Notes under the pieces: model-generated
Told to the model about the DNA's origin: nothing
The model's input: the letters and a program-made list of their open reading frames with translations, nothing else
The model's database searches: none
In this document: piece by piece, positions 1 to 64,000 of the stretch
Position numbering within the stretch: the first letter of the stretch is position 1
How the letters are laid out: the number at the start of each line of letters is the position of its first letter
Virus record (IMG/VR): IMGVR_UViG_2713896798_000008
DNA: 64,000 nucleotides
Reading direction: 5' to 3' (one strand)
Source: a virus
Taxonomy: Duplodnaviria > Heunggongvirae > Uroviricota > Caudoviricetes
Program-made: the position numbers and the translations under genes

Positions 1-345
1 CTCAAAGCGCCGTCCGGTCAGGTGCGGCACACAGCGGAATTTGTGAATGTCACCCTGGCAGACCAGCCACCAGGGCAGTGCGCTTTTTATCTGCAGTCGC
101 CGGTCTGCCTCGCTCAGCCAGGGCAGACCACCGGGATGACTGTGGACCAGTGCCACAATCTCCCCCTGCATCTCTGCCCGCAGCCAGTCTTCCGGGGCAA
201 TACGAAAATACGCCTCCGGCTCTGCAGAGATATTCACGCAGGGCTGGTACCGTTCGCCCTCCGGGGTGCTTATCACGAAGCCGCACGACTCCGCTGGCGC
301 ACACCGCCGGGCATGCGCCAGAATCGCTGATTCAGTCTGTGTCAT
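1..345 (-). CDS. K: Minor tail protein K (N-terminal 115 codons; 3' end lies beyond window start)
   Basis: Reverse-strand translation from ATG at 345 reads MTQTESAILAHARRCAPAESCGF..., matching lambda gpK N-terminus; sits directly downstream of L as in lambda. Confidence 0.8.
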   Translation of the reverse strand, partial: MTQTESAILAHARRCAPAESCGFVISTPEGERYQPCVNISAEPEAYFRIAPEDWLRAEMQGEIVALVHSHPGGLPWLSEADRRLQIKSALPWWLVCQGDIHKFRCVPHLTGRRFE

Positions 346-355
346 AAAACAGGAT

Positions 356-1057
356 TTACTGCGAAAGTTTATTGATGGAAAGGAAACCGCCAAAATTAAC
401 CGCCATGCCGCGCATCTCACACCCGCGCATGCACTTGCTGCATCTGTCCTTACGGATATCGGTGGTGGGATTGTCGAACTCATCTGCCACTGCCGGACCG
501 TTATATCCGCATTCATCTCCCCTGTAATCCCACATACAGGTATTCGCCAGCATAATGCGATCGGGAAACAGCGCCCCGTCCGTCTCCGTCGGTGTGGCCA
601 GCACAAACGAGGCCGTCATGGCCGTCAGCTCTGACATCTGCTCCACCACCCACCGGTCCGTCAGCTCCTGCTCCGGGTCTGCCTCAGGATTGCCTGCCAC
701 AAAGTTCACCGCATCCAGAAAACGCGCATACACCCGACGGCGGACCACCGTGGCCCCCACCAGACTCTGCAGGTCCTCCGCCATACCGGTGACAAGACCG
801 AACAGATTGGACACCGTCAGCGACGGTCTGGCACTGCTGCCCTTCCCGTTCATCTCAAAACCGCTGCCGTCAATCGGGTATGCCTGATATTGCCGCCCCT
901 GCCAGGTGACCGCCTCCCCTTTTTCATTCAGCTCGTTGCAGAAAAAATACCGCTCACCGCCCTGCACCGTCAGGTCAATTTCCCAGAGCACCACCCGCGG
1001 TGACTGTTCTGATTTCACCGACTCGTTCAGACTTTCTTCATGAATATCCTGCATCAC
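356..1057 (-). CDS. L: Minor tail protein L
   Basis: 233-aa ORF, MMQDIHEESLNE...GGFLSINKLSQ, lambda gpL-like throughout; position between M and K. Confidence 0.9.
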   Translation of the reverse strand: MMQDIHEESLNESVKSEQSPRVVLWEIDLTVQGGERYFFCNELNEKGEAVTWQGRQYQAYPIDGSGFEMNGKGSSARPSLTVSNLFGLVTGMAEDLQSLVGATVVRRRVYARFLDAVNFVAGNPEADPEQELTDRWVVEQMSELTAMTASFVLATPTETDGALFPDRIMLANTCMWDYRGDECGYNGPAVADEFDNPTTDIRKDRCSKCMRGCEMRGMAVNFGGFLSINKLSQ

Positions 1058-1063
1058 ACCTCC

Positions 1064-1393
1064 TCAGCTCACCACCTGTTTAAACTCGGCACTGAATTCA
1101 ACCCGCAGCATGCGAACCCGTGATGACCAGGCGGCACAGGTCACCTTTATCTGCCGGTATGCATAAGGCGGTGTCCACAGAAACGCCTTCCAGCCACCGT
1201 GCTCTGCCAGAAACGCCTCCAGATGCCGGGCCTCCTCCCGGGTCACGGAAAGCGTCACACGGTATGTTTTCAGGTCAGCATTCAGCCCTGCCGCCATACG
1301 CTGCGAATAGCCGTCACCAAAACGCACTTCACGCACCGATGGCTGCGAGTTCACCTCCATATCCGGCTTCACTTTCCAGCGAAAGGTTTTCAT
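1064..1393 (-). CDS. M: Minor tail protein M
   Basis: 109-aa ORF with lambda gpM-like sequence and length; synteny H-M-L-K. Confidence 0.9.
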   Translation of the reverse strand: MKTFRWKVKPDMEVNSQPSVREVRFGDGYSQRMAAGLNADLKTYRVTLSVTREEARHLEAFLAEHGGWKAFLWTPPYAYRQIKVTCAAWSSRVRMLRVEFSAEFKQVVS

Positions 1394-3945
1394 CGCCTGC
1401 CTCCGGAAAATACGCCGCCATCACGCATCTGCGCCTGAATCTCATCCTGCGCCCCCTTGCGGGCCATGTCATACACCGCTTTCATCAGCTGCGGCCCTGC
1501 CTGCCCCCTGGTACCGTCGTTCTGAATCACCACGTGATTGTTCTGATTAAAATTAATGCCTTCCGTCCGCCGCATCTGCACCGGACTTCCGGCATCGCCG
1601 ACATAACCACCTTCCGCATAGCCCCGCATCAGGCGGTACAGGTTGCCGACACCAATCCGGCTGGTTGCCTCCTTCGTGAAGACAAACTCCCCGCGATGAA
1701 CAATCCCCGCAGGTTCATATTTACCTCCACTCCCGGTAAAACCCCCACCGGCAAATCCCATAGCTCCGGCCACGCTACTGACAACACCCACCATGGCCTG
1801 CTTCAGAAAAATCTCTGTCAGCATGGAGAGCACCGAACGGGTGAAACCTCGCCAGTCCTGCTCACTGCCGGTCAGCATTGCCGCCATATTCTGTGCAATA
1901 CCGTCAAAGGTCTGCGTGGCTGCACTCCTGACCTGCGAAAAACTGTCCGTCGCACTTTCCGCCCACTCGCCCCAGCCGGACTTCAGCCCGGCCATCCAGC
2001 TTCCACGAAGCTGCTCCTCCGCAGACCAGGTGTTCTTCAGTGCAGATGTGGCCTTCGCCAGCGCATCCGGATTATCACCATACACGTCACGAAGACGCTG
2101 CGATTCCGACTCCCGCTGTGCCTGACGGTCCGTCAGCCCCCGGGCTTTTGCGCTGATTGCAGCCTGCTTCGCACTCTGCTGCTGTTCAAACCGCGCAGCC
2201 TGATTTGCCAGCTCATTCAGCCGTTTCTGGTGCTCCACCTTGTCGCCCAGCTCAGCCAGCTGGCGTTTGTACTCAAGCGTCTCTTTCTCATGGGCCAGCA
2301 GGGATTTTTCCTGCTCAGATAACTGGCGTTTCGTGGCGGCCTCTTTCAGGACCGCATACTGATTTTCCGCTTTCCATAAATCACGGCGCTGCTGGCTGAT
2401 TTTCTCATTCGCACCGCTGTGCTTCTCCAGCGTCCTGAGCTCGGTTTCAAGCGCCAGCAGGGCTGCATGTGCCCGGTCTTCCTGGCGCTCACCGGCAGAC
2501 ACCTTCACACCGGACGGCTTTTTCTGCGTCGACTCATAATCCTTTTTTGCCGACGCCATCAGCGTGTTGTAATCCGCCTGCAGGATTTTCCCGTCTTTCA
2601 GGGCCTGATTCAGCTCCTTCTGGCGGGCGGTATATTTATCCAGCGGCGACAGCATCCGTTCATACGCCTTCTGTGCCTCTCCGGTATACTTCAGCTGTGA
2701 CGCGTCACGCTCAGCCTTATCCCTTGCCGCCAGTTCACCGGCTTTTTCCATATCCGACTGCAGCGTTGCCGCTGCCAGACTCAGACGGGCATTTTCACGG
2801 TCATCCCATGCCCCCTGAAGGTTGGCACGGAAAGAGGAGGTCTTTCCCCGGCGCTGGCTCCGGCTCTGGTACCACTGCCATTTTTTATCCGCCTCATCGA
2901 ATGCCTTCTGCGCACTGGCAAGCATATCCGCTGAGGATTCCGGACGACCAATATCCAGAATGGCATCCCACATCGATTTGAACGCCTTCCCTGTTTTATC
3001 CGCCCAGGTTTCCAGCGTCCCCATGTTTTCTTTCAGGCGACGGGTCTGCTCATCAAAGCCTTTCGTGGCGATATCGTTCGCCGCCTGCAATGCCCCGGCT
3101 TCATCTCCGGAACGCTGCAACTGAGCAACATACGCAATCTGCTCCGCCGTCACGTTACGGAACTGGCGTGCCATCGCCATCAGTCCCGACGTCGGGTCTG
3201 TGGTCAGCTTCCCGAAGGCTTCAGCGACCTTGTCCACCTCCACACCGGATGCAGAAGCAAAACGCGCGACACTCTGGTTGATGGCATCAAACTGTTCACC
3301 ACCACGCACACCGGCATTCACCAGGGCGGCCAGTGACTCACTCGCCTGGTTAAACGTCAGCCCTGCAGCCTGTCCGGCTCTGGAGAGCGTCAGCATGCGA
3401 TCGGCAGTCAGTCCGGACTGATTGCCGGAAAGGACCAGCGTTTTATTAAATTCTGAAAGCGTGGCGTCTCCCCGGTACCAGGCATACGCCAGCGCACCTG
3501 TCGCCACCGCCAGCGAGGTGACCCCGAACATCGGCAGGCTGATCGCTCCGGCAAGCCCCCTGAACATGGGGATCATCCCGCCGAAGGAGTCCTTCACCTG
3601 ACCGCCCTGTTGCAGCAGGATCAGCCAGGGATTCTGACCACCGGCAAGCTGCGTGGCCACGTCGGTGAACTGCATGGGTAGCATACGCATGGCCGCTTTA
3701 TACTGCCCGACGGAAATCCCGGCTTTTTGCGCAGCCAGCGCCTGACGGCTCAGGCCCTGTTCAACGGCAGTGGCCTGTTTATTAAAAGACTGGCTGACAC
3801 GCCCGGCCATCAAATCCGCAAGGTCACTGGTTTCCCCCAGTTCTTTCTTTACCCGTGCAGCCTCTTCAGAAAAACGGGTTGAATCCAGTGTAAGAACAGC
3901 TGTCAGATCGGCAAAATTACCCGCCATAGCGTACACCTCCTGCAA
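1390..3945 (-). CDS. H: Tail tape measure protein H
   Basis: 851-aa ORF, Ala/Gln-rich coiled-coil centre, lambda gpH-like length and position. Confidence 0.9.
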   Translation of the reverse strand: MQEVYAMAGNFADLTAVLTLDSTRFSEEAARVKKELGETSDLADLMAGRVSQSFNKQATAVEQGLSRQALAAQKAGISVGQYKAAMRMLPMQFTDVATQLAGGQNPWLILLQQGGQVKDSFGGMIPMFRGLAGAISLPMFGVTSLAVATGALAYAWYRGDATLSEFNKTLVLSGNQSGLTADRMLTLSRAGQAAGLTFNQASESLAALVNAGVRGGEQFDAINQSVARFASASGVEVDKVAEAFGKLTTDPTSGLMAMARQFRNVTAEQIAYVAQLQRSGDEAGALQAANDIATKGFDEQTRRLKENMGTLETWADKTGKAFKSMWDAILDIGRPESSADMLASAQKAFDEADKKWQWYQSRSQRRGKTSSFRANLQGAWDDRENARLSLAAATLQSDMEKAGELAARDKAERDASQLKYTGEAQKAYERMLSPLDKYTARQKELNQALKDGKILQADYNTLMASAKKDYESTQKKPSGVKVSAGERQEDRAHAALLALETELRTLEKHSGANEKISQQRRDLWKAENQYAVLKEAATKRQLSEQEKSLLAHEKETLEYKRQLAELGDKVEHQKRLNELANQAARFEQQQSAKQAAISAKARGLTDRQAQRESESQRLRDVYGDNPDALAKATSALKNTWSAEEQLRGSWMAGLKSGWGEWAESATDSFSQVRSAATQTFDGIAQNMAAMLTGSEQDWRGFTRSVLSMLTEIFLKQAMVGVVSSVAGAMGFAGGGFTGSGGKYEPAGIVHRGEFVFTKEATSRIGVGNLYRLMRGYAEGGYVGDAGSPVQMRRTEGINFNQNNHVVIQNDGTRGQAGPQLMKAVYDMARKGAQDEIQAQMRDGGVFSGGRR

Positions 3946-4321
3946 TTCCCTCAGACACCATCATCAGCATGGCTTCATCCTCTGTACTGATCCGCATGTC
4001 ATCACTGACCGTAACGATTTCCTTCCCGTCAGCCCCAAAGCGGACACCACCAGAAAGACCTGCCGCTTTCCGCATCAGCATATCGTCCTCATCCGGCATC
4101 TCCGTCTGCTCATCATCACGTCGTGGTGCAAGCAGACTGAAGTCCGAGGGATGCATATCCGGATCGCAAAAAAACAGGCTGAGTACGGCGTACGTCAGCC
4201 CGGAAAAATGCATATCCAGTTGGGTATCGTGAAAATAATGCGTGCGGTAAAAATGTCGCCAGTCGGCATATTCGGTGGATGTCATCCCGGCAAGCATGGC
4301 GCGCCAGTCAGGCCTCCCCAT
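3917..4321 (-). CDS. T: Tail assembly protein T (C-terminal part of G-T frameshift fusion)
   Basis: ORF in -1 frame relative to G, directly downstream of the slippery heptamer; lambda G-T arrangement. Confidence 0.7.
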   Translation of the reverse strand: MGRPDWRAMLAGMTSTEYADWRHFYRTHYFHDTQLDMHFSGLTYAVLSLFFCDPDMHPSDFSLLAPRRDDEQTEMPDEDDMLMRKAAGLSGGVRFGADGKEIVTVSDDMRISTEDEAMLMMVSEGIAGGVRYGG

Positions 4322-4347
4322 CTCACGCGCCAGTCTGAGGGCAAAAT

Positions 4348-4779
4348 TCAGCTCGCCGTCGAAGGCTTTCCCGCAGAAAAATCATCATCAGTCAGCGCGT
4401 TATTTTTCTCCACTTCGGTGATATCCGTATCCACATAAACAGGCCCGCTCATCCCGGACAGACGCAACACCACGTCTTCCGCCCGGGCAATGGCATCAGC
4501 AGGCCAGGTGGTCAGGACTTCCTGCTCAATCTGCATCACGGCCTCATTCATTGACGGTGACTGCGTTTTCTGTGGATGGTTATGCCACAGGGACATCGCC
4601 ACCAGAAACGCGCCGGTTCTGACGAGATCTTCCACGCTTACCTGCAGGTTGCCGCTGGATTCTGCCTGTTCTGCCCGCCGTTTCAGGAGGGCAAGATGCT
4701 CAATACGCTGCAGCGCGGACAGCTCAGAAAGCGTGACGGACACACCGTTATATTCAAATTGTTCTGTTTTCAGAAACAT
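4348..4779 (-). CDS. G: Tail assembly chaperone G
   Basis: 143-aa ORF MFLKTEQFEYNGVSVTLSELSALQRIEHLALLKR..., lambda gpG-like. Confidence 0.85.
   Translation of the reverse strand: MFLKTEQFEYNGVSVTLSELSALQRIEHLALLKRRAEQAESSGNLQVSVEDLVRTGAFLVAMSLWHNHPQKTQSPSMNEAVMQIEQEVLTTWPADAIARAEDVVLRLSGMSGPVYVDTDITEVEKNNALTDDDFSAGKPSTAS
4366..4372 (-). promoter_or_regulatory. Programmed -1 ribosomal frameshift slippery site (GGGAAAG) for G-T fusion
   Basis: Plus strand reads CTTTCCC, i.e. GGGAAAG on the coding strand, a few codons before the G stop, same as lambda. Confidence 0.7.
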
Positions 4780-4798
4780 GCTTTATCATTCCCTCAGC

Positions 4799-5548
4799 TT
4801 AACCCGCTGCACCATCCGTGACGTTAATTTCCGCCACTGCCGCAAACTGACCATTTCCGGTCACCACAGGGATCTGCGCTTTACCGGCCGCAACACCTTT
4901 CACCGTGATCGTATTCCCCTTCACGGTAATGGTCGCAAAATTCTGATTCGCCGACGTGGCGCGGAAGGTTTTATCTGTCGCCCCTTCCGGCTGAACAGCC
5001 ACGGTCAGGGTGATATTCTGACCTTTTGCCACATTGCCCGTTGGTGGCGTAACGGTAATACCGGTAACCGGTGTGATATCCCCCTGATCTTCCGCCAGCG
5101 ACGGACGGCCGATATTGGTGATCTTCACGGTACGGGTGATCACCTCTCTGGCGGTCACCGCTTTACCAATGGCACTCACCCAGCCACGGAACACATCCAC
5201 CGTGCCGTTCGGGAAACGGATTTTGTAGGCCCGGGTCTCACTGCTGTCAAACCAGGCGATCAAATCACGCTGTCCTTGCTCACCCGGTTTCCAGGCCAGC
5301 GTAAAACTGGTGTCACCGGCAGATTTCTGCCCCTGCCCGGTGGATACCCAGTCAGCATCCTCATCATCCAGATAGTTATCATCGTAGGATTCTGCCGTCA
5401 TCTCGCCAGGGGTCAGATCTTTTATCTTTGCCAGGCGCGTCCACTCATCGTCTGACAACGGGTTTGCATAAGCATCACCAGTGCCGGTGTACACCCATAG
5501 TGTGGTGCCGGAACCTTTCACCGGCTCAAGAGGATTTGGTATTGCCAT
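4799..5548 (-). CDS. V: Major tail protein V with C-terminal Ig-like domain
   Basis: 249-aa ORF, lambda gpV-like N-terminal domain, C-terminal repeat [16 protein letters not shown] typical of Big_2-like extension. Confidence 0.9.
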
Positions 5549-5555
5549 ATCGTCC

Positions 5556-5954
5556 TCACATCTCGTAGGTAATTTTCCACAGGAGATCTGCCGATCCCCA
5601 CATCATAAACTCATCATCCCGGCGGTAGTCATACCCCTGAAGATTCATCTTCAGCAGTAACACACTGAGGCCGGGAACCGCTTCCAGCGCAGGAAGAATT
5701 TTCTCTTCCATCCACATATCCAGTGCCGAGTCCGGTTCTTTTGCCCTGAGAAAAACTTCAATATGTAGTGTCGCCTCCCAGGTCCCCTCATCAACGAACT
5801 CGTCAGCCGCAGACGCATCTGTCAGGTAAACAGCAACAGCAGGCAGTTCCTGTTCATCAATAAAAACCGGGCGGCCGTCAAACCAGTTCACCCGCTCAGA
5901 AATATTTGCTTTCAGGGCTGACAGAACTGCCGCCCGTATTTCACGGTGTTTCAT
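5556..5954 (-). CDS. U: Tail terminator protein U
   Basis: 132-aa [14 protein letters not shown]...GYDYRRDD...ITYEM, lambda gpU-like. Confidence 0.85.
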
Positions 5955-5966
5955 ACACCCTCCCTG

Positions 5967-6590
5967 TCATTTTCTTTTCAGCACCAGGCGTAACTGATGC
6001 GTCATGGCTTTCATCATCTGCTCCGGTAATTTTTCCCGGTACATCCTGTCACGCTCACGCTCAAAGGTTTCTGCCAGCGGTTTTGCCGTCGCTATTTTCA
6101 CCACTTCAATTGGCAGGCGGTGACGTTTTGGCCTCCCTTTGCTGTCAATACCGGTAGACAATGAAGCCTGTGGCATACGCTGCATCACATGCCACCGGCC
6201 ATTTGCCAGTCGGGTGATAAACGCATCAGGGATGCGCCGTTTACCCACAATCAGCACACTGCCACCGCCTTTCAGAAATGCGCGCTCACCTTTCTTTCTC
6301 CGCTTGCTTCGGGAAAGCCGCACGCGGGCCTCCCCGAGTTTTATTGCAGGCAGATTACCGGTATTGATGTAAACCTTTGCGTTGACCTTGTCAGCCCGTG
6401 CCCGACTTAAACGGATACGGGCACGGATGAGACGGCGTGGAACCGCCAGTTCACGGGCAACAGAAGAAGCCGTTTTCGCGATGATGGACTCCGCCACACG
6501 GTTAAGCGTGGTGGCTGCCGCACGGGGAACGGCACGGCGATCCAGCGCATCAAGATTTCGCATAGCCTGAGCCATTCCCTTTATCGCCAT
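5967..6590 (-). CDS. Z: Tail completion protein Z family
   Basis: 207-aa basic protein with RRKKG...KGGGSV...GRWHVMQR motifs, position between head-tail connector and U. Confidence 0.75.
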   Translation of the reverse strand: MAIKGMAQAMRNLDALDRRAVPRAAATTLNRVAESIIAKTASSVARELAVPRRLIRARIRLSRARADKVNAKVYINTGNLPAIKLGEARVRLSRSKRRKKGERAFLKGGGSVLIVGKRRIPDAFITRLANGRWHVMQRMPQASLSTGIDSKGRPKRHRLPIEVVKIATAKPLAETFERERDRMYREKLPEQMMKAMTHQLRLVLKRK

Positions 6591-6592
6591 AC

Positions 6593-6874
6593 TTACTCCT
6601 GCTCGAGAAAAATTCTGGTTTTGCCGTTATGAGTGTCATAACGGGTCACCACCAGTAAGCGACCGTCAAACACAACTTCATCATGGCGTGCCGGAACGTA
6701 CTGCTGTGAAAAAACAACCAGAGATAGCAGGCTGCCGGAAAGCGCCCCCATATCGGCAGGCGCTTCATCCGGTATCACGTCATACTTGATCCCGTTAATT
6801 TCCGCCTGTTTGCCCATCACGTGAACAGTCACAGAATCCATCCGACGGCACATACGGCCAAACAGATCAGACAT
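6593..6874 (-). CDS. Head-tail connector protein (FII-like)
   Basis: 93-aa ORF between head and tail modules; family call from position and size only. Confidence 0.5.
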   Translation of the reverse strand: MSDLFGRMCRRMDSVTVHVMGKQAEINGIKYDVIPDEAPADMGALSGSLLSLVVFSQQYVPARHDEVVFDGRLLVVTRYDTHNGKTRIFLEQE

Positions 6875-7193
6875 TGATTTTTACCGCCACAGTGGTGCTG
6901 TTTACAGGGGCATTTTCCCAGGCTACCCCCGCTGCCACCGCACCGTCTGCAGCCAGCTGCACAACCCCGTCCTTCAGATAAACCACCGCGCCGGACTGAA
7001 TATCGTCAGCAGACTGTTTGGGCAGCAGGAACACGCCTTCGGCAAAACCGTCACCGACATCACCGGCAGGAATATCGGTAATGGCCACTGCAACCATACT
7101 GCCCACCACCACCGCAGCACCGCTCAGGATGGTCTGATCTCCGGCATTCACCAGTTCAATGGTGGTACCGTCCTGTACAAAATTTTTAGCCAT
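6867..7193 (-). CDS. Gly/Ala-rich small head protein (DUF2190-like)
   Basis: 108-aa Gly/Ala/Val-rich ORF directly downstream of the capsid gene. Confidence 0.5.
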   Translation of the reverse strand: MAKNFVQDGTTIELVNAGDQTILSGAAVVVGSMVAVAITDIPAGDVGDGFAEGVFLLPKQSADDIQSGAVVYLKDGVVQLAADGAVAAGVAWENAPVNSTTVAVKINV

Positions 7194-7280
7194 AATGCTG
7201 TTTCTCCGGACAGCCCCTGTGGGGCTGTTTTTCAGGCATAAAAAAAGCCCTTTCGGGCAGTGATTGTGATAACGCGGTTA

Positions 7281-9260
7281 TCAGGCCACCGACGAACGCA
7301 CCAGTCCACGCCAGTCTAGCGGTGCCACACCGGCATCAATGCGGATTTTTGTGGCAATGCCGTCAGTGGTGAAACCTTCCTGCTGATCAATGTATGGCGT
7401 GTCCACCCCATCCAGCCAGGCCACTTCAATGGTGTCGGTGCCCTGTGCCGCCGCCAGATACCAGGTTTTCGGATCTGCCGCATCAAGACGCGCTTCTGCA
7501 ATCACCTCAGCAAAGTTCTGGATGGGGTTAATGACACCGGCGTTTGCATCAGCCCCTTTCACACTGGCCGATTTGATGGTCTGGTTCGCCACCGTCTCCA
7601 GTGCCACAGGGACCAGCATGAAGGCCGGGCGGATATTCAGGGCACGATCGCCTTCTTTCTGCAGGCGCATCATCTGACGGGCCGCATCCAGTCCGGAAAC
7701 GGAGATCCCCCCGGTGGCAATATTTTTGTGATCGGCATGGAACAGCGCCTTACCGTCTGACAGTTTCGGGTTATCCGTCAGCACCTTGTAAACCAGGTCA
7801 CCAATCGTTGCCTTCGCCGCACGCCCCATCTTCATCGGCACGTCAACCAGCATATTCAGATCATCATTGATAATGGCCTGGCGGGTGATGGAGAAAATCT
7901 CCCCGTAGGTGGCCAGTGCAATGGTCTCCTTGCGATCTGAGGTGGTGATGTATTTATACTCCGCTCCCTCACGCACCTGACGCAGCGAACCAAAACCGCC
8001 CATGCCCACGCGATATGCAGTTTTGAAGTCTGACAGGCGTCCCTTACGGGTCCACTTCTGGAAGGTTTCTTCTGATTCCTCCCAGCCCTGGATCAGCCCC
8101 TTGTTCGACACATCCAGCAGGATATTGCCAAAATCAGAGGTGCTGTGCGTCAGCGCCAGCCCGACCATCTGCATGGGGTTATAACTGGCCATCCCAATAC
8201 CGCGCTCCGTCAGTGACATGCGAGCCCATTCACGCAGGGTCATCCCGTTATAGACGTTATCCTTCTCGATATTTTCAAATCCGGCACGGGCCAGCATCGC
8301 CTGGCGGATCCCGTCTCCCACAAAATTGCCGTTTCCGGCATAAATATGGGCCGGTGTGTTTTTGTTGGTCGGCGAGGACTCCTTGCCCATTTCATTCAGA
8401 AGGCGCTCGCGGGCCATTTCCAGCGAACAGTCAGGATCGGCCACACACTGCGCCTGAAGCGCCTGATAGCGCCCGCCAAACATGGCAAACAGATCGTTAA
8501 TGCCTGACATGCGGGCTTTCTGCTCAGCCATAACGCGGGCGCGAATGGTCGCCTCATCAGACACTGCCGGTACCGGTGATGGTTCTGTTACCGCCGGTGC
8601 AGGGATTGTCACTGTGGTATCACGCGGGGCACTGTTGCGTGGCGGAGTAATCATGTTTCGGATGGATTCCGGCATCTTTTTAAATTCCTCTGTACGTTTT
8701 GACTGAATACATGCCATTGCCTTAACAGCGGGTGTCACCTGGTCAGCAAATCCGTGTGCCAGACATTCAGCACCGGACATCCAGGTTTCATCCGCCAGCA
8801 TGGCGGCAATTTCATCGGTGGTTTTTCCGGTTTTCTGCGCATAGGCTGGCAACAGTACCGATTCGACTTTATCCAGCAAATCGGCATAACTGCGCATATC
8901 CTCAGCATCCCCGCCACTGAATCCCCATGGCTTATGGATCATCATGAAGGCATTTTCCGGCATAATGACCGTATCACCGGCCATCGCAATCACGGATGCC
9001 ATCGAGGCGGCAACGCCATCCACATACACGGTAATGGTCGCCCCCTGATTTTTCAGGGCATTAAAAATGGCGATGCCTTCAAAGACATCGCCACCCGGTG
9101 AATTGATATGGAGATTAATGTGGGTGATATCACCAAGTGCATTCAGTTCGCTGACAAACTGCTTCGCGGTAACGCCCCAGAAACCAATCTCATCATAAAT
9201 ATAAATATCTGCGTCACCCGGCCCCCCAGCCTGCATCCTGAACCAGGATTTATTCTTCAT
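7281..9260 (-). CDS. Prohead protease (ClpP/S49-like) fused to HK97-fold major capsid protein
   Basis: Start at ATG 9260 (MKNKSWFRMQAGG...) just after the portal stop; N-terminal serine-protease motifs (GVAASMAS, MIHKP), C-terminal capsid-like region; longer track ORF overlaps portal. Confidence 0.8.
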   Translation of the reverse strand: MKNKSWFRMQAGGPGDADIYIYDEIGFWGVTAKQFVSELNALGDITHINLHINSPGGDVFEGIAIFNALKNQGATITVYVDGVAASMASVIAMAGDTVIMPENAFMMIHKPWGFSGGDAEDMRSYADLLDKVESVLLPAYAQKTGKTTDEIAAMLADETWMSGAECLAHGFADQVTPAVKAMACIQSKRTEEFKKMPESIRNMITPPRNSAPRDTTVTIPAPAVTEPSPVPAVSDEATIRARVMAEQKARMSGINDLFAMFGGRYQALQAQCVADPDCSLEMARERLLNEMGKESSPTNKNTPAHIYAGNGNFVGDGIRQAMLARAGFENIEKDNVYNGMTLREWARMSLTERGIGMASYNPMQMVGLALTHSTSDFGNILLDVSNKGLIQGWEESEETFQKWTRKGRLSDFKTAYRVGMGGFGSLRQVREGAEYKYITTSDRKETIALATYGEIFSITRQAIINDDLNMLVDVPMKMGRAAKATIGDLVYKVLTDNPKLSDGKALFHADHKNIATGGISVSGLDAARQMMRLQKEGDRALNIRPAFMLVPVALETVANQTIKSASVKGADANAGVINPIQNFAEVIAEARLDAADPKTWYLAAAQGTDTIEVAWLDGVDTPYIDQQEGFTTDGIATKIRIDAGVAPLDWRGLVRSSVA

Positions 9261-10752
9261 GCTGGCTTTCGGTGTCGCGCTGATGCTGTCGTTCAGTTCC
9301 GGCACTGTTTCCTCCTTTATCGTTGACGGGGTCAGTATCAAAGACCAGCCCCAGTCTGCTGTTTTCATCAATTTCAGCCTTGCGGCGACGTTTGACCTCA
9401 TCCGGATTGCGCCCTCCGGCCCGAACCCAGTCGGATTCTGTCGCTGCACCACCCCGGATCTGAATTCTCCAGGCTTCAGCTTCCTTAACCGGATCGATCC
9501 ACGGCATCACCGGACCGGAATACGTCGCGTTATATAGCGTTTTCATCTCCACATCTGCCGGAATTTTCAGCAGACCTGCCGCAACCACCATATTCAGCCA
9601 TGTCCGGTACACAGGGCGGGTTACCGCGCCAATAAAACAGTCCTGCAGGATCAGATACCCGTCGGTGGACTCGACCAGCTCCTGCCGCTGGGCACTGTAG
9701 GTACCGTTATAGTTACGCGCCGCACTGGAAAAACTCAGACGACTGCCTGCAGCTACTGCACGCAGCTGACCGTTACGAAAGGTTTCAAGATTGGGGTTAG
9801 GACGGTCAGATTTGACCATGCCGATATCCTCGCCCTTGCGCAAATCGTCATAAATAATACCCGGGGTGATATGGACTTCCCGCTCGGTCTCTTTGATCCC
9901 AGGATCTTCATAGTCCTGCCCGTCCCCTTTACGGATATACAGTCCCAGCGCCGCAGCAATACGCGCTGCCGTCAGTTCCGCATCCTCATACTCCTTAAGG
10001 GCACTGATCCGCATCAGCACCCCCGATAACATGGATGAGCCTCGCGTCTGATGCAGACGACGAGTGAACTTCAGGTGGATCATTTTTCCGGCAACGATTT
10101 CTTTCGTATCACTCTGCCGGCCGCTGACCGGATAATTTTTATAAACCAGATATTTTTTCGGTCTTCCCCACTCATCAAGAAAAACCCCCTGATTCAGCCC
10201 GGCGGATTCATCACTGCGCATGGGAACAAAATCCGGCTCCATCGCTTCAAGCCAGAATGGCACTCCCGCCGTCCGTTCCAGACCATTTCCCGCCCCACTG
10301 ACCATCTGCGCAAACACTTCACCATCCCGCAGCCAGGTCCGCAGCAGTAAACGCTCAAGCACGGGACGGGTATACTGCCCTGTCACATCCGGACTGACCG
10401 ACCATTCAGCCCACAACCGGCGGATATCCGCAGCCAGCTCTGCCGCCATTTCCCCGTTTTTTCGTAATGGCTGAGGCTCCACAATAATTCCCCTGGCACC
10501 AATCACCCGCTCTTCAAGCTTGTCAAACACACCAATCACCAGGTCATGATTGATATCCAGAAAACGGGCCTGCTCCCGCAGGGAAACCGCACCGTATTTA
10601 CTGAGCTGATCAGCAGAGCGATTTTCCCGCCGGGCTTTATGTGTCCGGGTCGTTTTCACCGCCTCATAGGCCATGATTAATGCCCTTGAACGCAGTCTGG
10701 CTGCTTTCCATCCGGGGGAAAACACGCCTATCACATCATCGATAATTGCCAT
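9250..10752 (-). CDS. Portal protein
   Basis: 500-aa ORF between terminase and protease/capsid, acidic C-terminal tail. Confidence 0.85.
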   Translation of the reverse strand: MAIIDDVIGVFSPGWKAARLRSRALIMAYEAVKTTRTHKARRENRSADQLSKYGAVSLREQARFLDINHDLVIGVFDKLEERVIGARGIIVEPQPLRKNGEMAAELAADIRRLWAEWSVSPDVTGQYTRPVLERLLLRTWLRDGEVFAQMVSGAGNGLERTAGVPFWLEAMEPDFVPMRSDESAGLNQGVFLDEWGRPKKYLVYKNYPVSGRQSDTKEIVAGKMIHLKFTRRLHQTRGSSMLSGVLMRISALKEYEDAELTAARIAAALGLYIRKGDGQDYEDPGIKETEREVHITPGIIYDDLRKGEDIGMVKSDRPNPNLETFRNGQLRAVAAGSRLSFSSAARNYNGTYSAQRQELVESTDGYLILQDCFIGAVTRPVYRTWLNMVVAAGLLKIPADVEMKTLYNATYSGPVMPWIDPVKEAEAWRIQIRGGAATESDWVRAGGRNPDEVKRRRKAEIDENSRLGLVFDTDPVNDKGGNSAGTERQHQRDTESQHEE

Positions 10753-10988
10753 TAAAACCTCGCCAGTTTAAATCCCGGTTTTCCCCGTCTGCGGTTCTCC
10801 ATCGCGGCAAGCCTGCGTTCCCACTCCTGACGTCCGGCGCGGATCTGAGAAAGGCTTTCCAGCGTCAGTTGCTGCCCGTTGAAGGTGACAGACTTCCCCT
10901 CCAGTACCGCCCTTTCCGCTTCACGGTACCGCTGTATCATTTCTCTGACTTCTTCAGTGCTCACAACCAGCCTCCTGATGTTGTCCAT
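10752..10988 (-). CDS. Head-to-tail joining protein, gpW-like
   Basis: 78-aa ORF ending RRRGKPGFKLARF, resembles lambda gpW C-terminus; between terminase and portal. Confidence 0.65.
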   Translation of the reverse strand: MDNIRRLVVSTEEVREMIQRYREAERAVLEGKSVTFNGQQLTLESLSQIRAGRQEWERRLAAMENRRRGKPGFKLARF

Positions 10989-13084
10989 GGATTATCTTCC
11001 GCACGCTCCGTCCGCAGTTTTTTCTTCCGGCGACGGCGTTTTTCTGCCCCGGCCGTCAGTTCCGGGGATGCCATTTCACCAGAGCACTCCTGCGGGAAGA
11101 CGAGCCACGTTTCCCGCTGAGCCCAGTCCGGTGCGGAGGGCCAGCGGATCTTTTCGTAACCATGCAGAACGGCAAGCGCATCCGCATAAACCAGCAGGTC
11201 AAACGCCTCGTTAGCGCCCCTGCCCGGTTTTCGCCATTTTCCGTCACTGCCGCGTTCTTCATAGGTCAGCTCATCGTAAAACCACCGCCCCAGCCAGTCG
11301 GGAAAGTGGATATAGTTCGGCCCGGGTGTGTCACGCCACAGGGCATTATTTACACGGTCCTTAAACGCATCCGTCTGAACCAGCCACAACGCGACATCGC
11401 CACTGGCTCTGGCCCGGCGGGCACTTCTGCCGGTATTATCCGGAAAGGTCCTGTTAATCAGTCTGTCACGACGAAGACCATCCCCCTTGAACAGATACAC
11501 CCTGTTGCCCAGCCCTTCACTACGGCACCGACGCCAGAAACGATAGGCGTTATCTGTCACCCCGGCTTCCCCTCCCGTATCCACCGCCATGGCCATCAGA
11601 CGCATGCGCACATCCGGATCAGAAGCCAGCGGCCATGTTTTATGGAACACATCCGTCAGCAACAAATCCCAGTCCTCCGGATATGCCGCCGGATCAATCG
11701 GCAGACTTTCACCGTTGGGACTGCAGCGCAGTGAATGCCGGATGTTGTAGCGATCAACAATCCAGCGTTCCCCCTGCTCTCCGTATCCGGTGATCTGCAC
11801 AACAAAACGGCGATTTTTACCGCCCTGGACGTCAACCGTTGCCTCAATAAAACGCACACCATCCGGCACAGATCGCCGGGGAAACGGCTCGGCACGCTGT
11901 TCAAGCAGTTCACTTTTACGCTGTTCCGTGGCTGAACGGGGCAGATAGGGGCGTCCGATATCGGTGTTCACCACCGCCTTCAGGGTCTCTTCACTGCCGG
12001 TTCGCTCATACTCTTCTTCTGCCGCCAGCAGTTTAAAAATCAGTTGTTCCCAGGTCTGAAACGCCGCAGCCGGACCCTCCATCCAGAAACTTGCTATTCT
12101 GGAATTTCGGGGGGTTCCGGTGATACGGCCATCCGCCGCTGCCCGTTCGCCTTCCCGCAGCCAGATCCCCTGGTTATTCAGTTCACGCTTCTGTTCCGGC
12201 GCAATCAGGCCGCGGCAGTGCGGACACATCAGGCGGGCCGCCTGCCCGGCAGCCACAAAATCAGGGTTGTTCCGGTAACCGGTCATGTTATCCATCACCG
12301 GCTGAAAATATTCCCCGCAGTGCGGACACGGCCAGTACCACCGGCGACGATCCCCCCGGTTATACAGGGACAGGATCCCCGTGGTTGGCGGAGCCTCATG
12401 TGCACCACCACAGCGCCATTTGGTATCGGTGATATCCCGCCCCGGTGAACTCTCAACCAGGGTCATCCCGGAGGACATAAAGGTGGTGGTACGCTTTGAG
12501 GCCAGGGTGAAGGCATCCCCTTCCCCGTCCACGTTCTCAGGGAAACGGTCATAATCCGTCAGCGCCACACGACGGTAATCCGAGGAGGAAAATACGGTGA
12601 TCGACGGCCAGCCAATTTTCAGGAATGAGCCGTCAAGAAACATTTTGTCGTGGACGTTGTTGTCATTACGGGAAGGACTGAGACGTTTACTCACTTCCGG
12701 ACTGTGACGAAACGTCCTGGAAAGACGCGTTCTGGAATGCTCACGCGCCTTGGTTTCGGTCATCTGCACCACCAGCATATCCGCCGGATCACAGATGATG
12801 CCGTACACAATCCAGCCATCAATCAGCCCTTCTGTTTTCCCGGTCCGCGCCGGTCCCACAAACACCACCGCGTCATATTCACGGGCTGATAATGTATTAA
12901 TGGGGTCAATCATATAGGGCGTCAGCGATGACTCCCACGGACCGGAAGTATTGGCTCCCCGTGGTACCCGCATATAACGTCTGATGGCTTCCGCTACTGG
13001 TAACCGGCTGGGCGGGCGAAACAGCGAGGCCACTTCGCGCCAGATATCGGATGCGCGGCTATGGCTCTCGTTCACCTGATTCAC
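10961..13084 (-). CDS. Terminase large subunit (lambda gpA family)
   Basis: 707-aa ORF with Walker A (GPARTGKT) and nuclease-domain Cys/His cluster (CPHCG...CPHCRG). Confidence 0.9.
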   Translation of the reverse strand: MNQVNESHSRASDIWREVASLFRPPSRLPVAEAIRRYMRVPRGANTSGPWESSLTPYMIDPINTLSAREYDAVVFVGPARTGKTEGLIDGWIVYGIICDPADMLVVQMTETKAREHSRTRLSRTFRHSPEVSKRLSPSRNDNNVHDKMFLDGSFLKIGWPSITVFSSSDYRRVALTDYDRFPENVDGEGDAFTLASKRTTTFMSSGMTLVESSPGRDITDTKWRCGGAHEAPPTTGILSLYNRGDRRRWYWPCPHCGEYFQPVMDNMTGYRNNPDFVAAGQAARLMCPHCRGLIAPEQKRELNNQGIWLREGERAAADGRITGTPRNSRIASFWMEGPAAAFQTWEQLIFKLLAAEEEYERTGSEETLKAVVNTDIGRPYLPRSATEQRKSELLEQRAEPFPRRSVPDGVRFIEATVDVQGGKNRRFVVQITGYGEQGERWIVDRYNIRHSLRCSPNGESLPIDPAAYPEDWDLLLTDVFHKTWPLASDPDVRMRLMAMAVDTGGEAGVTDNAYRFWRRCRSEGLGNRVYLFKGDGLRRDRLINRTFPDNTGRSARRARASGDVALWLVQTDAFKDRVNNALWRDTPGPNYIHFPDWLGRWFYDELTYEERGSDGKWRKPGRGANEAFDLLVYADALAVLHGYEKIRWPSAPDWAQRETWLVFPQECSGEMASPELTAGAEKRRRRKKKLRTERAEDNPWTTSGGWL

Positions 13085-13557
13085 ATATCGGCCTCATCAC
13101 AACAGTCAATGACTGCCTTTTCCAGTGTGTCGCGGATCTCATCAACCACAATCTGTACTTCATTCAGTTGTGATGCAGTCCACCCTCTGTCCCTCTCCAG
13201 CCGGTCAGGCCAGGTTTCCAGTACCTGAACTATCGCTTTCACCACGACGGAAAACGACCGCCTGACATCACTGACAGGCACAAGCTGAACAGTTTCATGC
13301 TGAAATTTAAGACGCTCGCGCTCGGACTGATACCATGCCTTACGAGCGTGAGGATCCATATCCTCATCTTCTGCTGATGGTGGTTTTTCCAGCAACGAAG
13401 TTATCAAATCCGTCAGGAGATACAGTTTTTTCTTTTCATTACTGCCTGGTGCAAGAGGAACATCTGCCATTCTGGCGGCGACAGTCTGTCGGTGCAGGCC
13501 TGAAAGGGATGCCAGTTGATTAATATTGAACTTCATATTTTTCAGCTCGCCGTCCAT
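13081..13557 (-). CDS. Terminase small subunit (HTH DNA-binding)
   Basis: 158-aa ORF overlapping start of large subunit; N-terminal HTH-like NINQLASLSGLHRQTV. Confidence 0.6.
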   Translation of the reverse strand: MDGELKNMKFNINQLASLSGLHRQTVAARMADVPLAPGSNEKKKLYLLTDLITSLLEKPPSAEDEDMDPHARKAWYQSERERLKFQHETVQLVPVSDVRRSFSVVVKAIVQVLETWPDRLERDRGWTASQLNEVQIVVDEIRDTLEKAVIDCCDEADM

Positions 13558-13744
13558 TCACGCCTCCTCCACAAATACCGCAGAACAGAAGTGACTCTGT
13601 TTTTTTTGTAAAGAAACAGCGCCACGCAAAGATGTCGAACAAAAATTAACCTTAATCATCATCTTTTCAGAACGAATGTGCTTAAAAACAACAAGTTACA
13701 CACATGATGATGATGACGATAAAATCACAAAAATGCGCTTTTTT

Positions 13745-13815
13745 CCGCGCCGACCCGCCCCGTGTTCAGGCCCACCACACCAGGAGGACCCGAAAAATGA
13801 TAATGGTTATCATTT
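13745..13815 (-). other. Putative cos region of prophage A (cosN-like GC-rich core plus cosQ-like TGATAATGGTTATCA palindrome)
   Basis: CCGACCCGCCCC resembles reverse complement of lambda cosN; palindrome parallels lambda right-end sequence also found at 40385-40400. Confidence 0.45.
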
Positions 13816-14019
13816 GTAATGTAGTCCGGTTTCTTCCACCATCACACCGGACCAGCGACTATGAGGGGACAACGCCGCGCTCCGTTAACGCGGTAAACCC
13901 CGGTGTGTATCGTTTTTGATTATCCCCGCACACTCGCGCAGAGGAGTCTCCCTGTCGGGCTGCGGTCTCTGTTAATACGGGAATACGGCGACAATACCGC
14001 GCATGGATAATAAGGTCGC

Positions 14020-14244
14020 TCAACACACTGGCTGTAATGCAGCGGATACCATGCGGCATTTAGCGGCATTCATCGTACACTCAACGGTTAGCTCTTCATT
14101 CGTGGCATTCACCTGAAAGGTCCGGGAGTGTAATTGCGTACATTTACCACTGAACGAACCTTCAACAAGAACACGACCACGCTGCAAAATACGGAACGGA
14201 ATTGTTCCCTGAAAAGGCTTTACGGTTACCAGTAATTTCTTCAT
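14020..14244 (-). CDS. Hypothetical protein downstream of Rz
   Basis: 74-aa ORF from internal Met MKKLLVTV... with GGAGAA Shine-Dalgarno. Confidence 0.35.
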   Translation of the reverse strand: MKKLLVTVKPFQGTIPFRILQRGRVLVEGSFSGKCTQLHSRTFQVNATNEELTVECTMNAAKCRMVSAALQPVC

Positions 14245-14267
14245 GCATTCTCCGGATAACAAAAATA

Positions 14268-14753
14268 CTAGTTAATACACTGAGTGCGGATATATTCCTG
14301 CGCCCCTTCCAGCTGCTTCTGCATCATCATCAACCGTTCTCTGAGGATGAAATAATCCCGTTCAGCGGTGTCTGCCAGTCGGGGGCCGGTTGCATTATCC
14401 ACGCCGGAGGTGCCGGTGGCTTCACGCACGGTACCGTGGCAGGTGGCGTTGATCCGCAGGCGCTTACGACCAGCGGCAACATCAGCACGCAGAGTTTCAT
14501 TTTCAGCTCTCGCATCGGCTAATTCCTTCGAGTATTTTGCATCGAGCGCAGCAACATCACGCTGACGCACCTGCATGTCAGTAATGGTGGCATTCGCCTG
14601 TTCCAGCTCTCTGGCTTTTTTATCGCGCTGCGCTTTGTAGGTGATGGCGTTATCGCGGTAATGATTAACAGCCCATAACAGACAGACGATGATGCAGATA
14701 ACCAGAGCGTAAATAATCGCGGTTACTCTTCTCACTGATCTATCCCCCAACAA
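14268..14753 (-). CDS. Rz: Spanin inner-membrane subunit (Rz)
   Basis: 161-aa ORF, N-terminal TM segment, coiled-coil body, embedded Rz1 in alternate frame. Confidence 0.8.
14330..14515 (-). CDS. Rz1: Spanin outer-membrane lipoprotein subunit (Rz1), embedded in Rz
   Basis: 61-aa ORF with lipobox LVVSAC and proline-rich body, entirely inside Rz. Confidence 0.75.
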
Positions 14754-15265
14754 GCTAATGCGCTTTCCTGGTCACGACGAATAACCTGTCCGTAGCAGTT
14801 ATTTGAACGTGTGCGGCAATCACGCCCACCGTCCTTAATCCACCAGCGAATCGCCTCACACGCTCCCCTGCGATCACCTGCATTAATTCGTTTATAAAAC
14901 GTCGACGGGAAACACTTACCGGGACCAATGTTGTACGGACAGAATGACGCAATCCCCGCTTTCTGGGGTTCGGTCAGTGGCACTTTGATGTTTTTCTCCA
15001 CCCATGCCAGCGCCTTATCACGCTCAATGGCGTTAACCCGGTCGCATTTTTCCTTCGACAGCTTCATGCCAGGAATCACAGGCTTACCATCCACCATGAT
15101 GGCACCTCGGCAGATGGTCCAGATACCCGCACCATCACGGTATGCCGTGGTGTGGTTACCTTCCTTTTCATCCAGAAACTGGTCGAGAATGTCAGGCGCA
15201 GGCGCACCAGCGGCAATCAGCGCCAGAACGGCAGCCGACAGGCCGTATTTGATTTTGGTGTTCAT
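14732..15265 (-). CDS. R: SAR endolysin (phage lysozyme, phage 21 R-type)
   Basis: 177-aa [24 protein letters not shown]... with N-terminal signal-anchor-release segment; 90 percent identical to second copy at 43324-43857. Confidence 0.9.
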
Positions 15266-15307
15266 GGATATTTATCAGGATTTATCGGCAACAGATAACG
15301 AGCCAGC

Positions 15308-15868
15308 TTATATACGTCCTTTAAGATAAGTCAGTCCTGGATGAAACCAGTAAGCCGGCACTTTTTTAAAGGGCGGGTTGTCAAACTCACGAAGAAGAGC
15401 CTCCCGCACAACTGCATCCTTGTCAGCACCACTGGCCAGCGCTTCAATCTCAGCAGCTATCTGCAGATATCCCATGCAACGACCAATGCACTTCATCAGC
15501 CCCTGCTTTTTATTGTTCTTCAGGTAATCAATGGCAAATTCAATGAGCTCCTCACTATGCTGGTGCGATGGCGGTGTTACTTTCCCATTTTCTGAGATGG
15601 TTATTTTCCCAGCATCACCGGATACAACAAAGGATGGCCGGTTACACTCCCATTCCAGCTCACTGAAATTATCATTATGAATACTGAAACACTCTGAGAG
15701 ATTTCTGCTCATCACTTTCCGACAATAATCGTCAAACGCAGCAAACTGCTCATCGCGGCGTTTTTTTTCATCTTCAGAAGGCATCAGCGTCGACAGTTTT
15801 TTATTCAGTTCAGCAATTTCATTTTCCAGACGACTGAAGCGCTGATTCATTTCTTCATGGTTCATCAC
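15308..15868 (-). CDS. Hypothetical 186-aa protein inserted between holin and endolysin
   Basis: Intact ORF abutting holin stop; N-terminal coiled coil (NQRFSRLENEIAELNKKLSTL); no family recognised. Confidence 0.5.
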   Translation of the reverse strand: MMNHEEMNQRFSRLENEIAELNKKLSTLMPSEDEKKRRDEQFAAFDDYCRKVMSRNLSECFSIHNDNFSELEWECNRPSFVVSGDAGKITISENGKVTPPSHQHSEELIEFAIDYLKNNKKQGLMKCIGRCMGYLQIAAEIEALASGADKDAVVREALLREFDNPPFKKVPAYWFHPGLTYLKGRI

Positions 15869-16075
15869 CTAATCTCCCCGGGCAGCCTTGCGACGGTCCT
15901 CTTTAATTTTGAAATACAGGTTAGTCAGATACGTCAGCAGGCCAAACAGCAGACTCCCCAGCACACCTATCGCCACCCACTGGGACGGAGAGACTTTGTC
16001 CAGCAGCTGCAGTAACCAGTATCCCGTCCCCACCGCTGACGTGGTGTATGACACACCTGTTGTGATTTTTTCCAT
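15869..16075 (-). CDS. S: Pinholin (phage 21 S-type class II holin)
   Basis: 68-aa [26 protein letters not shown]...[15 protein letters not shown], two TM segments, S21-like. Confidence 0.85.
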
Positions 16076-16521
16076 CCGATGTATGTCTCCGTCACCGCCG
16101 ACAGAAAATGAAAGTAAAGAAAAACAAAAAAACCGCCAGTGTCACCCACTGACGGCCAACTCCGGGAGCCGTGATTATGGCATTCAGGCTCTGCTAAAAA
16201 TGCCAGATAACATTCCGGCCCCCCCCTAGTTCAGGTTATAAATGACACAATATCTTGACAACATCCGTCACTGTCTGTCAGAAAATATACCGCCAGGCAT
16301 AAGTATCATGTGAAATCCAACTATCCTTTTGAGCCAGCACCTCTCCACCGAAAGTCAGTGCTGGCTGTTTTTTTCCTTAATAAAGCATCTGTAACTGAAA
16401 CAATCCGCATATTGATAATATATTGACAGGCATCATTGCTGTCTGTGAAAAATAAGTCTCTACAAACATATAAGGCCTTTTAGCCAGCGTCTTCTTTCAG
16501 GTCAGCCGCTGGCTTTTTTTA

Positions 16522-18423
16522 TTATGCTGCCGGTGCATTTATCTCCAGCACCAGACTTTCTATCTCAACGCCATACGCTGCATTTTTTGTAACATCCGTC
16601 AGCGTCAGCGCATTCAGCCCCAGTGTCAGACTGTCTTTTATGACCTGGAATGCCGGGCCAGCCACTCCATTCAGTTTCGGAGTAACCGTGGCACTGCCGG
16701 CGGTGAACACCAGCTCCAGCGTCTGCCAGTCGTTACCGTAATCGCCGAACTCCCCCAGCTTCGTGTTTCCGGCTTTCCTGTGATGCATCAGATTCACTCT
16801 GCCGTCAGTGGTCTGAGTGAAGTACGACATCAGGAACGGATTACCGGTACCCGTCATCGCCACACCATCAGGAACGGGAGCATCCGTATACAGATAAATC
16901 CCCAGCCCGAACTGATTGTTGGTCAGTGCGCCTGACAGGCGGAACTTACAGGTCAGTCTGCCGCCCTGTGTCAGCAGGGTAATTGCGTCATCCACCGGAT
17001 GCGTCAGGGACCAGGTTTTATTGCTCTGCTTGGTGATCTTAAATACACCATCTGACAACTGAATTCCGCCATCCTTAATGCTCCAGCCCTGCGCAGCAGC
17101 CTCTCCGGCTGCCGGCAGCAGGGAGATTGTGCGAACGGACGTATCTGCAGACGGACCCGATGGCGTGTTGCCGCCGGGCGAGGGTTTGATTTCCGGTGCC
17201 TTACCACTGATGAAGGCTGAGGTGCGCCCGGCTGCGTTCAGAATAGCGGTTGCCATACGATCCGGAATAATGCTCCTGCGCGCCCATGAACTGAAATGTG
17301 TCGGGCGGTTTGATGATACCTGGTTTCCATTCGTTCTCGATGCCGCACCGTAATATCCTGATGCCGGAATATCCGGATCTTCTGCCGGCGCGTTAGTGGC
17401 GGTATTGACGCCGTTACCGTCTGTCATGAAGGGCACAAAATAAACGCCCTCACTCTCCCTGTTTTTATACCCGCCGTACACGGTGTCGTACTGGGTAGCG
17501 TATGTATTTTTCCAGTAATACGTCGTGTCACCACAAATCCACGGCACATCTGCAGCACTGCCACCATGGCACTGCGCGTTAAACACGGAGAGGTCAGCAC
17601 GAAACTGTGTCAGCATGGCTGTAAACAGCGCAGGTTGCTGTGCGTGGGTGGCGGCGCTCATGTCAAACTCTCCCTGCATCCAGCACACCGCCAGCAACAC
17701 ATTTTTCGGGTTCTTCTGTAATGCAGCTTTGGTGCGCGCAATCAGGTCCTGATATAACGGTTTACCCACACCCCAGCGCGCCGAATCCTGGCTGGCCCCC
17801 GTGTCCGCACTGAATGTCCCCTCCGCGCCCTGGGTAAATGCCGAACCACCACGACAGCATGGTACCAGCAGGATCCCCGCGTTATTCGGGATATACGGGA
17901 GCAGTTTTTTGGCAATATGTAACCCCTGGCCGACACAGCCGTACTGCCCTTTGCTCAGGTCTGCCTTCGGATGATTCAGCGTACTCATATCCTGCACATC
18001 ATGCAGGCAGTGGTCGGCCGGAATAATATCGTTATATCTGCAGGCAGCCCCACCCGGCGTCACTGTACTGCGGCGCGCCAGCTGCTTAATGCGCGGGTCC
18101 GGACGGTCATATGTCTCCGGCAGCGGAAGGCCTTCACCATATGCCATGCCGTTTGACTGCCCCGCCAGAACCACAACAAAGTAATACTCCGGGTCTCTGG
18201 TGGCGCTGATTACTGTGCCTTCTCCATCCGACGGCTTCACCACAACAGGTGTGCTCACATCACCTTCTGCGACAATCGCCTGAATAAGTGCTGCGCCATC
18301 ATCCGTATACGAAGAAAACGGCCCGCCGTATGGCTGCCATCCTTCACGAATTTTTTGAGCAAGCGCATCCGCAAGGTCTGACGGCGACGCCGCCCTGACC
18401 ACGTCATAGTGTTTAAATGCCAT
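16522..18423 (-). CDS. Prophage sialate O-acetylesterase (NanS-p-like, SASA domain)
   Basis: 633-aa ORF with GQSNG esterase motif; position between tRNAs and lysis genes as in EHEC lambdoid prophages. Confidence 0.75.
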   Translation of the reverse strand: MAFKHYDVVRAASPSDLADALAQKIREGWQPYGGPFSSYTDDGAALIQAIVAEGDVSTPVVVKPSDGEGTVISATRDPEYYFVVVLAGQSNGMAYGEGLPLPETYDRPDPRIKQLARRSTVTPGGAACRYNDIIPADHCLHDVQDMSTLNHPKADLSKGQYGCVGQGLHIAKKLLPYIPNNAGILLVPCCRGGSAFTQGAEGTFSADTGASQDSARWGVGKPLYQDLIARTKAALQKNPKNVLLAVCWMQGEFDMSAATHAQQPALFTAMLTQFRADLSVFNAQCHGGSAADVPWICGDTTYYWKNTYATQYDTVYGGYKNRESEGVYFVPFMTDGNGVNTATNAPAEDPDIPASGYYGAASRTNGNQVSSNRPTHFSSWARRSIIPDRMATAILNAAGRTSAFISGKAPEIKPSPGGNTPSGPSADTSVRTISLLPAAGEAAAQGWSIKDGGIQLSDGVFKITKQSNKTWSLTHPVDDAITLLTQGGRLTCKFRLSGALTNNQFGLGIYLYTDAPVPDGVAMTGTGNPFLMSYFTQTTDGRVNLMHHRKAGNTKLGEFGDYGNDWQTLELVFTAGSATVTPKLNGVAGPAFQVIKDSLTLGLNALTLTDVTKNAAYGVEIESLVLEINAPAA

Positions 18424-18953
18424 GAATCCTCCCGGCCGGGATAATGTTGTGAGTCAGATAAGGGGCGGGCTGAAGTCCGGAAGTTACAGGACAATGACAG
18501 AAGGAAGACTACAGCCCGCAATACGAAAAAGGCCGCGCAGTTGCGCAGCCTTATAAACCCTGGTTAAAATCCACACGATAAAAATGACAATGCAAGTATC
18601 TCATGCTGTTGCCCGAACCTACTCGGGCTTTTTTTGCATGTAAAAAGGCTCCTGCGATGAGGAGCCTGGATATATGCCTAATCTCTGTATACAGCATGAT
18701 GCCGGGTGCCTCCCGGTGAATTCTGCAATGACCAGACAGAATCCGCAACTTGCCTATACAATACGCAACCAAACATCTGTCATTATGCCCCGCCGCCCAG
18801 GGGGATTCATCATGCAGGATTTTTTTAACAAACGCTCAGCATGTCAGGCAACAGTCAACTACCTGAATTGTGAGGCATTTAACATTTCACTGTCCGGTGT
18901 CTTTCCTGTAATAAAAAGCCCGCAAAAGAGAGTCAGGGCAGATAAGTGTGGTG

Positions 18954-19030
18954 TGGCGCGTTGTACTGGATTCGAACCAGTGACCGATTGCTTAGAAGGC
19001 AATTGCTCTGTCCGGCTGAGCTAACAACGC
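18954..19030 (-). tRNA. tRNA-Arg (anticodon UCU)
   Basis: Reverse complement folds as cloverleaf: GCGTTGT acceptor, anticodon loop CTTCTAA, T-loop GGTTCGAATCC, 3' GCCA. Confidence 0.85.
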
Positions 19031-19110
19031 AGAATACCGATAATGGACCGCCACCGGGGACTCCGAATCTCGCACAGGGTGACGTTCTTTCCTGATGAGC
19101 TAGTGGCGGT

Positions 19111-19186
19111 TGGTGGCCCTTGCTGGATTTGAACCAGCGACCTGGCGATTATGAGTCACTCGCTCTCACCACTGAGCTAAAGGGCC
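19111..19186 (-). tRNA. tRNA with CAU anticodon (Ile2/Met type, ileZ-like)
   Basis: Reverse complement GGCCCTTTAGCTCAGTGG...CTCATAA...GGTTCAAATCC...CCACCA; resembles E. coli ileX. Confidence 0.8.
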
Positions 19187-19226
19187 GGGCGCAGAATAAT
19201 AACGGTGCGTCACTGATTCTGCAATA

Positions 19227-20285
19227 TCATCCGTTCTGACTGATTAAATCCTGAACTTCCCTGACTGTCTGCTCAAAACGTCCGGTCTCCAGCTCAACAC
19301 CAATCGCCCTACGTCCCAGTGACAGCGCCGCTTTTACCGTTGAACCTGACCCCATGAAGAAATCTGCAACCAGGTCTCCCGGACGACTGCTCGCACTGAT
19401 TATCTGCCGCAGCATTTCTGCCGGTTTTTCGCACGGATGTTTTCCGGGATAGTACTGTACGGGTTTGTGCGTCCACACATCCGTATAAGGAACCGCAGCC
19501 GATACGGAAAAATAACGCCGCAGGGTTTTATACTCTTCCTGCAGGCTGACATATTGTCGGTTCAGTTCACTGTATGTACTGACCAGCTGGTGGTGTGGCC
19601 ATTCCAGTTCACCGCGCTGATGCTTCTCTTCTGCCACCCGGACAAACAGCGCCTGTAATTTCAGATAATCGCTTTCGTTCGGCAACTGCCACTGACTGGC
19701 ACTGAACCAGTGCGACACCATGTTTTTCTTTCCTGTGACATCTGCAATCTGTTTTGCCGTTATCCCCAGGGCAGCGCGCGCATCACGAAAGTAAGCAATC
19801 AGCGGGGCCATCACATGCTGTTTCAGTGCCCTGCCCTTCGCCTCACAGCCATCATCTTTCGGGCGATACGGCCCCTGATAATGTTCCGCGAACAGAATGC
19901 GCTCTGTGGCCGGAAAATACGCCCGCAGGCTTTCCTTGTTACACCCGTTCCAGCGTCCGGACGGCTTTGCCCAGATGATATGGTTCAGTACGTTAAACCG
20001 CTCACGCATCATGATTTCGGTGTCAGATGCCAGGCGATGGCCACAGAACAGGTAAAGACTTCCGGCTGGTTTCAGCACCCGCCAGAACTGCGCAAGGCAC
20101 TGGTCCAGCCACTTCAGGTAATCTTCATCACCCACCCACAGGTTATCCCAGTCCGCGGGTTTCACTTTGAAGTACGGCGGGTCCGTGACTATCAGGTCCA
20201 CAGAATTTTCGGGTAACGACCGCATAAATTCCAGGCAGTCGGCGTTGATTAACTCATAACTGGATATTTTTACAGTATTAAGCAT
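19227..20285 (-). CDS. DNA methyltransferase (beta-class amino-MTase, N6-adenine or N4-cytosine)
   Basis: 352-aa ORF with N-terminal catalytic motif DPPY (VTDPPYFKV) and C-terminal AdoMet motif FFMGSGST. Confidence 0.85.
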   Translation of the reverse strand: MLNTVKISSYELINADCLEFMRSLPENSVDLIVTDPPYFKVKPADWDNLWVGDEDYLKWLDQCLAQFWRVLKPAGSLYLFCGHRLASDTEIMMRERFNVLNHIIWAKPSGRWNGCNKESLRAYFPATERILFAEHYQGPYRPKDDGCEAKGRALKQHVMAPLIAYFRDARAALGITAKQIADVTGKKNMVSHWFSASQWQLPNESDYLKLQALFVRVAEEKHQRGELEWPHHQLVSTYSELNRQYVSLQEEYKTLRRYFSVSAAVPYTDVWTHKPVQYYPGKHPCEKPAEMLRQIISASSRPGDLVADFFMGSGSTVKAALSLGRRAIGVELETGRFEQTVREVQDLISQNG

Positions 20286-20435
20286 GGATCATTAAGCCTG
20301 TCTCTGATAGGCTCATTCTGCTTTTGCGCAAAGCAGTGGGCCTGAGGTTTGCTTGTGATCCAGACGCATGAGCAGATGGCTGGTGAGTGCCCCTAACACC
20401 CACCAGCCGCCCATTTACCACAAATAAAAAAGCCT

Positions 20436-20633
20436 TCAGGACTGAAGGCGTCTGTAACAACCGAACTGATAGTCTGCCAGACCCGCCATAACCAGCTGGG
20501 TCAGTATTAACTGGCAGCGTTCGCGTGAAAGGTAAGTATTCTGCGCAATCTCCCCGACTGTCGCCGGGTCGGTAACGCTTAATTCATTAAACACCACTCT
20601 GGCGGTTTCTGTCATATCCTGCTGTTTTAGCAT
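20436..20633 (-). CDS. Small hypothetical protein, first ORF of late transcript (possible winged-helix)
   Basis: 65-aa ORF from internal Met MLKQQDMTETARV... with AAGGG SD; located just after pR'-tR'. Confidence 0.4.
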   Translation of the reverse strand: MLKQQDMTETARVVFNELSVTDPATVGEIAQNTYLSRERCQLILTQLVMAGLADYQFGCYRRLQS

Positions 20634-20752
20634 GCCTTTTTTCCCTTTTCCGGTTAACGTGACATACCAATAACTCTTGTCGAAAAAGCCAGCAAGCTGA
20701 AAGACCCGTATTCGCAACCACCAGCGCGTTTACTGTACTGACGCGATTTTCG

Positions 20753-20778
20753 GGCATAAAAAAACCGCCTGGCGGCGG
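20753..20778 (-). terminator. tR'-like intrinsic terminator downstream of late promoter
   Basis: CCGCC-GCCA-GGCGG hairpin followed by T-run on transcribed strand. Confidence 0.5.
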
Positions 20779-20833
20779 TTTTTTCTTACTTTGCCATCGC
20801 GTACAAAATCGGCAAAATATCAGATTTACATGA

Positions 20834-20862
20834 AATATATGCTCTTCAGTTCTATTTTGCAA
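20834..20862 (-). promoter_or_regulatory. Putative late promoter pR' (TTGCAA-17-TATATT)
   Basis: Sigma70-like hexamers with 17-bp spacer overlapping the 3' end of the Q-like gene, followed by terminator. Confidence 0.45.
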
Positions 20863-21541
20863 GATATGGTTCTAAATTAAGCGACTGTTGCCGTGATCGT
20901 ACCCGCATTACTGAAATAAGAGCATCCCTGTCCAGCCCCTCTGCACTACCCCGCATAGCCAACCAGTGAGGCCTGTGTGTTGTTGTCCATGTAGATTTAG
21001 CAACTCCCATCAACACCGCCAACGCCTGATGTTCATAGGTCTCACGCCCGACCAGCTCGCTCTTCACATCCTGTACAGCCAGCCAGATCAACCTCTTCAG
21101 GCGTTCCTGCGTTTTCCCCGCTATTTTTCTGGTACCGGATTGAGCCTTAAACTCACTCCATACCCACTGTGTTATGGTGACCTGATCTTCCCAGCAAACA
21201 TTTCCACTGTAGCACCACAGTAACCACGCCTTCTGATGCTCTTCCAGTTCCAGAACGGCACGCCGCCACGATGATGTTGAAAACTCAACCGGACTGACCA
21301 GAGGAATTGACGTCCCCTTCGCCAGCGATTGCTTTCCCGGGATTGGTGGATTATCCCGCGTTATCATTTTTCCAGTCACTTCATCGCGGTACCGGATTTT
21401 TTTTCGCCTGTAACGCCCTGTATCGAACATGGCATTCTCTTGCCAGGCTTCAAGCTGACCTTTTGTTGCCCCACTCAAATCAGCGGTGGCGATAATGAGC
21501 TGCTCACGCACAAACTGTAAATACTGGTTATTCATGCGCAC
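20852..21541 (-). CDS. Putative late-gene antiterminator Q
   Basis: 229-aa ORF immediately upstream of pR'-tR' and downstream of rusA; call from synteny and recalled family resemblance. Confidence 0.55.
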   Translation of the reverse strand: MRMNNQYLQFVREQLIIATADLSGATKGQLEAWQENAMFDTGRYRRKKIRYRDEVTGKMITRDNPPIPGKQSLAKGTSIPLVSPVEFSTSSWRRAVLELEEHQKAWLLWCYSGNVCWEDQVTITQWVWSEFKAQSGTRKIAGKTQERLKRLIWLAVQDVKSELVGRETYEHQALAVLMGVAKSTWTTTHRPHWLAMRGSAEGLDRDALISVMRVRSRQQSLNLEPYLAK

Positions 21542-21891
21542 TCCAGTTCTGTGATTTTTATCCCCAACCGCCCACCAGGAACGAGTTGACCGCGCACAAT
21601 ATTGATTTCATCAAACTGCTCGTCGTCTATGAGTAGTCCGGCATGCGTCAGCGCATCCAGTGGTGCTTTCAGGATATTGTCCAGGTCACGACGGCGCTTA
21701 TCCGGTGGCTCTGCAATAATCTTTATCGCCAGCCTTCCGGACAGGTTTAATTTCAACCGCTGCTGGCGAACAATAAGCGCCACTGCCCGGCGATAACGCT
21801 CCCCGGCTTTTGATACAAAATATGTGCTGCCACGGCGTCGCCAGTAAGTGTTCACTGTCGGCGGATAAGGTAAAACCAAATCTATGAGCAT
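21532..21891 (-). CDS. rusA: Holliday junction resolvase RusA
   Basis: 119-aa ORF MLIDLVLPYPPTVNTYW...RRRDLDN..., RusA-like. Confidence 0.85.
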   Translation of the reverse strand: MLIDLVLPYPPTVNTYWRRRGSTYFVSKAGERYRRAVALIVRQQRLKLNLSGRLAIKIIAEPPDKRRRDLDNILKAPLDALTHAGLLIDDEQFDEINIVRGQLVPGGRLGIKITELECA

Positions 21892-21903
21892 CAGTCACCT
21901 CTT

Positions 21904-22953
21904 TTACCCGAGCACGCCAGTTGCAAAGGCGTGATCAAGAAAACGAAAAATTAACTCAACCTGGGAGCCGTACTTTTTCTCAAACTCCAGCGGGTCAGCA
22001 TGAAGTTCGTTGTGATGTTCCCGGCACAACGGTAGCGTGAAAATATCGTGGGCCTTTGTTCCCATTCCCCCCTGACCATGACCAATCAGGTGATGCGGAT
22101 CGTCAGCTGGCTTACCACAACACGCACACGGCTGTGTCTTTACCCAGCGCGTGTATTTCTCATTAACCCAACGGCGACGTTTAGGCCGCCTCATGAACGA
22201 TTCAGGAGACTCCGGATCAACAGCGATACTGACAACCGTTTTTTTCTGTGGTGGATTTTGTTGCTGGTGGACGTGAAGTGGCAGCGCAATATTTTTTGTG
22301 CGCTGCTTCAGTATGCTGATGGCTGTCTGTTCTCCCGGTACGATGTCACTCTCACGGTATACGGAGCGGATTTTTTCCGCTGGTAATCCCAGCGAACGAC
22401 GCGCTACTGCCTCAGGCAGTGCATCCACCACCTGATTGCAGGCCGCCCACCAGGATAATTCGGCCAGCGATAACTCCCTCTCCTGCGTACCGCTTATTGC
22501 GTGACGGATGACGTCAATCATCCAGGCAACCAGATTCTGCTGAGCAAGTTGATCGAGTGATTCTGATGTCTGGTCGCGCAGCTGGTTGTCACAGTGCCAG
22601 CACAACACCATCGCGCCGGTACCGTAACGGTGAATGACGGTTTCGCTGTGATGATAATCGCCATGTGGCCACTGGCAGGATTTCACTTGACGTAATAACC
22701 AGTCAGACAGTGCACCAGCGCCACCCGCAGCACAAATCACCCGTTCGTTGCTGAAAAATGGCAGTAATGTTTTATCCTCTGCCAGCGGCTGTCGAACGGC
22801 AGGAACGACTCCGGACGGCAGACCGCGCATGTTTTTCGGTTCCGGCTCCACCAATATTCTGCCGTTATGGAATGCTGACATTGATTCACGGCCCGGCTTT
22901 AGGAGCACCATCCCGAGTTCCGGTACCAGAACAGGTCGAAGTAATACCCGCAC
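21904..22953 (-). CDS. DUF968-family protein with C-terminal HNH-like Cys/His motif (YdfU-like)
   Basis: 349-aa ORF; C-terminus CACCGKPADDPHHLIGHG...CREHHNELH; paralog at 47055-48143. Confidence 0.7.
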   Translation of the reverse strand: MRVLLRPVLVPELGMVLLKPGRESMSAFHNGRILVEPEPKNMRGLPSGVVPAVRQPLAEDKTLLPFFSNERVICAAGGAGALSDWLLRQVKSCQWPHGDYHHSETVIHRYGTGAMVLCWHCDNQLRDQTSESLDQLAQQNLVAWMIDVIRHAISGTQERELSLAELSWWAACNQVVDALPEAVARRSLGLPAEKIRSVYRESDIVPGEQTAISILKQRTKNIALPLHVHQQQNPPQKKTVVSIAVDPESPESFMRRPKRRRWVNEKYTRWVKTQPCACCGKPADDPHHLIGHGQGGMGTKAHDIFTLPLCREHHNELHADPLEFEKKYGSQVELIFRFLDHAFATGVLG

Positions 22954-22954
22954 G

Positions 22955-23233
22955 TTACCTCCAGATGCGCTGCTGGAATGTGCGGGACGGACGCGGTGGG
23001 CGTTCGGAATAAGGGAGCCTGACGGAGATTATCCAGTGACGACGATCGAAGCTGAGATCTTTCTGAAACTCGTAACCACGTCTGCGGTAGCACTGAATCA
23101 GCCATTCGGCCTGTTCTTCAGTGCATGGGTCATGCCGGAACCAGTCAGATTTGAATGCATGAGAACGCCGCCCGTGCCTGCTGGCAGGGGCGGCAGAGTT
23201 ATCCGAATTGTAAAATCTGGTATCGTGCGCCAT
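22955..23233 (-). CDS. Conserved small prophage protein (paralog at 48106-48384)
   Basis: Start taken at Met aligning with B copy (MAHDTRFYNSDNS...); shared C-terminus HWIISVRLPYSERPP. Confidence 0.5.
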   Translation of the reverse strand: MAHDTRFYNSDNSAAPASRHGRRSHAFKSDWFRHDPCTEEQAEWLIQCYRRRGYEFQKDLSFDRRHWIISVRLPYSERPPRPSRTFQQRIWR

Positions 23234-23348
23234 CAGTTTTCTCTGCTGACGCAGCAGGTGCCAGTTGTTCAGGCTGGCGTGCGAATTGTAAACCAGAATG
23301 CAAGGAAAAAACAAAACCCGCCGAAGCGGGTTTTCATTGGAAGCACCT

Positions 23349-23834
23349 TTAGTTTTGCTGTTCTATTTTAAGCTTGATAGTTTCATACAAAACAATAGTT
23401 GCGCCTGTTTTACATAATTCCCGGCTGTCATATGCACGAGACCAATAACACAACCAGTTCTCGAGATCTTCTCGAGTATAGGTTTTGCAGGCCAGTCCCT
23501 CTGCCATTTCCACGATTTCATCGCCTGGTGCTGTTAACTCATAGCCATTCAACAACAAGAAGACGTAACCAGCCATCATAGCTGTTCGTTTGTTCGCATT
23601 CGCAAACGGATGATTCTGAATCAGACTTTCAATCAATACCGATGCCAGTACAAACATGTCATTGATCTGTTTATACCATCGAACCATGCTGGGACGGGCC
23701 TGAGAAGAACTTAAGTTATCTGGACTCAGAACACCAACGGGTTCATCTGGCGTCTGTAATTCAATTAGGGAACGATTGATTTCAACAAGATCATCAACCG
23801 TAAGGTAATGCACTCCTTCAACAATCTCAGCCAT
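23349..23834 (-). CDS. Doc/Fic-family toxin-like protein
   Basis: HPFANANKRTA matches the Doc-type Fic motif HxFx(D/N)(A/G)NKR; C-terminal extension; start probably MAEIVEGVHYL. Confidence 0.7.
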   Translation of the reverse strand: MAEIVEGVHYLTVDDLVEINRSLIELQTPDEPVGVLSPDNLSSSQARPSMVRWYKQINDMFVLASVLIESLIQNHPFANANKRTAMMAGYVFLLLNGYELTAPGDEIVEMAEGLACKTYTREDLENWLCYWSRAYDSRELCKTGATIVLYETIKLKIEQQN

Positions 23835-23852
23835 AGAGCACAATACCCATCA

Positions 23853-24032
23853 TTACACTTTTGAAAGTTCTTCCATTGCCTTCTCGTAACGAGAAAAACC
23901 GAAATCGAAAGCATTTTTCACCTGCTCACGATGAGTGCAGTTTTCATCAATCGCCGGGCGAGGGGCTGCCACAACTCGTTTGTCGCGAGGCGGAATATTT
24001 AGCCGTGTGTGTTTCTTGAGTGCGTAGCTCAT
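23853..24032 (-). CDS. Small protein upstream of Doc-like gene (candidate antitoxin)
   Basis: 59-aa ORF from Met with AAGGGAAA SD; stop 10 bp before Doc-like ORF; palindrome TTAGATTAGTCTAA at 24106-24119 upstream. Confidence 0.4.
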   Translation of the reverse strand: MSYALKKHTRLNIPPRDKRVVAAPRPAIDENCTHREQVKNAFDFGFSRYEKAMEELSKV

Positions 24033-24240
24033 CTTGTCGTTTCCCTTGAAGTTCTTTTGGCAAGGCCAACGCACCAACCTGGCGCGTAATTAATGGTGTA
24101 GTACTAAGGTTAGATTAGTCTAATGCGGATAAAAATTTTTAGCTACCAAAACGACACTTTTGGTTCCTCCACCCCAATGTTAAAATAAGCCATCCGCCCC
24201 GCTCTCTTACTGGCGGATTCGTAAGCTATATAAATCAAAG

Positions 24241-24278
24241 ATCCCGGCTCATGTTTGTGTCGGGATCTTTTTTTTACG
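24241..24278 (+). terminator. Intrinsic terminator on plus strand (hairpin plus T8)
   Basis: GATCCCGGC..GTCGGGATC stem followed by TTTTTTTT; flanking genes are minus strand. Confidence 0.45.
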
Positions 24279-24283
24279 GTGAT

Positions 24284-24367
24284 TTATCCCCAGCGGCAAA
24301 TCGAATACACCACCAGCGCCACCGCCATCGCAATTCCTGCCGTTGTGAATGCTTCAGGCCTGGTCAT
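24284..24367 (-). CDS. 27-aa hydrophobic peptide, translationally coupled to upstream nin gene
   Basis: [31 protein letters not shown] start/stop overlap with preceding ORF. Confidence 0.3.
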
Positions 24368-24708
24368 CGTAAAACATCCTCCACGCTTGTCAGTCCGTTT
24401 CGCTCCAGGTAGTCCATCGCCTTATCCGGCAGTTTGCAGTCCGGCTTCGCTTTCCTCAGTTGCCAGGCTAACTGCTTTACCTGCATAGTTAACTCGTCGA
24501 CCAGACGCTGATACCCCACTGGTTTGTATTCATGCAATTTACCGACTGGCTCTGCTGCCAGCGATGCCAGTGCGATTTCCAGAACAGCAATATCCATCTT
24601 ATATGTGCGGATGATGTCATGGTCGATTGTGCTCGGTATGCACAGTCTCTGTGCTTCAATGGTCTCCTCTGCGTGAGCTATTAACTGCTCTCTGGTAAAA
24701 GTAGTCAT
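24364..24708 (-). CDS. Hypothetical nin-region protein
   Basis: 114-aa ORF with GAGGA SD; degenerate copy of this region at 58750-58860. Confidence 0.5.
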
Positions 24709-24711
24709 GTG

Positions 24712-24999
24712 TTAGTCCTCATCCACTTCAACGCCATCTTTCAGCGTGATGCCGTGCCAATCATCAGCCCAACTGGTTAACCCTGGCGCATCAATGCTAG
24801 GCATATAGACTCTTGCAGTGTGGTAGCCCTTATCGTTATCAATGCTGGCAACGTGCTCGCCGTTGTATGCGCTCAGCGTGTCCAGGACGCTATAAAACTT
24901 TCCTCCGGCTGCCCTGAAATCCTTTACAGCCTTCACAAGGCGCTTCCACGCTTTTTCCTGTTCTGGCGTCAGGCCGATTAATTCCTGCAAAGTAGCCAT
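24712..24999 (-). CDS. Hypothetical nin-region protein
   Basis: Start at MATLQELIGL with AAGGAG SD; overlaps stop of upstream gene. Confidence 0.5.
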   Translation of the reverse strand: MATLQELIGLTPEQEKAWKRLVKAVKDFRAAGGKFYSVLDTLSAYNGEHVASIDNDKGYHTARVYMPSIDAPGLTSWADDWHGITLKDGVEVDED

Positions 25000-25001
25000 G
25001 T

Positions 25002-25361
25002 TCACTCTCCTTTGATGCCAATGTTTACAGCCTGGCAGGCCTCTTTGAGCACCCAATCAACGGCATCTTTCCACGCTCCGGTTTCGACTGGCGGATTTTC
25101 ACGCTTAACCTGTTCATAGAAGCGCACTGCTTTAATCAATCCTTCTGGTGTCAGTGGCACAGCCTGGGTCGTAAATAACTCCTGAATTTCATAGTTCGGT
25201 CTGTCGTTGCAATCCTCTTTTGTCGGTACATATTTCCAGTCACCAACCCTCTGCTTCCCCTGAAAGTCTGTAACGTCTTTTTTCACGTAGCGATATCGCC
25301 ATGCCACTGGTTTTGCCTGCCCTGCCGTTTCATGCCCTTCCTGATAATTAATCTCGCTCAT
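25002..25361 (-). CDS. Hypothetical nin-region protein
   Basis: 119-aa ORF in operon context. Confidence 0.5.
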   Translation of the reverse strand: MSEINYQEGHETAGQAKPVAWRYRYVKKDVTDFQGKQRVGDWKYVPTKEDCNDRPNYEIQELFTTQAVPLTPEGLIKAVRFYEQVKRENPPVETGAWKDAVDWVLKEACQAVNIGIKGE

Positions 25362-25534
25362 TCATCGCCCCACTCATCACAATATGCTTCGACCGGAGTT
25401 TTTCCTGCTTCATAGTCATCACGCCATGCTTCAGCATCGGCGGCACTTCCACCGCGTAACTCTGCATAGTCCATTAACAGTTCATGCCATTCTTCAAAAC
25501 TGGCGTTATATTTAGTTGAACCAAAATCAGCCAT
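25358..25534 (-). CDS. Small acidic hypothetical protein (58 aa)
   Basis: MADFGSTKYN...CDEWGDE; ATGA overlap with downstream gene start. Confidence 0.4.
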   Translation of the reverse strand: MADFGSTKYNASFEEWHELLMDYAELRGGSAADAEAWRDDYEAGKTPVEAYCDEWGDE

Positions 25535-25709
25535 TTTGTTCTTCCTCTTCGTCTTTTATTTCGTGATATGAGTAATTGCAGTGGTTAAAGAAAATTTCTT
25601 TTGCTTCGTCATGAATTTCATCAGGTGTTGCGTCATCGTCCACTTCGAATACATCCTCAAAATCTCCACCGGCTATTCCCGTTTCAATAATTATTTTGAA
25701 CTTTCGCAT
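25527..25709 (-). CDS. Small acidic hypothetical protein
   Basis: 60-aa ORF; truncated pseudogene copy present at 59360-59530. Confidence 0.5.
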   Translation of the reverse strand: MRKFKIIIETGIAGGDFEDVFEVDDDATPDEIHDEAKEIFFNHCNYSYHEIKDEEEEQNG

Positions 25710-25856
25710 TTCACTACCGCCCTGCCGGGCGGTCTCCTGATGTTCTGAGGGTGCAGGAATCCCTCCGGTTAAGGATTAAATTTTATTTACAGTGCTGATT
25801 TTAATTATTCAGTTCTGGATTATGCTTTCTCTTTCAACTGCCGTAGTTCCTGGTAA

Positions 25857-26162
25857 TTAATTTCGCTCACTGGTTGCCTCCTGGAAAATAACCGCATGTC
25901 CCAGTTTCTCCGCCAGTGCCAGTTCTGCCTTAGCGCCTGCCGACCGCTGCCAGCCTTTCAGCATATAAACCGCATCCACACAACGAATCATTGCCATGCA
26001 AATATCCATGTAATGTGGCTGAGTCAGCCCGTCCGGAAGTACTGCCGGGTTTAAAACGGTATGCCCTTCCCGTTTCAGCACCTCTTCCGCTTTGTGAAAT
26101 GCCTCGCGGTTAAAATTTTCATATCCCGTCATCGGACCGGCGATATAAACCCTCACCCTCAC
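25857..26162 (-). CDS. DUF4406-like protein (nucleoside 2-deoxyribosyltransferase-like fold)
   Basis: 101-aa ORF MRVRVYIAGPMTGYENFNREAF..., recalled as DUF4406 signature. Confidence 0.5.
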   Translation of the reverse strand: MRVRVYIAGPMTGYENFNREAFHKAEEVLKREGHTVLNPAVLPDGLTQPHYMDICMAMIRCVDAVYMLKGWQRSAGAKAELALAEKLGHAVIFQEATSERN

Positions 26163-26413
26163 TCCTGAACCCTCCTGTCGAAATAAACGTAGTTATTCAC
26201 TGCGCCCAACTTCATCCCAAACTTTTCGGCAATTTCCCGTCGGGGTACACCACGCTGATGCAGTTGCCGCGCCAGCTCAATATCACGCTGTGAACATTTG
26301 GCTGACTGGTGATAATCACCCCGTAACATCATGCTGATACCCAGTTCCCGCGCTTTCGTCCTGACGGCTGACTCACTACGGCCAATCAGATAACCGATGC
26401 TTTCGACTTTCAT
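26159..26413 (-). CDS. Small HTH-like protein
   Basis: Start at internal Met MKVESIGYL... to avoid overlap; HTH-like RREIAEKFGMKLGAVNNYV. Confidence 0.4.
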   Translation of the reverse strand: MKVESIGYLIGRSESAVRTKARELGISMMLRGDYHQSAKCSQRDIELARQLHQRGVPRREIAEKFGMKLGAVNNYVYFDRRVQE

Positions 26414-26472
26414 CGTTCCCGCACACTGCCGGAGTATCAGGATTTCAGCCCAGCGCCACTTCTTCCAGCCAC

Positions 26473-27207
26473 TCACCGCTGCTGCTCTCTGGTGGCGGTA
26501 ATATCCCGGAGAATATCCCTGTGTTTGTTCAGTTCCCGTAGCGCAGCACAGACTCGCTCCCACTTCTGAACATCACTTTTCGCCCGGCGCAGCTCGCGGT
26601 TAGCCACATGCAGCGATGGTAGAATCAGGTCATCTGCTTTCGTTTCGGTGACCGATGGCTGTAACTTCACAATGTCTTCCTCGATTTCTGTTTTCATTTC
26701 TTCCTGTGTCGTCGTTTCCTGGACTGGTAACGCAACTCCTGCTGACTGAGGAAAGGCTTTACCATCCGTTTCCGCTGCGGATGCAGCTTCCGGCTCTGCT
26801 GGTAAATTATCGCCCGGCATGCAGTAACGAAATTTACCGCCCTGATTCACGCGAATCAGACGCCCTTTGCTGATTGCCATCGCCAGCGATGAATTCGCCC
26901 GGCGGGAGGTAATTCCGAACATCAGTGCCAGTTCATCCGCCGTTTGTGAGCCATGTTGTTCAATCGCCTCTGTCAGCATTTGCGCTGTCACTTTCGGTAC
27001 CGGTGACACTGGTTCACTTTCACCAGCCTGAATCAGCCACCACATCGAACCCTTGTTATCCGCTTCACCGCGGCGCTTCAGTTTCCACAGTTCGTTGACC
27101 GCCTCTTCACGGCTGATTCCAAGGCGCGATGCCACTACCTGTGAAGAGGCTTTTTTCAGTGCTTTCAGTGCGTCAAATACGGTTTCCATTAAAACGTCCT
27201 CCGACAA
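26473..27207 (-). CDS. Hypothetical protein following replication genes
   Basis: 244-aa ORF, acidic central linker, possible winged-helix modules. Confidence 0.5.
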
Positions 27208-27210
27208 AAA

Positions 27211-27957
27211 TTACTTCACAACCCTCTGATTGCTGACATTTGGACGCCAGCTATCCCAGTTAAACGTCACCCATCGACCACCGTTCATGGTCATGCGGTC
27301 CATAATCCTCTCACCGAGAAGCGTACTCATTGCGGCATGATTCAGGTTTGTTAACATCCCGACACTGCACAGTGATGCTGTCCGGCGATCAATTATCTGG
27401 TGCAATACCACCTGCTCGTTTTTCGTCTCACGCTGAACGCCTATTTCATCCAGGACCAGCAAATCAACCCCGCAAAGCTCCTGTAAAAATTTTTCCCCGG
27501 ACTGGCCGTTGTCGTAGCTGTCATGCAACACACTCATGACGTCAGACACGGTGACGATAATCACGCTGCTCCCCTTCGCCATCAGCCGGTTGCCCATCGC
27601 CGCTGCAAGGTGATTTTTCCCGGTGCCGGTTTTACCGCTGAACACAAAATTCGTGCACCCGGTCATCAGTTCGTCAGCGATGGATTTTGCCTGGCTCAGC
27701 GCGTGTTTTTGCCCGTCGTTCTGCACCTGATAATTCGCAAACGAGCATTTGCTGTGCAGAGGCTGGATGCCCGAACGATTCAGGATTTTTTCCACCCGCA
27801 ACTGGCGATTCTGGCGGTTAATCTCCTCGCTGCGTTTTCGTCCTTCAGCAAGCTGCCATTCCCGCCACTCCTCCACCGTCCGGTACGGTGGAACCGCCCC
27901 CTGTGGTGCAAGTCTGCGAATACGTTCAAGAACCCCGGCTGCCGCAATGTTTTTCAT
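27211..27957 (-). CDS. DnaC-like replication helicase loader (IstB-like ATPase)
   Basis: Walker A GKTGTGKNHLA and Walker B LLVLDEIG. Confidence 0.85.
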   Translation of the reverse strand: MKNIAAAGVLERIRRLAPQGAVPPYRTVEEWREWQLAEGRKRSEEINRQNRQLRVEKILNRSGIQPLHSKCSFANYQVQNDGQKHALSQAKSIADELMTGCTNFVFSGKTGTGKNHLAAAMGNRLMAKGSSVIIVTVSDVMSVLHDSYDNGQSGEKFLQELCGVDLLVLDEIGVQRETKNEQVVLHQIIDRRTASLCSVGMLTNLNHAAMSTLLGERIMDRMTMNGGRWVTFNWDSWRPNVSNQRVVK

Positions 27958-27963
27958 GCCACG

Positions 27964-28947
27964 TCACCCCCTGAATCCAGGCGGTATTTCAGTGTCCGGT
28001 TCAGAAATGTGATTCACGCAACGATGCTCGGGCGAACGCCCCAGGCGGATAACCAGTTCATCCCATTTTTCCCGGAGTTTTGCCGGACTCATGATGTTTT
28101 TTACCCAGAACGAATCCCGCTGGACACGCCCAAACATTTCACAAATCTGCCGGTGACTACGTCCATCCAGCATACGCATCATGCGCACATCATTCGCCCA
28201 GGTCGTCCAGTTAGGTTCTCGGGGGCGTGACACCTCACCATCATCACTGGCGGCCTGTTCATACAACGCCACAACCCGTCCCCAAATCCACTGCGCACAG
28301 GCGACATCCTCACGGGTACCCCACTGTCGCTTCGGTACATTCCAGGTATGCGCATCCGGGTGTTTCTCCAGAAATCGCTCAACTGGTGATGATTGTTTTT
28401 CGTCCGGCAGTGAAAGGTCCGGACAAGAAGATCTTTTATCTGACGGATCAGGTTTTAATACTGACGGATCGGGGTCAATCATCGCCCCCCTAATCGGCAG
28501 TTTTTTATCAACCGTTGATCCATCAAAATTTGACGGGTCAACCGTTGAGGGGTCAATATTTGACGGGTCAACTATTAACGGGTCATTTTTTGCCGGGCTA
28601 ATTTTTCTTTTCGGTTTATATGACTCACGCGCCGCCGCCGCAGCTGCTTCGAGTTTTTCCACATTAAGCCGATAGATATTGCTTACATTACGCCCACCGA
28701 CCTTACGCTCTTCCTTCGTCAGCCAGCCCTCTTTCGCCAGTTCTGCAATAGCCGATTTCACGGTGGATTCACTTCTTGCACCGATCTGACGCCGGATAGT
28801 TTCAATAGCAGGCCATGACACGCCCTCGTCATTGCTGTAGTCTGCAAGACGGGCCATCACTGCCACCCGGGATAAGATCATGCCGGTGAAGGCGCATCCT
28901 TCCCAGACAAGACCATGAAGCTTGCTGCTCATAAAACCCCCGAACAC
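27964..28947 (-). CDS. Replication initiation protein (lambda O-like) containing ori iterons
   Basis: 327-aa ORF with N-terminal HTH and internal DPSNIDPSTVDPSNFDGSTVD repeats encoded by DNA iterons. Confidence 0.75.
   Translation of the reverse strand: MFGGFMSSKLHGLVWEGCAFTGMILSRVAVMARLADYSNDEGVSWPAIETIRRQIGARSESTVKSAIAELAKEGWLTKEERKVGGRNVSNIYRLNVEKLEAAAAAARESYKPKRKISPAKNDPLIVDPSNIDPSTVDPSNFDGSTVDKKLPIRGAMIDPDPSVLKPDPSDKRSSCPDLSLPDEKQSSPVERFLEKHPDAHTWNVPKRQWGTREDVACAQWIWGRVVALYEQAASDDGEVSRPREPNWTTWANDVRMMRMLDGRSHRQICEMFGRVQRDSFWVKNIMSPAKLREKWDELVIRLGRSPEHRCVNHISEPDTEIPPGFRG
28441..28625. repeat. Replication origin: iterons (TGACGGGTCAAC-like) followed by AT-rich tract
   Basis: At least five related direct repeats at 28441-28600 then ATTTTTCTTTTCGGTTTATA, inside O-like gene as in lambda ori. 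Confidence 0.6.
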
Positions 28948-28954
28948 CGTGCAG

Positions 28955-29380
28955 TTAGTGCATCACCACGGCATTTCCTGCCGGGCCGCCGCGATTCATC
29001 TGGTCATACAAAACAACCGCTGACGCAACAAAATCGTCGACATCTTTCACCAGCCGATCCCGCCGTTCGACGATCTCACGGTAATACTCAGAACTGTGGC
29101 TGCGCATACGGGCCACCAGCAAAGGCGGCATCGCCTTTTCGATCGCTGGTAACAGAGCCTGAATTTTTTCAACAGCATCAGGGGTGTCTTTATCCAGCCA
29201 ACGGAAAATTTTCTGGGTATTACGGGCCAGGGCTTCCGGATGACTGTCGTCGTACAGTTCCGGGAACGTCATCCCCAGCTCGAAATACGCTTTGGTAATT
29301 TTCGCAGCCGGTACTTTTTCGCCGTCCGGATGCGCCCAGGCATTCATCGCCATGCGGATGTGTTCATGCTTGATTTTCAT
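28955..29380 (-). CDS. YdaT-like/CII-like early regulator
   Basis: 141-aa ORF MKIKHEHI..., Rac YdaT-like; position after cro-like gene. Confidence 0.6.
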   Translation of the reverse strand: MKIKHEHIRMAMNAWAHPDGEKVPAAKITKAYFELGMTFPELYDDSHPEALARNTQKIFRWLDKDTPDAVEKIQALLPAIEKAMPPLLVARMRSHSSEYYREIVERRDRLVKDVDDFVASAVVLYDQMNRGGPAGNAVVMH

Positions 29381-29604
29381 GAATCATTTTTCCTTTCGTT
29401 CGAGGTGTTATCCTTCTTTTTGTAAAGTTCTGGGTTCAACGATAATTTTCCCTTGGAGTATGCAACTGCTTCAGCAGCCCTCCCCTTGGGAACTATTTCG
29501 CCGGGACGCTTACGCCACATGTATATAGCTTCTCGGGTTACCCCATAAAAATCAGCGACTCTTTGGACAGAACCAAAAAACTGGACAAGTTCATCAACTC
29601 GCAT
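29377..29604 (-). CDS. Cro-like HTH regulator (YdaS-like)
   Basis: 75-aa ORF divergent from cI with AAGGAGG SD. Confidence 0.65.
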   Translation of the reverse strand: MRVDELVQFFGSVQRVADFYGVTREAIYMWRKRPGEIVPKGRAAEAVAYSKGKLSLNPELYKKKDNTSNERKNDS

Positions 29605-29632
29605 TTCGCCCTCCTTAAAACTAAGTATTTTT

Positions 29633-29660
29633 AGATTAAAGGGTAATTTTTTTTAGGTCA
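29633..29660 (-). promoter_or_regulatory. pR-like promoter (TTGACC-17-TAATCT) with operator palindrome CTAAGTATTTTTAG
   Basis: Hexamers read on minus strand in the cI-cro intergenic region; palindrome at 29621-29634. Confidence 0.45.
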
Positions 29661-29703
29661 ATACAATCTAAAATAATTTATATTCAATTCGCGGGAGAAA
29701 ATA

Positions 29704-30348
29704 ATGGAAAGCCTTGGCATTAGGCTTAAGAAACTCAGAAAAGACAAAGGTCTGACCCAAGTTGAACTTGGCAAGCTTTCTGGCGTAACTGGGGTAACAA
29801 TAGGATACTGGGAGAAAGATCTAAACGAACCAGGTAGCAAAGCTCTTAGTAAATTAGCCCTAGCACTAGGCACTACTGAGTCCTATCTCCTGTATGGAGT
29901 ATCATCACCTGAATCATCCCTTGTGCAGAAAAATCCAGGTATCCAAATCCCATACCTTTCTTGGGGAGAAGCGATTTCTTTCCTAATATTAAAAGGAGAG
30001 AAAACTATGGGAAATGTCGACAGGATCACCACATTCTTTGATGTCAAGGAGGGAGATTTTGCCGTTTCAATGCCTGATGATACTATGCACAATCCATCAG
30101 GGTCCCCAAGCATTCCAGTTGGAGCCACAGTGATCATGAGGCCTAGCGAAAAATATAAAAATGGTAGCATCGTCGCAGTAATAGTCCCAGATCCACTCAC
30201 AAACGAACCATCCATGACTATAAAAAAATTAGTTATTGATGGAAAGCTCGTGTACTTAGCCCCCCTTAACCCACGCTATCAATCATCCTTACTTACACCG
30301 GAATGTAACATCGTTGCTGTAGCAAAAGGTGTTCAGTTCAGCCTCTAG
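29704..30348 (+). CDS. CI-like repressor (HTH_XRE N-domain plus S24 LexA-like peptidase C-domain)
   Basis: 214-aa ORF; HTH LTQVELGKLSGVTGVTIGYWE; C-terminal S24 fold with Ser/Lys dyad context. Confidence 0.85.
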   Translation: MESLGIRLKKLRKDKGLTQVELGKLSGVTGVTIGYWEKDLNEPGSKALSKLALALGTTESYLLYGVSSPESSLVQKNPGIQIPYLSWGEAISFLILKGEKTMGNVDRITTFFDVKEGDFAVSMPDDTMHNPSGSPSIPVGATVIMRPSEKYKNGSIVAVIVPDPLTNEPSMTIKKLVIDGKLVYLAPLNPRYQSSLLTPECNIVAVAKGVQFSL

Positions 30349-30400
30349 CTCCCGCTTTGCCCTGTAATCAGAGGTCGGCTTTGTCGGCCTTTTATCTTAA

Positions 30401-30448
30401 AAATATTTATATTCAACTTGACGGCAAAACTAAATATTCTTATATTCA
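30401..30448 (+). promoter_or_regulatory. pL-like promoter (TTGACG-17-TATATT) overlapped by two operator-like repeats AAATATT(C)TATATTCA
   Basis: -35 at 30418-30423, -10 at 30441-30446; repeat copies at 30401-30416 and 30432-30448, third copy at 29671-29687. Confidence 0.5.
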
Positions 30449-30620
30449 TTACAACCCACCCCGCTTCACAGAATGCAGGGCAATACTTCGAGTTACCCGG
30501 CAGTGGTCAGGGGTTAAGTAGCCAGCCCGAGGCGTATGAACATGACGGCGGGAACACTTTGTATAACAGCGCAGCAGGTTTTTAGTTCCGCGACCCGGCG
30601 TTAAGGGGAAATGAGGTCAA

Positions 30621-30773
30621 CATGGATACCATCGATCTTGGCAACAACGAATCTCTGGTGTGCGGCGTCTTCCCCAATCAGGACGGCACGTTTACCGCGA
30701 TGACGTATACCAAAAGTAAAACGTTTAAAACCGAAGCTGGCGCGCATCGCTGGTTAGCCAGAAACGCCAACTG
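30621..30773 (+). CDS. YdfA-like small protein
   Basis: 50-aa ORF MDTIDLGNNESLVCGVFPNQDGTF... with strong SD; first gene after pL. Confidence 0.45.
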
Positions 30774-30920
30774 ATTAGCGCCAGTAAAAACAGGTTTCCA
30801 CAGGTTAATGTACCCTGAAAAGTCATGGCATAACACGAAAGCGCACGGAGAGGTTTCTTTGCATATAAGTCTTGTCGTTAAATTTCTTCGACCGTGCGCT
30901 TCCGGTTGTGTAGCCAGTGC

Positions 30921-30980
30921 AACCTCGTGGTGTACCCATTGGCGGCATCGGTTTGTTGCTGACTGATGTCCGCCCTTTTT
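30921..30980 (+). ncRNA. dicF: DicF-like small RNA with intrinsic terminator
   Basis: GGCGGCATCGGTTT...CCGCCCTTTTT terminator and downstream TAAAGTGAATTTTGTGATG match recalled K-12 dicF locus; 5' region differs; ends approximate. Confidence 0.5.
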
Positions 30981-31163
30981 AAAGTGAATTTTGTGATGCG
31001 GTGAATGCGGCTATGCGCACGCGGAACAGTTAAAACCGTAAAGTGGTATTTTACGGGGCGCAACGGGCATCCTTCTGTATTCCGACGTTAATTGTTAACT
31101 GGTTAACGTCACCTGGAGGCACCAGGCGCCGCATCAACAAAATTCATTGTTGAGGACGCGATA

Positions 31164-31352
31164 ATGGAAACGTCACTACCAAACGTTAATACGTCTGAAG
31201 GGTGTTTTGATATTGGTATTCTGCTCAGTAACCGGGAGTTTACTGAAGATGCCATTAAGATGAGAAAATATGAGCCTTATCTTCTCAATGATAATTCCAT
31301 ACTTTCCCGAATTGCTCTTCTTGAACTTGGTATTTTCGGAGAACGTCAATGA
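31164..31352 (+). CDS. dicB: Cell division inhibitor DicB-like
   Basis: 62-aa ORF METSLPNVNTSEGCFDIGILLSN.EFTEDAIKMRK, close to K-12 DicB. Confidence 0.7.
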   Translation: METSLPNVNTSEGCFDIGILLSNREFTEDAIKMRKYEPYLLNDNSILSRIALLELGIFGERQ

Positions 31353-31537
31353 CTTCAGCATTTGCACTGATGATGACGGTTTTTCTTATAACGGGTGAAT
31401 CACAGAATGTGATTACCGGAATTTATGCCAGTAAAGAATCCTGCCTCCAGGCAAGAGACGAGCAAAAAATTTCTGGTGAATGCCTCCCGGTAAAAAAAGT
31501 ATCGCTGTACCTGAATAACGAAACACCGGCTGGATAA
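31349..31537 (+). CDS. ydfD: YdfD-like small membrane protein
   Basis: 62-aa ORF with hydrophobic N-terminus, ATGA-coupled to dicB. Confidence 0.6.
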   Translation: MTSAFALMMTVFLITGESQNVITGIYASKESCLQARDEQKISGECLPVKKVSLYLNNETPAG

Positions 31538-31629
31538 CCCTCCAGCCATATTAACACCATACCAACGGATTAAAAATGCCAGCAATGGCAGGGATTTGTT
31601 CACCCTTAAATCTGTAATGAGGTTTATCA

Positions 31630-34092
31630 ATGAGCACTGATAAAGAAGAATTTGCGCTATATTGCGAAGCAAAAAATGACAAAGTCAGAAAACGTCTGGG
31701 AATTAAAGGTGGTTTTTACTGGACTACAGCAAAAAAATTATCTGTTGCCATCTCCCGCTGCATTACCGCAATGGATGACAACGATTATGATGAAGACGAC
31801 TTTAAAAAACCCGTTCGCGTCCATTTACCCGTTGTGAATGACCTTCCACCTGAAGGCGTGTTTGATACCGAATTCTGCAACCGATACGAAAAAGGCGGGG
31901 AAGATGGCATTACAATGGTATTTATCGCGCCCTCTCCCTCCGTGCAGGAGAAACCAGCCAGTACTGACAATACCAACGTCAACGGCGAAGACATGACGGA
32001 GATTGAGGAGAATATGCTCCTGCCGGTTTCTGGTCAGGAGCTGCCCATTCGCTGGCTTGCGCAACACGGCAGCGAAAAACCAGTAACGCACGTTGCACGG
32101 GAAGAACTTCAGGCATTACATATAGCACGGGCGGAAGAACTGCCGGCTGTTACTGCCCTGGCCATTTCTCACAAAACAAAGCTGCTCGACCCGCTGGAGA
32201 TTCGCGACCTTCACAAACTGGTACGCGACACTGACAAAGTTTTCCCTAATCCCGGTAATTCAGACCTGGGACTGATAACTGCTTTTTTCGAGGCATACCT
32301 GGACGCTGACTACACTGATCGGGGTCTGCTGACAAAAGAGTGGATGAAAGGAAATCGTGTTTCGCGTATCACCCGTACGGCTTCCGGTGCAAATGCCGGT
32401 GGCGGGAACAAAACCGATCGCAATCCGAATTTAGTACACACCTTCGATACGCTGGATGTGGAGATTGCAGCAGCCACACTTCCGATGGATTTTAATATTT
32501 ATGAAATTCCGGGCAGCGTTTATCGTCGCGCAAAAGAAATCGTCCTGAAAAGAGAAAGTCCGTTCAAAGAATGGTCCGCAGCACTTCGCGCAACCCCGGG
32601 TATTCTGGACTATTCCCGCGCCGCTATTTTTGCACTTATCCGGAGCGCTCACCCTGAGTTTTATCACTACCCGGGACGCCTTCAGGGGTATATCAACGCC
32701 TACTTAACGGAGACTGATCACGAGAACCCCAGCAAGGAAACTCTCACTGCTGCACGACATACACCGGAAAAAGATATCCTGGAAGAAGTTAACCGCGAAC
32801 TGTCTGCTAAGCAGGAAACAGAAGAAGAAGAAAATGATGAAGAAAAACCGCAACCATCTTGCGCAATGGCAGATGAACAGGCAACGGCTGAAACAGTGGA
32901 ACCGGATGCAACTGAACATCATCAGGACACGCAGCCGCTGGATGCTCAGTCACAGGTAAATTCTGTTGATGCGAAATATCAGAAACTGCGGGCAGAACTC
33001 CATGAAGCCCGGAAAAACATTCCGCCCCAAAATCCTGTCGATGCAGACAAATTACTGGCTGCCTCTCGCGGAGAATTTGTTGAAGGGATTAGCGACCCGA
33101 ATGATCCGAAATGGATTAAGGGGATCCAGACCCGCGATTCTGTGTACCAGAACCAGCAAGAAACGGAACAGAACGACCAGAAAGCGGAACAAAACAGCCC
33201 AAATGCGTTACAAAACGAGCCAGAAACGAAACAGCCTGAACCAGTGGCGCAACAGGAAGTGGAAAAAGTCTGCACCGCCTGCGGTCAGACCGGCGGCGGC
33301 AACTGCCCTGATTGTGGCGCGGTGATGGGCGACGCAACATACCAGGAAATATTCGATGACAAGAACCTGGTTGAAGTTCAGGAAGACGATTCGGAGAAAA
33401 TGGAAGGCGCTGAACATCCACACAAGGAGAATGCTGGCAGCGCTCAGGACCACGCCAGCGATAGTGAAACTGGCGAGACGGCAGATCCCTTAATTACGGT
33501 GAACGGTCATCACGTTATCACATCCACCAGCAGGACGTGTGACCATCTAATGATCGACCTTGAAACCATGGGAAAAAATCCTGATGCCCCGATTATCTCA
33601 ATAGGTGCAATATTTTTCGATCCGCAAACCGGAGATATGGGACCGGAATTTAGTAAGACTATCGATCTGGAAACTGCTGGCGGAGTCATTGATCGGGACA
33701 CCATTAAATGGTGGCTTAAGCAATCACGCGAAGCGCAATCTGCCATTATGACCGATGAAATCCCGTTAGATGATGCACTGTTACAATTGCGGGAATTTAT
33801 CGACGAAAACTCCGGTGAATTTTTTGTTCAGGTCTGGGGAAATGGAGCCAACTTCGACAACACGATTTTGCGCCGTTCATACGAACGGCAGGGGATCCCC
33901 TGCCCGTGGCGTTACTACAACGATCGCGATGTGCGCACAATCGTTGAGCTGGGGAAAGCCATAGACTTCGATGCCAGAACGGCTATTCCATTCGAAGGTG
34001 AGCGCCATAATGCACTTGATGACGCCCGTTACCAGGCAAAATACGTTTCAGTTATCTGGCAAAAACTGATCCCGAGTCAGGCTGATTCTTAA
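31630..34092 (+). CDS. Exonuclease: RecE N-terminal-like region, zinc ribbon, C-terminal DEDDh (DnaQ-like) 3'-5' exonuclease domain
   Basis: 820-aa ORF; N-region resembles RecE non-catalytic part; [16 protein letters not shown] ribbon; C-terminal [21 protein letters not shown] motifs. Confidence 0.7.
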
Positions 34093-34164
34093 TGTTCAAC
34101 TGTCGCCGGTTGTGACTGGTATTCTGCAACCGGCGCTCGTCTGATGTAAGAGATAAAGAAAGCG

Positions 34165-34416
34165 ATGAGCGAAGTAATCATGATTGTCTCTCCCGGCAAA
34201 TGGGTATCCGAAGAGCAGTTAATTGCGCTGAAAGGAATAAAAAAAGGTACGTTAAAAAAGGCCCGGGAAAAATCGTTTATGGAAGGAAGGGAATATAAGC
34301 ATGTCGCTCATGACGGTATGCCATGGGATAACAGTCCATGCTTTTACAACCTGGAAGAAATTGATCGCTGGATTGAGCGCCAGGCATCTGCAAGACCAAG
34401 ACGTCATCTTGCTTGA
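34165..34416 (+). CDS. Excisionase-like protein
   Basis: 83-aa ORF immediately upstream of integrase; identical copy at 62434-62685. Confidence 0.6.
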   Translation: MSEVIMIVSPGKWVSEEQLIALKGIKKGTLKKAREKSFMEGREYKHVAHDGMPWDNSPCFYNLEEIDRWIERQASARPRRHLA

Positions 34417-34435
34417 CTAAAAGCAACACGAACCA

Positions 34436-35731
34436 ATGAGAGAAGCTGAAATGAAATATCCGACAGGCGTGGAAAACCATGGAGGGAAATTACGTATCTG
34501 GTTTGTTTATAAAGGTGTAAGAGTCCGGGAAAATCTTGGGGTTCCTGACACAGCAAAAAACAGGCGCATTGCAGGTGAGCTACGCGCCTCTGTTTGTTAC
34601 GCAATAAAAACTGGCGCTTTCGACTATGCAAAACAGTTTCCCGCCTCACACAATCTGGAAAAATTTGGTGAGGCCCGACAAGATTTAACCATAAAAGAAC
34701 TGGCTGAAAAATTTCTGGCACTGAAAGAAACTGAAGTCGCAAAAACGTCACTCAACACGTACCGTGCCGTCATCAAAAATATTCTGAGCATAATCGGTGA
34801 AAAAAATCTTGCATCATCGATTAATAAAGAAAAATTGCTGGCGGTACGTAAAGAGTTACTGACTGGATACCAGATCCCCAAAAGTAACTATATTGTTACA
34901 CAACCCGGGAGATCGGCTGTTACCGTAAATAATTACATGACAAATCTTTACGCCGTGTTCCAGTTTGGTGTTGATAACGGTTATCTGGCAGACAATCCAT
35001 TTAAGGGGATCTCACCATTAAAGGAGTCGAGAACCATCCCGGATCCACTTTCGCGGGAGGAGTTTATCCGCCTTATTGACGCGTGCAGAAATCAGCAAGC
35101 CAAAAATTTATGGTGTGTTTCCGTTTATACTGGGATTCGCCCTGGTGAACTCTGTGCGCTTGGATGGGAAGATATAGATCTGAAAAATGGAACAATGATA
35201 ATCAGAAGAAATCTGGCAAAAGACCGTTTTACAGTACCAAAAACACAGGCGGGAACCAATCGTGTGATTCACCTTATTAAGCCCGCAATCGACGCTCTCC
35301 GGAGTCAGATGGCACTAACGAGACTGAGCAAAGAGCATATCATCGATGTTCACCTCAGAGAATTCGGCAGAACAGAGAAACAAAAATGTACCTTTGTTTT
35401 TCAACCTGAAGTGTCAGCGAAAGTAAAAAATTATGGCGACCATTTTACCGTTGACTCAATAAGGCAGATGTGGGACGCAGCGGTAAAGCGTGCCGGAATC
35501 CGCCATCGCAAATCGTATCAGTCGAGACACACTTATGCCTGCTGGTCGTTAACAGCAGGAGCTAACCCGGCATTCATTGCAAACCAGATGGGCCATGCAG
35601 ATGCGCAAATGGTGTTTCAGGTGTACGGGAAATGGATGTCAGAAAATAATAATGCGCAGGTAACGCTGTTAAATACACAGTTAAGCGAGTTTGCCCCAAC
35701 CATGCCCCATAACGAAGCGATGAAAAGTTAA
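34436..35731 (+). CDS. Tyrosine integrase (lambda family)
   Basis: 431-aa ORF with catalytic R...HxxR...Y context (RHRKSYQSRHTYACW); about 95 percent identical to copy at 62705-64000. Confidence 0.9.
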   Translation: MREAEMKYPTGVENHGGKLRIWFVYKGVRVRENLGVPDTAKNRRIAGELRASVCYAIKTGAFDYAKQFPASHNLEKFGEARQDLTIKELAEKFLALKETEVAKTSLNTYRAVIKNILSIIGEKNLASSINKEKLLAVRKELLTGYQIPKSNYIVTQPGRSAVTVNNYMTNLYAVFQFGVDNGYLADNPFKGISPLKESRTIPDPLSREEFIRLIDACRNQQAKNLWCVSVYTGIRPGELCALGWEDIDLKNGTMIIRRNLAKDRFTVPKTQAGTNRVIHLIKPAIDALRSQMALTRLSKEHIIDVHLREFGRTEKQKCTFVFQPEVSAKVKNYGDHFTVDSIRQMWDAAVKRAGIRHRKSYQSRHTYACWSLTAGANPAFIANQMGHADAQMVFQVYGKWMSENNNAQVTLLNTQLSEFAPTMPHNEAMKS

Positions 35732-36562
35732 TTTTTTATTTATCAATTAGTTAGATTGAATGACTCTTGAAATCCATAATTCACAGGTGTTTTTTCCCAT
35801 CCTGTGGTTTCCTTGGCGTTTTCTAGGTTTTTTCAGATAGTTGCATTTTTTAAAAAGCATCCTAAGTTCGATCTCAGTGTCTATCTGGGGCCCATTTCTG
35901 TCCCATATATGCCCCAAAAAAACTCCTCAACAGATAAGTAGTTTTTTCATGGAGTTACGCGTAAAATCAATAACGGCTGGAAATCATTCAATACTCGCAC
36001 TATCGAAAAATTTACCAGCCAACCGCAGCACGTTCTTGCATAAGGCGTGTCTGCGGTTTTTCAACTATTCAGATACATCACTCCCATCACATTCATTCCT
36101 CCACATCAAAGGCATATAGGCTATATCACCTTGATATTTTTCTTCTTCAGATAAAAACTGTTATCTATGTATACTTTTAAACCCAATCCGTGTAGAGTCT
36201 CTGCATAAGATAGTTTGCAGTTGCCACTTCAGCTTGCGCCATAAACCGCCTGATTTTTGCCGCCATCTGTTAGCATTCCTGTATACCTGAAACGACAATG
36301 TTTATCTACGAACTTTAAGAACACCCAGGATAAAAATTGTCAACTATATCATATATAACACATTACTAATTCGAGGCTATATGAACAGCATACTGATAAT
36401 CACTTCGCTCCTTATCATATTCAGCATTTTTAGTCATGCTCTAATAAAATTAGGGATTGGCATATCCAATAACCCAGACAAAACCGATGTATAAGTCAAC
36501 ATATCCTGAATCAGACATACAATATCGCAATGAAAATCAATAATATTTTAAGGAATATATTC

Positions 36563-36796
36563 ATGAAATCAAAAGACACCCTAAAGTGGTTCCCTGCGCA
36601 GCTTCCTGAAGTCAGAATTATCCTAGGGGATGCTGTAGTGGAAGTAGCAAAACAGGGAAGACCTATCAATACCAGAACATTGCTTGATTACATTGAAGGA
36701 AACATAAAGAAAAAATCATGGCTGGATAACAAAGAATTATTACAAACAGCGATATCAGTTCTTAAAGACAACCAAAATTTAAATGGTAAAATGTAA
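36563..36796 (+). CDS. ydfK: YdfK/YnaE-like cold-shock-induced prophage protein
   Basis: MKSKDTLKWFPAQLPEV... with AAGGA SD; leftmost gene of Qin-like module. Confidence 0.65.
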   Translation: MKSKDTLKWFPAQLPEVRIILGDAVVEVAKQGRPINTRTLLDYIEGNIKKKSWLDNKELLQTAISVLKDNQNLNGKM

Positions 36797-37112
36797 TATA
36801 ATAAACTTACTTTTTTATCATTTTTCCACTTTAACAACATTTTGCTCCACTTTTCCACGACCAAACAACTTGAAATCTGGTTAAAATAACACGCAACACT
36901 ATTCTTCTTCCTTGAGTCCGCCCGGAACTCGAAAAACAAACCGAGTTAAAGCCATTTTTCACAAAATCGATTTTGGGTCTCACCAAAGTTACGGGGTTGC
37001 ATACGCATTCGTTTATTTTCGAACGTGTACATACAAATATGCACAAAAATAATCAAAATTATTTTCTGAGATGCATTATGATATGAACACCAATTTCGTA
37101 TAGAGTCTCACT

Positions 37113-37703
37113 ATGTCTCGAATTTTTGCTTACTGTCGGATATCAACGCTGGATCAGACCACCGAAAATCAACGCCGGGAAATCGAAAGTGCAGGTTTTA
37201 AAATCAAACCTCAGCAAATAATCGAAGAACACATTAGCGGCTCAGCAGCAACCAGTGAGCGTCCTGGTTTTAACCGGTTGCTTGCTCGCCTGAAATGTGG
37301 TGATCAATTGATTGTGACAAAACTGGATCGCCTTGGTTGTAATGCAATGGATATCAGGAAAACAGTGGAACAACTGACCGAAACAGGTATCAGAGTGCAT
37401 TGCTTAGCATTGGGGGGCATTGACCTGACCAGTCCAACAGGAAAAATGATGATGCACGTAATTTCAGCAGTCGCTGAATTTGAACGAGACCTTTTACTTG
37501 AACGCACTCATTCCGGGATAGTAAGAGCCCGCGGCGCAGGGAAACGTTTTGGTCGACCACCTGTGTTAAATGAAGAACAGAAACAGGTGGTATTCGAACG
37601 AATTAAGTCAGGTGTAAGTATAAGTGCCATTGCCCGGGAATTCAAAACCTCGCGGCAAACCATTTTAAGAGCCAAAGCAAAACTTCAGACACCTGACATA
37701 TAA
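37113..37703 (+). CDS. pin: Serine recombinase, Pin/Gin/Hin DNA invertase family
   Basis: [20 protein letters not shown]... catalytic Ser in RIS, C-terminal HTH. Confidence 0.9.
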
Positions 37704-37800
37704 AAAATAATCTCGGTGTGAGATGCTTTACGTCTTCCAAGCCCCCTTCCTTGCCGTAAATGGAGAGATACATCTAATTATAGAATTTATATGTTTTACC

Positions 37801-38376
37801 CTACGGCAGTGCTGGCCATTCAATATCCGGTGCAGTTGATGTATCAACACGGTTCAGCAACACCCGATACTTTTTCCAGGCTTCCAGCAACAAGGTTTCT
37901 TCCTCCGTTGCGATCTCCAGATCCACAGCATCCTGAAGCGGCGCTATATGCTCACTGGCTATCTGCATCAGGCTGTTTTTTGTTTCTTCCGCCTCCCGGA
38001 TCCGGAACAGTTTTTCTGCTTCCGTATCCTTCACCCAGGCTGTGCCGTTCCACTTCTGATATTCCCCTCCCGGCGATAACCAGGTAACATTTTCCGGTAA
38101 CGGACCGAGTTCAGAAATAAATAACGCGTCGCCGGAAGCCACGTCATAAACCGTTTTACCCCGATGATCTTCAACGAGATGCCACGATGCCTCATCACTG
38201 TTGAAAACAGCCACGAAGCCTGCCGGAATATCTGGCGGTGCAATATCGGTACTGTTTGCTGGCAGACCTGTATGAGGCGGAATATATGCGTCACCTTCAC
38301 CAATAAATTCATTAGTTCCGGCCAGCAGATTATAAATTTTTATGGTCCGTGGTTGTTCACTCATTCTGAATGCCAT
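37801..38376 (-). CDS. Tail fiber assembly protein (Tfa)
   Basis: 191-aa ORF, Tfa-like; adjacent to pin and tail fiber C-terminal fragment. Confidence 0.8.
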
Positions 38377-39955
38377 TACGCAAGCCTCACAATATAGTTA
38401 AATGCGATGTTTTTGACGGTGTTTTCCGCGTTACCAGCAGCGTTAACGGTGATGGTATGTCCATGTGAACCAATCGCAACGGAGTGCGTATGAGCACCAA
38501 TACCGACAGTATGTGCGTGTGCACCTGCGCTTGCAGCAGTACCCGATACAGAGTGCGTATGAGCGCCTGCAGAAGAAGTGTTAACACTGTATTTAGAATA
38601 ATCAGGTGATCCACTTCCCGGAGCACCACTGGAACCACCTGAAACAAATGTCATCGAATGGGTATGTGCACCGGCTGTCCCCATGCATTTACCGCCCGGA
38701 CTGTCAGCCTGTAATTTCCCAGCGCCAGCTGCGTGAAGCGATATGTGGTTTCCGTCGTCCGGGCCGTGCTGACCAACCGCTCACTGCCGTCGTCCGCTGC
38801 CACGGTCAGGCGAAGCATAAAGCTCACCCCCTTCACCACCTTCGGCGTGTCCCAGCGCGCCAGCACCTGGTATTCCCCGCTGTCTGCGGTGACTTCTGCG
38901 GTCAGGTGCTGAACTGCTGGCGGCGTGACACCATTCACCGTGCCGCTCTGGTCACCGTCAAAGTGCGCCCCGTTATCCACGATGGCTTCTTTCTCCGGTA
39001 CATGCTGCACGGCAGTGATGGCATACGTACCGTCATCGTTCTCACGGATACTCACACAGCGGAACAGGCGCTGACGCAGCGTCGGCAGCTTCAGCCCCCA
39101 CACGCTGTACTCGGCAACGCCGTCAGGAACCCGGCTCACTTTCACCTTCACGCCGTCGGTGACGGACTGGACCTCCACGCTCACCGGATTACCCTGCCCG
39201 TCAACCAGGCTTATCAGCGTGGTGCCGGAGGATGGCAGCGTGATTTCACGGTCGAGCGTCAGTGTCCGCGTCTGGCTGTTCACCGCCAGCACGCGCCCGC
39301 CGATGCTGATCCCCGCATAGTCATCATCACAGATTTCAATGACATCACCTGGTACATGGCGAAGCCCTTCGGCACCCACGCTGAAGTCCACGGTCTGCGT
39401 TTCCAGCAGTTCCGTTTTAATCAGCCACAGCCCGGCTCGGTGCGCCTGCCCCCGCCTGGTACAGCCAAAGGCATCCATCTTCGTGACGTTACGACCGTAA
39501 CGGGCAATGGCCTGCGTGTCCTCCACAAGCTCTGTCGCCGTCTCCCAGCCGTTATCCGGGTCAATCCAGTTCACCTCAACGGCATTATGGCGGTCCTTCA
39601 GGGCGCTGAAGCTGTAGCGGAACGGCGCGCCATCATCCGGCATCACCACATTACTGCGGTTATAGGTCCACACCTTATCTGATGGTCGGTCCTGCACGAA
39701 CGTCAGCGTCTGCCCGTTCCATACCGGCATACAGCGCATCGCCGAGCAGAAATCACTGAGAACATCCCACGCCTTACGCTGTGTGGTCAGCCAGGCATTA
39801 CAGGTGATGCGCGGCTCCGTGCCGCCAAAACCGTCCGGCACCGACTGGTCGCAACACTGGCCGATGACATACAGCGCCCATTTATCCACATCTGCCGCAC
39901 CAAGACGTTTACCCATGCCGTAGCGCGGGTGGCTGGAGATCTGTCTCGCTGGCCT
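38376..39955 (-). pseudogene. Tail fiber remnant: lambda J central-domain fragment joined to Stf-type C-terminal GAHTHS-repeat domain, frameshifted near 38651-38684
   Basis: ORF 38651-40018 matches lambda gpJ central region but lacks J N- and C-termini; ORF 38376-38684 carries GAHTHS repeats in another frame. Confidence 0.65.
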
Positions 39956-40166
39956 GCCGCAGTTCTTCAACTTCCCGGCGCAGCTTTTCGTTCTCAATTT
40001 CAGCATCCCTTTCGGCATACCATTTTATGACGGCGGCAGAATCATAAAGCACCTCATTACCCTTGCCACCGCCTCGCAGAACGGGCATTCCCTGTTCCTG
40101 CCAGTTCTGAATGGTACGGATACTCGCACCGAAAATGTCAGCCAGCTGCTTTTTGTTGACTTCCAT
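39909..40166 (-). pseudogene. Nu1 terminase small subunit N-terminal fragment (nohQ-like), fused by deletion to J fragment
   Basis: MEVNKKQLADIFGASIRTIQNWQEQGMPVLRGGGKGNEVLYDSAAVIKWYAERDAEIENEKLRREVEELR matches lambda Nu1 N-terminus then diverges. Confidence 0.8.
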
Positions 40167-40343
40167 TGTTCATTCCACGGACAAAAACAGAGAAAGGAAA
40201 CGACAAAGGCCAAAAAGCCCGCTTTCAGCACCTGTCGTTTCCTTTCTTTTCAGGGGGTATTTTAAATAAAAACATTAAGTTACGACGAAGAAGAACGGAA
40301 ACACCTTAAACCGGAAAATTTTCATAAATAGCGAAAACCCGCG

Positions 40344-40355
40344 AGGTCGCCGCCC
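40344..40355 (-). other. Lambda-type cosN cohesive-end sequence (GGGCGGCGACCT) with flanking cosB/cosQ
   Basis: Plus strand AGGTCGCCGCCC; surrounding 40170-40420 matches reverse complement of lambda genome ends as recalled. Confidence 0.7.
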
Positions 40356-40554
40356 CGTAACCTGTCGGATCACCGGAAAGGACCCGTAAAGTGATAATGA
40401 TTATCATCTACATATCACAACGTGCGTGGAGGCCATCAAACCACGTCAAATAATCAATTATGACGCAGGTATCGTATTAATTGATCTGCATCAACTTAAC
40501 GTAAAAACAACTTCAGACAATACAAATCAGCGACACTGAATACGGGGCAACCTC

Positions 40555-40788
40555 ATGTCAACGAAGAACAGAACCCGCAGAACAACAACCCGCAACATCC
40601 GCTTTCCTAACCAAATGATTGAACAAATTAACATCGCTCTTGAGCAAAAAGGGTCCGGGAATTTCTCAGCCTGGGTCATTGAAGCCTGCCGCCGGAGACT
40701 GTGCTCAGAAAAAAGAGTTTCTTCTGAAGCAAACAAAGAAAAGAGTGACATTACTGAATTGCTCAGAAAACAGGTCAGACCAGATTGA
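40555..40788 (+). CDS. YnfO-like small basic protein
   Basis: 77-aa ORF at Qin-like position next to cos. Confidence 0.5.
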   Translation: MSTKNRTRRTTTRNIRFPNQMIEQINIALEQKGSGNFSAWVIEACRRRLCSEKRVSSEANKEKSDITELLRKQVRPD

Positions 40789-40830
40789 AGCAATTTAGAT
40801 AATCGTGCAGACTACGCCCCCTCATATCAC

Positions 40831-41256
40831 ATGGAAGGTTTATCTATGGATCAGGTAGTCATTTTTAAACAAATATTTGATAAAGTTCGAAACGATTTAA
40901 ACTATCAATGGTTTTATTCTGAGCTAAAACGTCACAATGTCTCACATTACATTTACTATTTAGCCACAGAGAATGTTCATATTGTATTAAAAAATGATAA
41001 TACAGTGTTATTAAAGGGCCTAAAAAACATTGTGTCTGTCAAATTTTCAAAGGATAGGCATCTTATAGAAACGACCTCTAATAAGCTGAAATCCAGAGAG
41101 ATCACATTTCAGGAATACAGAAGAAACCTTGCTAAAGCAGGAGTTTTTCGGTGGGTTACAAATATCCACGAACAAAAAAGATATTACTATACCTTTGATA
41201 ATTCATTACTATTTACTGAAAGCATCCAGAAAACTACACAGATCTTACCACGCTAA
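40831..41256 (+). CDS. ydfO: YdfO-like protein (DUF1398)
   Basis: 141-aa ORF; synteny with Qin ydfO. Confidence 0.6.
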
Positions 41257-41407
41257 ACCATAACGTCCGGCTTCTCTCACTCCTGAGCCGGACTGCATTG
41301 GTTTAATAAAAACCATCAACAATTGTGATTTAGATATTCGGAACCATTCAAATATAACAAAACCCCGTAAAAACGAGGTTTATGGATAAATTTTATTATT
41401 GAATACA

Positions 41408-41581
41408 TCAGATTAAATTAATCTTGACATCATAGCTTTCAAGACCCGTCATTTTTTCCCGTGCGGTAAACTGAATACTGGTAACTTCTTTCCCGGTCTT
41501 TTTCTTAAGTTCAATAATTTTTTTTGTTATATATTCAGAAATATCTGCTTCTGCTTTTGTTTTTAAGTTTTCAATATTCAT
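41408..41581 (-). CDS. gnsB: GnsB/GnsA-family small protein
   Basis: Not in ORF track (57 aa): MNIENLKTKAEADISEYITKKIIELKKKTGKEVTSIQFTAREKMTGLESYDVKINLI. Confidence 0.7.
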   Translation of the reverse strand: MNIENLKTKAEADISEYITKKIIELKKKTGKEVTSIQFTAREKMTGLESYDVKINLI

Positions 41582-41752
41582 CATTTCCTCTTTTAGTCTG
41601 TTATGACTTTCCAGTTACACAGTAAGTCGATTATATGGTGCAAACGTGTAAAAGATAAGATGAAACATCGCAATAATCAACATACGATAGTCTAAATTTT
41701 ACACAAACAGACAAAGAGAATTTTCCTGAATTATCAATGCAATAGCATCAAA

Positions 41753-42025
41753 TCAACTCAAGAGCCTTATTGCTGCTTCCAGAATTTCTTCTGAAGTAAC
41801 ATGTCGATCCGCGGCTACATAAATGACTTTATGATCTCCGGTCAGAGATGGAAACCCTGCGGCCATTACAGTAAGGTGTGTTTTTTCGCCATTTGGATAT
41901 TCACGCATGATGGTGTTAACTCCAGTCATCGCTGGCACTACCACTGCTGGTTCAGAGTTAAAAAAAACTATGATTTTTTTCATGATGTTACCGTAGTATG
42001 TGAGTATCCATCGAATAGACACCAA
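41753..42025 (-). CDS. Hypothetical prophage protein
   Basis: ORF with probable internal start MKKIIVFF; position between gnsB and cspI. Confidence 0.4.
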   Translation of the reverse strand: MVSIRWILTYYGNIMKKIIVFFNSEPAVVVPAMTGVNTIMREYPNGEKTHLTVMAAGFPSLTGDHKVIYVAADRHVTSEEILEAAIRLLS

Positions 42026-42254
42026 GCAAAAAAGCTCCCGAAGGAGCCTTCATTTTCACTTTTTTAAATCCAACGACAGACGGCTGGCATTTAAGTATTG
42101 TGAAATATTATCAAATGTAATCATCATTGATTTACAAAAGATACATTTTGCCCCGAAAGGATTCATGTCAGAAACATCAAAAGATGATGTTCTATACTGG
42201 GAACCATGACAACACGGGCATCTAAAGTGAATATGGTTTGTAATATTGTCTACC

Positions 42255-42467
42255 TCAAAGCGCCACTACATGAACAGCGGCAGGACCTTTAGGTCCGTTC
42301 TCAATACCAAATTCAACTTCCTGATTCTCAGTTAATGTTTTGAAATCGTTGCTCTGAATTGCTGAGAAATGGACAAACACATCTTTGCTGCCATCTTTCG
42401 GCGTGATGAAACCAAAACCTTTTTCAGGGTTAAACCATTTCACTAAACCAGTCATTTTGTTAGACAT
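42255..42467 (-). CDS. cspI: Cold shock protein CspI-like
   Basis: 70-aa CSD protein [21 protein letters not shown]. Confidence 0.85.
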
Positions 42468-42829
42468 AATTATTACCTTTTGAAGAAATTAGCCCTTGGG
42501 CAGAATGGTCCGAAAAAAAATATCAGAGAGAAAAACCAACAAGGAAATCTCAAGAGGTACAAATAATAAAATTATAACAATGACTGCTTCAGATAAATTT
42601 GTAACAAACCAGAACACCATTAACGCATGATTAACCACCCATAGCAAGGATTACTTTTGTAAAGAAAAACACAGCAATGAAAGAATGGCTTTATTTATTA
42701 ATAAAACGTGTCATTCTGATTAAGACCTTTTATCTTACCCTTAAGATTTCAGGAATTTTGGCTCATGGAAGAGTCCTTTTTATTTAAATTTTACATTCCG
42801 CGATGTAAATGTTCCGATTTAATATTACC

Positions 42830-43853
<1,024 letters not shown>

Positions 43854-43857
<4 letters not shown>

Positions 43858-44165
43858 AGATATTTATGATGAGGACGCTCGTGCTTATTGGCAGGATTTT
43901 CAATCTTAAAGGAGTACTGATGCTGCAGATAAGACTCAACTTTTTCTGACAATTTTTCTGCTACTTCCAGGAAGACTTGCCGGACGCTCCTTCTGGCTGC
44001 TGCCTCATAAAACTCCAGCGCAGCTCCTTCAACACGGTCCATGGCGACATCCAGGTCAAAAATTTCACCGTCAAAGCGTTCTTTGTCCTGTAAGGCTACA
44101 GTTACCGTAACTTTATTCTCAAAATTACGGACTCCTTTCACAACCAGTTCATAGTCTTGAGTCAT
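43854..44165 (-). CDS. ydfR: YdfR-like protein between holin and endolysin
   Basis: 103-aa ORF at Qin ydfR position. Confidence 0.65.
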
Positions 44166-44169
44166 TGGA

Positions 44170-44385
44170 TTACTCTCCTCTCGCAGCCTTACGCCTGTCT
44201 TCTTTAATCTTGAAATAAAGATTTGTCAGATACGTCAGCAGGCCAAAAACCAGGCTACCCAGCACACCGATTGCAGCCCACTGTGACGGAGTTACTTTAT
44301 CGAGTAACTGCAATGCCCAGAAACCAGCATTACCCGCCGATGTGCCATAGGCAACACCTGTTGTTAACTTATCCATTGATTTCAT
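44170..44385 (-). CDS. Pinholin S21-type with dual-start motif MKSMDK
   Basis: 71-aa product [18 protein letters not shown]...[13 protein letters not shown]; two Met separated by Lys-Ser. Confidence 0.85.
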
Positions 44386-44604
44386 ATCCTCACCCCGATG
44401 TACACGGATGGTGCAATATGTTTGAAAAGATCGGAGTCTACGGGGTAGTTTTGACAGCACACGTTGTTCTCAACGGCGCTAAAAAAACATACACATTAAA
44501 AATGTGGGTAATTATTTTGAAAGAAAGTCATATATAAAATAATAATACGAGAAATGTTTTCATATTTAGTGTACTGTATACGGCCATTTATACAGGAAAA
44601 GCCT

Positions 44605-44775
44605 ATGTCAGAACGTAAAAACTCAAAATCACGCCGTAATTATCTCGTTAAATGTTCCTGCCCAAACTGCACCCAAGAGTCAGAACACAGTTTTTCAAGA
44701 GTACAAAAAGGTGCCCTTTTGATCTGCCCTCATTGCAACAAAGTATTCCAGACAAATCTTAAAGCTGTAGCCTGA
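44605..44775 (+). CDS. Small C4 zinc-ribbon protein
   Basis: CSCPNC...CPHCNK motif in 56-aa product. Confidence 0.35.
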   Translation: MSERKNSKSRRNYLVKCSCPNCTQESEHSFSRVQKGALLICPHCNKVFQTNLKAVA

Positions 44776-45138
44776 TTGATTTTATTAGTAACAAGTATTT
44801 TTTATATTTTAATAATATATTTAAAGCAGATAATAAAAAACCCGCCTGAGCGGGTTTGAGATTGTGGTGCTTTTTGTGGGAGTCATCCACTTACGCACTT
44901 TGTTTTGCCATGCCAGCAGTTAGCTTCTGCTGTAAAACTATTCATGCAGCAAACCTGCACTTCACCACAATGGTTAGCATACTTTTCCTGATTAAGATTT
45001 TGCCAAATATGCTAGCCATTGTTTCATGTATTGGACCTCCTTACTTTTTATTAAAGAGATCCAATATTCACTACTCTGTCCGTATCTCTACTCAGGCATC
45101 AGCCTTCTTCGTTATCGTATACAGACGAGCGATGAATT

Positions 45139-45354
45139 TTAATCAGTAATGATGACATTTGCTGCTGCAGGACCTTTAGCACCACTCTCTATAGAGAAGG
45201 TAACCTTTTGACCTTCAAATAAGGTTCGATAATTATCATTCTGAATCGCAGAAAAATGCACAAACACATCTTTACTACCATCAACAGGAGAAATAAAGCC
45301 GAAACCTTTATCAGCGTTAAACCATTTTACTAAACCAGTCATTTTATTTGACAT
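45139..45354 (-). CDS. cspB: Cold shock protein CspB-like
   Basis: 71-aa CSD protein. Confidence 0.85.
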
Positions 45355-45654
45355 TCTACATTCCTTAACTTGAGCCTTTCGGCATAAATGGTTTGCATAA
45401 CAGAAACGACTTCGTACTTAATTGGAGAGACTCAAAGAAGGAATAAGTGAATAACACCTGAAATGAGAACTGCTTTAGTAAACTACTTCGTATATCGTCT
45501 GTTCTTCAAACCGACGCAATCATTAACGCATAGTTGAACATATGAAGCAATGTTTATTTTAGACATCCAGCCATCTTCAACCCCATCAAAAAACTATAGC
45601 TTTCTTCAGGAACGTGTGTATAGTGCGCCAAGTTATCAGTATTAAGGAATTTTT

Positions 45655-45867
45655 TTGTCCCGTAAAATGACAGGAATTGTCAAAACCTTTGACGGCAAAA
45701 GCGGCAAGGGTCTTATCACCCCATCCGATGGTCGTATCGATGTCCAGCTTCATGTTTCAGCGCTCAATCTCCGCGATGCAGAAGAAATTACCACCGGATT
45801 ACGCGTGGAATTTTGCCGGATAAATGGTCTGCGTGGCCCTTCAGCTGCCAATGTTTACCTTTCATGA
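45655..45867 (+). CDS. cspF: Cold shock protein CspF-like
   Basis: 70-aa divergent CSD protein [19 protein letters not shown]. Confidence 0.8.
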
Positions 45868-46288
45868 GCTATATTAAAGCTTTAATTTCAGGCCCCATCG
45901 GATCACACATGGAGAGTTTTTATGAATAACCCCGTCTGTCTTGATGACTGGTTGATTGGCTTTAAAAGCTTATGCTGTACTTTGGCCGTAATAGCTCTGC
46001 TAATAATATAATAAGCAGACTCATTGTGTTTAGGGACATTGTACTGGAAGAAAACATTTTAAACATCAGGCAAATAACCAAGTCACCAGCTAAATAATAA
46101 GTTAACAGACATGAGTCCCGGGATGAGATTCAACATTACCATTGCCCCATTTAAAGCACAAAACCCGCTCATCAGCGGGTTTTCTACTTTTTCTTAACGT
46201 CGGGTATACAAAGCCCATCGTTGAAAAAATTTTATCCATATTTTTTGAAAAATGCAAACATCATGTCGCCATCTTCAGCAAAAATCAT

Positions 46289-47071
46289 TTATCTCGTCAC
46301 CTTCCTCAATTGCGCTTCCGCGTATGCTTCTTCCTGCCAGCACTTTGTTACCAGTTTACCAATGACGTCCGCATACCCCTTATACCACTGATAATCGGTC
46401 AGGTCTGGTACCAGCTTCTGGACATGACGTCGTGCCAGCGTGGTCGGTAAACGACTAAACCGGTTTCCATTACAACGCCCACAAATCTTATATACCGGTA
46501 CGCCATGAAACCGGGTTCTTTTTTCATCCAGAACAATCCCTTTACCCTTACACCCTCTGCACGCTGTGCTGGCTTCGCCCTTACCATGGCAATGCTGACA
46601 TAGTTCCTTCACCCATTCTTCCTTGATTACAGATTCCCCGCGTCTGTAGTGTTTCACCACTTCGCGCAATACATTATAAAATCCCGTACCTGAACAATGC
46701 TCACAGCGAGCCTTACTTGCCGCAGACCTGGAGTAATCAGCAAAGGCAAAACTCACGAGGTAAGGAATAATCTGTAACCGGATTTCTTCACTCAATTTGT
46801 TCAATGTCGGGTTATCCAGTGCCATCGCGTAATTTAGCAGGCCTTCAATCGCAAACTGAGGGTCCTGAACACCAACTTTTGCCAGAAATAAGGCCAACCC
46901 AAGTGGTGCTTTCGACTGCACCATCCCCTGCGCTGCCATTACATCCGTAATTGTTAAACAACCGGTGCCTGTCGCTGGAGCGTCATCGCTCAATTTTGGA
47001 GATTTTGGGGAGTAATATTTTGGTAAGGCTTCAAGGTTCATGCTCGTTCTCCACTTACGCCAGTACGCCAA
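46289..47071 (-). CDS. Late antiterminator Q (zinc-finger type, QuuQ-like)
   Basis: Cys clusters CEHCSGTG, CQHCHGKG, CRGCKGKG, CGRCNGN; true start may be Met at 47041. Confidence 0.8.
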   Translation of the reverse strand: MAYWRKWRTSMNLEALPKYYSPKSPKLSDDAPATGTGCLTITDVMAAQGMVQSKAPLGLALFLAKVGVQDPQFAIEGLLNYAMALDNPTLNKLSEEIRLQIIPYLVSFAFADYSRSAASKARCEHCSGTGFYNVLREVVKHYRRGESVIKEEWVKELCQHCHGKGEASTACRGCKGKGIVLDEKRTRFHGVPVYKICGRCNGNRFSRLPTTLARRHVQKLVPDLTDYQWYKGYADVIGKLVTKCWQEEAYAEAQLRKVTR

Positions 47072-48143
47072 TTGCCAGCGCGCGATCGATAAAACGAAAT
47101 ATCAGCTCCAGTTGGGAGCCATACTTATCTTCAAATGCCACTGTATCCGTATGCAGCTCGTTGTGATGCTTTCTGCACAAAGGCAACACAAAGAGATCAT
47201 GTGCTTTTGTTCCCATTCCGCCCTGCCCGTGACCAATCAGATGATGCGGATCGTCGGCTGGCATACCGCAGCAAGCACACGGCTGTGTCTTAACCCAACG
47301 TGTGTATTTCTCCTTAACCCAGCGGCGACGTTTAGGCAGCTTCATGAAAGATTCCGGAGACTCTGGATCAACGGTGATGCTTACCACCGTCTTTTCCTGT
47401 GGTGATTTTTGTTGCTGGTGGGCGTAAGGCAACGGTGCAAGATTTTTTGTGCGTTGTTTCAATATGCTGGTGGCGGTCTGCTCTCCCGGTACGATGTCGC
47501 TTTCGCGGTACACCGAGCAGATTTTTTCCGCTGGTAATCCCAGCGAACGACGCGATACAGCCTCAGGTAGTGCATCCACCACCTGATTGCAGACCGCCCA
47601 CCAGGATAATTCAGCCAAAGATAATTCCCGCTCCTGCGTACCGCTTATTGCGTGACGGATGACGTCAATCACCCATGCTGTCAGATTTTGTTGAGCAAGC
47701 AGCTCCAGTGATTCCGATGTCTGGTCACGCAGTTGGTTGTCGCAGTGCCAGCACAACACCATTGCGCCGGTACCATAACGGTGAATGACTGTTTCAGTGT
47801 GATGGTAATCGCCATTAGGCCACTGGCAGGATGTAACATGACGTAATAGCCAGTCGGACAATGCGCCAACGCCGCCAGCAGCACGAATCACCCGTTCGTT
47901 ACTAAAAAACGGCAGCAATGTTTTGTCTTCCGCCAGCGGCTGGCGAACGGCAGGAACGACTCCGGATGGCAGATTACGCATGCTTTTTGGTTCCGGTTCC
48001 ACCAGCACTCGAGGATTATGAAATATCTGTATGGATTCACGGCCCGGCTTAAGGACCACCAGCCCAAGCTCAGGCACCAGAACAGGTCTAAGTAATACCC
48101 GCACGTTACCTCCAGATCCGTTGCTGGAAAGTGCGGGACGCAC
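47055..48143 (-). CDS. ydfU: DUF968-family protein with HNH-like motif (YdfU-like)
   Basis: Paralog of 21904-22953; start may be downstream GTG aligning with A copy. Confidence 0.7.
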   Translation of the reverse strand: MRPALSSNGSGGNVRVLLRPVLVPELGLVVLKPGRESIQIFHNPRVLVEPEPKSMRNLPSGVVPAVRQPLAEDKTLLPFFSNERVIRAAGGVGALSDWLLRHVTSCQWPNGDYHHTETVIHRYGTGAMVLCWHCDNQLRDQTSESLELLAQQNLTAWVIDVIRHAISGTQERELSLAELSWWAVCNQVVDALPEAVSRRSLGLPAEKICSVYRESDIVPGEQTATSILKQRTKNLAPLPYAHQQQKSPQEKTVVSITVDPESPESFMKLPKRRRWVKEKYTRWVKTQPCACCGMPADDPHHLIGHGQGGMGTKAHDLFVLPLCRKHHNELHTDTVAFEDKYGSQLELIFRFIDRALAIGVLA

Positions 48144-48384
48144 GTGGTGGGCGTTCGGAATAAGGCAGCCTGACAGAGATTATCCAGTGCCGATAGTCGA
48201 GACTGAGAGCTTTCTTAACCTCGAACCCGCGCCTGCGGTAAGAATGAATCAGCCATTCGGCCTGTTCTGCAGTGCATGGAGGGTGCTGGAACCATTCAGA
48301 CTTGAATGCGTGAGAATACCGCCCGTGCGTGCAGGCAAGAACGGGCGAATTATCAGAATTGTAATATTTTGCGTTGCGTGCCAT
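48106..48384 (-). CDS. Conserved small prophage protein (paralog of 22955-23233)
   Basis: 92-aa ORF sharing C-terminus with A copy. Confidence 0.5.
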   Translation of the reverse strand: MARNAKYYNSDNSPVLACTHGRYSHAFKSEWFQHPPCTAEQAEWLIHSYRRRGFEVKKALSLDYRHWIISVRLPYSERPPRASRTFQQRIWR

Positions 48385-48450
48385 CGGTTTTCTCCGGTGG
48401 CACGGTGTTACTCAGCGGGAGTTCAGCCCCGCGCAAGATTGTAGATGAGT

Positions 48451-48702
48451 TTATTCTCCTGAAAAAGCAGAAAAGCCAGCTTTTATTCCGATCTCTTTCA
48501 ATGCCTGTAATGAAGTGACAAACTCACCTTCGCGCAAGATAAATCCGTCCGTGACCCGAGCATCCACAAAATTAATTAACGCAGCCCCATTCTTTCGCAA
48601 ACACATAATGCGGTAATGACTAACAAGATTTCCATTTTCAACGCACACAGCATAGAGGCCATCTTCACAAAAAATTTTACGCAGTTCTTCGATGTTCATC
48701 AT
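48451..48702 (-). CDS. Hypothetical protein
   Basis: 83-aa ORF between rem-like gene and hokD. Confidence 0.4.
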   Translation of the reverse strand: MMNIEELRKIFCEDGLYAVCVENGNLVSHYRIMCLRKNGAALINFVDARVTDGFILREGEFVTSLQALKEIGIKAGFSAFSGE

Positions 48703-48918
48703 CAGAATCCTTCCGGATAATTAGCTCTCCCCTTTAAGGGACCATCCCTCTTATCCCTGCGCGCTACTTAAGTATTTTTGATTCTATTCCGGCACCGTCC
48801 AGAACTTCAAACGCGTTGAAAATAAAAACAAAAACCCGCCGAAGCGGGTTAAGTGCGGGTGCGTTGAGGATGCCTGCCACATCAGAGGTGGCGAGGGATT
48901 TCTCCCCCGCCGGGTCTC

Positions 48919-49074
48919 TTACTCCTCAGGTTCGTAAGCTGTGAAGACAGCGACCTCCGTCTGGCCGGTTCGGATTCGTACCTCGCAGAGGTCTTTCCTC
49001 GTTACCAGTGCCGTCACTATGACGGTTAAACAGATGACGATCAGGGCGATTAACATCGCCTTTTGCTGCTTCAT
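48919..49074 (-). CDS. hokD: Hok-family small membrane toxin (HokD/RelF-like)
   Basis: Not in ORF track (51 aa): MKQQKAMLIALIVICLTVIVTALVTRKDLCEVRIRTGQTEVAVFTAYEPEE. Confidence 0.8.
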   Translation of the reverse strand: MKQQKAMLIALIVICLTVIVTALVTRKDLCEVRIRTGQTEVAVFTAYEPEE

Positions 49075-49145
49075 AGCCTGCTTCTCCTGTCAACGCAAAG
49101 CAGAAGTGTCACCTTCGGTGCGAAACAGAGATGTCATGCTTTGGT

Positions 49146-49433
49146 TCAGAGAATGCGTTTGACCGCCTCGCTATATACTTCCGAGCGTTCTCTTTTCCCA
49201 ACAGAAATCACGAAAACGACAACTTTCTCGTCTATAACCTGGTATACAAGGCGATAGCCTGAAGACCGGAGCTTAATCTTGTAACAATCAGGCATACCAC
49301 GGAGCTTGTTTGCTTCAATCCGGGGTGACTCAAGTACTTCAACCAGCTTCTTTTTCAACTGTTCACGTACCGTCGAGCCCAGCTTTCGCCATTCCTTTAG
49401 TGCCCGCTCGTCAAAATCCAGAAAATACGCCAT
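49146..49433 (-). CDS. relE: RelE mRNA interferase toxin
   Basis: 95-aa ORF, RelE-like. Confidence 0.9.
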   Translation of the reverse strand: MAYFLDFDERALKEWRKLGSTVREQLKKKLVEVLESPRIEANKLRGMPDCYKIKLRSSGYRLVYQVIDEKVVVFVISVGKRERSEVYSEAVKRIL

Positions 49434-49672
49434 CAGAGTTCATCCAGCGTCACACGTACTGGCTTAGGATTACGAAGCCGTTCTTTCACTATCTCCACAA
49501 GTTCAGCATCTTCATCACTCAGGAGTGTCTGTTTGAACGGCAAGCGTTCATTGTCAGCGATATACTCGAGCATGAGACGAAGCGCTTCAGAAGGAGTTAC
49601 ACCCATTTTTTCAAGCGCGGCGTAAGAACGCGCTTTAAGTTCATCGTCAATACGCAGGTTAATGCTACCCAT
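49433..49672 (-). CDS. relB: RelB antitoxin
   Basis: 79-aa ORF overlapping relE start. Confidence 0.9.
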   Translation of the reverse strand: MGSINLRIDDELKARSYAALEKMGVTPSEALRLMLEYIADNERLPFKQTLLSDEDAELVEIVKERLRNPKPVRVTLDEL

Positions 49673-49683
49673 GTCTTACACCT

Positions 49684-49709
49684 CTTGTAATTACAAATGT
49701 CATTACAAG
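49684..49709 (-). promoter_or_regulatory. relBE operator (relO): palindrome TTGTAATTACAA plus adjacent TGTCATTACAAG repeat
   Basis: Perfect 12-bp palindrome at 49685-49696 immediately upstream of relB start. Confidence 0.6.
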
Positions 49710-50154
49710 TATCGCACTACAACATGCTTAGGGCAAGTCACGAAGGAAGTCAGAAAGTAGTCGTAAGAACGGTGATCACTGTCCGCTTTGTGCCAGGAGC
49801 AGCCATTGCTAAGTCCATCCTGTATTGTGCAGGTCAGCTCGTTTTTAAAGAGTCCGGCCATCATCTTACTGGTACAGACACCATATACTTTGTGACGGTC
49901 AGGCTACATATGCACAACTCAACTTATTCATCTATTTTTTGCTTTAGCATGTCAGTGTTGCTTTCTCGTCGGCGGGTGAGCGGTGACCTGACCTGTCGAT
50001 AAAGGAACGTAACACGTTTTATGCAACACCCGCATGCGGCAGAAAATTATTGCCGAACGTTTACCCCTGTCAACAAGCTTTACTTTCTGAGGCGCGCCAG
50101 CCCGCGAGGAAAACAATCTGAACATCAAACAATTAATGACACAAGAAATACGAT

Positions 50155-50181
50155 TAAAGATTTTTTTGTGCATGCCGATAG
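50155..50181 (+). promoter_or_regulatory. Sigma28 (FliA)-type promoter TAAAGATT-N11-GCCGATAG upstream of flxA
   Basis: Matches consensus TAAAGTTT-N11-GCCGATAA with correct spacing, 25 bp upstream of ATG at 50207. Confidence 0.6.
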
Positions 50182-50206
50182 TGCTTTTTTAAAAGGAGAA
50201 ATCTAT

Positions 50207-50248
50207 GTCTGTCACAATTCAGGGAAATACCTCAACCGTTATTTCAAA
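50207..50248 (+). pseudogene. flxA: flxA-like gene 5' fragment, truncated by IS66 insertion
   Basis: ATG with GGAG SD encodes MSVTIQGNTSTVIS then runs into IS terminal repeat GTAAGCG. Confidence 0.5.
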
Positions 50249-50285
50249 GTAAGCGTGCAGCAAGAACCGTATTGACGGGGATGTG

Positions 50286-51824
50286 TTATTCAGTCGGCAG
50301 TGCTACGCGCCAGGGGAGCAGTTCGCCGACCCGGTTTATCGGCCAGTCGGCTATGACGTCAAGGACATAGCGGAGGTAGCTTTCTGGCTCCACTCCGTTC
50401 AGTTTGCACGTCCCGATCAGGCTGTACAGCAGCGCTCCCCGCTCTCCTCCATGATCCGAACCGAAGAACAGGTAGTTTTTGCGGCCCAGACTGACCATCC
50501 GCAACGCATTTTCAGCGATGTTATTGTCCGCCTCAGCCCAGCCATCATCTGCATAGTACGTCAGCGCCGGCCACTGGTTCAGGGCGTATGCGAACGCTTT
50601 CGCCAGTTCTGAGTGTCGCGACAGGGTTTTCATCTTTTCACGCAGCCAGCTTTCCAGGGATTTCAGCAGCGGTTTCGTTTTCAACTGACGTTCGGCAAGG
50701 CGCTGCTCCGCCGTCATTCCCCTTATCTCTGCCTCGATGGCGTACAGTTCGCCGATCCGTTTCAGCGCTTCCTCCGTCAGGGCTGACGGGGTGCGAACGT
50801 GCACATCGTGGATTTTACGGCGGGCGTGAGCCCAACAGGCGGCTTCCGTTATCCGGCCATCCCGGTACAGCTCGTTGAACCCGGCGTATGCATCCGCCTG
50901 CAGTACACCACTGAACCCCGCAAGATGGGTCTGCGGATGGATGCCTTTTCTGTCCGGGCTGTAAGCGAACCACACCGCCGGCGCCAGCGTTGACCCGGCG
51001 TTACGGTCGTCACGAACGTAGGTCCATAACCGCCCGGTCTTCGTTTTCTTATTGCCTGGCAACAGCACCGGGACAGGCGTGTCATCAGCATGGAGCTTAC
51101 CGTCAGTCAGCACATAGTCCTGAAGCGCTTCTTCCAGCGGTGACAGTAGCCGGCAGCATGCATCCACCCAGCCCGACAGCAGTGAACGACTCAGCTCCAC
51201 GCCCTGGCGGCCGTACATTTCAGACTGGCGGTACAGCGGGGTGTGCTCTGCATACTTTGAGATCAGCACGCGGGCCAGCAGCCCCGGTCCTGCGATACCC
51301 CGCTCGATGGGCCGTGAAGGCGCGGGGGCCTGCACGATGGCATCGCACTGAGTACAGGCATGCTTTTCACGTACAGTCCGGATAACCCGGAAGACGCTGC
51401 GCATCAACTCCAGCTGTTCGGCGGCATCCTCACCCAGATAGCTCAGTGAGCCTCCACATTCCGGGCAGCATGACGCTGCCGGCAGCAGCCGTTTTTCATC
51501 GCGGGGGAGTGATTCGGGGAACGGTTTGCGGGTGCGGGTTTGACGCAGCGGGCGCTGCACGGCCGGGTCGTCAACCCGACCGGTAAGGGTATCACTTTCT
51601 TTCTGAAGTGCCTTCAGGTCAGCTTCCATCTGTGCGATACGACGGGAGACTTTTTCGGAGCGGCTGCCGAAGTTCATCCGGCGCAGCTTATCCAGCTGTG
51701 CCTGCAGATGGTCTATTTCGCGTTCACGCTCGTTCAGCTTTTCCAGCAGGGCACGGTTCAGCGCCTCCTGTTCGGCAAGGAGACGTTTCAGTGCATTGAT
51801 ATCGTCAGGAAGTGAGCTGCTCAT
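50286..51824 (-). CDS. IS66-family transposase (TnpC)
   Basis: 512-aa ORF with IS66 transposase features. Confidence 0.85.
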
Positions 51825-51872
51825 ACCGGGTATATTACCAGGCTCATTCAGCGTCGACCAGGATAAAGAGGC

Positions 51873-52220
51873 TTACAACATAGTCAGGGACGTAAGCAGT
51901 CTTTTAGGCTGCCGCCAGTCGATACCTTCAAGGAGCATCGCCAGCTGTGCCGGTGTGAGGAACACTTTGCCATCCCGGGCTGACGGCCAGGCGAAGCGGC
52001 CGCGCTCCAGCCGTTTGGTCAGCAGACACAGTCCATCGCCGGTAGACCAGAGGAGCTTTACCTGACTGCCATTACGCCCACGGAAGATAAAAACGTGACC
52101 TGACATCGGATCGTCTTTCAGCGTCGTCTGCACCTTTGCCGCCAGGCCGTTGAAGCCATTTCTCATATCGGTGATACCGGCAACCAGCCAAATTTTTGTC
52201 CCGGAAGGTAACGGGATCAT
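51873..52220 (-). CDS. IS66 TnpB accessory protein
   Basis: 115-aa ORF MIPLPSGTKIWLVAGITDMRNGFNGLA, IS66 orf2 signature. Confidence 0.85.
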   Translation of the reverse strand: MIPLPSGTKIWLVAGITDMRNGFNGLAAKVQTTLKDDPMSGHVFIFRGRNGSQVKLLWSTGDGLCLLTKRLERGRFAWPSARDGKVFLTPAQLAMLLEGIDWRQPKRLLTSLTML

Positions 52221-52618
52221 CGCTTCAGTTCCTGTATCAGCAGAGTCAGGAGCTTTTCGCTGACATTGCCATTGAAGCGGAGCGTCCCGTGCCGGAACGT
52301 TACCTCACAGCTGATACTGAGGGTTTTCGGGTCCTCTGCGAGCGATTCTGGCTGTTCGGCAGCTGCATCGAGAGTCACAGGAAGTAGCTGGGGGCTCTCT
52401 GAAGAAGGTAATAGCAGCTTTCCCTCGCGCCATTGTTGTCGCCATTTGAACAACAGATTGGCGTTAATGCCATTTTCAAGAGCAAGTTTTGAGATGGATA
52501 TCCCGGGTTCACAGGAGGCAGCAACGAGCTGCTGTTTAAATTCGGGAGGATAATTAGGGCTGCCTTTTCGCCTGCCGGGAGTCACATTTTTCTGCATATC
52601 TGACACTTTGGTTCCCAC
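52217..52618 (-). CDS. IS66 OrfA (HTH accessory protein)
   Basis: 133-aa ORF, overlaps tnpB start. Confidence 0.8.
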   Translation of the reverse strand: MGTKVSDMQKNVTPGRRKGSPNYPPEFKQQLVAASCEPGISISKLALENGINANLLFKWRQQWREGKLLLPSSESPQLLPVTLDAAAEQPESLAEDPKTLSISCEVTFRHGTLRFNGNVSEKLLTLLIQELKR

Positions 52619-52685
52619 TACTTATTTGGTGGACACCACTTTGTCTAATTCGTCAGATTCTGACCAGACGGTTCAGGCTGTACGC

Positions 52686-54248
52686 TTACAGATCAACTTT
52701 CCAGGGCAACAGATCGCGTACCCGGTTTGCCGGCCAGTCCTGGATATGTTCAATGACGTAACGCAGCCACTTTTCTGGCTCCACATTGTTCAGACGGCAT
52801 GTGCCGATCAGCGAGTACAACACCGCCGCATGTTCACCACCGCTGTCGGAACCCGCGAACATCCAGTTTTTCCGGCCTACGGCCACTCCCCGTAAGGCGT
52901 TCTCTGCGATGTTGTTGTCGATTTCCACCCAGCCATTACTGCAGTACACGTTCAGTGCATCCCACTGTTTCAGCAGGTATGCGAACGCTTTTGCCGTATC
53001 TGAGTGACGCGACAGTGTTTTCATCTGTTGCTGTATCCAGTCATACAGTGACTGCATCAGTGGCGCGGCTCTGGCTTTTCTTGCCGCCAGACGCTGTTCT
53101 GCTGAACAGCCCCGGACCTCTGCCTCGATGGCATACAGTTCACCGATACGCTGCAGGGCTTCCGTGGTGATGTAGGTGGGCGCTCTTGCATGCACATCGT
53201 GGATTTTTCTCCGGGCATGAGCCATACACGCGGCTTCCGTTATTCTGCCGGATTCGTATAACGCCCGGTAACCACCGTAAGCATCGGCCTGAAGCACACC
53301 GCTGTAACCGGCCAGGTGATTTTGTGGATGGATACCTTTCCGGTCCGGACTGTACGCGAACCAGACCGCCGGGGGCATCTGTGAACCGGCGTTACGGTCA
53401 TCACGGACGTAGACCCACAGCCGGGCTGTCCGGGTTTTACCGCTGCCCGGCTCCTGGACCGGGACGGGGATATCATCAGCATGGACTTTACCGGGCATCA
53501 GCACATACTGGCGCAGGACGTCATACAGCGGCTCCAGCAGTTCAGCAACAGCACCTGTCCAGCGCCCCAGTGTGGCACGGCTCAGCTCCACTCCCTGACG
53601 ACGGTATATTTCTGACTGGCGGTATAACGGCAGATGGTCTGCATATTTCCCGGTGACAACATGGGCCAGAAGCCCCGCTCCGGCATAACTGCGTGCAATG
53701 GGTTTTGAAGGTACTGGTGCCTGCACGATATGGTCGCACCGGCAACAGGCCTGTTTCGGACGTTGTGTTTCGATAACCTTAAAGGCGCTGCTGATAAGCT
53801 CCAGTTGCTCTGACACATCACATCCCAGAGAACTGAGTTCACCACCACAGGCAGGACAGCATTCCTCTTCCGGCCGGATAACCCGGGTTTCACGGGGAAG
53901 TGAGGCCGGTAACGGTTTACGGGCTGAAGACTGGCGCAGGGCGGATGGCAGTACCGGGTCATATTGCTCACCCAGCGTTTCCGCCATTTCTTCCTGAAGT
54001 GCGCTGATTCGCTCCTGTGCTTCCTGTATCTGCCGTTCGGTTTTTGCACGAAGTTTTTCTGAGCTTTTACCGAACTGCATACGTTGCAGTTTCGCAACCA
54101 GCGCCTTCAGCCGGTTGATTTCGGAAGCATAAGCCGCCACCCGCTGTGAGAGCAGGCGGTTGTATTCAGCCATCTGGCGGATGGTGTCCTGTTGCGTCTG
54201 CAACAGTGCCCGCAGGCGGGCGTTCTCATGAGCAAGTGAGGTGTCCAT
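52686..54248 (-). CDS. IS66-family transposase (TnpC), second element
   Basis: 520-aa ORF, roughly 60 percent identical to copy 1; C-terminus a few residues shorter. Confidence 0.8.
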
Positions 54249-54267
54249 ATCCTCACTTTACAACGGG

Positions 54268-54615
54268 TTATATGCGGATTCCAGCGCGTTCCGTTCGTTT
54301 CGGGTGCTTCCAGTTGATACCTTCAAGAAGCATGGATAACTGAGCCGGAGTAAGGTGCACCTTGCCGTCACGGGTGACTGGCCAGACGAAGCGGCCCCGC
54401 TCCAGGCGTTTGGTGAAGAGGCACAGTCCGTCACTGTCAGCCCACAACACTTTTATCTGGTCACCCCGGCGTCCGCGGAAGATGAACAGGTGTCCGGAGA
54501 ACGGGTCATCCTTCAGGACGTTCTGAACTTTTGATGCCAGGCCGTTAAAGCCATTTCGCATATCGGTGATACCTGCAACCAGCCAGATACGCGAACCTGC
54601 AGGGAGAGATATCAT
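54268..54615 (-). CDS. IS66 TnpB accessory protein, second element
   Basis: 115-aa ORF MISLPAGSRIWLVAGITDMRNGFNGLA. Confidence 0.85.
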   Translation of the reverse strand: MISLPAGSRIWLVAGITDMRNGFNGLASKVQNVLKDDPFSGHLFIFRGRRGDQIKVLWADSDGLCLFTKRLERGRFVWPVTRDGKVHLTPAQLSMLLEGINWKHPKRTERAGIRI

Positions 54616-55292
54616 CAGTGGCTGCTCCCTTTTATTTCGCGGATAAGTGTCTGTAATAACGCCGGCGTCAGTTTACCTTTAAGCCTGAGAGTTCCGGCCG
54701 GCAGAACCAGCTCACAACACAGACTGTCGGACGGTGTATTTATCTGCTCTGGTTCCTGTGCGGGGGCCGGGATTTTATTATCCGGCTCCGGCGTTAACGT
54801 CACGGGAAGCAGTGCCGGCATATTTTTTCCGGAAGGCAGCAGGCCACCTTTCCGGTATTGATGGCGCCAGTTGAAGAGCAGGTTATCGTTGATTCCGTTT
54901 TCCCGGGCGATCTGCGCCACACAGGCTCCGGGCTGTAGTGACTGCTCCACTAAGGCGATTTTAAACTCATAAGGGAAGTTGGGCCGCCGGGGACGTTTTT
55001 TTACCACGGGGGCTTCGGATATAACGGTGCTTTCAGGACGTACGACTGGTACCGTGGAAAATTGTCCGTAAAGGCAGGCATCAAGTTCCTGCTCCGACAT
55101 GCCTGCGGGCAAAGGCCACGAAAGGCCAGCTCTCCGAAAGCGCACGAACATACTACAAACTGTTGATTTTGGTACACTCAGGCGACGCCCGGCCACAACC
55201 CGGGGTAAATGTTCTTCAAAGTGAAGACGTAAAGCTTCAGTGATCCAGGTCCGGTGTTTCATACGATAGTGTCCATTAAAAATGATGGACAT
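54615..55292 (-). CDS. IS66 OrfA-like protein with N-terminal extension (start uncertain)
   Basis: 225-aa track ORF; conserved OrfA core begins near KKRPRRPNFPYEFK. Confidence 0.6.
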   Translation of the reverse strand: MSIIFNGHYRMKHRTWITEALRLHFEEHLPRVVAGRRLSVPKSTVCSMFVRFRRAGLSWPLPAGMSEQELDACLYGQFSTVPVVRPESTVISEAPVVKKRPRRPNFPYEFKIALVEQSLQPGACVAQIARENGINDNLLFNWRHQYRKGGLLPSGKNMPALLPVTLTPEPDNKIPAPAQEPEQINTPSDSLCCELVLPAGTLRLKGKLTPALLQTLIREIKGSSH

Positions 55293-55345
55293 TATTTTTG
55301 TAGAGCCGGAGGAAACAGACCAGACGGTTTAAATGAGCCGGTTAC

Positions 55346-55591
55346 AGACAAATTCAGGTGCTGACTGAAAAGCTTGGGAAAATCTCATCGGAAGAGGGGA
55401 TGACGACACAGCAGAAAAAAGAAATGGCTGCATTGGTACAGAAGCAAATTGAAAGCCTCTGGGCTCAACTGGAGCAGTTGTTAAGGCAGCAGGCAGAGAA
55501 AAAGAATGAAGACGCGACAGTTCAGCCTGATAAAAAAGAAGAGAAAAAAGACGATACAAATACCGCTGGCACCATTGATATTTACGTCTAA
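55346..55591 (+). pseudogene. flxA: flxA-like gene 3' fragment
   Basis: In-frame continuation ...RQIQVLTEKLGKISSEEGMTTQQKKEMAAL... immediately after IS terminus; terminator follows. Confidence 0.5.
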
Positions 55592-55606
55592 GTGACAGCC
55601 GTATTG

Positions 55607-55628
55607 TGGCCCTCATCGGGCCACTTTT
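55607..55628 (+). terminator. Intrinsic terminator after flxA
   Basis: TGGCCC-TCATC-GGGCCA hairpin followed by CTTTT. Confidence 0.5.
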
Positions 55629-56027
55629 CGCCATCAGCCTTTTCTTTAAAGACATATTATCTTTGTATCATTTCTGATAGTTAACATTACAAGATATAAG
55701 TAATGGACGCACTCCCAATTAGTCTATTTAAATCGCCACGAGTTTAACTGACAACCCATGATCAATTATGAATTGCAACTATTTCTGTAGTCACTTTTGT
55801 GGGGACAGTCCACAAAACTGCCAACTTCCGCTTCTTGCTCTTAGCGGACATTAGCATAGGCTATTTACCATAACGCCTCATTACGCGCACCGCCCAGACT
55901 GACTCAGCGCGTTTCTGGCATATCCCCGGTAAAACAAGTAACAAACCACCCGAAAATGAACACCAGAAACGCGACTTAAGGATCTACCCTATGAATGGAT
56001 ATGCACTCAACCGAATCGATCTTGGTT

Positions 56028-57341
56028 TCAATCTTTTTTATCGGGATCAGGCTTCTTTTTAGGTAACTTCGGGGGCTTAACTTGCTGATGACTTTGCGTT
56101 CGGCGCGTAAGCCAGGGATGGTCAGCTTTAGGTTTAACATAGTATTTTGAGCGTAAATCAATACGGGCATTATCCACTCGTTCATGGACACTCTTTTCAT
56201 CATCCAGTGGTATAGGCTCCGGGCCATCAACATACTTTTCCCAGCCCAGCGCTTTCCCGTCATACAGAACGTTAATTTCACCGTCAAAGTTCTCGCATAC
56301 AGTAACAACCGAATGCCTAAGTCGATATCCCCGGCCCTCACTGCGTACCTGAAACGCACTGCTTTTGTACTGGAAAGTGAGATTTTTAGACAGAACGCGC
56401 TTCGCCTGTAGGCTGAAGATATAACCCAGTTCCTCTTCAGAATGGTGCACATCAAGATGAGCATTATCAGTAGTACGAGGCGACGTAGCGAACCGGTTGT
56501 TATAGGCTTCAATAAAGGTCGGCAACCATGCATTTGCTGTTTCAATATCACTGATATTCTGAAGCCGCATTTCTTTGACCAGCCTGTCCTGTAGTGTCTG
56601 ATTGGCGCGCTCTACCCGCCCTTTTGCCTGCGGGCTGTTGGCATGGATTGGCTCGATGCCCAGTGTCTTTATCGCACGAGTGAACTGGGTCAGCTCACCT
56701 TCCCGCTCTGGGTTATTTACCCTGAATATACTGTGTCTATCAGAGTAGAGAGCGAGCGGTACGCCATGATCATTAAGGTAACCCCGGAGGGTTTCCATGT
56801 AAGCCCGGGTTGTTTCAGCAGGCACAAAACGCAACGCCATCAACGCACTGGTGGCATCATCAATGAAAACGATCAGTGTACATCTGGGGCCTCGATTTTC
56901 AAACCAGTCATGAGGTGAGCCATCAATCTGGATCAGTTCACCGTAAGATGGTCGTCGCATGCGGCGTTGATATATACGGGCAATTTTACGACGGCGTTCA
57001 CGCCATAACCCCTCTTCTATCATCCACTTTCTGAGAGTTTCAACGGATAAAGATAAACCGTGTATCTCGCGCAATTTTTCGCACGCAAACGTAGGTCCAA
57101 AATCAGCGTAACGGCCTTTGAGGAGTGAAATTACTGTTGCTCTGAATTCAGTAGAAAAGGAATTATTAGGACGCTTTCCACGTCGGTGGGAAACCAGACC
57201 AGAAGGCCCTTCATTTCTATACCGTTGCACCAGACGTTTAACCTGCCGAATAGAAATGCCAATGCGTGCCGCAGCTTGTTCCTGAATAATCTGAAGTCGG
57301 TGGAGTTCCTTATGACTCATCGTAACAGTCTCTTTGATCAT
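56028..57341 (-). CDS. DDE transposase with integrase-core domain (IS481-like family, single ORF)
   Basis: 437-aa ORF: N-terminal HTH, DDE triad context (IQIDGS, LYSDRHS, SPQAKGRVERAN). Confidence 0.6.
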   Translation of the reverse strand: MIKETVTMSHKELHRLQIIQEQAAARIGISIRQVKRLVQRYRNEGPSGLVSHRRGKRPNNSFSTEFRATVISLLKGRYADFGPTFACEKLREIHGLSLSVETLRKWMIEEGLWRERRRKIARIYQRRMRRPSYGELIQIDGSPHDWFENRGPRCTLIVFIDDATSALMALRFVPAETTRAYMETLRGYLNDHGVPLALYSDRHSIFRVNNPEREGELTQFTRAIKTLGIEPIHANSPQAKGRVERANQTLQDRLVKEMRLQNISDIETANAWLPTFIEAYNNRFATSPRTTDNAHLDVHHSEEELGYIFSLQAKRVLSKNLTFQYKSSAFQVRSEGRGYRLRHSVVTVCENFDGEINVLYDGKALGWEKYVDGPEPIPLDDEKSVHERVDNARIDLRSKYYVKPKADHPWLTRRTQSHQQVKPPKLPKKKPDPDKKD

Positions 57342-57781
57342 GAAAAATCCCCCAGAGAATTGTCTGGGGACATTTTAGAATGGTTCAAAGGGGACATTAC
57401 AGCTTGGTGTTAACAATAGCCTGCTTCTCCGTGCCTTTCGGCACGTAAGAGGCTAACCTACATGTGTCTAGCATGAAATTGGCCTCAGATTAATGTTAAG
57501 CGTCTTGCAGGACGCGTAATGTTAACTGGGGCTTTTCTCTATCTGCCGTTGGTGTCCATGCCCGAGGCAGATAGCCTCAAGCACCCGCAGTCATTCTACT
57601 TAACTAAGATTTCCCCGCAAACCGTTTTTGTCCAGCACAGTAAATATCCAACTAAACCAATGGAGTTCGCTGTATTTACCGCCAGTATTCAATGCACATG
57701 ACCGCCATGAACACCCCTAAAAAAAGGGCATTTATATATCCAAATATTAATATCAAAACATCAACTTTTTCCATATACCTT

Positions 57782-57790
57782 GCTGTGAAG
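57782..57790. repeat. IS1 target-site duplication GCTGTGAAG (left copy)
   Basis: Identical 9-mer at 58559-58567 directly flanking the other IS1 end. Confidence 0.85.
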
Positions 57791-57845
57791 GGTGATGCTG
57801 CCAACTTACTGATTTAGTGTATGATGGTGTTTTTGAGGTGCTCCA

Positions 57846-58121
57846 GTGGCTTCTGTTTCTATCAGCTGTCCCTCCTGTTCAGCTACTGACGGGGTGGTGC
57901 GTAACGGCAAAAGCATCGCCGGACATCAGCGCTATCTCTGCTCTCACTGCCGTAAAACATGGCAACTGCAGTTCACTTACACCGCTTCTCAACCCGGTAC
58001 GCACCAGAAAATCATTGATATGGCCATGAATGGCGTTGGATGCCGGGCAACTGCCCGCATTATGGGCGTTGGCCTCAACACGATTTTACGTCACTTAAAA
58101 AACTCAGGCCGCAGTCGGTAA
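57846..58121 (+). CDS. insA: IS1 InsA
   Basis: 91-aa [26 protein letters not shown]. Confidence 0.9.
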
Positions 58122-58543
58122 CCTCGCGCATACAGCCGGGCAGTGACGTCATCGTCTGCGCGGAAATGGACGAACAGTGGGGCTATGTCGGGGCTAAATC
58201 GCGCCAGCGCTGGCTGTTTTACGCGTATGACAGGCTCCGGAAGACGGTTGTTGCGCACGTATTCGGTGAACGCACTATGGCGACGCTGGGGCGTCTTATG
58301 AGCCTGCTGTCACCCTTTGACGTGGTGATATGGATGACGGATGGCTGGCCGCTGTATGAATCCCGCCTGAAGGGAAAGCTGCACGTAATCAGCAAGCGAT
58401 ATACGCAGCGAATTGAGCGGCATAACCTGAATCTGAGGCAGCACCTGGCACGGCTGGGACGGAAGTCGCTGTCGTTCTCAAAATCGGTGGAGCTGCATGA
58501 CAAAGTCATCGGGCATTATCTGAACATAAAACACTATCAATAA
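58040..58543 (+). CDS. insB: IS1 InsB (expressed as InsAB' by frameshift)
   Basis: 167-aa ORF in -1 frame overlapping insA. Confidence 0.85.
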
Positions 58544-58558
58544 GTTGGAGTCATTACC

Positions 58559-58567
58559 GCTGTGAAG
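58559..58567. repeat. IS1 target-site duplication GCTGTGAAG (right copy)
   Basis: Identical 9-mer at 57782-57790. Confidence 0.85.
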
Positions 58568-58749
58568 ATGATGGGCATACATGATGCGAACAACCAGAAC
58601 GCAACAAACAAAAACTGCAATGCGTTTTTCATTATTCCTCCTACAATCAATGTGCAATTACATTTAAACACACCTCAATTTGGCCGGACATATAAATATC
58701 TAAACCAGAAAAAATCACTTACATAGCGTTACAAACTCTTTAGTCTAAA

Positions 58750-59620
58750 GGTTCATCGTAAAACATTCCCCATACTTATCAGTCCGTTCCGCGCCAGGTA
58801 GCTCATTGCCTTATCTGGCAACCTGTAATCAGGTTTCCGCTTTTTCAGTTGGCTGGTCGTTTAACCGACATAGTTAATCCATTAATCTAGTTGCCGGATG
58901 TTGGTGGATTTTCGCGTTTTAGTTGTTCATAAAAGTGCACAGCTTTAACCAGTTCTTCTGATGTAACTGGGACTGGTGAGGCAGTGAATAAGGCCTGAAT
59001 TTGATAGTTCGGCCTGTCGTTACAATCCTCTTTTTTCGGTACATATTTCCAGTCACCAGACCACTACTTCCCCTGAAAGTCCGTAACGCCTTTTTTCACG
59101 TAGCGATATCGCCATGCCACTGGTTTTGCTTGCCCCGCCGTTTCATGCCCTTCCTGATAATTAATCTCGCTCATTCATCGCCCCACTCATCACAATATGC
59201 TTCGACCGGAGTTTTTCCCGCTTCATAGTCATCACGCTAGGATTCGACATCAGCAGCACTTCCACCGCGTAACTCACCATAGTCCATTAATAGTTCATCC
59301 CGCTCTTCAAAACTGATGTTATATTTAGCTGAACAAAAATCAGCCACTTTGTTCTTCCTCATCGTCTTTTATTTCGTGGTATGAGTAATTGCAGTAGTTA
59401 AAGAAAATTTCTTATGCTCCGTCATGAATTTCCTCAGGTGTTGCGTCATCGTCCACTTCGAATACATCCTCAAAATCTCCACCAGCTATTCCCGTTTCAA
59501 TAATAATTTTGAACTTTCGCATTTCACTACCGCCCTTTCGGGCGGCCTCCTGATGTTCTGAGGGTGCAGAAATCCATCCGGTTAAGGATTAAATTTTATT
59601 TACAGAACTGAATTTAATTA
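58750..59620 (-). pseudogene. Decayed copy of prophage-A nin-region genes (homologous to 24390-25810)
   Basis: Colinear nucleotide similarity with premature stops, e.g. MRKFKIIIETGIAGGDFEDVFEVDDDATPEEIHDGA-stop. Confidence 0.6.
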
Positions 59621-59784
59621 TTCAGATATACGTATCTGTAGCCTTACGAATCTACTCACTGGATGCCTCTTTCATAAAAATAATCCAGTGGGTTTTATCG
59701 TTTTTTCCCTGTTCGTTGACAGATAACAGGTTTTCTGTCTGTCAGTGCCAGAATCTGGCTTACCGGTATTTGCGTTTCATTCCA

Positions 59785-60141
59785 TTAAAAAATCAGAACG
59801 CCGTGCGGCCTCAACACCCGAAAGGCTTCTTTAAATCTCTGTCGCGAATCATCACGCCAGGCATCTTTATTCAGCCGTCCATATTTCTTTCCCATCCAGG
59901 CGTTATCACCAACACTCTCAAGATGCGGAGGGTCTAATACAACCATCGAAAAAGATGCGTCTGCAAATGATAATGCACGAAAATCTGCGATAATGTCAGG
60001 GCTGATAATCAAGCGTCTCCCATTGCGTAATGTGTATCCTTCTTTTCTGATATCGCTGAATATCGCCCGTTCGTCAGACTTATCGAACCAGAACATGCGG
60101 CTGCCACAGCACATATCAAGAATGGTTGCCGGTGCACTCAC
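59785..60141 (-). CDS. Short methyltransferase-like protein (possibly truncated)
   Basis: DMCCGSRMFWF (AdoMet motif I-like) and LDPPH (motif IV-like) in 118 aa. Confidence 0.45.
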   Translation of the reverse strand: MSAPATILDMCCGSRMFWFDKSDERAIFSDIRKEGYTLRNGRRLIISPDIIADFRALSFADASFSMVVLDPPHLESVGDNAWMGKKYGRLNKDAWRDDSRQRFKEAFRVLRPHGVLIF

Positions 60142-60404
60142 TGCGCCACGTCCTGAAAATTACCCTGATAGAAAGCCAGTATGCGCTGCATAACTTCGCT
60201 CTTCCGGCACTCGCGACAGATTATGTTTAGGCGACTGTCGTAGCGACGTATTTCTCCGTCAGGTGATGACCAGATAAGGTCCGGATCAACCACAGCAGGT
60301 TTCTTCACCTTTGCCCTCGAGAGTTTTTTGCGGGCGTTTTGCCAGTCCTTACGCGCCTGTTCAGAGGGGAATAACCCGTATCCGGAGCTTAAGTTGCACG
60401 CCAT
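60138..60404 (-). CDS. Hypothetical protein translationally coupled to MTase-like gene
   Basis: 88-aa ORF with ATGA overlap to downstream gene. Confidence 0.4.
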   Translation of the reverse strand: MACNLSSGYGLFPSEQARKDWQNARKKLSRAKVKKPAVVDPDLIWSSPDGEIRRYDSRLNIICRECRKSEVMQRILAFYQGNFQDVAQ

Positions 60405-60462
60405 TGGGTGGGTTAAGCATAAATGTATTCCTGGTGCTAAATGGCCCGAAATTCAGGCAGAG

Positions 60463-62361
60463 ATGCGCATCTGGAAAAAACGTCGCGAAGGTGAACGCAA
60501 GGAAACCGGAAAATACACGTCTGTTGTTGATCTCGCCCGCGCCAGAGCCAATCAACAGTACACTGAAAATTCAACAGGAAAAATCAGCCCGGTCATTGCT
60601 GCCATTCATCGCGAATACAAGCAGACATGGAAAACACTGGATGACGAACTGGCCTACGCTCTCTGGCCTAGTGATGTGGATGCCGGAAACATTGACGGCA
60701 GCATCCATCGCTGGGCAAAAAAAGAAGTTATCGACAACGACCGCGAAGACTGGAAGCGTATCTCGGCATCAATGCGCAAACAGCCTGATGCCCTTCGCTA
60801 CGACCGCCAAACTATTTTTGGCCTTGTCCGTGAGCGTCCGATCGACATTCACAAAGATCCCGTAGCACTGAACAAATATATCTGCGAATACCTGACGACA
60901 AAGGGCGTGTTTGAGAATGAAGAAACAGACCTGGGCACTGTTGATGTTCTCCAGTCATCAGAAACACAAACTGATGCAGTGGAAACTGAGGTATCTGATA
61001 TCCCAAAAAATGAAACCGCGCCGGAAGCTGAACCATCTGTAGAGCGTGAGGGGCCGTTCTATTTCCTCTTCGCAGATAAGGACGGAGAAAAATACGGTCG
61101 CGCAAACAAACTCTCTGGTCTGGATAAGGCACTGGCTGCTGGCGCCACTGAAATCACAAAAGAAGAATATTTTGCCCGAAAAAATGGCACATACACGGGC
61201 TTACCGCAAAATGTAGATACCGCTGAAGATTCAGAACAACCAGAGCCGATAAAAGTTACCGCTGACGAAGTAAACAAAATTATGCAGGCAGCCAATATCA
61301 GCCAGCCTGACGCCGATAAGTTGCTTGCTGCATCACGTGGTGAATTTGTTGAAGGGATTAGTGACCCGAATGATCCGAAATGGGTTAAGGGGCTCCAGAC
61401 CCGCGATTCTGTGAACCAGAACCAGCATGAATCGGAACGGAACTACCAAAAAGCGGAACAAAACAGTCCAAATGCGTTACAAAACGAGCCAGAAACGAAA
61501 CAGCCTGAACCAGTAGCGCAACAGGAAGTGGAAAAAGTCTGCACCGCCTGCGGTCAGACCGGCGGCGGCAACTGCCCTGATTGTGGCGCGGTGATGGGCG
61601 ACGCAACATACCAAGAAACATTCGATGAAGAGTATCAGGTTGAAGTTCAGGAAGATGATCCGGAGGAAATGGAAGGCGCTGAACATCCACACAAGGAGAA
61701 CACTGGCGGCAATCAGCATCACAATAGCGATAATGAAACTGGCGAGACGGCAGATCACCCAATTAAGGTGAACGGTCATCACGAAATCACATCCACCAGC
61801 AGGACGTGTGACCATCTAATGATCGACCTTGAAACCATGGGAAAAAATCCTGATGCCCCGATCATCTCAATAGGTGCAATATTTTTCGATCCGCAAACCG
61901 GAGATATGGGACCGGAATTTAGTAAGACTATCGATCTGGAAACTGCTGGCGGAGTCATTGATCGGGACACCATTAAATGGTGGCTTAAGCAATCACGCGA
62001 AGCGCAATCTGCCATTATGACCGATGAAATCCCGTTAGATGATGCACTGTTACAATTGCGAGAATTTATCGACGAAAACTCCGGTGAATTTTTTGTTCAG
62101 GTTTGGGGAAATGGAGCCAACTTCGACAACACGATTTTGCGCCGTTCATACGAACGGCAGGGGATCCCCTGCCCGTGGCGTTACTACAACGATCGCGATG
62201 TACGCACAATCGTTGAGCTGGGGAAAGCCATAGACTTCGATGCCAGAACGGCTATTCCATTCGAAGGTGAGCGCCATAATGCACTTGATGACGCCCGTTA
62301 CCAGGCAAAATACGTTTCAGTTATCTGGCAAAAACTGATCCCGAGTCAGGCTGATTCTTAA
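60463..62361 (+). CDS. Exonuclease: distinct N-terminal region plus zinc ribbon and DEDDh 3'-5' exonuclease C-domain shared with 31630-34092
   Basis: Start taken at Met after the minus-strand gene; C-terminal 340 aa nearly identical to prophage A copy. Confidence 0.65.
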   Translation: MRIWKKRREGERKETGKYTSVVDLARARANQQYTENSTGKISPVIAAIHREYKQTWKTLDDELAYALWPSDVDAGNIDGSIHRWAKKEVIDNDREDWKRISASMRKQPDALRYDRQTIFGLVRERPIDIHKDPVALNKYICEYLTTKGVFENEETDLGTVDVLQSSETQTDAVETEVSDIPKNETAPEAEPSVEREGPFYFLFADKDGEKYGRANKLSGLDKALAAGATEITKEEYFARKNGTYTGLPQNVDTAEDSEQPEPIKVTADEVNKIMQAANISQPDADKLLAASRGEFVEGISDPNDPKWVKGLQTRDSVNQNQHESERNYQKAEQNSPNALQNEPETKQPEPVAQQEVEKVCTACGQTGGGNCPDCGAVMGDATYQETFDEEYQVEVQEDDPEEMEGAEHPHKENTGGNQHHNSDNETGETADHPIKVNGHHEITSTSRTCDHLMIDLETMGKNPDAPIISIGAIFFDPQTGDMGPEFSKTIDLETAGGVIDRDTIKWWLKQSREAQSAIMTDEIPLDDALLQLREFIDENSGEFFVQVWGNGANFDNTILRRSYERQGIPCPWRYYNDRDVRTIVELGKAIDFDARTAIPFEGERHNALDDARYQAKYVSVIWQKLIPSQADS

Positions 62362-62433
62362 TGTTCAACTGTCGCCGGTTGTGACTGGTATTCTGCAACC
62401 GGCGCTCGTCTGATGTAAGAGATAAAGAAATCG

Positions 62434-62685
62434 ATGAGCGAAGTAATCATGATTGTCTCTCCCGGCAAATGGGTATCCGAAGAGCAGTTAATTGCGCTGA
62501 AAGGAATAAAAAAAGGTACGTTAAAAAAGGCCCGGGAAAAATCGTTTATGGAAGGAAGGGAATATAAGCATGTCGCTCATGACGGTATGCCATGGGATAA
62601 CAGTCCATGCTTTTACAACCTGGAAGAAATTGATCGCTGGATTGAGCGCCAGGCATCAGCGAGACCAAGACGTCATCTTACTTGA
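62434..62685 (+). CDS. Excisionase-like protein
   Basis: 83-aa ORF, one substitution versus 34165-34416. Confidence 0.6.
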   Translation: MSEVIMIVSPGKWVSEEQLIALKGIKKGTLKKAREKSFMEGREYKHVAHDGMPWDNSPCFYNLEEIDRWIERQASARPRRHLT

Positions 62686-62704
62686 CTAAAAGCCACACTA
62701 ACTA

Positions 62705-64000
62705 ATGAGAGAAGTTGAAATGAAATATCCGACAGGCGTGGAAAACCATGGAGGGAAATTACGTATCTGGTTTGTTTATAAAGACATAAGAGTCAGGGAA
62801 AATCTGGGGGTTCCTGACACAGCAAAAAACAGGCGCGTTGCAGGTGAACTACGCTCCTCTGTTTGTTACGCAATAAAAACTGGTGTTTTCGACTATGCAA
62901 AACAGTTTCCCTCCTCACGCAATCTGGAAAAATTTGGTGAGGCCCGACAAGATTTAACCATAAAAGAACTGGCTGAAAAATTTCTGGCACTGAAAGAAAC
63001 TGAAGTCGCCAAAACATCACTCAACACATACCGTGCCGTCATCAAAAATATCCTGAGCATAATCGGTGAAAAAAATCTTGCCTCATCGATTAATAAAGAA
63101 AAATTACTGGAGGTTCGTAAAGAGTTACTGACTGGATACCAGATCCCCAAAAGTAACTATATTGTTACACAACCAGGGAGATCGGCTGTAACTGTAAATA
63201 ATTACATGACAAATCTTAACGCCGTGTTCCAGTTTGGTGTTGATAACGGTTACCTGGCAGATAATCCGTTTAAGGGGATCTCGCCATTAAAGGAATCAAG
63301 AACCATTCCGGATCCTCTTTCGCGGGAAGAATTTATCCGTCTTATCGATGCGTGCAGAAATCAGCAAGCAAAAAATTTATGGTGTGTTTCTGTTTATACT
63401 GGAGTTCGCCCTGGTGAGCTGTGTGCACTTGGATGGGAGGACATAGATCTGAAAAATGGAACAATGATGATCAGGAGAAATTTAGCAAAAGACCGTTTCA
63501 CGGTACCAAAAACACAGGCGGGAACCAATCGGGTCATTCATCTTATTAAGCCAGCAATCGACGCTCTCCGGAGTCAGATGACATTAACGAGACTGAGCAA
63601 AGAGCATATCATTGATGTTCACCTCAGAGAGTATGGCAGAACAGAAAAACAAAAATGCACCTTTGTTTTTCAACCTGAAGTGTCAGCGAGAGTAAAAAAT
63701 TATGGTGACCATTTTACCGTTGACTCAATAAGGCAGATGTGGGACGCAGCGATAAAACGTGCCGGACTCCGCCATCGAAAATCATATCAGTCGAGACATA
63801 CTTATGCCTGCTGGTCGCTGACAGCTGGTGCTAACCCGGCATTTATAGCAAACCAGATGGGCCATGCAGATGCGCAAATGGTATTTCAGGTATACGGAAA
63901 ATGGATGTCTGAAAACAATAATGCACAGGTAGCTTTGTTAAATACACAGTTAAGCGAGTTTGCCCCAACCATGCCCCATAACGAAGCAATGAAAAATTAA
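62705..64000 (+). CDS. Tyrosine integrase (lambda family), second copy
   Basis: 431-aa ORF ending with TAA at window end; about 95 percent identical to 34436-35731. Confidence 0.9.
   Translation: MREVEMKYPTGVENHGGKLRIWFVYKDIRVRENLGVPDTAKNRRVAGELRSSVCYAIKTGVFDYAKQFPSSRNLEKFGEARQDLTIKELAEKFLALKETEVAKTSLNTYRAVIKNILSIIGEKNLASSINKEKLLEVRKELLTGYQIPKSNYIVTQPGRSAVTVNNYMTNLNAVFQFGVDNGYLADNPFKGISPLKESRTIPDPLSREEFIRLIDACRNQQAKNLWCVSVYTGVRPGELCALGWEDIDLKNGTMMIRRNLAKDRFTVPKTQAGTNRVIHLIKPAIDALRSQMTLTRLSKEHIIDVHLREYGRTEKQKCTFVFQPEVSARVKNYGDHFTVDSIRQMWDAAIKRAGLRHRKSYQSRHTYACWSLTAGANPAFIANQMGHADAQMVFQVYGKWMSENNNAQVALLNTQLSEFAPTMPHNEAMKN

Follow-up and report, generated by a model that had tools for sequence, protein, structure and literature searches.

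The 186-codon open reading frame (ORF) lying between the holin and lysozyme genes of prophage A is a genuine, conserved protein-coding gene of the lambdoid prophage late operon. Its product is the short form of the modular YdfR/PHROG 1085 family, made up of a leucine zipper, a helical linker and a C-terminal domain of about 115 residues (C-domain), and this short form arose through intragenic recombination and not through recent decay. As judged from sequence, what fills the slot between holin and endolysin is essentially one gene family in differing module combinations and not free cargo, and the 186-aa protein is probably not a core lysis component. Positions are those of the window, the whole 64,000-nucleotide stretch of viral DNA that was analysed, in which two prophages are referred to as A and B.

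The additional gene in the lysis cassette of prophage A

An earlier note on this DNA had described an intact 186-aa ORF wedged between the holin and endolysin genes, and the layout in Table 1 bears this out. The ORF lies on the minus strand, ends with a TAA codon (15308-15310) and begins with a GTG that is immediately abutted by the TAG stop of the holin gene (15869-15871). A GGAG sequence within the end of the holin gene is placed 5 nt from this GTG and 8 nt from the alternative ATG; together with the abutting stop codon, this layout fits translational coupling of the ORF to the holin gene. The 185-aa product of the ATG start is identical in sequence to RefSeq WP_001015164.1, labelled 'hypothetical protein', and is carried by E. 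coli SCPM-O-B-9504 (RefSeq), in which the entire cassette DNA is 100% identical to the window. The holin itself also falls into PHROG holin families and bears the RefSeq label 'class II holin family protein'. The lysozyme gene lies downstream, separated from the ORF by 42 nt, and the Gly/Ala-rich N-terminus of its product is, in our own reading of the sequence, presumably a SAR-type signal. The 42-nt spacer (15266-15307, minus strand) shows no obvious Shine-Dalgarno sequence before the lysozyme start, and its last ~23 nt are conserved among relatives regardless of what the slot contains.

Table 1. Positions of the features discussed, in window coordinates; protein residues follow the ATG numbering.
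Feature	Position	Strand	Basis
186-codon gene	15308..15868	-	ORF map; GTG 15868 = 186 aa, ATG 15865 = 185 aa
Phage-21-type class II holin (pinholin family), 68 aa	15869..16075	-	PF04971 'Bacteriophage P21 holin S', E 7e-33
GGAG Shine-Dalgarno, within holin gene end	15874..15877	-	direct sequence reading
Lysozyme (R), 177 aa	14732..15265	-	PF00959 E 1e-23; PHROG 7 endolysin
Rz spanin (RefSeq start 14735)	14268..14753	-	PF03245 E 1e-50
Rz1 lipoprotein, embedded in Rz	14330-14515	-	ORF map and RefSeq
Terminator-like hairpin with T-run, upstream of holin	16131..16157	-	consensus scan only
N-terminal leucine zipper, residues 3-27	15785..15859	-	heptad reading and AlphaFold2
Second helix, residues 31-60, with conserved EKKRRDEQFAAF..C.K segment	15686..15775	-	alignment and AlphaFold2
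Recombination crossover inside the ORF, in conserved EKKRRDEQFAAF segment	15722..15770	-	pairwise blastn
Conserved C-terminal domain, residues 70-185	15311..15658	-	alignments, dN/dS, AlphaFold2
Prophage B ydfR, 103 aa, DUF1327 head module alone	43854..44165	-	PF07041 E 1e-53, full length

The placement supports co-expression of the gene with the lysis genes, which the earlier note had proposed. Neither the ORF nor the stretch immediately ahead of it holds a promoter-like site by consensus scan and, as judged from sequence alone, the gene appears to belong to the Q-dependent late transcript. If the terminator-like hairpin found about 55 nt from the holin start is real, expression of the cassette would need read-through or antiterminated transcription. 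In phage 21, a dual-start codon gives the antiholin isoform S21-71. The window holin has a single start codon, the in-frame residues before MEKIT being GDGDIHR, and may be made without an antiholin isoform, while a dual start (typically MYQ-MEK) is present in 54 of 74 near-identical holins of viral contigs and the prophage B holin has a phage 21-like MKSMDK start.

Upstream of the lysis cassette lies an esterase-like gene (16522-18423, minus strand) encoding a 633-aa protein with DUF1737, SASA and DUF6645 domains, which is similar to the NanS-p-like sialate O-acetylesterases that Stx-type prophages carry, a typical late-operon cargo. Between this gene and a methyltransferase-like ORF, two tRNAs are found (18954-19186, minus strand), a tRNA-Arg (tct) and one with a CAT anticodon; the otherwise identical RefSeq strain has an IS3 element and an annotated tRNA-Ile in this region.

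The earlier note did not recognise the protein family. This remains true for Pfam and NCBIfam, where the 186-aa protein has no match beyond weak coiled-coil noise, but the family is catalogued as PHROG 1085 and named 'YdfR family protein' in RefSeq. The match to PHROG 1085 (E 5e-112, 375 bits) aligns protein residues 2-186 with profile positions 117-296 of 296, and all six PHROG matches of the protein are labelled 'unknown function'. PF07041 (DUF1327) gave no match to the 186-aa protein at E up to 1, so the head domain is absent. When all 67 family members were scanned against Pfam, only weak coiled-coil noise was obtained apart from DUF1327 in the long forms.

These long relatives include gp05 of the Stx2-converting phage 86 (YP_794052.1, 268 aa), Stx2_95_290 (329 aa) and E. 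coli proteins of 287-296 aa. They are annotated 'YdfR family', occupy the same slot directly behind the same P21-type holin, and are composed of a DUF1327 head (PF07041, E ~1e-45), a linker, a coiled coil and the C-domain shared with the window protein. Their C-domains are 84-95% identical to that of the window protein (tblastn), with part of the DNA up to 98% identical, and most of them also share the coiled coil and the EKKRRDEQFAAF segment; however, the window protein is without the DUF1327 head and linker and carries instead a 32-residue zipper N-terminus of a different lineage.

The earlier note had placed a ydfR-like gene at the holin-lysozyme junction of prophage B, and this gene is indeed found between its own holin and lysozyme genes (PF07041 score of 179.9 bits). 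Its description as a different gene did not hold, since DUF1327 is fused to the coiled coil and C-domain in the long forms; prophage A thus carries the tail modules and prophage B the head of what elsewhere is one gene. The same applies to YdfR of E. coli K-12 (Qin prophage, P76160; PF07041), the only family member with experimental data: it also comes from a holin-lysozyme junction and corresponds to the head module of the composite family, yet it has zero sequence overlap with the 186-aa protein, the two being separate modules. A functional link between the modules is further supported by a split and permuted arrangement in a viral contig (L058:1612-2511), where, in contrast to the fused long forms, DUF1327 is encoded by a gene of its own (75 aa; 34.7 bits, above the Pfam cut-off) behind a 213-aa zipper and C-domain gene.

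One long form is flagged by RefSeq as an incomplete 'YdfR family' pseudogene, in O103:H2 12009 (L002:1931-2920, NC_013353.1, ECO103_RS32475). When translated, this gene is an uninterrupted 329-aa ORF equivalent to Stx2_95_290, and the flag is probably an artefact, caused by annotation with a head-only model.

The N-terminal coiled coil mentioned in the earlier note was confirmed both by heptad spacing, where M6, F10, L13, I17, L20, L24 and L27 follow a perfect 4-3 pattern over three heptads, and by AlphaFold2, which predicts a helix over residues 3-27 with block-mean pLDDT of 84-88. The C-domain is characterised by H103 and by the motifs GRCMG(Y/L)LQ.AAEIE and DNPPFK..P..W..PG..YLK.R, all present in the window protein, and these columns are invariant or nearly so in the alignment of 67 E. 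coli and Salmonella sequences. With these 67 sequences AlphaFold2 gave a model of mean pLDDT 65 (block means of 62-88 for residues 71-160), while E. coli sequences only gave a poor model with a pLDDT of 51. The predicted topology comprises two long N-terminal helices, three short strands (79-97) and helices at residues 101-117, 123-144 and 151-160; the C-terminal tail is modelled with low confidence and yet is highly conserved. We take the stretch 'DFDNPPF' to resemble the SSB C-terminal tail (DFDDDIPF), although here the motif is internal and not C-terminal. The maximum 19-residue Kyte-Doolittle hydropathy of the 186-aa protein is 0.95 and its pI is 5.8, and no transmembrane segment, signal sequence or lipobox was found by hydropathy scan and inspection of the N-terminus. 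Since there is no transmembrane segment and the N-terminus is not hydrophobic, the protein should be soluble and cytoplasmic.

Contents of the holin-lysozyme junction and origin of the short form

To define what occupies the slot, 80 viral contigs with a holin at least 93% identical to that of the window were compared, of which 74 were informative. At 30 of the 74 loci holin and lysozyme are adjacent and the slot is empty, a proportion that, like the others given here, is rough because the sample is redundant. The remaining junctions hold the head only (20 loci), head, zipper and C-domain (11 loci), zipper and C-domain as in the window (6 loci), head and zipper (3 loci), the zipper only (1 locus), or only an opposite-strand ORF (3 loci). 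Family modules are thus present in 41 of the 44 occupied junctions, and the opposite-strand ORF stands alone in 3 of 44. The earlier note had seen here a variable cargo slot, and the junction does vary between phages, but its contents are the modules of one family. Its statement that the two lysis genes are normally adjacent is roughly true for deposited phages and fails for the prophage-derived contigs, where 44 of 74 junctions are occupied. Among the 427 deposited phage genomes with this holin type, about 100-120 carry a family module; in the whole deposited-phage collection the DUF1327 head is found in 100 records and some part of the 186-aa protein in 20. At every E. coli locus examined the family gene directly follows a P21-type (PF04971) holin.

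We also considered that the gene might substitute for a missing dual-start antiholin, and rejected this as no correlation was observed, the dual start being present in 21 of the 30 loci with adjacent genes versus 33 of the 44 with an occupied slot.

Directly after the slot gene, many E. coli and Salmonella relatives have an ORF of 86-116 aa on the opposite strand, which is absent from the window and sometimes overlaps the 3' end of the slot gene; examples on our contigs, all on the minus strand, are L003:2858-3172, L058:2516-2866, L005:2155-2415 and L015:4849-5145. Neither Pfam nor PADLOC gave a match to this ORF.

The recombinant origin of the window gene is observed as a change of closest relative within the ORF (blastn). 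On the 5' side, the holin gene and ORF nt 1-144 are 96.6% identical to the short-form lineage of Stx2_12E129, while on the 3' side, from ORF nt 96 to the lysozyme start, identity is 98.4% to O103:H2 12009 and 94.2% to Stx2_95, both of the long-form lineage. The short form has a start of its own at the holin stop, MNHEEMNQR..., that is kept in diverged short-form sub-lineages of 185, 208, 213, 216 and 217 aa, and its zipper is only about half identical to the long-form coiled coil, which indicates an established variant and not a fresh deletion.

Conservation, selection and relatives in Salmonella

The gene is conserved. The exact 185-aa protein is present on 944 public contigs, and the DNA of the ORF is matched in 811 of 5426 complete E. 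coli genomes, with at least 80% of the length covered in 278 of these. Among the 18 C-domain-bearing loci of the viral-contig sample, 15 keep an intact single ORF that begins at the holin stop, and the other 3 have interrupted copies, which points to some decay in prophages. When the window gene was compared with six homologues (Nei-Gojobori), the dN/dS of the C-domain was 0.21-0.43 at dS values of up to 1.3, with one exception, a value of 0.09 against the near-identical Stx2_95 copy; for the N-terminal part dN/dS was 0.4-0.7. These ratios indicate that the C-domain is under purifying selection.

The distribution of the family is narrow. An exhaustive search of 1.84 billion representative proteins with a C-domain profile gave 23 hits, the distant genuine ones being prophage proteins of Salmonella enterica, and a search of 185,579 species-representative genomes gave three loci, in Escherichia sp., Shigella flexneri and E. 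coli. From the protein search we rejected three large hits that matched in several stretches (P0129, P0135 and P0136), as they are HEAT, SRCR and LRR repeat proteins in which one helix was matched repeatedly. By these sequence searches, no prophages other than those of Escherichia/Shigella and Salmonella carry the family.

The Salmonella enterica homologues are prophage 'hypothetical proteins' (P0145 and P0181, for example) that share the C-domain motifs with the window protein but are only 28-43% identical to it and have extra inserted modules and C-terminal extensions. They are also encoded in the late operon and usually consist of a DUF1327-like head, a coiled coil and the C-domain; the similarity of this head to DUF1327 is remote (hhalign probability of 87%, E 4e-6). 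Unlike the E. coli copies at the holin-lysozyme junction, the Salmonella gene is placed between Q and the holin gene, upstream of the latter, and adjoins holins of two different Pfam families. From this order, the common site of the family is the early late operon beside the lysis genes, and the holin-endolysin junction itself is not essential. A HicA/HicB toxin-antitoxin pair immediately precedes the family gene on two Salmonella enterica contigs (L015 and L017).

Possible roles of the short form

Searches for a function returned little. No lysis-category PHROG or Pfam family was found to be similar to the 186-aa protein, a PDB sequence search with the family profile had a best E of 0.059, which is not meaningful, and Foldseek with the AlphaFold2 model found nothing in PDB and nothing in BFVD at E up to 0.001; neither profile, PDB nor fold searches thus returned a characterised lysis-accessory homologue. 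In PADLOC-DB no family was matched at E up to 1 by the window protein, a long form, a Salmonella form or the opposite-strand neighbour. That the protein is probably not a core part of lysis follows from the 30 near-identical cassettes with an empty slot and from the position of the Salmonella gene upstream of the holin.

A literature search for DUF1327, ydfR, essQ and the RefSeq accession found only a paper on interaction with RNase E and incidental mentions. In that work, residues 1-72 of K-12 YdfR bound the N-terminal catalytic half of RNase E, and RNase G more weakly, in two-hybrid assays; Strep-tagged YdfR co-purified RNase E 1-598 together with DNase-resistant nucleic acid, with RNA co-purifying, and overexpression of ydfR was non-toxic and changed the transcriptome little (PMC13232886).

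Taking into consideration that domain fusion and gene neighbourhood tie the C-domain to DUF1327, we tentatively hypothesize that the window protein is a dispensable cytoplasmic accessory, expressed late, and that it shares a pathway with the DUF1327 module, namely RNase E or RNA turnover; we consider this a possible rather than a probable reading. Translation coupled to the pinholin gene would restrict the protein to late lytic growth, under Q antitermination. It would probably oligomerise through its zipper, while the conserved C-domain and tail would probably bind a host cytoplasmic target, and it would probably act in the pathway of the DUF1327 module, which is its fusion partner or gene neighbour in relatives. 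The family as a whole would then tune RNA turnover, of the host or of the phage, or a different late process in the cytoplasm, with the window version supplying the C-domain activity only and a DUF1327-only protein being available in the same cell from prophage B. The weakness of this RNA-pathway reading is that the window protein is without DUF1327, so that the reported RNase E binding is not directly applicable to it. The small transcriptome change seen on ydfR overexpression, the failure of the searches to give the C-domain a fold or sequence relative of known function, the moderate confidence of the structure model and the interrupted copies also count against it.

An extended version, which we regard as unlikely, makes the C-domain a new host-targeting effector fold, specific to lambdoid phages of Escherichia and Salmonella, within a late three-module takeover factor that would couple RNase E or RNA turnover, or a different cytoplasmic process, to lysis timing. 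The short forms would here be free-standing effector subunits and could associate, by way of the zipper or in another manner, with paralogues that bear the head and come from co-resident prophages.

By analogy with known cytoplasmic lysis regulators, the protein might instead control lysis timing, binding the charged cytoplasmic C-terminus of the pinholin, or the endolysin precursor, and thereby delaying or sharpening triggering; this, too, seems improbable. T4 RIII and P1 LydB are cytoplasmic lysis regulators, and P1 lydB follows its holin gene. The window gene likewise lies immediately behind its holin gene and is apparently translationally coupled to it, the constant P21-type holin in front of the E. 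coli copies would suit such a partnership, and the window holin is without the dual-start codon. However, the likeness to RIII, LydB and S21-71 is that of a small product made alongside the holin: no sequence or profile similarity to them was found, nor any match to a lysis-category family, and the window gene is dispensable in near-identical cassettes. Slot occupancy does not follow the dual start, and near-identical holins have an adjacent lysozyme gene not only in the census loci with an empty slot but also in most deposited phages. The Salmonella homologues, upstream of the holin and beside holins of two Pfam families, also argue against this role, as does the head-only YdfR, which shares the slot and whose reported partner is RNase E and not a lysis protein (PMC13232886).

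A further view sees the gene as conflict cargo. Carried in the cargo-rich stretch from Q to the lysis genes, it would be expressed late and serve exclusion, anti-defence or a benefit to the population, its modules being shuffled by an arms race. Several observations would suit this view: the very narrow range described above, the extreme mosaicism, the relaxed constraint on the N-terminal part, the NanS-p-like esterase neighbour as a typical cargo gene and the HicAB pair beside Salmonella copies. Against it, there is no PADLOC match, purifying selection on the C-domain is of an ordinary kind, and with no promoter of its own and a terminator-like hairpin upstream the gene is unlikely to be expressed in the lysogen; late expression is also an odd timing for anti-defence, and we doubt that this view is correct. 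That the ORF is a functionless remnant of a long YdfR-family gene, left open by chance after loss of its head, is very unlikely: the head module is missing, 114-aa head-only stubs and frameshifted copies occur in other prophages, and the host prophage is partly decayed (an IS66 element truncates the portal gene in the identical RefSeq strain), but the short form keeps its own conserved start at the holin stop in several diverged sub-lineages, its C-domain dN/dS values are mostly low, head-less forms are also found among the most distant relatives, and its 5' end is ~50% diverged from the long-form coiled coil, so no recent deletion took place.

The gene was already in databases and its family catalogued; the present analysis adds that ydfR belongs together with the 'hypothetical' short and long forms, that the window copy is a recombinant, that the host range is narrow and that the results on a lysis role are negative. 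Annotation is corrected on two points: the short forms carry no family label, and a pseudogene flag stands on at least one long form that is intact. Recognition of ydfR and of the 'hypothetical proteins' of 185-329 aa as modules of one gene provides a phage context for the RNase E/YdfR finding, and the head-only, head and zipper, zipper and C-domain, and full-length forms make up a natural module-deletion set. Many lambdoid prophages of E. coli, Shiga-toxin prophages among them, carry the family in their late operon, where its products are probably abundant alongside the lysis proteins. If it affects neither RNA decay nor lysis timing, it is one more dispensable prophage accessory gene; if it affects either of them, it would have a bearing on toxin release by Stx phages.

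Follow-up and report, generated by a model that had tools for sequence, protein, structure and literature searches.

The window (the whole 64,000-nt stretch of DNA analysed here) carries on its minus strand, in this order, an antiterminator Q gene, a pR'-like promoter, a tR' hairpin, a 65-aa ORF, a methyltransferase gene, tRNA-Ile2(CAU), tRNA-Arg(UCU) and a NanS-p gene. These and the smaller elements among them are:

20852–21541, minus strand: antiterminator Q gene (PF06323, E = 1e-88; PHROG 304; PGAP annotation of the source genome)
20834–20862, minus strand: pR'-like late promoter, TTGCAA-17-TATATT, overlapping the end of Q (candidate from a consensus scan only)
20759–20784, minus strand: tR'-like intrinsic terminator (11-bp GC-rich stem and U-run), predicted to end a ~70-nt leader RNA
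20436–20633, minus strand: gene for a predicted winged-helix protein, 65 aa (PHROG 331, E = 2e-37)
20432–20449, minus strand: putative intrinsic terminator, sharing sequence with the small-ORF stop codon (hairpin scan)
20286–20420, minus strand: conserved, apparently structured leader, unannotated (conservation, RNAalifold consensus and covariance model)
19227–20285, minus strand: orphan beta-class N6-adenine DNA methyltransferase gene, M.EcoGI/M.EcoGII family (PF01555, E = 3e-43)
19111–19186, minus strand: tRNA-Ile2, CAU anticodon, ileZ type (ARAGORN; Rfam, 68 bits; PGAP tRNA-Ile; ileZ in Stx2 phages)
19044–19110, minus strand: argN pseudo-tRNA, a tRNA-Arg(UCG) lacking 12 nt of the anticodon arm (alignment to the intact copy of O55:H7 RM12579)
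18954–19030, minus strand: tRNA-Arg(UCU), argO type (ARAGORN; Rfam; comparison with Stx2 phages)
18874–18912, minus strand: junction occupied by stx2AB (1341 bp) in Stx2 phages (pairwise blastn breakpoints against Stx2a_1447 and BP-4795)
18636–18844, minus strand: STnc100/EcOnc27 (sRNA103) sRNA gene (Rfam RF02076, 175.6 bits, E = 6e-40)
18576–18635, plus strand: 60-nt sRNA on the AgvB/AsxR 'anti-sRNA' scaffold, convergent with STnc100 (RF02702, 56.2 bits)
18529–18552, minus strand: putative intrinsic terminator oriented with the late operon, shortly before nanS-p (hairpin scan; fold z = −3.7)
16522–18423, minus strand: NanS-p type sialate O-acetylesterase gene (DUF1737, SASA and DUF6645 domains)

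With a probability of about 85%, we read the 18424–20850 region as the promoter-proximal part of a late operon, in a lambdoid prophage of EHEC/EPEC type that is stx-negative and apparently intact. The original prediction had recognized here the architecture of Stx-converting and EHEC prophages, and the comparison agrees: the small ORF, methylase and tRNAs are 86–91% identical to those of Stx2 phages, and the supposed toxin 'slot' between the tRNAs and the esterase shares 81.5% identity with the spacer that separates stxB1 from nanS-p in Stx1 phages. Stx2a phages (Stx2a_1447/WGPS2, phiP27, 1720a-02) have the order Q, small ORF, methylase, ileZ–argN–argO, stx2AB, sRNAs, nanS-p, S–R–Rz. Gene order in the window is the same, and the 86–91% DNA identity extends from the small ORF to argO. 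However, the window is without stx2AB, its argN is decayed, its Q is of another type (PF06323), its NanS-p is just 57% identical to the Stx2a-phage homologue, and a 186-aa ORF lies between holin and lysozyme. This start of a late operon is ordinary and previously described, and each of the listed components falls in a described family; the sole item of the locus that is possibly new is the highly conserved RNA leader 5' of the methylase. The promoter, the terminators, Q dependence, methylase specificity, sRNA expression and esterase activity are all predicted from homology or consensus matches.

Late control appears to be of the lambdoid Q/pR'/tR' kind. As predicted, Q (227 aa, with its start placed by PGAP at an internal ATG) is followed by the promoter-like site and then by a strong hairpin with a U-run at 20784–20759, on consensus and fold evidence. 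The predicted pR' leader (20757–20828) folds at −27.2 kcal/mol (z = −4.8), and in Rfam it had only sub-threshold matches to known sRNAs (isrK, 22 bits; STnc370, 36 bits). In other phages, the pR' segment co-varies with Q type (about 84% identity beside Q genes).

The claim that the locus holds no toxin genes was upheld by a translated search, which found nothing in 18424–18953; over all 64 kb, the tblastn queries StxA1, StxB1 and a fragment of Stx2A gave a best E of 0.03 over 13 residues, at chance level. The arrangement that defines an Stx-converting phage, with stxA and stxB placed after the Q/tRNA region and before nanS-p, is therefore missing from the window. The proposed stx slot of 527 bp proved too wide: the actual insertion point is the ~39-bp junction at 18874–18912, and that of stx1AB is nearly the same. 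Stx phages carry stxAB between argO and the STnc100 promoter, whereas here the junction is uninterrupted. Toxin-free junctions occur in 491 of 5426 complete E. coli genomes, so that toxin-free copies of this late region are present in about 9% of them. The 126-bp junction is found at 95–100% identity in 471 of the 491 carriers, often in several prophages per genome.

The original prediction saw only terminator-like hairpins in 18424–18950. This does not hold: Rfam identifies two convergent sRNA genes of known Hfq RNAs, STnc100 and a member of the AgvB family, and the value of the result lies in correcting a common misreading of the space downstream of the toxin site as empty. The STnc100 match is full length (model positions 1–206) and far above the gathering score of 47, with a promoter-like site at 18847–18819 and a putative terminator at 18667–18646 (minus strand). 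An STnc100 gene is also found downstream of stxB in Stx1 and Stx2 phages, although the central ~60 nt of the present copy are unlike theirs. STnc100 is the same RNA as EcOnc27/sRNA103, located downstream of stx2B (PMC12711010), and is related to PasD; as described for both, the gene here stands directly upstream of a sialate esterase gene (10.64898/2026.05.13.724894). EDL933 transcribes its STnc100 copies (PMC5331693).

The second RNA, with a 5' seed of CGAUAAAAAUGACAAUGCAA, would be expressed from a promoter-like TTGCGC-18-TAAAAT at 18541–18570 (plus strand). Its score against the AgvB model barely meets the gathering score of 56 and is carried by the conserved 3' part; against AsxR (RF02703) it reaches 44 bits, below the gathering score of 63. 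The conserved 3' part and terminator are kept, but the 5' variable region is without CACAACA, the GcvB R1 target motif, and the RNA is therefore not AgvB proper. The same seed is present in Stx1 phage BP-4795, and the whole RNA matches the one encoded downstream of stx1 in Stx1 phages; we found no published target for the seed. The RNA has the features of the anti-sRNA scaffold family (EcOnc01–03; Tree 2014): a length of 51–60 nt, a ~42-nt conserved 3' part, a terminator, a variable 5' end and a convergent partner. Such convergent pairs, flanked by the moron site and a conserved phage ORF, were reported by Tree et al. 2014 for the pR' moron sites of the O157:H7 Sakai lambdoid prophages Sp3, 4, 5, 9, 10, 11, 15 and 17 (PMC4104026). 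The present pair resembles those of Sakai in its position between moron site and esterase ORF, its convergent orientation and its ~42-nt conserved 3' part, and differs in that no moron coding sequence precedes it and the seed is neither that of AgvB nor that of AsxR. It is conceivable, at somewhat less than even odds, that this anti-sRNA sponges a third core sRNA. The terminator at 18529–18552 overlaps the −35 region of the anti-sRNA promoter and is conserved in BP-4795 and 1720a-02. An ARN-type repeat (AAA AAU GAC AAU) lies in the 5' part of the anti-sRNA.

A small protein might be encoded here in place of the sRNAs, either by a 73-aa ORF (18551–18772) or by BP-4795 ORF42, since a 75-aa hypothetical protein is annotated at this position in BP-4795 and some EDL933 STnc100 copies bear ribosome footprints, their ribosomal coverage exceeding 1 (PMC5331693, Table 1). 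We find this hardly credible: the two ORFs align over their last 30 residues only, where they overlap the conserved antisense sRNA, central indels among relatives are not multiples of three, and the STnc100 covariance model matches over its full length at 175.6 bits. The 73-aa ORF overlapping STnc100 was also considered as a gene and rejected, its frame not being conserved in relatives. As to the history of the junction, both of its flanks are homologous to the flanks of stx2AB and of stx1AB, and stx may have been repeatedly lost beside these sRNA and esterase genes in chromosomes (preprint 10.64898/2026.05.13.724894), as would be expected if a former Stx-converting phage had lost stxAB by precise deletion. 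That history nevertheless seems rather unlikely to us: tblastn over the whole window detected no stx remnant, and the near-identity of the junction in 471 of 491 carriers is consistent with a toxin-free arrangement that is old and stable and that stx cassettes entered as morons. The alternative would be that this lineage has never had the toxin cassette.

Both tRNAs of the original prediction were confirmed, but a decayed third, argN (~19044–19110), had been missed. Instead of three intact tRNAs, the ileZ–argN–argO cluster thus consists of intact ileZ and argO with a decayed argN between them; the intact argN of O55:H7 RM12579 has the anticodon tcg, and neither ARAGORN nor Rfam makes a call for argN within the window. 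The decay of argN implies relaxed selection on at least part of the cargo, and the prophage may therefore not be fully functional. Rare codons in the prophage amount to 6.4 (AGA), 5.7 (AGG) and 6.8 (AUA) per 1000.

The NanS-p-like esterase had been called correctly from its sequence, although the gene lies just outside the span 18424–20850. Strong sequence matches were to PDB 3pt5 (NanS/YjhS, E = 2e-119) and 6yp6 (NanS-p C-terminal domain, E = 9e-30), and the protein shares with EHEC NanS-p and chromosomal NanS/YjhS a three-domain build and, at residues 88–91, the GQSN block of the SASA/SGNH fold. Compared with these esterases the allele is divergent, and its esterase activity is predicted. 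Rfam gave no match to a PasA/PasC-like sRNA in the nanS-p-to-holin spacer.

The methyltransferase (352 aa) has the predicted beta-class motif order, with the catalytic DPPY (residues 35–38) ahead of the AdoMet motif FMGSG (~310–314), and a REBASE-type comparison gave a clear answer, the M.EcoGI/M.EcoGII family. It is identical to M.EcoGII at 315 of 349 residues (~90%) over the full length and without large indels, a value that is approximate because the M.EcoGII query was machine-read, with reading errors, from the SUPREM supplement (PMC11551740). Identity is 90% to the methylase of phage 1720a-02, which has been named as a close M.EcoGII relative (PMC5778455), and 70% to SUPREM, an engineered ancestor. 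M.EcoGII is itself 93–94% identical to the Stx2a-phage methylase in the same late-operon position; a search for papers connecting M.EcoGII with late expression in Stx phages returned nothing specific. The enzyme is thus a close relative of a widely used tool enzyme and not an unknown orphan. It shares with M.EcoGII and M.EcoGI of E. coli O104:H4 C227-11 (Murray et al. 2018, PMC5778455) a prophage location, orphan status and the order DPPY before FxGxG; it differs from M.EcoGII in length (349 aa in M.EcoGII) and by about 34–37 substitutions, which could change specificity or activity. M.EcoGII methylates adenine in any sequence context and is harmful when constitutive, and both M.EcoGI and M.EcoGII are reported to be unexpressed in the lysogen (PMC5778455). 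As had been claimed, no restriction gene is adjacent: PGAP annotates none in the surrounding 46 kb, and PADLOC detected none among the neighbouring ORFs. The neighbours are the winged-helix ORF and the tRNAs, where a type II restriction–modification (R–M) system would have its cognate endonuclease. Between pR' and the methylase, a consensus scan found two terminator-like hairpins and no promoter-like site, a layout that agrees with silence of the gene in the lysogen.

The small ORF upstream is real, but its true extent is 65 aa (ATG at 20633, ending at 20436) and not that of the 93-aa TTG ORF. Its product is predicted to be a winged-helix protein: the AlphaFold2 model (pLDDT 90) has a helix–helix–helix–beta-hairpin topology, Foldseek aligns the model to MarR, IclR and SelB winged helices (TM 0.7–0.8), and sub-threshold Pfam matches are to TrmB, MarR and DprA_WH. 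The recognition helix RERCQLILTQLV is invariant in the alignment. A hairpin equivalent to the terminator at the stop codon was found in a Salmonella relative. By analogy only, the gene recalls R–M controller (C) proteins, in that a small protein with a DNA-binding fold is encoded directly upstream of a timing-sensitive methylase. C proteins, however, have an Xre-type HTH, work through C-boxes that precede their own gene, and are accompanied by an endonuclease, whereas here there is a winged helix, no endonuclease and a conserved, apparently structured 150-nt spacer intervening.

Across Enterobacteriaceae, this ~150-nt spacer separating the winged-helix ORF from the methylase is better conserved than either gene (mean pairwise identity of 83.7%, compared with 70.4% in the small ORF and 74.3% in the methylase). 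The three elements occur in that order in 22 of 23 species-representative loci, and the spacer is 147–154 nt long in 20 of the 21 that were measured, the exception being a locus (L034) whose small ORF has a premature stop. The leader has an RNAalifold consensus fold. In all, 98.6% of cells are paired, and three pairs show compensatory changes; this covariation is thin, with double changes at only three pairs among 50 distinct sequences that had themselves been aligned to the model. An alternative fold is nearly as good (92% paired). A covariance model matched the leader at 139 bits, while Rfam 15 held no credible match to 20286–20435 and, at E ≤ 10 over 191 nt of the leader region, returned sub-threshold matches only (9.5–18.3 bits, against gathering scores of 35–100). 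We found no annotation of the methylase leader anywhere searched. No sigma-70 promoter was found on the sense strand inside the module in the window or in the Salmonella or Mangrovibacter relatives.

In sum of its features the spacer looks like a structured sense-strand RNA. We tentatively propose, with slightly less than even confidence, that the winged-helix ORF, spacer and methylase form one three-part module, in which the spacer would be an undescribed cis-acting RNA, possibly with two alternative folds, that, acting by itself or together with the winged-helix protein, controls the lytic dose of a non-specific DNA/RNA methylase toxic to the host. If there are two folds, one possibly frees the methylase start codon, which has no Shine–Dalgarno sequence, and the other pairs the bases just upstream.

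Two other readings bear on this module. The spacer could be conserved as DNA and not as RNA, being an operator for the winged-helix protein, a Chi site or a recombination 'boundary' of the module. A Chi octamer does lie within the leader (20400–20407), inside the invariant 5' arm of the main hairpin, GCTGGTGG; the P4 segment, a near-palindrome of 16 bp (GCTTTAGCGCTAAAGC), might serve as an operator, and a symmetric change in one genome preserves the palindrome (AACGTT); and the protein encoded next door has an invariant recognition helix. We nonetheless regard conservation as DNA as on the unlikely side, because changes in the 3' arm of the main hairpin convert U-A to U-G and G-C to G-U, which is tolerated only in a sense-strand RNA, and such changes at three pairs occur in 19, 3 and 6 distinct sequences. 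In addition, variable positions fall in predicted loops, pair 69:93 occurs as CG, AU, UA and UG, and Chi is common throughout the window, so that its presence in the leader is not special. The RNA and DNA-level readings are mutually compatible.

For the methylase, the original prediction of 'an anti-restriction or epigenetic moron' stands in its first half, with the second unlikely. A sequence-specific enzyme that regulates host genes epigenetically in the lysogen would have parallels in orphan prophage methylases with host effects elsewhere, such as in Staphylococcus (PMC12435837), and some 10% of positions do differ from M.EcoGII. Such a role is very unlikely, however, given the two intrinsic terminators and the lack of a promoter-like site between pR' and the gene, and the reported silence of M.EcoGI and M.EcoGII in lysogens (PMC5778455). 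On the basis of this silence and of the ~90% identity to M.EcoGII, late-phase anti-restriction is the likely role.

The elements can be combined into a sequence of events, conditional on the homologies above. In the lysogen, pR' would fire and RNA polymerase would halt at tR', and only the two sRNA genes would be expressed, from their own promoters, with STnc100/EcOnc27 and the 60-nt, Hfq-dependent anti-sRNA acting on host RNAs. After induction, Q-modified polymerase would pass tR', the terminators that follow the small ORF and STnc100, and also the 18552–18529 hairpin, with expression of the winged-helix protein, the methyltransferase, the tRNAs, NanS-p and the lysis genes in this order. The methyltransferase would then modify adenines of replicating phage DNA non-specifically, leaving the progeny resistant to many restriction systems, while the tRNAs would read the rare codons AUA and AGA and NanS-p would de-O-acetylate sialic acid released from mucus. 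The 150-nt leader, probably with the winged-helix protein, would most likely tune translation or stability of the toxic methylase mRNA. Control by the leader and its winged-helix neighbour would explain how the phage can safely use an enzyme that is harmful when constitutive, and the leader would then be one more phage cis-regulatory RNA.

The leader was also considered as coding sequence and the candidates were rejected: a 33-aa ORF (20313–20414) is interrupted by TAG in most relatives, and a 60-aa ORF (20278–20460) and all other frames are open in a minority of 22 sequences. An in-frame TGA stands two codons ahead of the methylase ATG.

The original prediction read this region as the late operon of a Stx-converting-type prophage without its toxin genes, and domain, Rfam, PGAP and promoter-consensus matches located every element it listed: Q, pR'-tR', small ORF, methylase, tRNAs and NanS-p esterase. 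Positions 16000–22000 align end to end with the chromosome of E. coli SCPM-O-B-7615 (raw milk), bar a 1-base length difference in a non-coding spacer. PGAP's annotation of that chromosomal site shows a lambdoid prophage that seems to be complete, with genes from integrase through to tail fibre. All the predicted features are on the minus strand, with gene order read downwards from 21541:

21541 downwards, minus strand: Q (PF06323, E = 1e-88)
20862–20834, minus strand: promoter-like site TTGCAA-17-TATATT (pR'), by consensus match
20784–20759, minus strand: strong hairpin with U-run (tR'), 50 nt beyond the promoter-like site
20633 (start ATG), minus strand: small ORF, conserved version of 65 aa
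20449–20432, minus strand: second terminator, on the stop codon of the small ORF
Between small ORF and methylase, minus strand: spacer of 150 nt
19227–20285, minus strand: methyltransferase, 352 aa (PF01555), DPPY near the N-terminus and FMGSG near the C-terminus
Next, minus strand: tRNA(CAU), tRNA-Ile according to PGAP, and tRNA-Arg(UCU)
Between tRNA-Arg(UCU) and the NanS-p gene, minus strand: the 'slot', 530 bp, where stx genes would be expected
Next, minus strand: NanS-p-like protein, 633 aa (DUF1737, SASA and DUF6645 domains)
After NanS-p, minus strand: holin, 186-aa ORF, lysozyme, Rz
15308–15868, minus strand: the 186-aa ORF, inserted between holin and lysozyme (PHROG 1085, unknown function)

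The transcript from the pR'-like site is predicted to begin with a leader of ~70 nt folding into two hairpins (−27.2 kcal/mol, z = −4.8). Against solved structures, the 633-aa protein matched 3pt5, the NanS esterase, at E = 2e-119 and 6yp6, the C-terminal domain of NanS-p, at E = 9e-30. The 186-aa ORF had no Pfam, NCBIfam or PADLOC match.

Stx-phage-type architecture, absence of toxin and an orphan methylase were each interpreted correctly. Phage-derived StxA1 and StxB1 and a fragment of Stx2A, used as tblastn queries against all 64 kb, returned nothing above chance, in the slot or elsewhere. In pairwise comparison with Stx2a phage 1447, homology extends from the tRNAs down to window position 18913, breaks off, and is picked up again at 18873, a point 46 nt beyond the stx2B stop; 39 bp therefore stands in place of the 1341-bp toxin cassette. 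Homology to Stx1 phage begins at 18887, 40 nt past stxB1, and the remainder of the slot is an sRNA region with 81.5% identity to its Stx1-phage counterpart. The toxin-free configuration is common: a 126-bp probe for the junction was found in 491 of 5426 complete E. coli genomes, O157:H7 strains among them, at up to 4 copies per genome. Because every listed item belongs to a described family and the configuration is widespread, the finding is already known. Modest leads beyond the known layout are a conserved methylase leader and an anti-sRNA seed without a published target.

That seed lies in the slot, which had been described as containing only hairpins. This was wrong, as Rfam places two sRNA genes there:

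18636–18844, minus strand: STnc100 (175.6 bits, E = 6e-40, full model length)
18576–18635, plus strand: 60-nt RNA abutting STnc100, on the AgvB scaffold (56.2 bits; gathering score 56)

Both genes have a promoter-like site and a terminator of their own; the plus-strand promoter of the 60-nt RNA, TTGCGC-18-TAAAAT, was read straight from the sequence. The arrangement is the one that Tree et al. described in eight Sakai prophages, with convergent genes for Hfq-bound sRNAs lying between a conserved phage ORF and the site, downstream of pR', where morons insert; the short RNAs share a conserved 3' portion of ~42 nt but differ in their 5' seed of 14–18 nt (PMC4104026). The long partner corresponds to EcOnc27/sRNA103 (PMC12711010), and EDL933 has 11 transcribed copies of STnc100 (PMC5331693). 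The 60-nt RNA lacks the CACAACA motif that defines AgvB and is thus not AgvB proper, and against the AsxR model it scored 44 bits, below the threshold of 63. Its seed, CGAUAAAAAUGACAAUGCAA, is identical to that of the BP-4795 copy, which lies downstream of stxB1 in that phage. A 73-aa ORF overlapping the sRNA genes was rejected as a slot protein, its frame not being conserved in relatives. The −35 element of the promoter for the convergent anti-sRNA (18541–18546, plus strand) lies within the terminator hairpin before nanS-p (18529–18552, minus strand), so late read-through and anti-sRNA transcription may interfere with each other.

The methyltransferase has the beta-class motif order originally proposed, DPPY ahead of FMGSG, and PGAP annotates no restriction endonuclease within 46 kb; in the neighbours tested with PADLOC, the methylase was the sole gene recognised. 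Its best phage match, 90% identical at the protein level, is from phage 1720a-02, whose methylase is very similar to M.EcoGII according to Murray et al. (PMC5778455). The SUPREM paper prints an M.EcoGII sequence in its supplement; with that as reference, 315 of 349 residues are identical, an approximate value because the text was machine-read with a few obvious errors. SUPREM is only 70% identical to the window methylase. The same reference is 93–94% identical to a 'DNA methylase' that many Stx2a phages encode between ileZ and the small ORF, so M.EcoGII-type enzymes occupy this late-operon position. M.EcoGII methylates adenine whatever the surrounding sequence, with double-stranded DNA, single-stranded DNA and RNA all serving as substrates; constitutive expression harms the cell, and its authors suggested that it is turned on at prophage induction (PMC5778455). 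From this family identity and the published properties, we infer that the window allele is a non-specific adenine methylase that would be produced solely under Q antitermination and would shield progeny DNA from restriction. The original prediction also allowed for an epigenetic regulator acting in the lysogen, which is unlikely given that M.EcoGII, a close relative, is silent there (PMC5778455); the methylome of a lysogen, which had been proposed as a check, would probably show nothing.

Stx2 phages and O55:H7 RM12579 carry three tRNA genes at this site, ileZ, argN(UCG) and argO(UCU). In the window, ileZ and argO are intact, and between them argN (19044–19110, minus strand) is a pseudogene with 12 nt of the anticodon arm deleted and further substitutions, called by neither ARAGORN nor Rfam. 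In the genes of the prophage itself, AGA, AGG and AUA make up 6.4, 5.7 and 6.8 of every 1000 codons, which is more than the average for E. coli K-12. Phage tRNAs are usually explained as support for late-gene translation, and this rare-codon use fits that explanation. The otherwise near-identical prophage of O55:H7 RM12579 shows the reverse pattern of decay: its three tRNAs are all intact, whereas the small ORF, the leader and the bulk of the methylase have been lost by deletion (locus positions 9821–10262), leaving a 114-bp methylase remnant.

The small ORF and methylase travel together, and Klebsiella and Salmonella prophages whose Q types and lysis cassettes are different also carry the pair. 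A set of 23 loci was taken from species-representative genomes belonging to Escherichia, Salmonella, Kluyvera, Citrobacter, Pseudocitrobacter, Buttiauxella, Klebsiella, Scandinavium, Enterobacter, Mixta and Mangrovibacter. In 22 of these the small ORF is followed by the methylase, and the spacer measures 147–154 nt in 20 of 21 measured loci, the exception having a small ORF with a premature stop. Across ~11 genera (relatives L006–L036 and L118–L237), the spacer (20286–20420, minus strand) is more conserved than either flanking gene, with a mean pairwise nucleotide identity of 83.7% against 74.3% for the methylase and 70.4% for the small ORF. It matched no Rfam family, and a coding function was rejected as no frame is conserved in relatives. 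A covariance model built from 22 leader sequences matched every locus having the small ORF, including two with the methylase deleted, and had no other occurrence in ~1 Mb searched. Both genes were present in 105 of 120 IMG/VR contigs found through the conserved leader block, and the methylase was missing in one. Eight had the methylase but no small ORF detected by tblastn; of two inspected, one has a divergent small ORF keeping the RCQLILTQLV motif and the other truly lacks it.

The spacer is predicted to form a structured sense-strand RNA. RNAalifold gave a three-way junction (P1–P3) and, beyond it, two hairpins, the second of which stops 10 nt short of the methylase ATG; that start codon has no Shine-Dalgarno sequence ahead of it. 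In 50 distinct but closely related sequences, in an alignment fitted to the model, 98.6% of cells were paired, with compensatory double changes at three pairs; one pair takes CG, AU, UA and UG, and the variable columns lie in predicted loops. The 5' arm of the main hairpin is invariant and the 3' arm varies from U-A to U-G and from G-C to G-U, a pattern that points to selection on sense-strand RNA. A second fold, the minimum-free-energy structure common to the E. coli and Salmonella sequences (92% compatible), pairs the bases directly upstream of the methylase ATG with a segment 70 nt away; its long-range helix joins GGUCA to UGAUC. The two folds could be alternative states, or the predictions may simply not fix the real structure. 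DNA-level constraints may also contribute to conservation, since a Chi octamer lies in the invariant arm and P4 is nearly palindromic.

The small protein is confidently predicted to be a minimal winged helix (pLDDT 90), resembling the DNA-binding domains of MarR and IclR and the RNA-binding winged helices of SelB, and its recognition helix is invariant across genera. The best guess, although somewhat less likely than not, is that leader and small protein jointly tune expression of the dangerous methylase.

The Chi octamer, GCTGGTGG, occurs at 16 sites in the window where chance would give 2.25, and 12 of the 16 are on the minus strand; one copy (20400–20407, minus strand) is the invariant leader-hairpin arm and another (20718–20725, minus strand) lies just after tR'. 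The 446-bp non-coding spacer between nanS-p and holin (16076–16521, minus strand) has terminator-like hairpins at 16157–16131 and 16219–16202, a promoter-like site at 16445–16417 and no Rfam match, and differs from NZ_CP144926.1 by one base. PasA/PasC sRNAs have been placed between esterase and holin (2026 preprint), and this spacer may hold such a gene. In the nin region PGAP further annotates a toxin gene of the death-on-curing (Doc) family (23349–23843, minus strand), which has a small ORF upstream of it, and, beyond the integrase, an IS5-like insertion together with what remains of a second prophage, similar to Qin. Other Rfam matches were:

37835–38033, minus strand: IS009
42228–42613 and 45123–45515, minus strand: cspA thermoregulator leaders
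57415–57586, minus strand: sok antitoxin RNA

Follow-up and report, generated by a model that had tools for sequence, protein, structure and literature searches.

Doc-family modules and related systems

Several described systems resemble, each in part, the locus analyzed here. The Phd–Doc module of the temperate phage P1 (3K33, 3DD7), a plasmid prophage, encodes its antitoxin upstream of the toxin. P1 Doc reportedly phosphorylates EF-Tu using ATP, which stops translation (Castro-Roa 2013, cited in PMC10440598). The active-site loop of Doc-type proteins is defined as HxFx(D/N)(A/G)NKR (PMC13034048), and sequence-unrelated Phd proteins all contact Doc via a bent C-terminal helix (PMC13034048, PMC9207808), the Doc-binding hot spots of Phd being F56, F/M60, and L70 (PMC9207808). 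For instance, E. faecalis Phd (EFPhd), which is unlike P1 Phd in sequence, places a bent C-terminal helix formed by residues 52–79 in the concave Doc face (PMC13034048); this 79-aa antitoxin also has a β-sheet DNA-binding N-terminal domain and recognizes a single palindromic operator. A ‘Phd-C’ element can neutralize a Doc toxin unaided, and some antitoxins consist of a single domain (PMC10440598). Along the same lines, a short C-terminal helical element suffices in PanA(Phd-C):Doc D6 and in the NetFlax ‘linear neutralisation element’ antitoxins (PMC10440598), and the PanA antitoxins include a Panacea domain. Another solution combines Doc with an AbrB/MazE-type antitoxin (TasA–TasB type). Class I Fic toxins are AMP-transferases that carry the motif HxFx(D/E)GNGRxxR and are inhibited by a (S/T)xxxE(G/N) helix. 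In the Fic–YhfG and VbhT–VbhA pairs, the gene upstream of the Fic-fold enzyme specifies a small helical protein; YhfG occurs in enterobacteria (PMC2701414).

We analyzed a 64,000-nt stretch of viral DNA (hereafter, the window), in which prophage A carries two co-oriented genes on the minus strand: the first encodes 59 aa and the second 161 aa, separated by an 18-nt gap. This cassette is most probably a type II toxin–antitoxin module carried as cargo of a lambdoid prophage in E. coli. The module is a real but ordinary representative of its kind, and its partner is very probably an undescribed minimal antitoxin. It shares with P1 Phd–Doc a TIGR01550 ‘DOC_P1’ toxin with the HxFx(D/N)(A/G)NKR loop, an upstream antitoxin gene, a temperate-phage carrier, and a neutralizer predicted to be a C-terminal helix. 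Unlike the P1 module, it sits in a lambdoid nin-region slot, and its 59-aa partner has neither a YefM/Phd-type N-terminal DNA-binding domain nor significant similarity to Phd.

The toxin gene and its 59-residue partner

The toxin gene (23349..23834, minus strand) encodes a 161-aa protein (WP_000818169.1) that RefSeq already names “death-on-curing family toxin”; an alternative in-frame TTG start at 23843 would yield 164 aa. A sequence-only reading of the window had taken it for a Doc/Fic toxin from the stretch HPFANANKRTA, and family membership bears this out. The motif is present, and the protein scores above the curated cut-offs of both Pfam Fic PF02661 (E = 1.5e-11, 45.4 bits, cut-off 24) and NCBIfam TIGR01550 DOC_P1 (E = 5e-37, 126.8 bits, cut-off 38.65), covering 121 of the 122 positions of the latter profile; it also matches PHROG 577 ‘Doc-like toxin’ (7e-51). 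Its PDB matches are Doc proteins only. The nearest solved relative belongs to E. faecalis Phd–Doc (9VZC, E = 3e-13 over residues 6–116), while P1 Doc (3K33), which is 35 aa shorter, matches only residues 50–115 (phmmer E = 3.6e-5). These matches to solved structures take the place of a fold comparison because the AlphaFold model of the toxin, built from a 26-sequence alignment, is too poor for a fold search (mean pLDDT 46.6).

As read from the sequence, the catalytic motif HPFANANKR (23586..23612, minus strand) spans residues 75–83 (H75–R83) and corresponds in the alignment to the P1 Doc loop HIFNDANKR; H-x-F-x-N-[AG]-N-K-R is present in every intact toxin homologue (35 loci). Homologues form 279 clusters, mostly 155–166 aa in length, and dN/dS values of 0.07–0.22 against four E. 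coli variants indicate purifying selection. The C-terminal extension proposed earlier is conserved in part: the subfamily keeps residues ~120–141, and only the last ~20 aa form a variable tail.

The partner gene (23853..24032, minus strand, ATG to TAA) encodes the predicted antitoxin (WP_000119357.1, annotated ‘hypothetical protein’), which belongs to PHROG 2208, a family of unknown function. Its stop and the toxin start are separated by 18 nt (23835..23852, minus strand) in the same reading frame (TAA TGA … ATG), not by the 10 bp initially reported; the distance to the alternative TTG is 9 nt. The Pfam search suggested at the time for both proteins returned Fic for the toxin and no match for the partner, which has no hit at E ≤ 1 in either Pfam or NCBIfam, including the Phd/YefM profile (PF02604). 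Similarly, a PDB profile search with the 59-aa family did not retrieve Phd, and hhalign of the family against P1 Phd gave no match. Among 1.84 billion representative proteins, an exhaustive profile search found a narrow family of 37 clusters, composed of small stand-alone relatives with no domain fusions; the longer matches are mis-called starts, since the family Met is internal in them. The partner family is previously undescribed.

The partner evolves under purifying selection (dN/dS 0.05–0.09 at dS ~0.5). AlphaFold predicts a helix at residues 34–57 (pLDDT ~90), an unstructured stretch at residues 1–33, and no DNA-binding fold. The helix is amphipathic (μH 0.47, p = 0.007), and the last 24 aa vary hardly at all across the family; the N-terminal half is basic, with a conserved RLxIPPRDK. 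Because this half has no recognizable DNA-binding fold, the modeled protein looks like a ‘neutralization-domain-only’ antitoxin, and we predict that it is the dedicated antitoxin of the Doc toxin. It differs from EFPhd in having no β-sheet domain and from the PanA antitoxins in having no globular domain at all. As in the Fic–YhfG and VbhT–VbhA pairs, a small helical protein is encoded upstream of a Fic-fold enzyme, but the (S/T)xxxE(G/N) motif is absent from both the 59-aa sequence and the family consensus. An RNA antitoxin or known sRNA was ruled out, as nothing in the region reached the Rfam gathering score.

In an end-anchored alignment, partner residues F42, F46, and L56 fall on Phd F56, F60, and L70, with a shuffle p of only ~0.03; both proteins end three residues past the aligned Leu. 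A comparable register is seen with streptococcal modules of the AbrB/MazE-type (TasA–TasB) class (loci L047–L092). In the loci that were checked (L047, L048, L052, L054, and L066), Doc is 32–36% identical to the toxin of the window and the antitoxin has 78 aa. With the ends anchored in this same register, the C-terminal …IFDEYDDVFKALVEK of that antitoxin lines up with …GFSRYEKAMEELSKV of the 59-aa protein, at an hhalign E of 0.07 that is not significant. The streptococcal antitoxin has a weakly MazE/AbrB-like N-terminal segment (PF04014 E = 0.11, below the cut-off), in contrast to the 59-aa family, none of whose ten scanned members matches PF04014. The ‘IPPRD’ of the family resembles the ‘IPxxhR’ loop of AbrB, an impression only.

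Pairing, cargo position, and flanking signals

The small upstream partner noticed in the sequence-only reading belongs to a conserved, dedicated family. A partner homologue was found 3–39 nt upstream of Doc in 33 of 33 gammaproteobacterial species-representative loci from 20 named genera; 31 of these (L014–L044) were recognized by the family HMM (E from 7e-39 to 6e-5) in Enterobacterales, Orbales, Pseudomonadales, and Oceanospirillales, and two (L045 and L046) by eye. Marinobacter has a divergent but recognizable 55-aa version. The same range of gaps, 3–39 nt, holds across 35 homologous loci. The partner is also found in three sequenced phages, and Doc is annotated downstream in both of the two that were examined. 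In sequence terms, these data establish that the partner gene is real, conserved, and strictly paired with Doc. Three loci (Proteus, Arsenophonus, and Gilliamella) have a frameshifted or truncated Doc beside an intact small ORF, and on one contig the small ORF is present but Doc is not; among the homologous loci scanned, no intact Doc occurred without the small ORF. A decayed toxin with a surviving small gene, and never the converse, is the asymmetry expected of a toxin and its antidote.

The genomic contexts of the pair are diverse. It adjoins integrase/att in the Pseudomonas phages Sirocco and LPPA56, lies inside a myovirus-like tail/baseplate cluster in an Ewingella contig, sits beside dinI–umuDC in another contig, and occupies the lambdoid nin region in E. 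coli. Among complete E. coli genomes, 125 of 5426 (~2%) carry it, including O157:H7, O121:H19, and O104:H4 strains. Across these 125 genomes, the antitoxin ATG and the toxin stop mark the exact limits of the block of nucleotide homology.

In E. coli, the slot lies between nin-like genes and a block formed by a 92-aa ORF, DUF968, RusA, and Q, and exists in empty, Doc-filled, and otherwise-filled versions. The variable cargo position proposed in the sequence-only reading is supported, since empty and otherwise-filled sites exist and the contents differ between prophages. The statement about prophage B also holds: in this prophage, Qin, relB (49672..49433), relE (49433..49146), hokD (49074..48919), and rem (48702..48451) fill the corresponding site, which again precedes the block of homologous 92-aa ORF, DUF968 (ydfU), and antiterminator. 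The toxins of the Qin cargo (the RelE mRNA interferase and the Hok membrane peptide) are unrelated to Doc. The hok terminator sequence found there also forms a boundary of the Doc cassette. Elsewhere in E. coli prophages, the cassette directly follows hokD and lies between hok terminator copies that form direct repeats; prophage A has no hokD. The right-hand cassette boundary is an intrinsic terminator, AAAACCCGCTTCGGCGGGTTTT plus a T-run (23313..23334, minus strand), identical to the one that follows hokD, and prophage homology stops just past it. Sequence comparison thus defines both the cassette boundaries and the variability of the slot. Lambdoid prophages thereby provide a documented case of a cargo site, adjacent to hokD, that is empty in some and filled in others.

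On the other side, a terminator-like hairpin (AGATCCCG…CGGGATCT, then T-rich; 24231..24276, minus strand) lies downstream of the preceding nin-region ORF. This inverted repeat appears in the MFE fold and is predicted to isolate the cassette, shielding it from upstream transcription. The promoter is presumed to lie in the 5′ region of the cassette (24033..24140, minus strand). However, no σ70 match of at least 9/12 was found upstream in the window or in two homologous loci, and this counts against a toxin–antitoxin module because a role in addiction or defense requires expression in the lysogen. The location of the toxin gene inside the delayed-early operon, and co-oriented with it, counts against such a module as well. 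By eye, hokD-linked versions display TTGTGA or TTGTAA, 18 nt from TATGCT or TATCCT (8/12), whereas only a −10 sequence, TAATCT, can be made out in the window.

A near-palindrome, TTAGATTAGTCTAA, is indeed present in this region, with 6 of 7 complementary pairs, but at 24110..24123 instead of the 24106–24119 first given. The pattern TTAG-N6-CTAA has a single match in the window, where 0.47 would be expected, and at least one match is present in 40 of 100 shuffles; the palindrome by itself is thus not beyond chance, and we rejected it as a statistically supported operator on this shuffle test. The TTAG…CTAA arms are kept, with a variable center, in five E. coli-type cassettes. Other genera do not have the E. 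coli palindrome and display different inverted repeats, such as a TAATGNAA-N6-TTNCATTA site in the Providencia and Morganella versions. Across the family, upstream inverted repeats are mildly enriched (19 of 39 loci at p < 0.2, five at p < 0.05). The conserved arms weakly support the palindrome as a candidate operator; it may instead straddle a −10 element.

Proposed mechanism and alternative explanations

As a type II module, the cassette would work in the following way. By homology to P1 Doc, the 161-aa protein is expected to be toxic and to have EF-Tu as its target, phosphorylating it with ATP so that translation stops. The C-terminal helix of the partner (residues ~34–57) would insert into the concave Doc groove, as the Phd helix does. 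Both genes are probably on one mRNA that ends at the 23313..23334 terminator. The cassette travels as a unit among temperate phages, and in E. coli lambdoid prophages it occupies the slot after hokD and before the 92-aa/DUF968/RusA/Q block. The mode of binding, co-transcription, and the biological role, be it prophage or host addiction or phage exclusion, are what we infer from these resemblances.

If this explanation is correct, the partner represents a fourth antitoxin solution for Doc, after the Phd/YefM, AbrB/MazE, and PanA types, and an antitoxin of 55–60 residues can consist of little beyond a toxin-binding helix and a basic tail. The pair would then offer a minimal natural system for studying the inactivation of Doc and the control of an operon that has no DNA-binding antitoxin. 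A ‘hypothetical protein’ encoded in ~2% of complete E. coli genomes, and in prophages from 20 or more gammaproteobacterial genera, could then be named as well. Current understanding is not overturned by the findings on the Doc cassette.

The strongest alternative is one of biological role and does not conflict with the toxin–antitoxin mechanism: an infecting phage may deplete or displace the labile small protein, freeing Doc to turn translation off, so that the cassette acts in anti-phage abortive infection or exclusion. The pair is found almost exclusively in temperate-phage cargo positions (nin slot, int/att, and tail cluster) and is rare and patchy in E. coli; terminators bound it on both sides in a moron-like manner, and the same slot holds other toxin modules, namely hokD, relBE, and a RelE/ParE pair in O104:H4. 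Against this role, no PADLOC-DB 2.0 model matched the toxin at E < 0.001, and the small protein had no match at all; weak partial matches link the Fic loop to the candidate families PDC-S23/S05, the best of them (E = 0.0018) over ~45 residues. Likewise, a literature search by accession and topic found no study of the module or a close homologue, and no paper tying Doc modules to phage defense. A Gifsy defense protein paper proved unrelated, and the Salmonella Phd–Doc papers deal with a canonical 73-aa Phd. The abortive-infection role suggested at the outset is therefore unsupported by these searches, and, with no σ70 promoter of at least 9/12 upstream, we consider it a tentative and rather unlikely proposal. 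A bolder version, in which the 59-aa family are stand-alone, ‘neutralization-helix-only’ Doc antitoxins with no DNA-binding domain, and the cassette is a mobile exclusion module that passes from phage to phage and enters the hokD slot by recombination at duplicated hok terminators, appears doubtful; without a DNA-binding domain in the antitoxin, the operon would not be classically autoregulated.

Alternatively, the cassette may serve the lytic cycle instead of lysogen addiction or defense. Its transcription, along with that of the other nin genes, would then depend entirely on antitermination of transcripts from pR; Doc would alter the translation machinery for a short time, to the benefit of the phage, and the small protein would set the timing as its inhibitor. 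This explanation accounts for the orientation with the delayed-early operon, between the replication genes and Q, for flanking terminator-like hairpins that antitermination can override, and for the missing 9/12 promoter. We judge it improbable: other phages have the pair next to integrase/att or among tail genes, outside the early operon, the dinI–umuDC context is not phage-looking, toxin decay with the antitoxin kept is typical of lysogen-resident toxin–antitoxin modules, and the 8/12 promoter-like arrangement, although weak and identified by eye, is conserved in hokD-linked versions.

It is equally improbable, in our estimate, that the 59-aa protein has another co-function, such as a regulator, chaperone/specificity factor, or substrate mimic, beside a Doc homologue that is not toxic alone. 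Its family is narrow and has no homology to known antitoxin families, and the basic N-terminal half has no assigned role. Yet the upstream position, tiny size, short gap, strict pairing, and retention after toxin decay all fit Doc antitoxins, as does the single C-terminal amphipathic helix (PMC10440598). Makarova et al. argued that a small conserved gene paired with a known toxin in a two-gene operon is very probably an antitoxin (PMC2701414), which speaks against such a co-function.

Finally, an inactive relic with no present function is highly improbable: although the neighboring Qin prophage has decayed and pseudogenes occur among the homologous Doc genes of other loci, both ORFs and the catalytic motif are intact in the window, dN/dS is 0.05–0.22, six genomes share the pair at 100% identity, and every one of its 129 copies in the 125 E. 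coli genomes is full length.

A Doc cassette in prophage A

The cassette is quite probably a genuine, intact type II toxin–antitoxin system that joins a Doc toxin to a minimal antitoxin. The window is E. coli chromosome, and its nearest complete genome, SCPM-O-B-7615, differs by one IS, carrying an additional IS5-like ISKpn26 copy missing from the window. The lambdoid prophage A (~1–35 kb; minus-strand early genes) adjoins the cryptic prophage Qin (prophage B), which is split between ydfV and flxA (~50000–58900) by an IS66-family nest of ISEc22, ISEc23, and ISCro1, names taken from the annotation of the nearest complete genome. In prophage A, repressor/cro, YdaT, replication genes, and a run of small nin-like ORFs precede the cassette, which is followed by a 92-aa ORF, DUF968, RusA, Q, a methyltransferase, tRNAs, and lysis genes. 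The YdaT-family ‘toxin’ gene beside cro and the cell-division inhibitor dicB (28955–29380 and ~31150–31340) are additional growth-inhibitory cargo of this prophage.

Both cassette ORFs are encoded on the minus strand. The small ORF (59 aa; 24032..23853; ‘hypothetical protein’ in RefSeq) precedes doc (161 aa; 23834..23349; ‘type II toxin-antitoxin system death-on-curing family toxin’) by 18 nt, not by the 10 bp given in the sequence-only reading; a TTG 9 nt past the small-ORF stop is an alternative start that yields 164 aa. The two ORFs share one reading frame, with TAA TGA and four sense codons between them (23835–23855). On the plus strand, RefSeq has a 70-aa ‘hypothetical protein’ (WP_198920792.1; 23159–23371) that runs antisense to the 92-aa ORF, the terminator, and the doc 3′ end; this gene call is probably spurious.

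The 161-aa protein, proposed from sequence alone to be a Doc/Fic toxin, is confirmed as a member of that family. Judged by curated thresholds, it matches TIGR01550 at 126.8 bits (cut-off 38.65; E = 5e-37) and Pfam Fic at 45.4 bits (cut-off 24); PHROG 577 ‘Doc-like toxin’ is also matched, HPFANANKR (residues 75–83) agrees with the Doc-type loop HxFx(D/N)(A/G)NKR, and the solved relatives are Doc proteins only (E. faecalis 9VZC, 3e-13; P1 Doc, 3.6e-5). The toxin already had an automatic annotation; what is new is the partner family, its strict toxin linkage, and the terminator-bounded insertion adjoining hokD.

Pairing of the small ORF with Doc

A word-based search with the small protein returned only 17 close clusters, all from Enterobacterales and none with a Pfam domain. 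Toxin relatives were then scanned in one genome per species (79 loci). By small-protein HMM, each of the 31 loci L014–L044 has a homologue (E 7e-39 to 6e-5) directly before its Doc gene; these loci come from Serratia, Providencia, Yersinia, Morganella, Rosenbergiella, Citrobacter, Izhakiella, Hafnia, Xenorhabdus, Arsenophonus, Kluyvera, Proteus, Gilliamella and relatives, Stutzerimonas, Pseudomonas, Entomomonas, Halomonas, and Kushneria. Marinobacter has a recognisable 55-aa form, and the gaps between the two genes range from 3 to 39 nt among homologous loci. The settings in which the pair recurs are unrelated: a myovirus-type tail/baseplate cluster in Ewingella, the vicinity of dinI-umuDC in one contig, and an integrase plus att site in Pseudomonas phages Sirocco and LPPA56.

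Among E. coli variants, dN/dS is 0.05–0.09 for the small ORF (at dS ~0.5) and 0.05–0.22 for doc (pairs divergent enough for an estimate). The small ORF is intact in Proteus penneri (L040), Arsenophonus nasoniae (L041), and one Gilliamella locus (L037), where Doc is frameshifted, split, or truncated, and no intact Doc without the small ORF was found among the homologous loci compared; this asymmetry is the one predicted for a toxin and its antidote. Comparative sequence evidence indicates that the upstream partner noticed in the sequence-only reading is real and dedicated to Doc. A JGI metagenome contig (Ga0157366_1006901; L009:859–1286) encodes a 60-aa family member followed by an unrelated 76-aa ORF and no Doc gene, and may hold an orphan antitoxin or a phage anti-Doc gene. 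Compared with O157 F6294 or E1316, the window cassette (23349–24032) is a mosaic, with dS ~0.49 in the small ORF and only 0.05–0.06 in doc, pointing to a recombination breakpoint between both genes.

Architecture and expression of the partner

The predicted antitoxin family is minimal and previously undescribed. Its members are uniformly 49–62 aa; a search of 1.84 billion representatives gave 37 hits (E ≤ 1e-3), none fused to another domain, and those hits that are longer contain the family’s Met internally. No Pfam model, in the search proposed earlier for the 59-aa protein, NCBIfam model, or solved structure matched. The small protein lacks (S/T)xxxE(G/N), the motif that marks class I Fic antitoxins. 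Conservation is bipartite: xALKKxxRLxIPPRDK at the N-terminus and a near-invariant H-x-x-QVKNAFDFGFSRYEKAMEELSKV at the C-terminus, on either side of a variable middle. AlphaFold predicts residues 1–33 without a fold and, at 34–57, one strongly amphipathic helix (pLDDT ~90; muH 0.47, p 0.007). The small protein has a basic pI of 9.6, the toxin an acidic one of 4.6.

The antitoxins of P1, Salmonella, and E. faecalis are unlike one another in sequence, and all grip the concave face of Doc via a bent C-terminal helix (PMC9207808, PMC13034048), and the ‘Phd-C’ element alone neutralises Doc (PMC10440598). The small protein has the architecture of this Doc-neutralising part of Phd. Anchored C-terminally, F42/F46/L56 fall on the Phd hot spots F56/F60/L70 (p 0.03, not significant), and the 78-aa AbrB-like antitoxin of streptococcal Doc relatives shares the C-terminal register (E 0.07, not significant); hhalign gave no match to Phd. 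Because the architecture matches but the alignments are non-significant, action in a Phd-C manner is likely, and membership of the Phd family is not shown.

No sigma-70 match of at least 9/12 was found upstream of the small ORF in the window or two homologous loci, and expression only via antiterminated read-through in the lytic cycle is a live alternative. By eye, hokD-linked versions have in common TTGTGA/TTGTAA and TATGCT/TATCCT, 18 nt apart. The near-palindrome noted earlier exists, displaced by 4 nt (24110–24123); its arms, TTAG...CTAA, span the putative -10 and are kept in five E. coli cassettes, and the pattern alone is not beyond chance (1 found, 0.47 expected). Other genera have different inverted repeats 60–95 nt upstream. 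In five Providencia/Morganella loci (L015, L017, L018, L021, L028), TAATG(T/A)AA-N4-6-TT(A/T)CATTA, with 8–9-bp arms that lie 61–70 nt upstream and change symmetrically from one species to another, resembles an operator or RNA hairpin. Across the family, 19 of 39 loci have inverted repeats at p < 0.2, a mild enrichment that hints at operators and possible autoregulation; the AlphaFold model of the predicted antitoxin contains no DNA-binding fold.

The hokD slot

The Doc cassette is mobile cargo of temperate phages. Of 5426 complete E. coli genomes, 125 contain it, with 129 copies in total, and nucleotide homology covers precisely the stretch from the small-ORF ATG to the toxin stop. The intrinsic terminator AAAACCCGCTTCGGCGGGTTTT closes its 3′ end, and a terminator-like hairpin lies upstream too. 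The downstream anchor (92-aa ORF and DUF968) occurs at ~9060 places in 4526 genomes; sampled slots are mostly ‘empty’ (hokD, single terminator, 92-aa ORF), and some hold a 130-aa ORF or, in Qin, rem and relBE. The variable toxin cargo position suggested earlier, with different cargo in prophage B, is therefore upheld among sampled prophages. The four further prophages sampled, from O157:H7 and O104:H4 strains, M19, and E1316, show the order hokD-small-doc. At three of these four filled sites (E1316, L013:2856–3720; O104:H4, L011; M19, L012) the cassette lies between directly repeated copies of the 20-bp hok terminator AACCCGCTTCGGCGGGTTTT, inter-prophage homology ends just past the second copy, and ‘empty’ sites have one copy (O157:H7 SS52, MB31, 2015C-3121); the repeats are a plausible recombination substrate for the slot. 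Both hokD and the left repeat have been lost from the window’s cassette, which keeps only the right-hand copy (23317–23330); another lies at the Qin hokD (48835–48848). Neither PADLOC models nor the literature searched supported an anti-phage defence role. In O104:H4 2009EL-2071, a second, convergent pair (RelE/ParE-family toxin and HTH protein; L011:3735–4364) lies just downstream of the Doc cassette, placing three toxin modules, hokD included, side by side.

Follow-up and report, generated by a model that had tools for sequence, protein, structure and literature searches.

The 27-codon peptide gene at 24284-24367 and the plus-strand terminator at 24240-24275 are conserved features that occur independently of each other, and their joint appearance is probably best explained by two independent modules that meet where a lambdoid prophage has a mosaic junction. 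The window, by which we mean the whole 64,000-nucleotide stretch of viral DNA that was analysed (IMG/VR record IMGVR_UViG_2713896798_000008), is part of a lambdoid E. coli prophage. Its segment from 23300 to 25400 recurs with 100% identity in six complete genomes of cattle, raw-milk and human origin, one of them being NZ_CP023673. Based on gene order and strand in this RefSeq record, the junction falls into the nin-like part of the early-right operon. On the minus strand of NZ_CP023673 follow the replication genes through DUF1627, DUF4406, DUF7167, several small ORFs, a 114-aa ORF, the Doc toxin gene with its small upstream partner, DUF968, RusA and the antiterminator Q. The sole plus-strand exception is a dubious overlapping 'hypothetical protein', which corresponds to window 23159-23371. 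The features of the locus, in window positions, are:

23313-23334, minus strand: strong terminator closing the phd-doc cassette (AAAACCCGCTTCGGCGGGTTTT, then a T-run)
23349-23834, minus strand: Doc toxin gene, Fic/DOC family (PF02661, E = 1.5e-11; RefSeq name)
23853-24032, minus strand: putative antitoxin gene of the Doc module, 59 aa (WP_000119357.1), adjacent to doc, its role suggested by this position
24036-24177, minus strand: region upstream of the phd-doc cassette, with the palindromes TTAGATTAGTCTAA and TAGTACTA at about 24098-24123
24178-24186, plus strand: extended -10-like promoter element TGTTAAAAT, at the exact left edge of the homology with parDE-type loci
24192-24275, plus strand: predicted RNA of about 84 nt, putative start near A24192
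24192-24218, plus strand: 5' hairpin of the predicted RNA, 7 bp (ATCCGCC, a 13-nt CU-rich loop, GGCGGAT)
24219-24239, plus strand: AU-rich single-stranded linker of the predicted RNA, 21 nt (UUCGUAAGCUAUAUAAAUCAAA), unpaired in the MFE and centroid structures
24240-24275, plus strand: predicted intrinsic terminator, 9-bp stem, 10-nt loop, T8 at 24268-24275
24284-24367, minus strand: 27-codon ORF of a conserved family, for a small hydrophobic, putatively single-pass peptide, with ATGA overlap and SD sequence
24364-24708, minus strand: upstream 114-aa ORF, hypothetical (RefSeq WP_000206829.1), whose TGA overlaps the peptide ATG

The first-pass annotation of this DNA had described a 27-aa hydrophobic peptide that is coupled to the preceding gene through ATGA, and this description holds. 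The peptide ATG (24367-24365) overlaps the TGA (24366-24364) of the 114-aa ORF, for which no Pfam match was found, and the SD sequence GGAGG is located inside that ORF at 24382-24378, 10 nt upstream. We compared homologues from 933W, Av-05, 24-2-1, WGPS2, YYZ-2008, PhiR12_4 and the E. coli loci L002-L008. Every one of them has the ATGA overlap with its preceding gene and an SD sequence 4-10 nt upstream, and all intact homologues (14/14) comprise exactly 27 codons; the copy of phage POCJ13 carries an in-frame TAG. The preceding gene itself differs between loci, being DUF551, Ea22-like, EaA, L0139 of 933W or, in the window, the 114-aa protein. Because ATGA and SD are retained behind at least five unrelated upstream genes, including in the virulent-type phage Av-05, the comparison identifies the 27-codon ORF as a genuine, translationally coupled gene. 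It would thus belong to the early operon and encode a small membrane peptide with a single pass, and its translation would depend on coupling to, or re-initiation after, the respective preceding gene. Variable sites are distributed over codon positions 1, 2 and 3 as 17, 11 and 23, and the mean pN/pS is 0.36, which over 26 codons suggests coding with only moderate force.

About 17 consecutive apolar or small residues make up most of the peptide. The family follows the motif M[TS]WP[ED]A..G......[VI][YF][SA].CRWG with invariant N- and C-terminal motifs, and the window copy shows a W3R polymorphism at an otherwise conserved W that recurs in five parDE-type loci. This composition suggests one transmembrane helix, packed through small residues (G11/A13/A15/A17), and an RWG end that faces the cytoplasm. 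In its single hydrophobic helix, its G/A spacing and its positively charged C-terminal end the peptide resembles small membrane proteins of <50 aa such as KdpF, AcrZ and MgtS and the 'membrane protein' morons among the PHROGs, which are likewise routinely missed by annotation pipelines. However, it has no significant match to any of these and differs by its invariable ATGA coupling to a variable upstream gene.

The earlier annotation had made its reading depend on conservation of this ORF, and conserved it is: at the DNA level we found it in 1,610 of 5,426 complete E. coli genomes (about 30%), where it occupies 3,063 places, with up to 7 per genome and 161 on plasmids. In addition, tblastn detected the peptide in 92 phage records. 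RefSeq does not annotate the ORF; at every match its record shows the overlapping upstream gene instead. Exact look-up revealed sporadic annotation in a few older records, either as 'hypothetical' or as 'bacteriophage protein'. No family model of PHROGs, Pfam or NCBIfam matches the peptide. The best E values of 0.002-0.2 are driven by hydrophobic composition, and the weak matches to KdpF, DUF883_C and unnamed PHROGs (E = 0.02-0.2) are not significant. An apparent clustering with DUF551 proteins turned out to be an artefact of partial entries, and a full-text literature search with the peptide sequence gave nothing relevant. Present in almost a third of the complete E. coli genomes as well as in Stx phages such as 933W, yet missed by current RefSeq annotation, Pfam, NCBIfam and PHROGs, the gene is a concrete small-protein candidate.

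The second feature lies on the other strand. A hairpin plus T8 that faces the plus direction among minus-strand neighbours had been noted before, and our analysis bears this out, with the dubious ORF mentioned above as the only plus-strand neighbour. The stem is formed by GATCCCGGC (24240-24248) and GTCGGGATC (24259-24267), and on the plus strand it folds with -20.7 kcal/mol (z = -5.6; 0/200 shuffles were as stable). A simple terminator scan missed this hairpin only because its 10-nt loop exceeds the scan maximum of 8 nt. Consisting of a stable GC-rich hairpin followed by U8, and placed at the 3' end of a transcription unit in relatives, the element is predicted to be a genuine plus-strand Rho-independent terminator. 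The corresponding minus-strand hairpin is weaker (-14.8 kcal/mol); it is preceded by A8 and followed by CUUUGAUUUAU. Among 19 distinct variants, the pairing of the two hairpins of the plus-strand RNA is kept in 98.8% of cells, with one compensatory change in the terminator stem (A-U to C-G). Further stem changes are one-sided, yet compatible with pairing (G.U to A-U, C-G to U.G). Covariation support is thin, as it consists of one compensatory pair. Nevertheless, the structure appears to be shaped as a plus-strand RNA, as expected of a parDE terminator, because G.U pairs work on the plus strand only (the minus strand has A.C instead) and because the minus-strand hairpin is 6 kcal/mol weaker.

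Convergent terminators of moron and toxin-antitoxin (TA) operons in lambdoid prophages share with this element the GC-rich stem and U-run, the location between convergent units, and an A-run on one side with a T-run on the other, which yields a hairpin on both strands. The window element differs from them in that the terminated operon is gone, while G.U pairs and U8 are found on the plus strand only. For the minus strand, it is conjecture that the hairpin may act as a weak, partial barrier to early-operon read-through into phd-doc, given that only UUU directly follows the stem. Attenuation by translation was considered and rejected, as the stop codon, 16 nt from the minus-strand stem, would be too far away for melting by the ribosome.

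The terminator is part of a module of about 105 bp (24178-24283). With about 90% identity, window 24178-24290 was found in 326 of the 5,426 genomes and in phage ArgO145, and all module copies are 85-100% identical. A pattern scan of IMG/VR added 65 loci; as the pattern fixed the linker sequence, invariance of the linker is partly circular. Altogether, the module neighbours parE in 66 of 72 loci and phd in 5, while the left flank of the remaining locus is too short for a decision. In L004-L008, a plus-strand parD-parE operon is convergent to the early operon, and the module starts about 20 nt behind the parE stop codon. The terminator is located about 80 nt past the parE stop (66/71 loci). Both proteins encoded beside the module in relatives were recognized by Pfam (ParD, PF03693; ParE, PF05016). 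In most relatives, hairpin and U-run would therefore end parD-parE and prevent antisense transcription from running into the early operon. The plus-strand terminator had been taken to imply a local transcript; by itself it does not, since it ends a convergent parDE operon in these 66 of 71 loci, an operon that was lost here.

In the window, parDE is absent and phd-doc is present instead. The five phd-adjacent copies of the module are those of the window, L001, L020, L039 and L022, a variant with another upstream gene. The phd-doc arrangement as such was found in 6 genomes and in the IMG/VR contigs L020, L039 and L022, and the segment 24030-24185 is confined to the window-type arrangement (6/5,426 E. 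coli genomes). A Pfam search with the 59-aa putative antitoxin gave no match. In its upstream region, 24095-24135 contains repeated TTAG..CTAA palindromes that resemble a phd-doc operator region, the same motifs occur upstream of phd in loci L002 and L003, and TTAGATTAGTCTAA and TAGTACTA are probable Phd operator sites.

On its right side the module is anchored to the peptide gene, 7-8 nt from the stop codon in 71/71 copies with enough right flank. Homology of the window to sister prophages that carry hokD ends exactly after the same stop codon. In L002 and L003 the slot is filled by a complete hok/sok locus followed by phd-doc, and in 933W the order is L0139, the unannotated peptide ORF and sokW/mokW/hokW. 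Addiction modules of three kinds, hok/sok, parDE and phd-doc, are thus exchanged directly after the peptide gene. Outside E. coli, parE was found only in Salmonella (80% identity), apart from a distant match in Noviherbaspirillum. Because the 3' flank of the Salmonella ParE homologue is unrelated and contains neither the module nor the peptide ORF, the module is, judged by this comparison, not part of parDE proper and is better described as a boundary element of the TA slot. The simplest history would be a recombination in which the convergent parDE was swapped for a co-directional phd-doc cassette, with the break just left of 24178, by which the module would have been orphaned. Cassette swaps would leave the boundary elements in place, in this case a terminator and possibly an sRNA promoter.

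The pairing of peptide and terminator had also been likened to type I toxin/antisense arrangements, with the 27-aa peptide as membrane toxin and the plus-strand RNA as antisense antitoxin. In favour of this, the peptide shares its shortness and hydrophobicity with type I toxins, the convergent RNA unit lies only 8 nt from its gene, and in relatives the slot holds genuine hok/sok. However, with ends at 24275 and 24284, the predicted RNA and the ORF do not overlap, and in duplex scans the complementarity between them was not above that of shuffled controls. Furthermore, the ORF is coupled inside a long operon, has neither its own promoter nor a structured leader, and occurs in about five times as many genomes as the module (1,610 vs 326). 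It occurs without the element in 933W, Av-05, YYZ-2008 and others, and it is often followed directly by another gene, among others in phages. The partner of the module, in turn, is on its other side, namely parDE in 66 of 71 loci. Since overlap, own promoter and leader are missing, the ORF is more widely distributed and parDE is the usual partner, we rejected this reading, which we consider highly improbable.

Still, the resemblance has a real, if mundane, basis, as true hok/sok loci (hokD, hokW/sokW) sit in the identical slot after the 27-codon ORF in sister prophages and also combine a small hydrophobic peptide with a small RNA from the opposite strand. In contrast to these, the window locus lacks a hok ORF and a sok match, and its predicted RNA does not overlap the peptide mRNA; the 27-aa peptide is a separate entity encoded upstream of the hok cassettes. 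A sok remnant was rejected as well: the sok model (RF01794) did not match at the element (E <= 10, 23000-25500), while L002, L009 and window 57415-57586 scored 104-114 bits. All that the element and sok have in common is the 8-nt TTAACATT.

If two modules abut at this junction as we propose, the orphaned one might still be transcribed. Transcription had been suggested to start at about 24080. Our promoter scanner found no plus-strand promoter from 23300 to 24170, including the surroundings of 24080, and the only promoter-like site is TGTTAAAAT at 24178-24186, from which an RNA of about 84 nt would result. Promoter prediction delivered a divided result: an extended -10 is present, but its window copy has a poor -35 (TTGGTT at 15 bp) and failed the scanner criteria. 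In the parDE-type locus L005, the scanner was positive (TTTACC-16-TAGAAT with TG). Only 6 TGNTANAAT sites exist on both strands of the 64-kb window, and one would be expected by chance in the 100 nt preceding a given terminator with a probability of about 0.005, not allowing for the post hoc choice of the motif. TAnAAT, as TAGAAT or TAAAAT, is kept in 22/22 sequence variants; the TG of the extended -10 is lost only in E2863-type variants (TAT) and shifted in the L065 type (TGG). The 8-mer GTTAAAAT within TGTTAAAAT is also found 5 nt upstream of the AgvB gene of the window (18576-18635), where GGTTAAAAT stands at the same distance and a good -35 is likewise missing.

Starting at TGTTAAAAT and stopping at U8, the orphan module would give rise to an RNA with Hfq-type architecture, that is U8 in the window, U6-U7 in relatives, and an A/U-rich single strand upstream. 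Its predicted fold has an MFE of -31 kcal/mol (z = -5.2). The 5' stem, which encloses the CU-rich loop UCUCUUACU, is paired in 100% of cells, and all changes in it are compatible with pairing (G.U/A-U, C-G/U.G). Linker and -10 are the least variable non-coding segments, the linker with the reservation that the collecting pattern fixed its sequence. Conservation of the module is no greater than that of flanking genes. From these features we put the chances that a short plus-strand RNA is expressed at roughly equal on either side, and a regulatory role of such an RNA is doubtful.

One reading goes further and regards the module as an autonomous gene for a trans-acting, Hfq-type sRNA, driven by TGTTAAAAT, ending in U8 and active both downstream of parE and here, which would act on host or phage mRNAs through the loop UCUCUUACU or the linker. 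The unit retained after the swap extends exactly from the -10 to the terminator, and it is separable from parDE, given the Salmonella homologue without module. The invariant TAnAAT, the GTTAAAAT -10 shared with AgvB, the combination of 5' hairpin, AU-rich linker and U6-U8 terminator, and the low variability of loop core and linker are all in line with this reading. Furthermore, AgvB, STnc100 and a PasA-like gene already reside in the same prophage, and there is precedent for short sRNA units of convergent orientation located between a moron and a conserved phage ORF (Tree et al. 2014, PMC4104026). However, recent common ancestry or the terminator role explains the conservation equally well. 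Moreover, a scan of every start region in the window yielded no target better than shuffled controls: the best energies were -20.6 for the loop and -14.0 for the linker, while shuffled seeds averaged -19.7 and -14.6. The module also matched no Rfam family even at E <= 10 (23000-25500), where anti-hemB (17.9 bits) and asX2 (16.3 bits) were subthreshold chance matches; the gathering scan of the whole window gave nothing at the module, and a full-text literature search with the module sequence found nothing relevant. We consider this reading possible, though rather unlikely.

Known prophage sRNAs do not account for the element either. None of their families, including Esr41 and DicF, gave an Rfam match at it. 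Identity with a Pas sRNA was rejected as far as the sources allow: the fragments of PasA and PasD, partial sequences which we rebuilt from the supplement of PMC8550237, and the PasB locus of E2348/69 show no similarity to it, and PasC was judged through its reported likeness to PasA. In their general layout, AgvB/AsxR (PMC4104026) and PasA-D (PMC8550237) are comparable to the module, each being a short unit convergent to a phage operon, between a moron and a conserved ORF, with a long U-run terminator and with pathogenic and bovine E. coli as hosts; the window copy of AgvB additionally shares the -10 GTTAAAAT. In contrast, there is no sequence or covariance-model similarity between the module and AgvB, AsxR, STnc100, sok or the available Pas fragments and locus, and the module occupies the TA slot of the nin region and not a place downstream of PR'.

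Alternatively, the element could act in cis as an antisense RNA or insulator similar to lambda OOP or paQ RNA. A plus-strand transcript, or convergent transcription as such, would then pair or collide with read-through between the peptide gene and phd-doc-Q and trim expression of the downstream genes in the lysogen. The element is convergent to the early-right operon and precedes phd-doc, rusA and Q, any read-through transcript would carry its full complement in the intergenic part, and a hairpin forms on both strands. Like the module with its predicted signals, OOP is a short unit with its own promoter and terminator that is convergent to the early-right operon. However, OOP overlaps the 3' end of cII, whereas the module RNA would end 8 nt before the nearest ORF, and both lack sequence similarity. 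Furthermore, the case for a cis-acting element is purely inferential, the hairpin is biased to the plus strand, and in most relatives it is found downstream of parE with an obvious role as terminator. We therefore regard action in cis as very unlikely.

Our preferred explanation remains the junction of an independent peptide gene with a boundary module that marks the TA 'moron' slot. A bolder extension of it would see in the module a previously undescribed prophage sRNA family (about 6% of E. coli genomes) with its own extended -10, either in the 3' flank of parE or free-standing, and in the peptide a new family of small membrane proteins, which together form a fixed 'docking point' for the exchange of hok/sok, parDE and phd-doc. 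This extension is tentative and speculative. If the orphan module were transcribed, the set of convergent prophage sRNAs known from bovine and pathogenic E. coli would grow by one. Nothing here overturns current understanding, and the most useful outcome is that an unannotated family of 27-codon genes has been flagged together with a testable candidate sRNA. As to the sRNA genes that the prophage carries besides, the Rfam gathering scan of the whole window located an AgvB gene at 18576-18635, and STnc100 and a PasA-like gene are present as well, the PasA match being at window 16328-16362.

Judged from the sequence comparison, addiction modules are swapped for one another in the slot directly 3' of the predicted 27-codon membrane-peptide gene (27-codon ORF). 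Depending on the locus, this ORF is followed by hok/sok and then phd-doc, by convergent parDE, or by phd-doc alone, and homology between loci ends exactly at the stop codon of the ORF or at the -10-like motif at which the terminator module starts. The exchange slots are located as follows:

Window: boundary at 24284
L002 (sister prophage with hok/sok): 3929-4084
L003 (sister prophage with hok/sok): 3949-4104
L009 (sok-model-positive locus): 2676-2950
L004-L008 (parDE-type loci): about 1916-2478

In addition, a related terminator seems to be carried at the downstream end of each toxin-antitoxin cassette. The strong terminator after doc in the window (23313-23334, minus strand; AAAACCCGCTTCGGCGGGTTTT plus a T-run) shares the stem-loop core CCCGCTTCGGCGGG with the terminator of the L003 hokD transcript, while the L002 hokD transcript ends in a closely related stem.

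The 27-codon ORF itself ranges well past lambdoid prophages, because plasmids and Vequintavirinae-type phages carry copies. It was found at 161 places on E. coli plasmids of 87-102 kb with about 82% identity (e.g., NZ_CP021336.1, 19487-19570), and in phage Av-05 (L010, 1201-1284), and these copies also follow DUF551- or EaA-like genes. In the window, codon 3 (24359-24361) is changed from TGG to AGG, replacing the otherwise conserved Trp3 by Arg. Since five parDE-type IMG/VR loci share this change, it is a recurrent polymorphism rather than a private mutation of the window. In Shigella phage POCJ13, codon 3 is TAG.

The loop of the terminator next to the ORF (24249-24258, plus strand) reads UCAUGUUUGU and, being GU-rich, recalls the GcvB seed. 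Its minus-strand complement, if extended into the neighbouring stem base, includes CACAAACA, which resembles CACAACA, the consensus that Tree et al. (PMC4104026) quote for GcvB targets. The loop sequence varies across relatives, and the resemblance is probably coincidental.

Several further RNA elements were detected in the window:

16328-16362, plus strand: 35/35 nt identical to PasA, an EPEC sRNA, over its 3' half (GCCAGCACCUCUCCACCGAAAGUCAGUGCU)
18576-18635, plus strand: AgvB (anti-GcvB) sRNA gene (56.2 bits, barely at its own gathering score)
18636-18844, minus strand: STnc100 (175.6 bits)
37835-38033, 42228-42613 and 45123-45515, minus strand: three Rfam hits, all at gathering score: an IS009 RNA element and a pair of cspA-type thermoregulator leaders
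57415-57586, minus strand: full sok/hok-type locus (RF01794, 104 bits)

Given the full RF01794 locus, the window does hold a genuine type I system, about 33 kb from the 27-codon ORF region. For PasA, Rfam contains no model. The 35-nt identity is directly followed by GGCTG and a T-run, and the gene probably extends over about 16290-16372 (plus strand); because its 5' part differs from EPEC PasA, it is probably a PasA variant. The AgvB and STnc100 genes lie back-to-back, adjoining tRNA genes downstream of the antiterminator gene Q, and AgvB has the -10 element GGTTAAAAT without a good -35.
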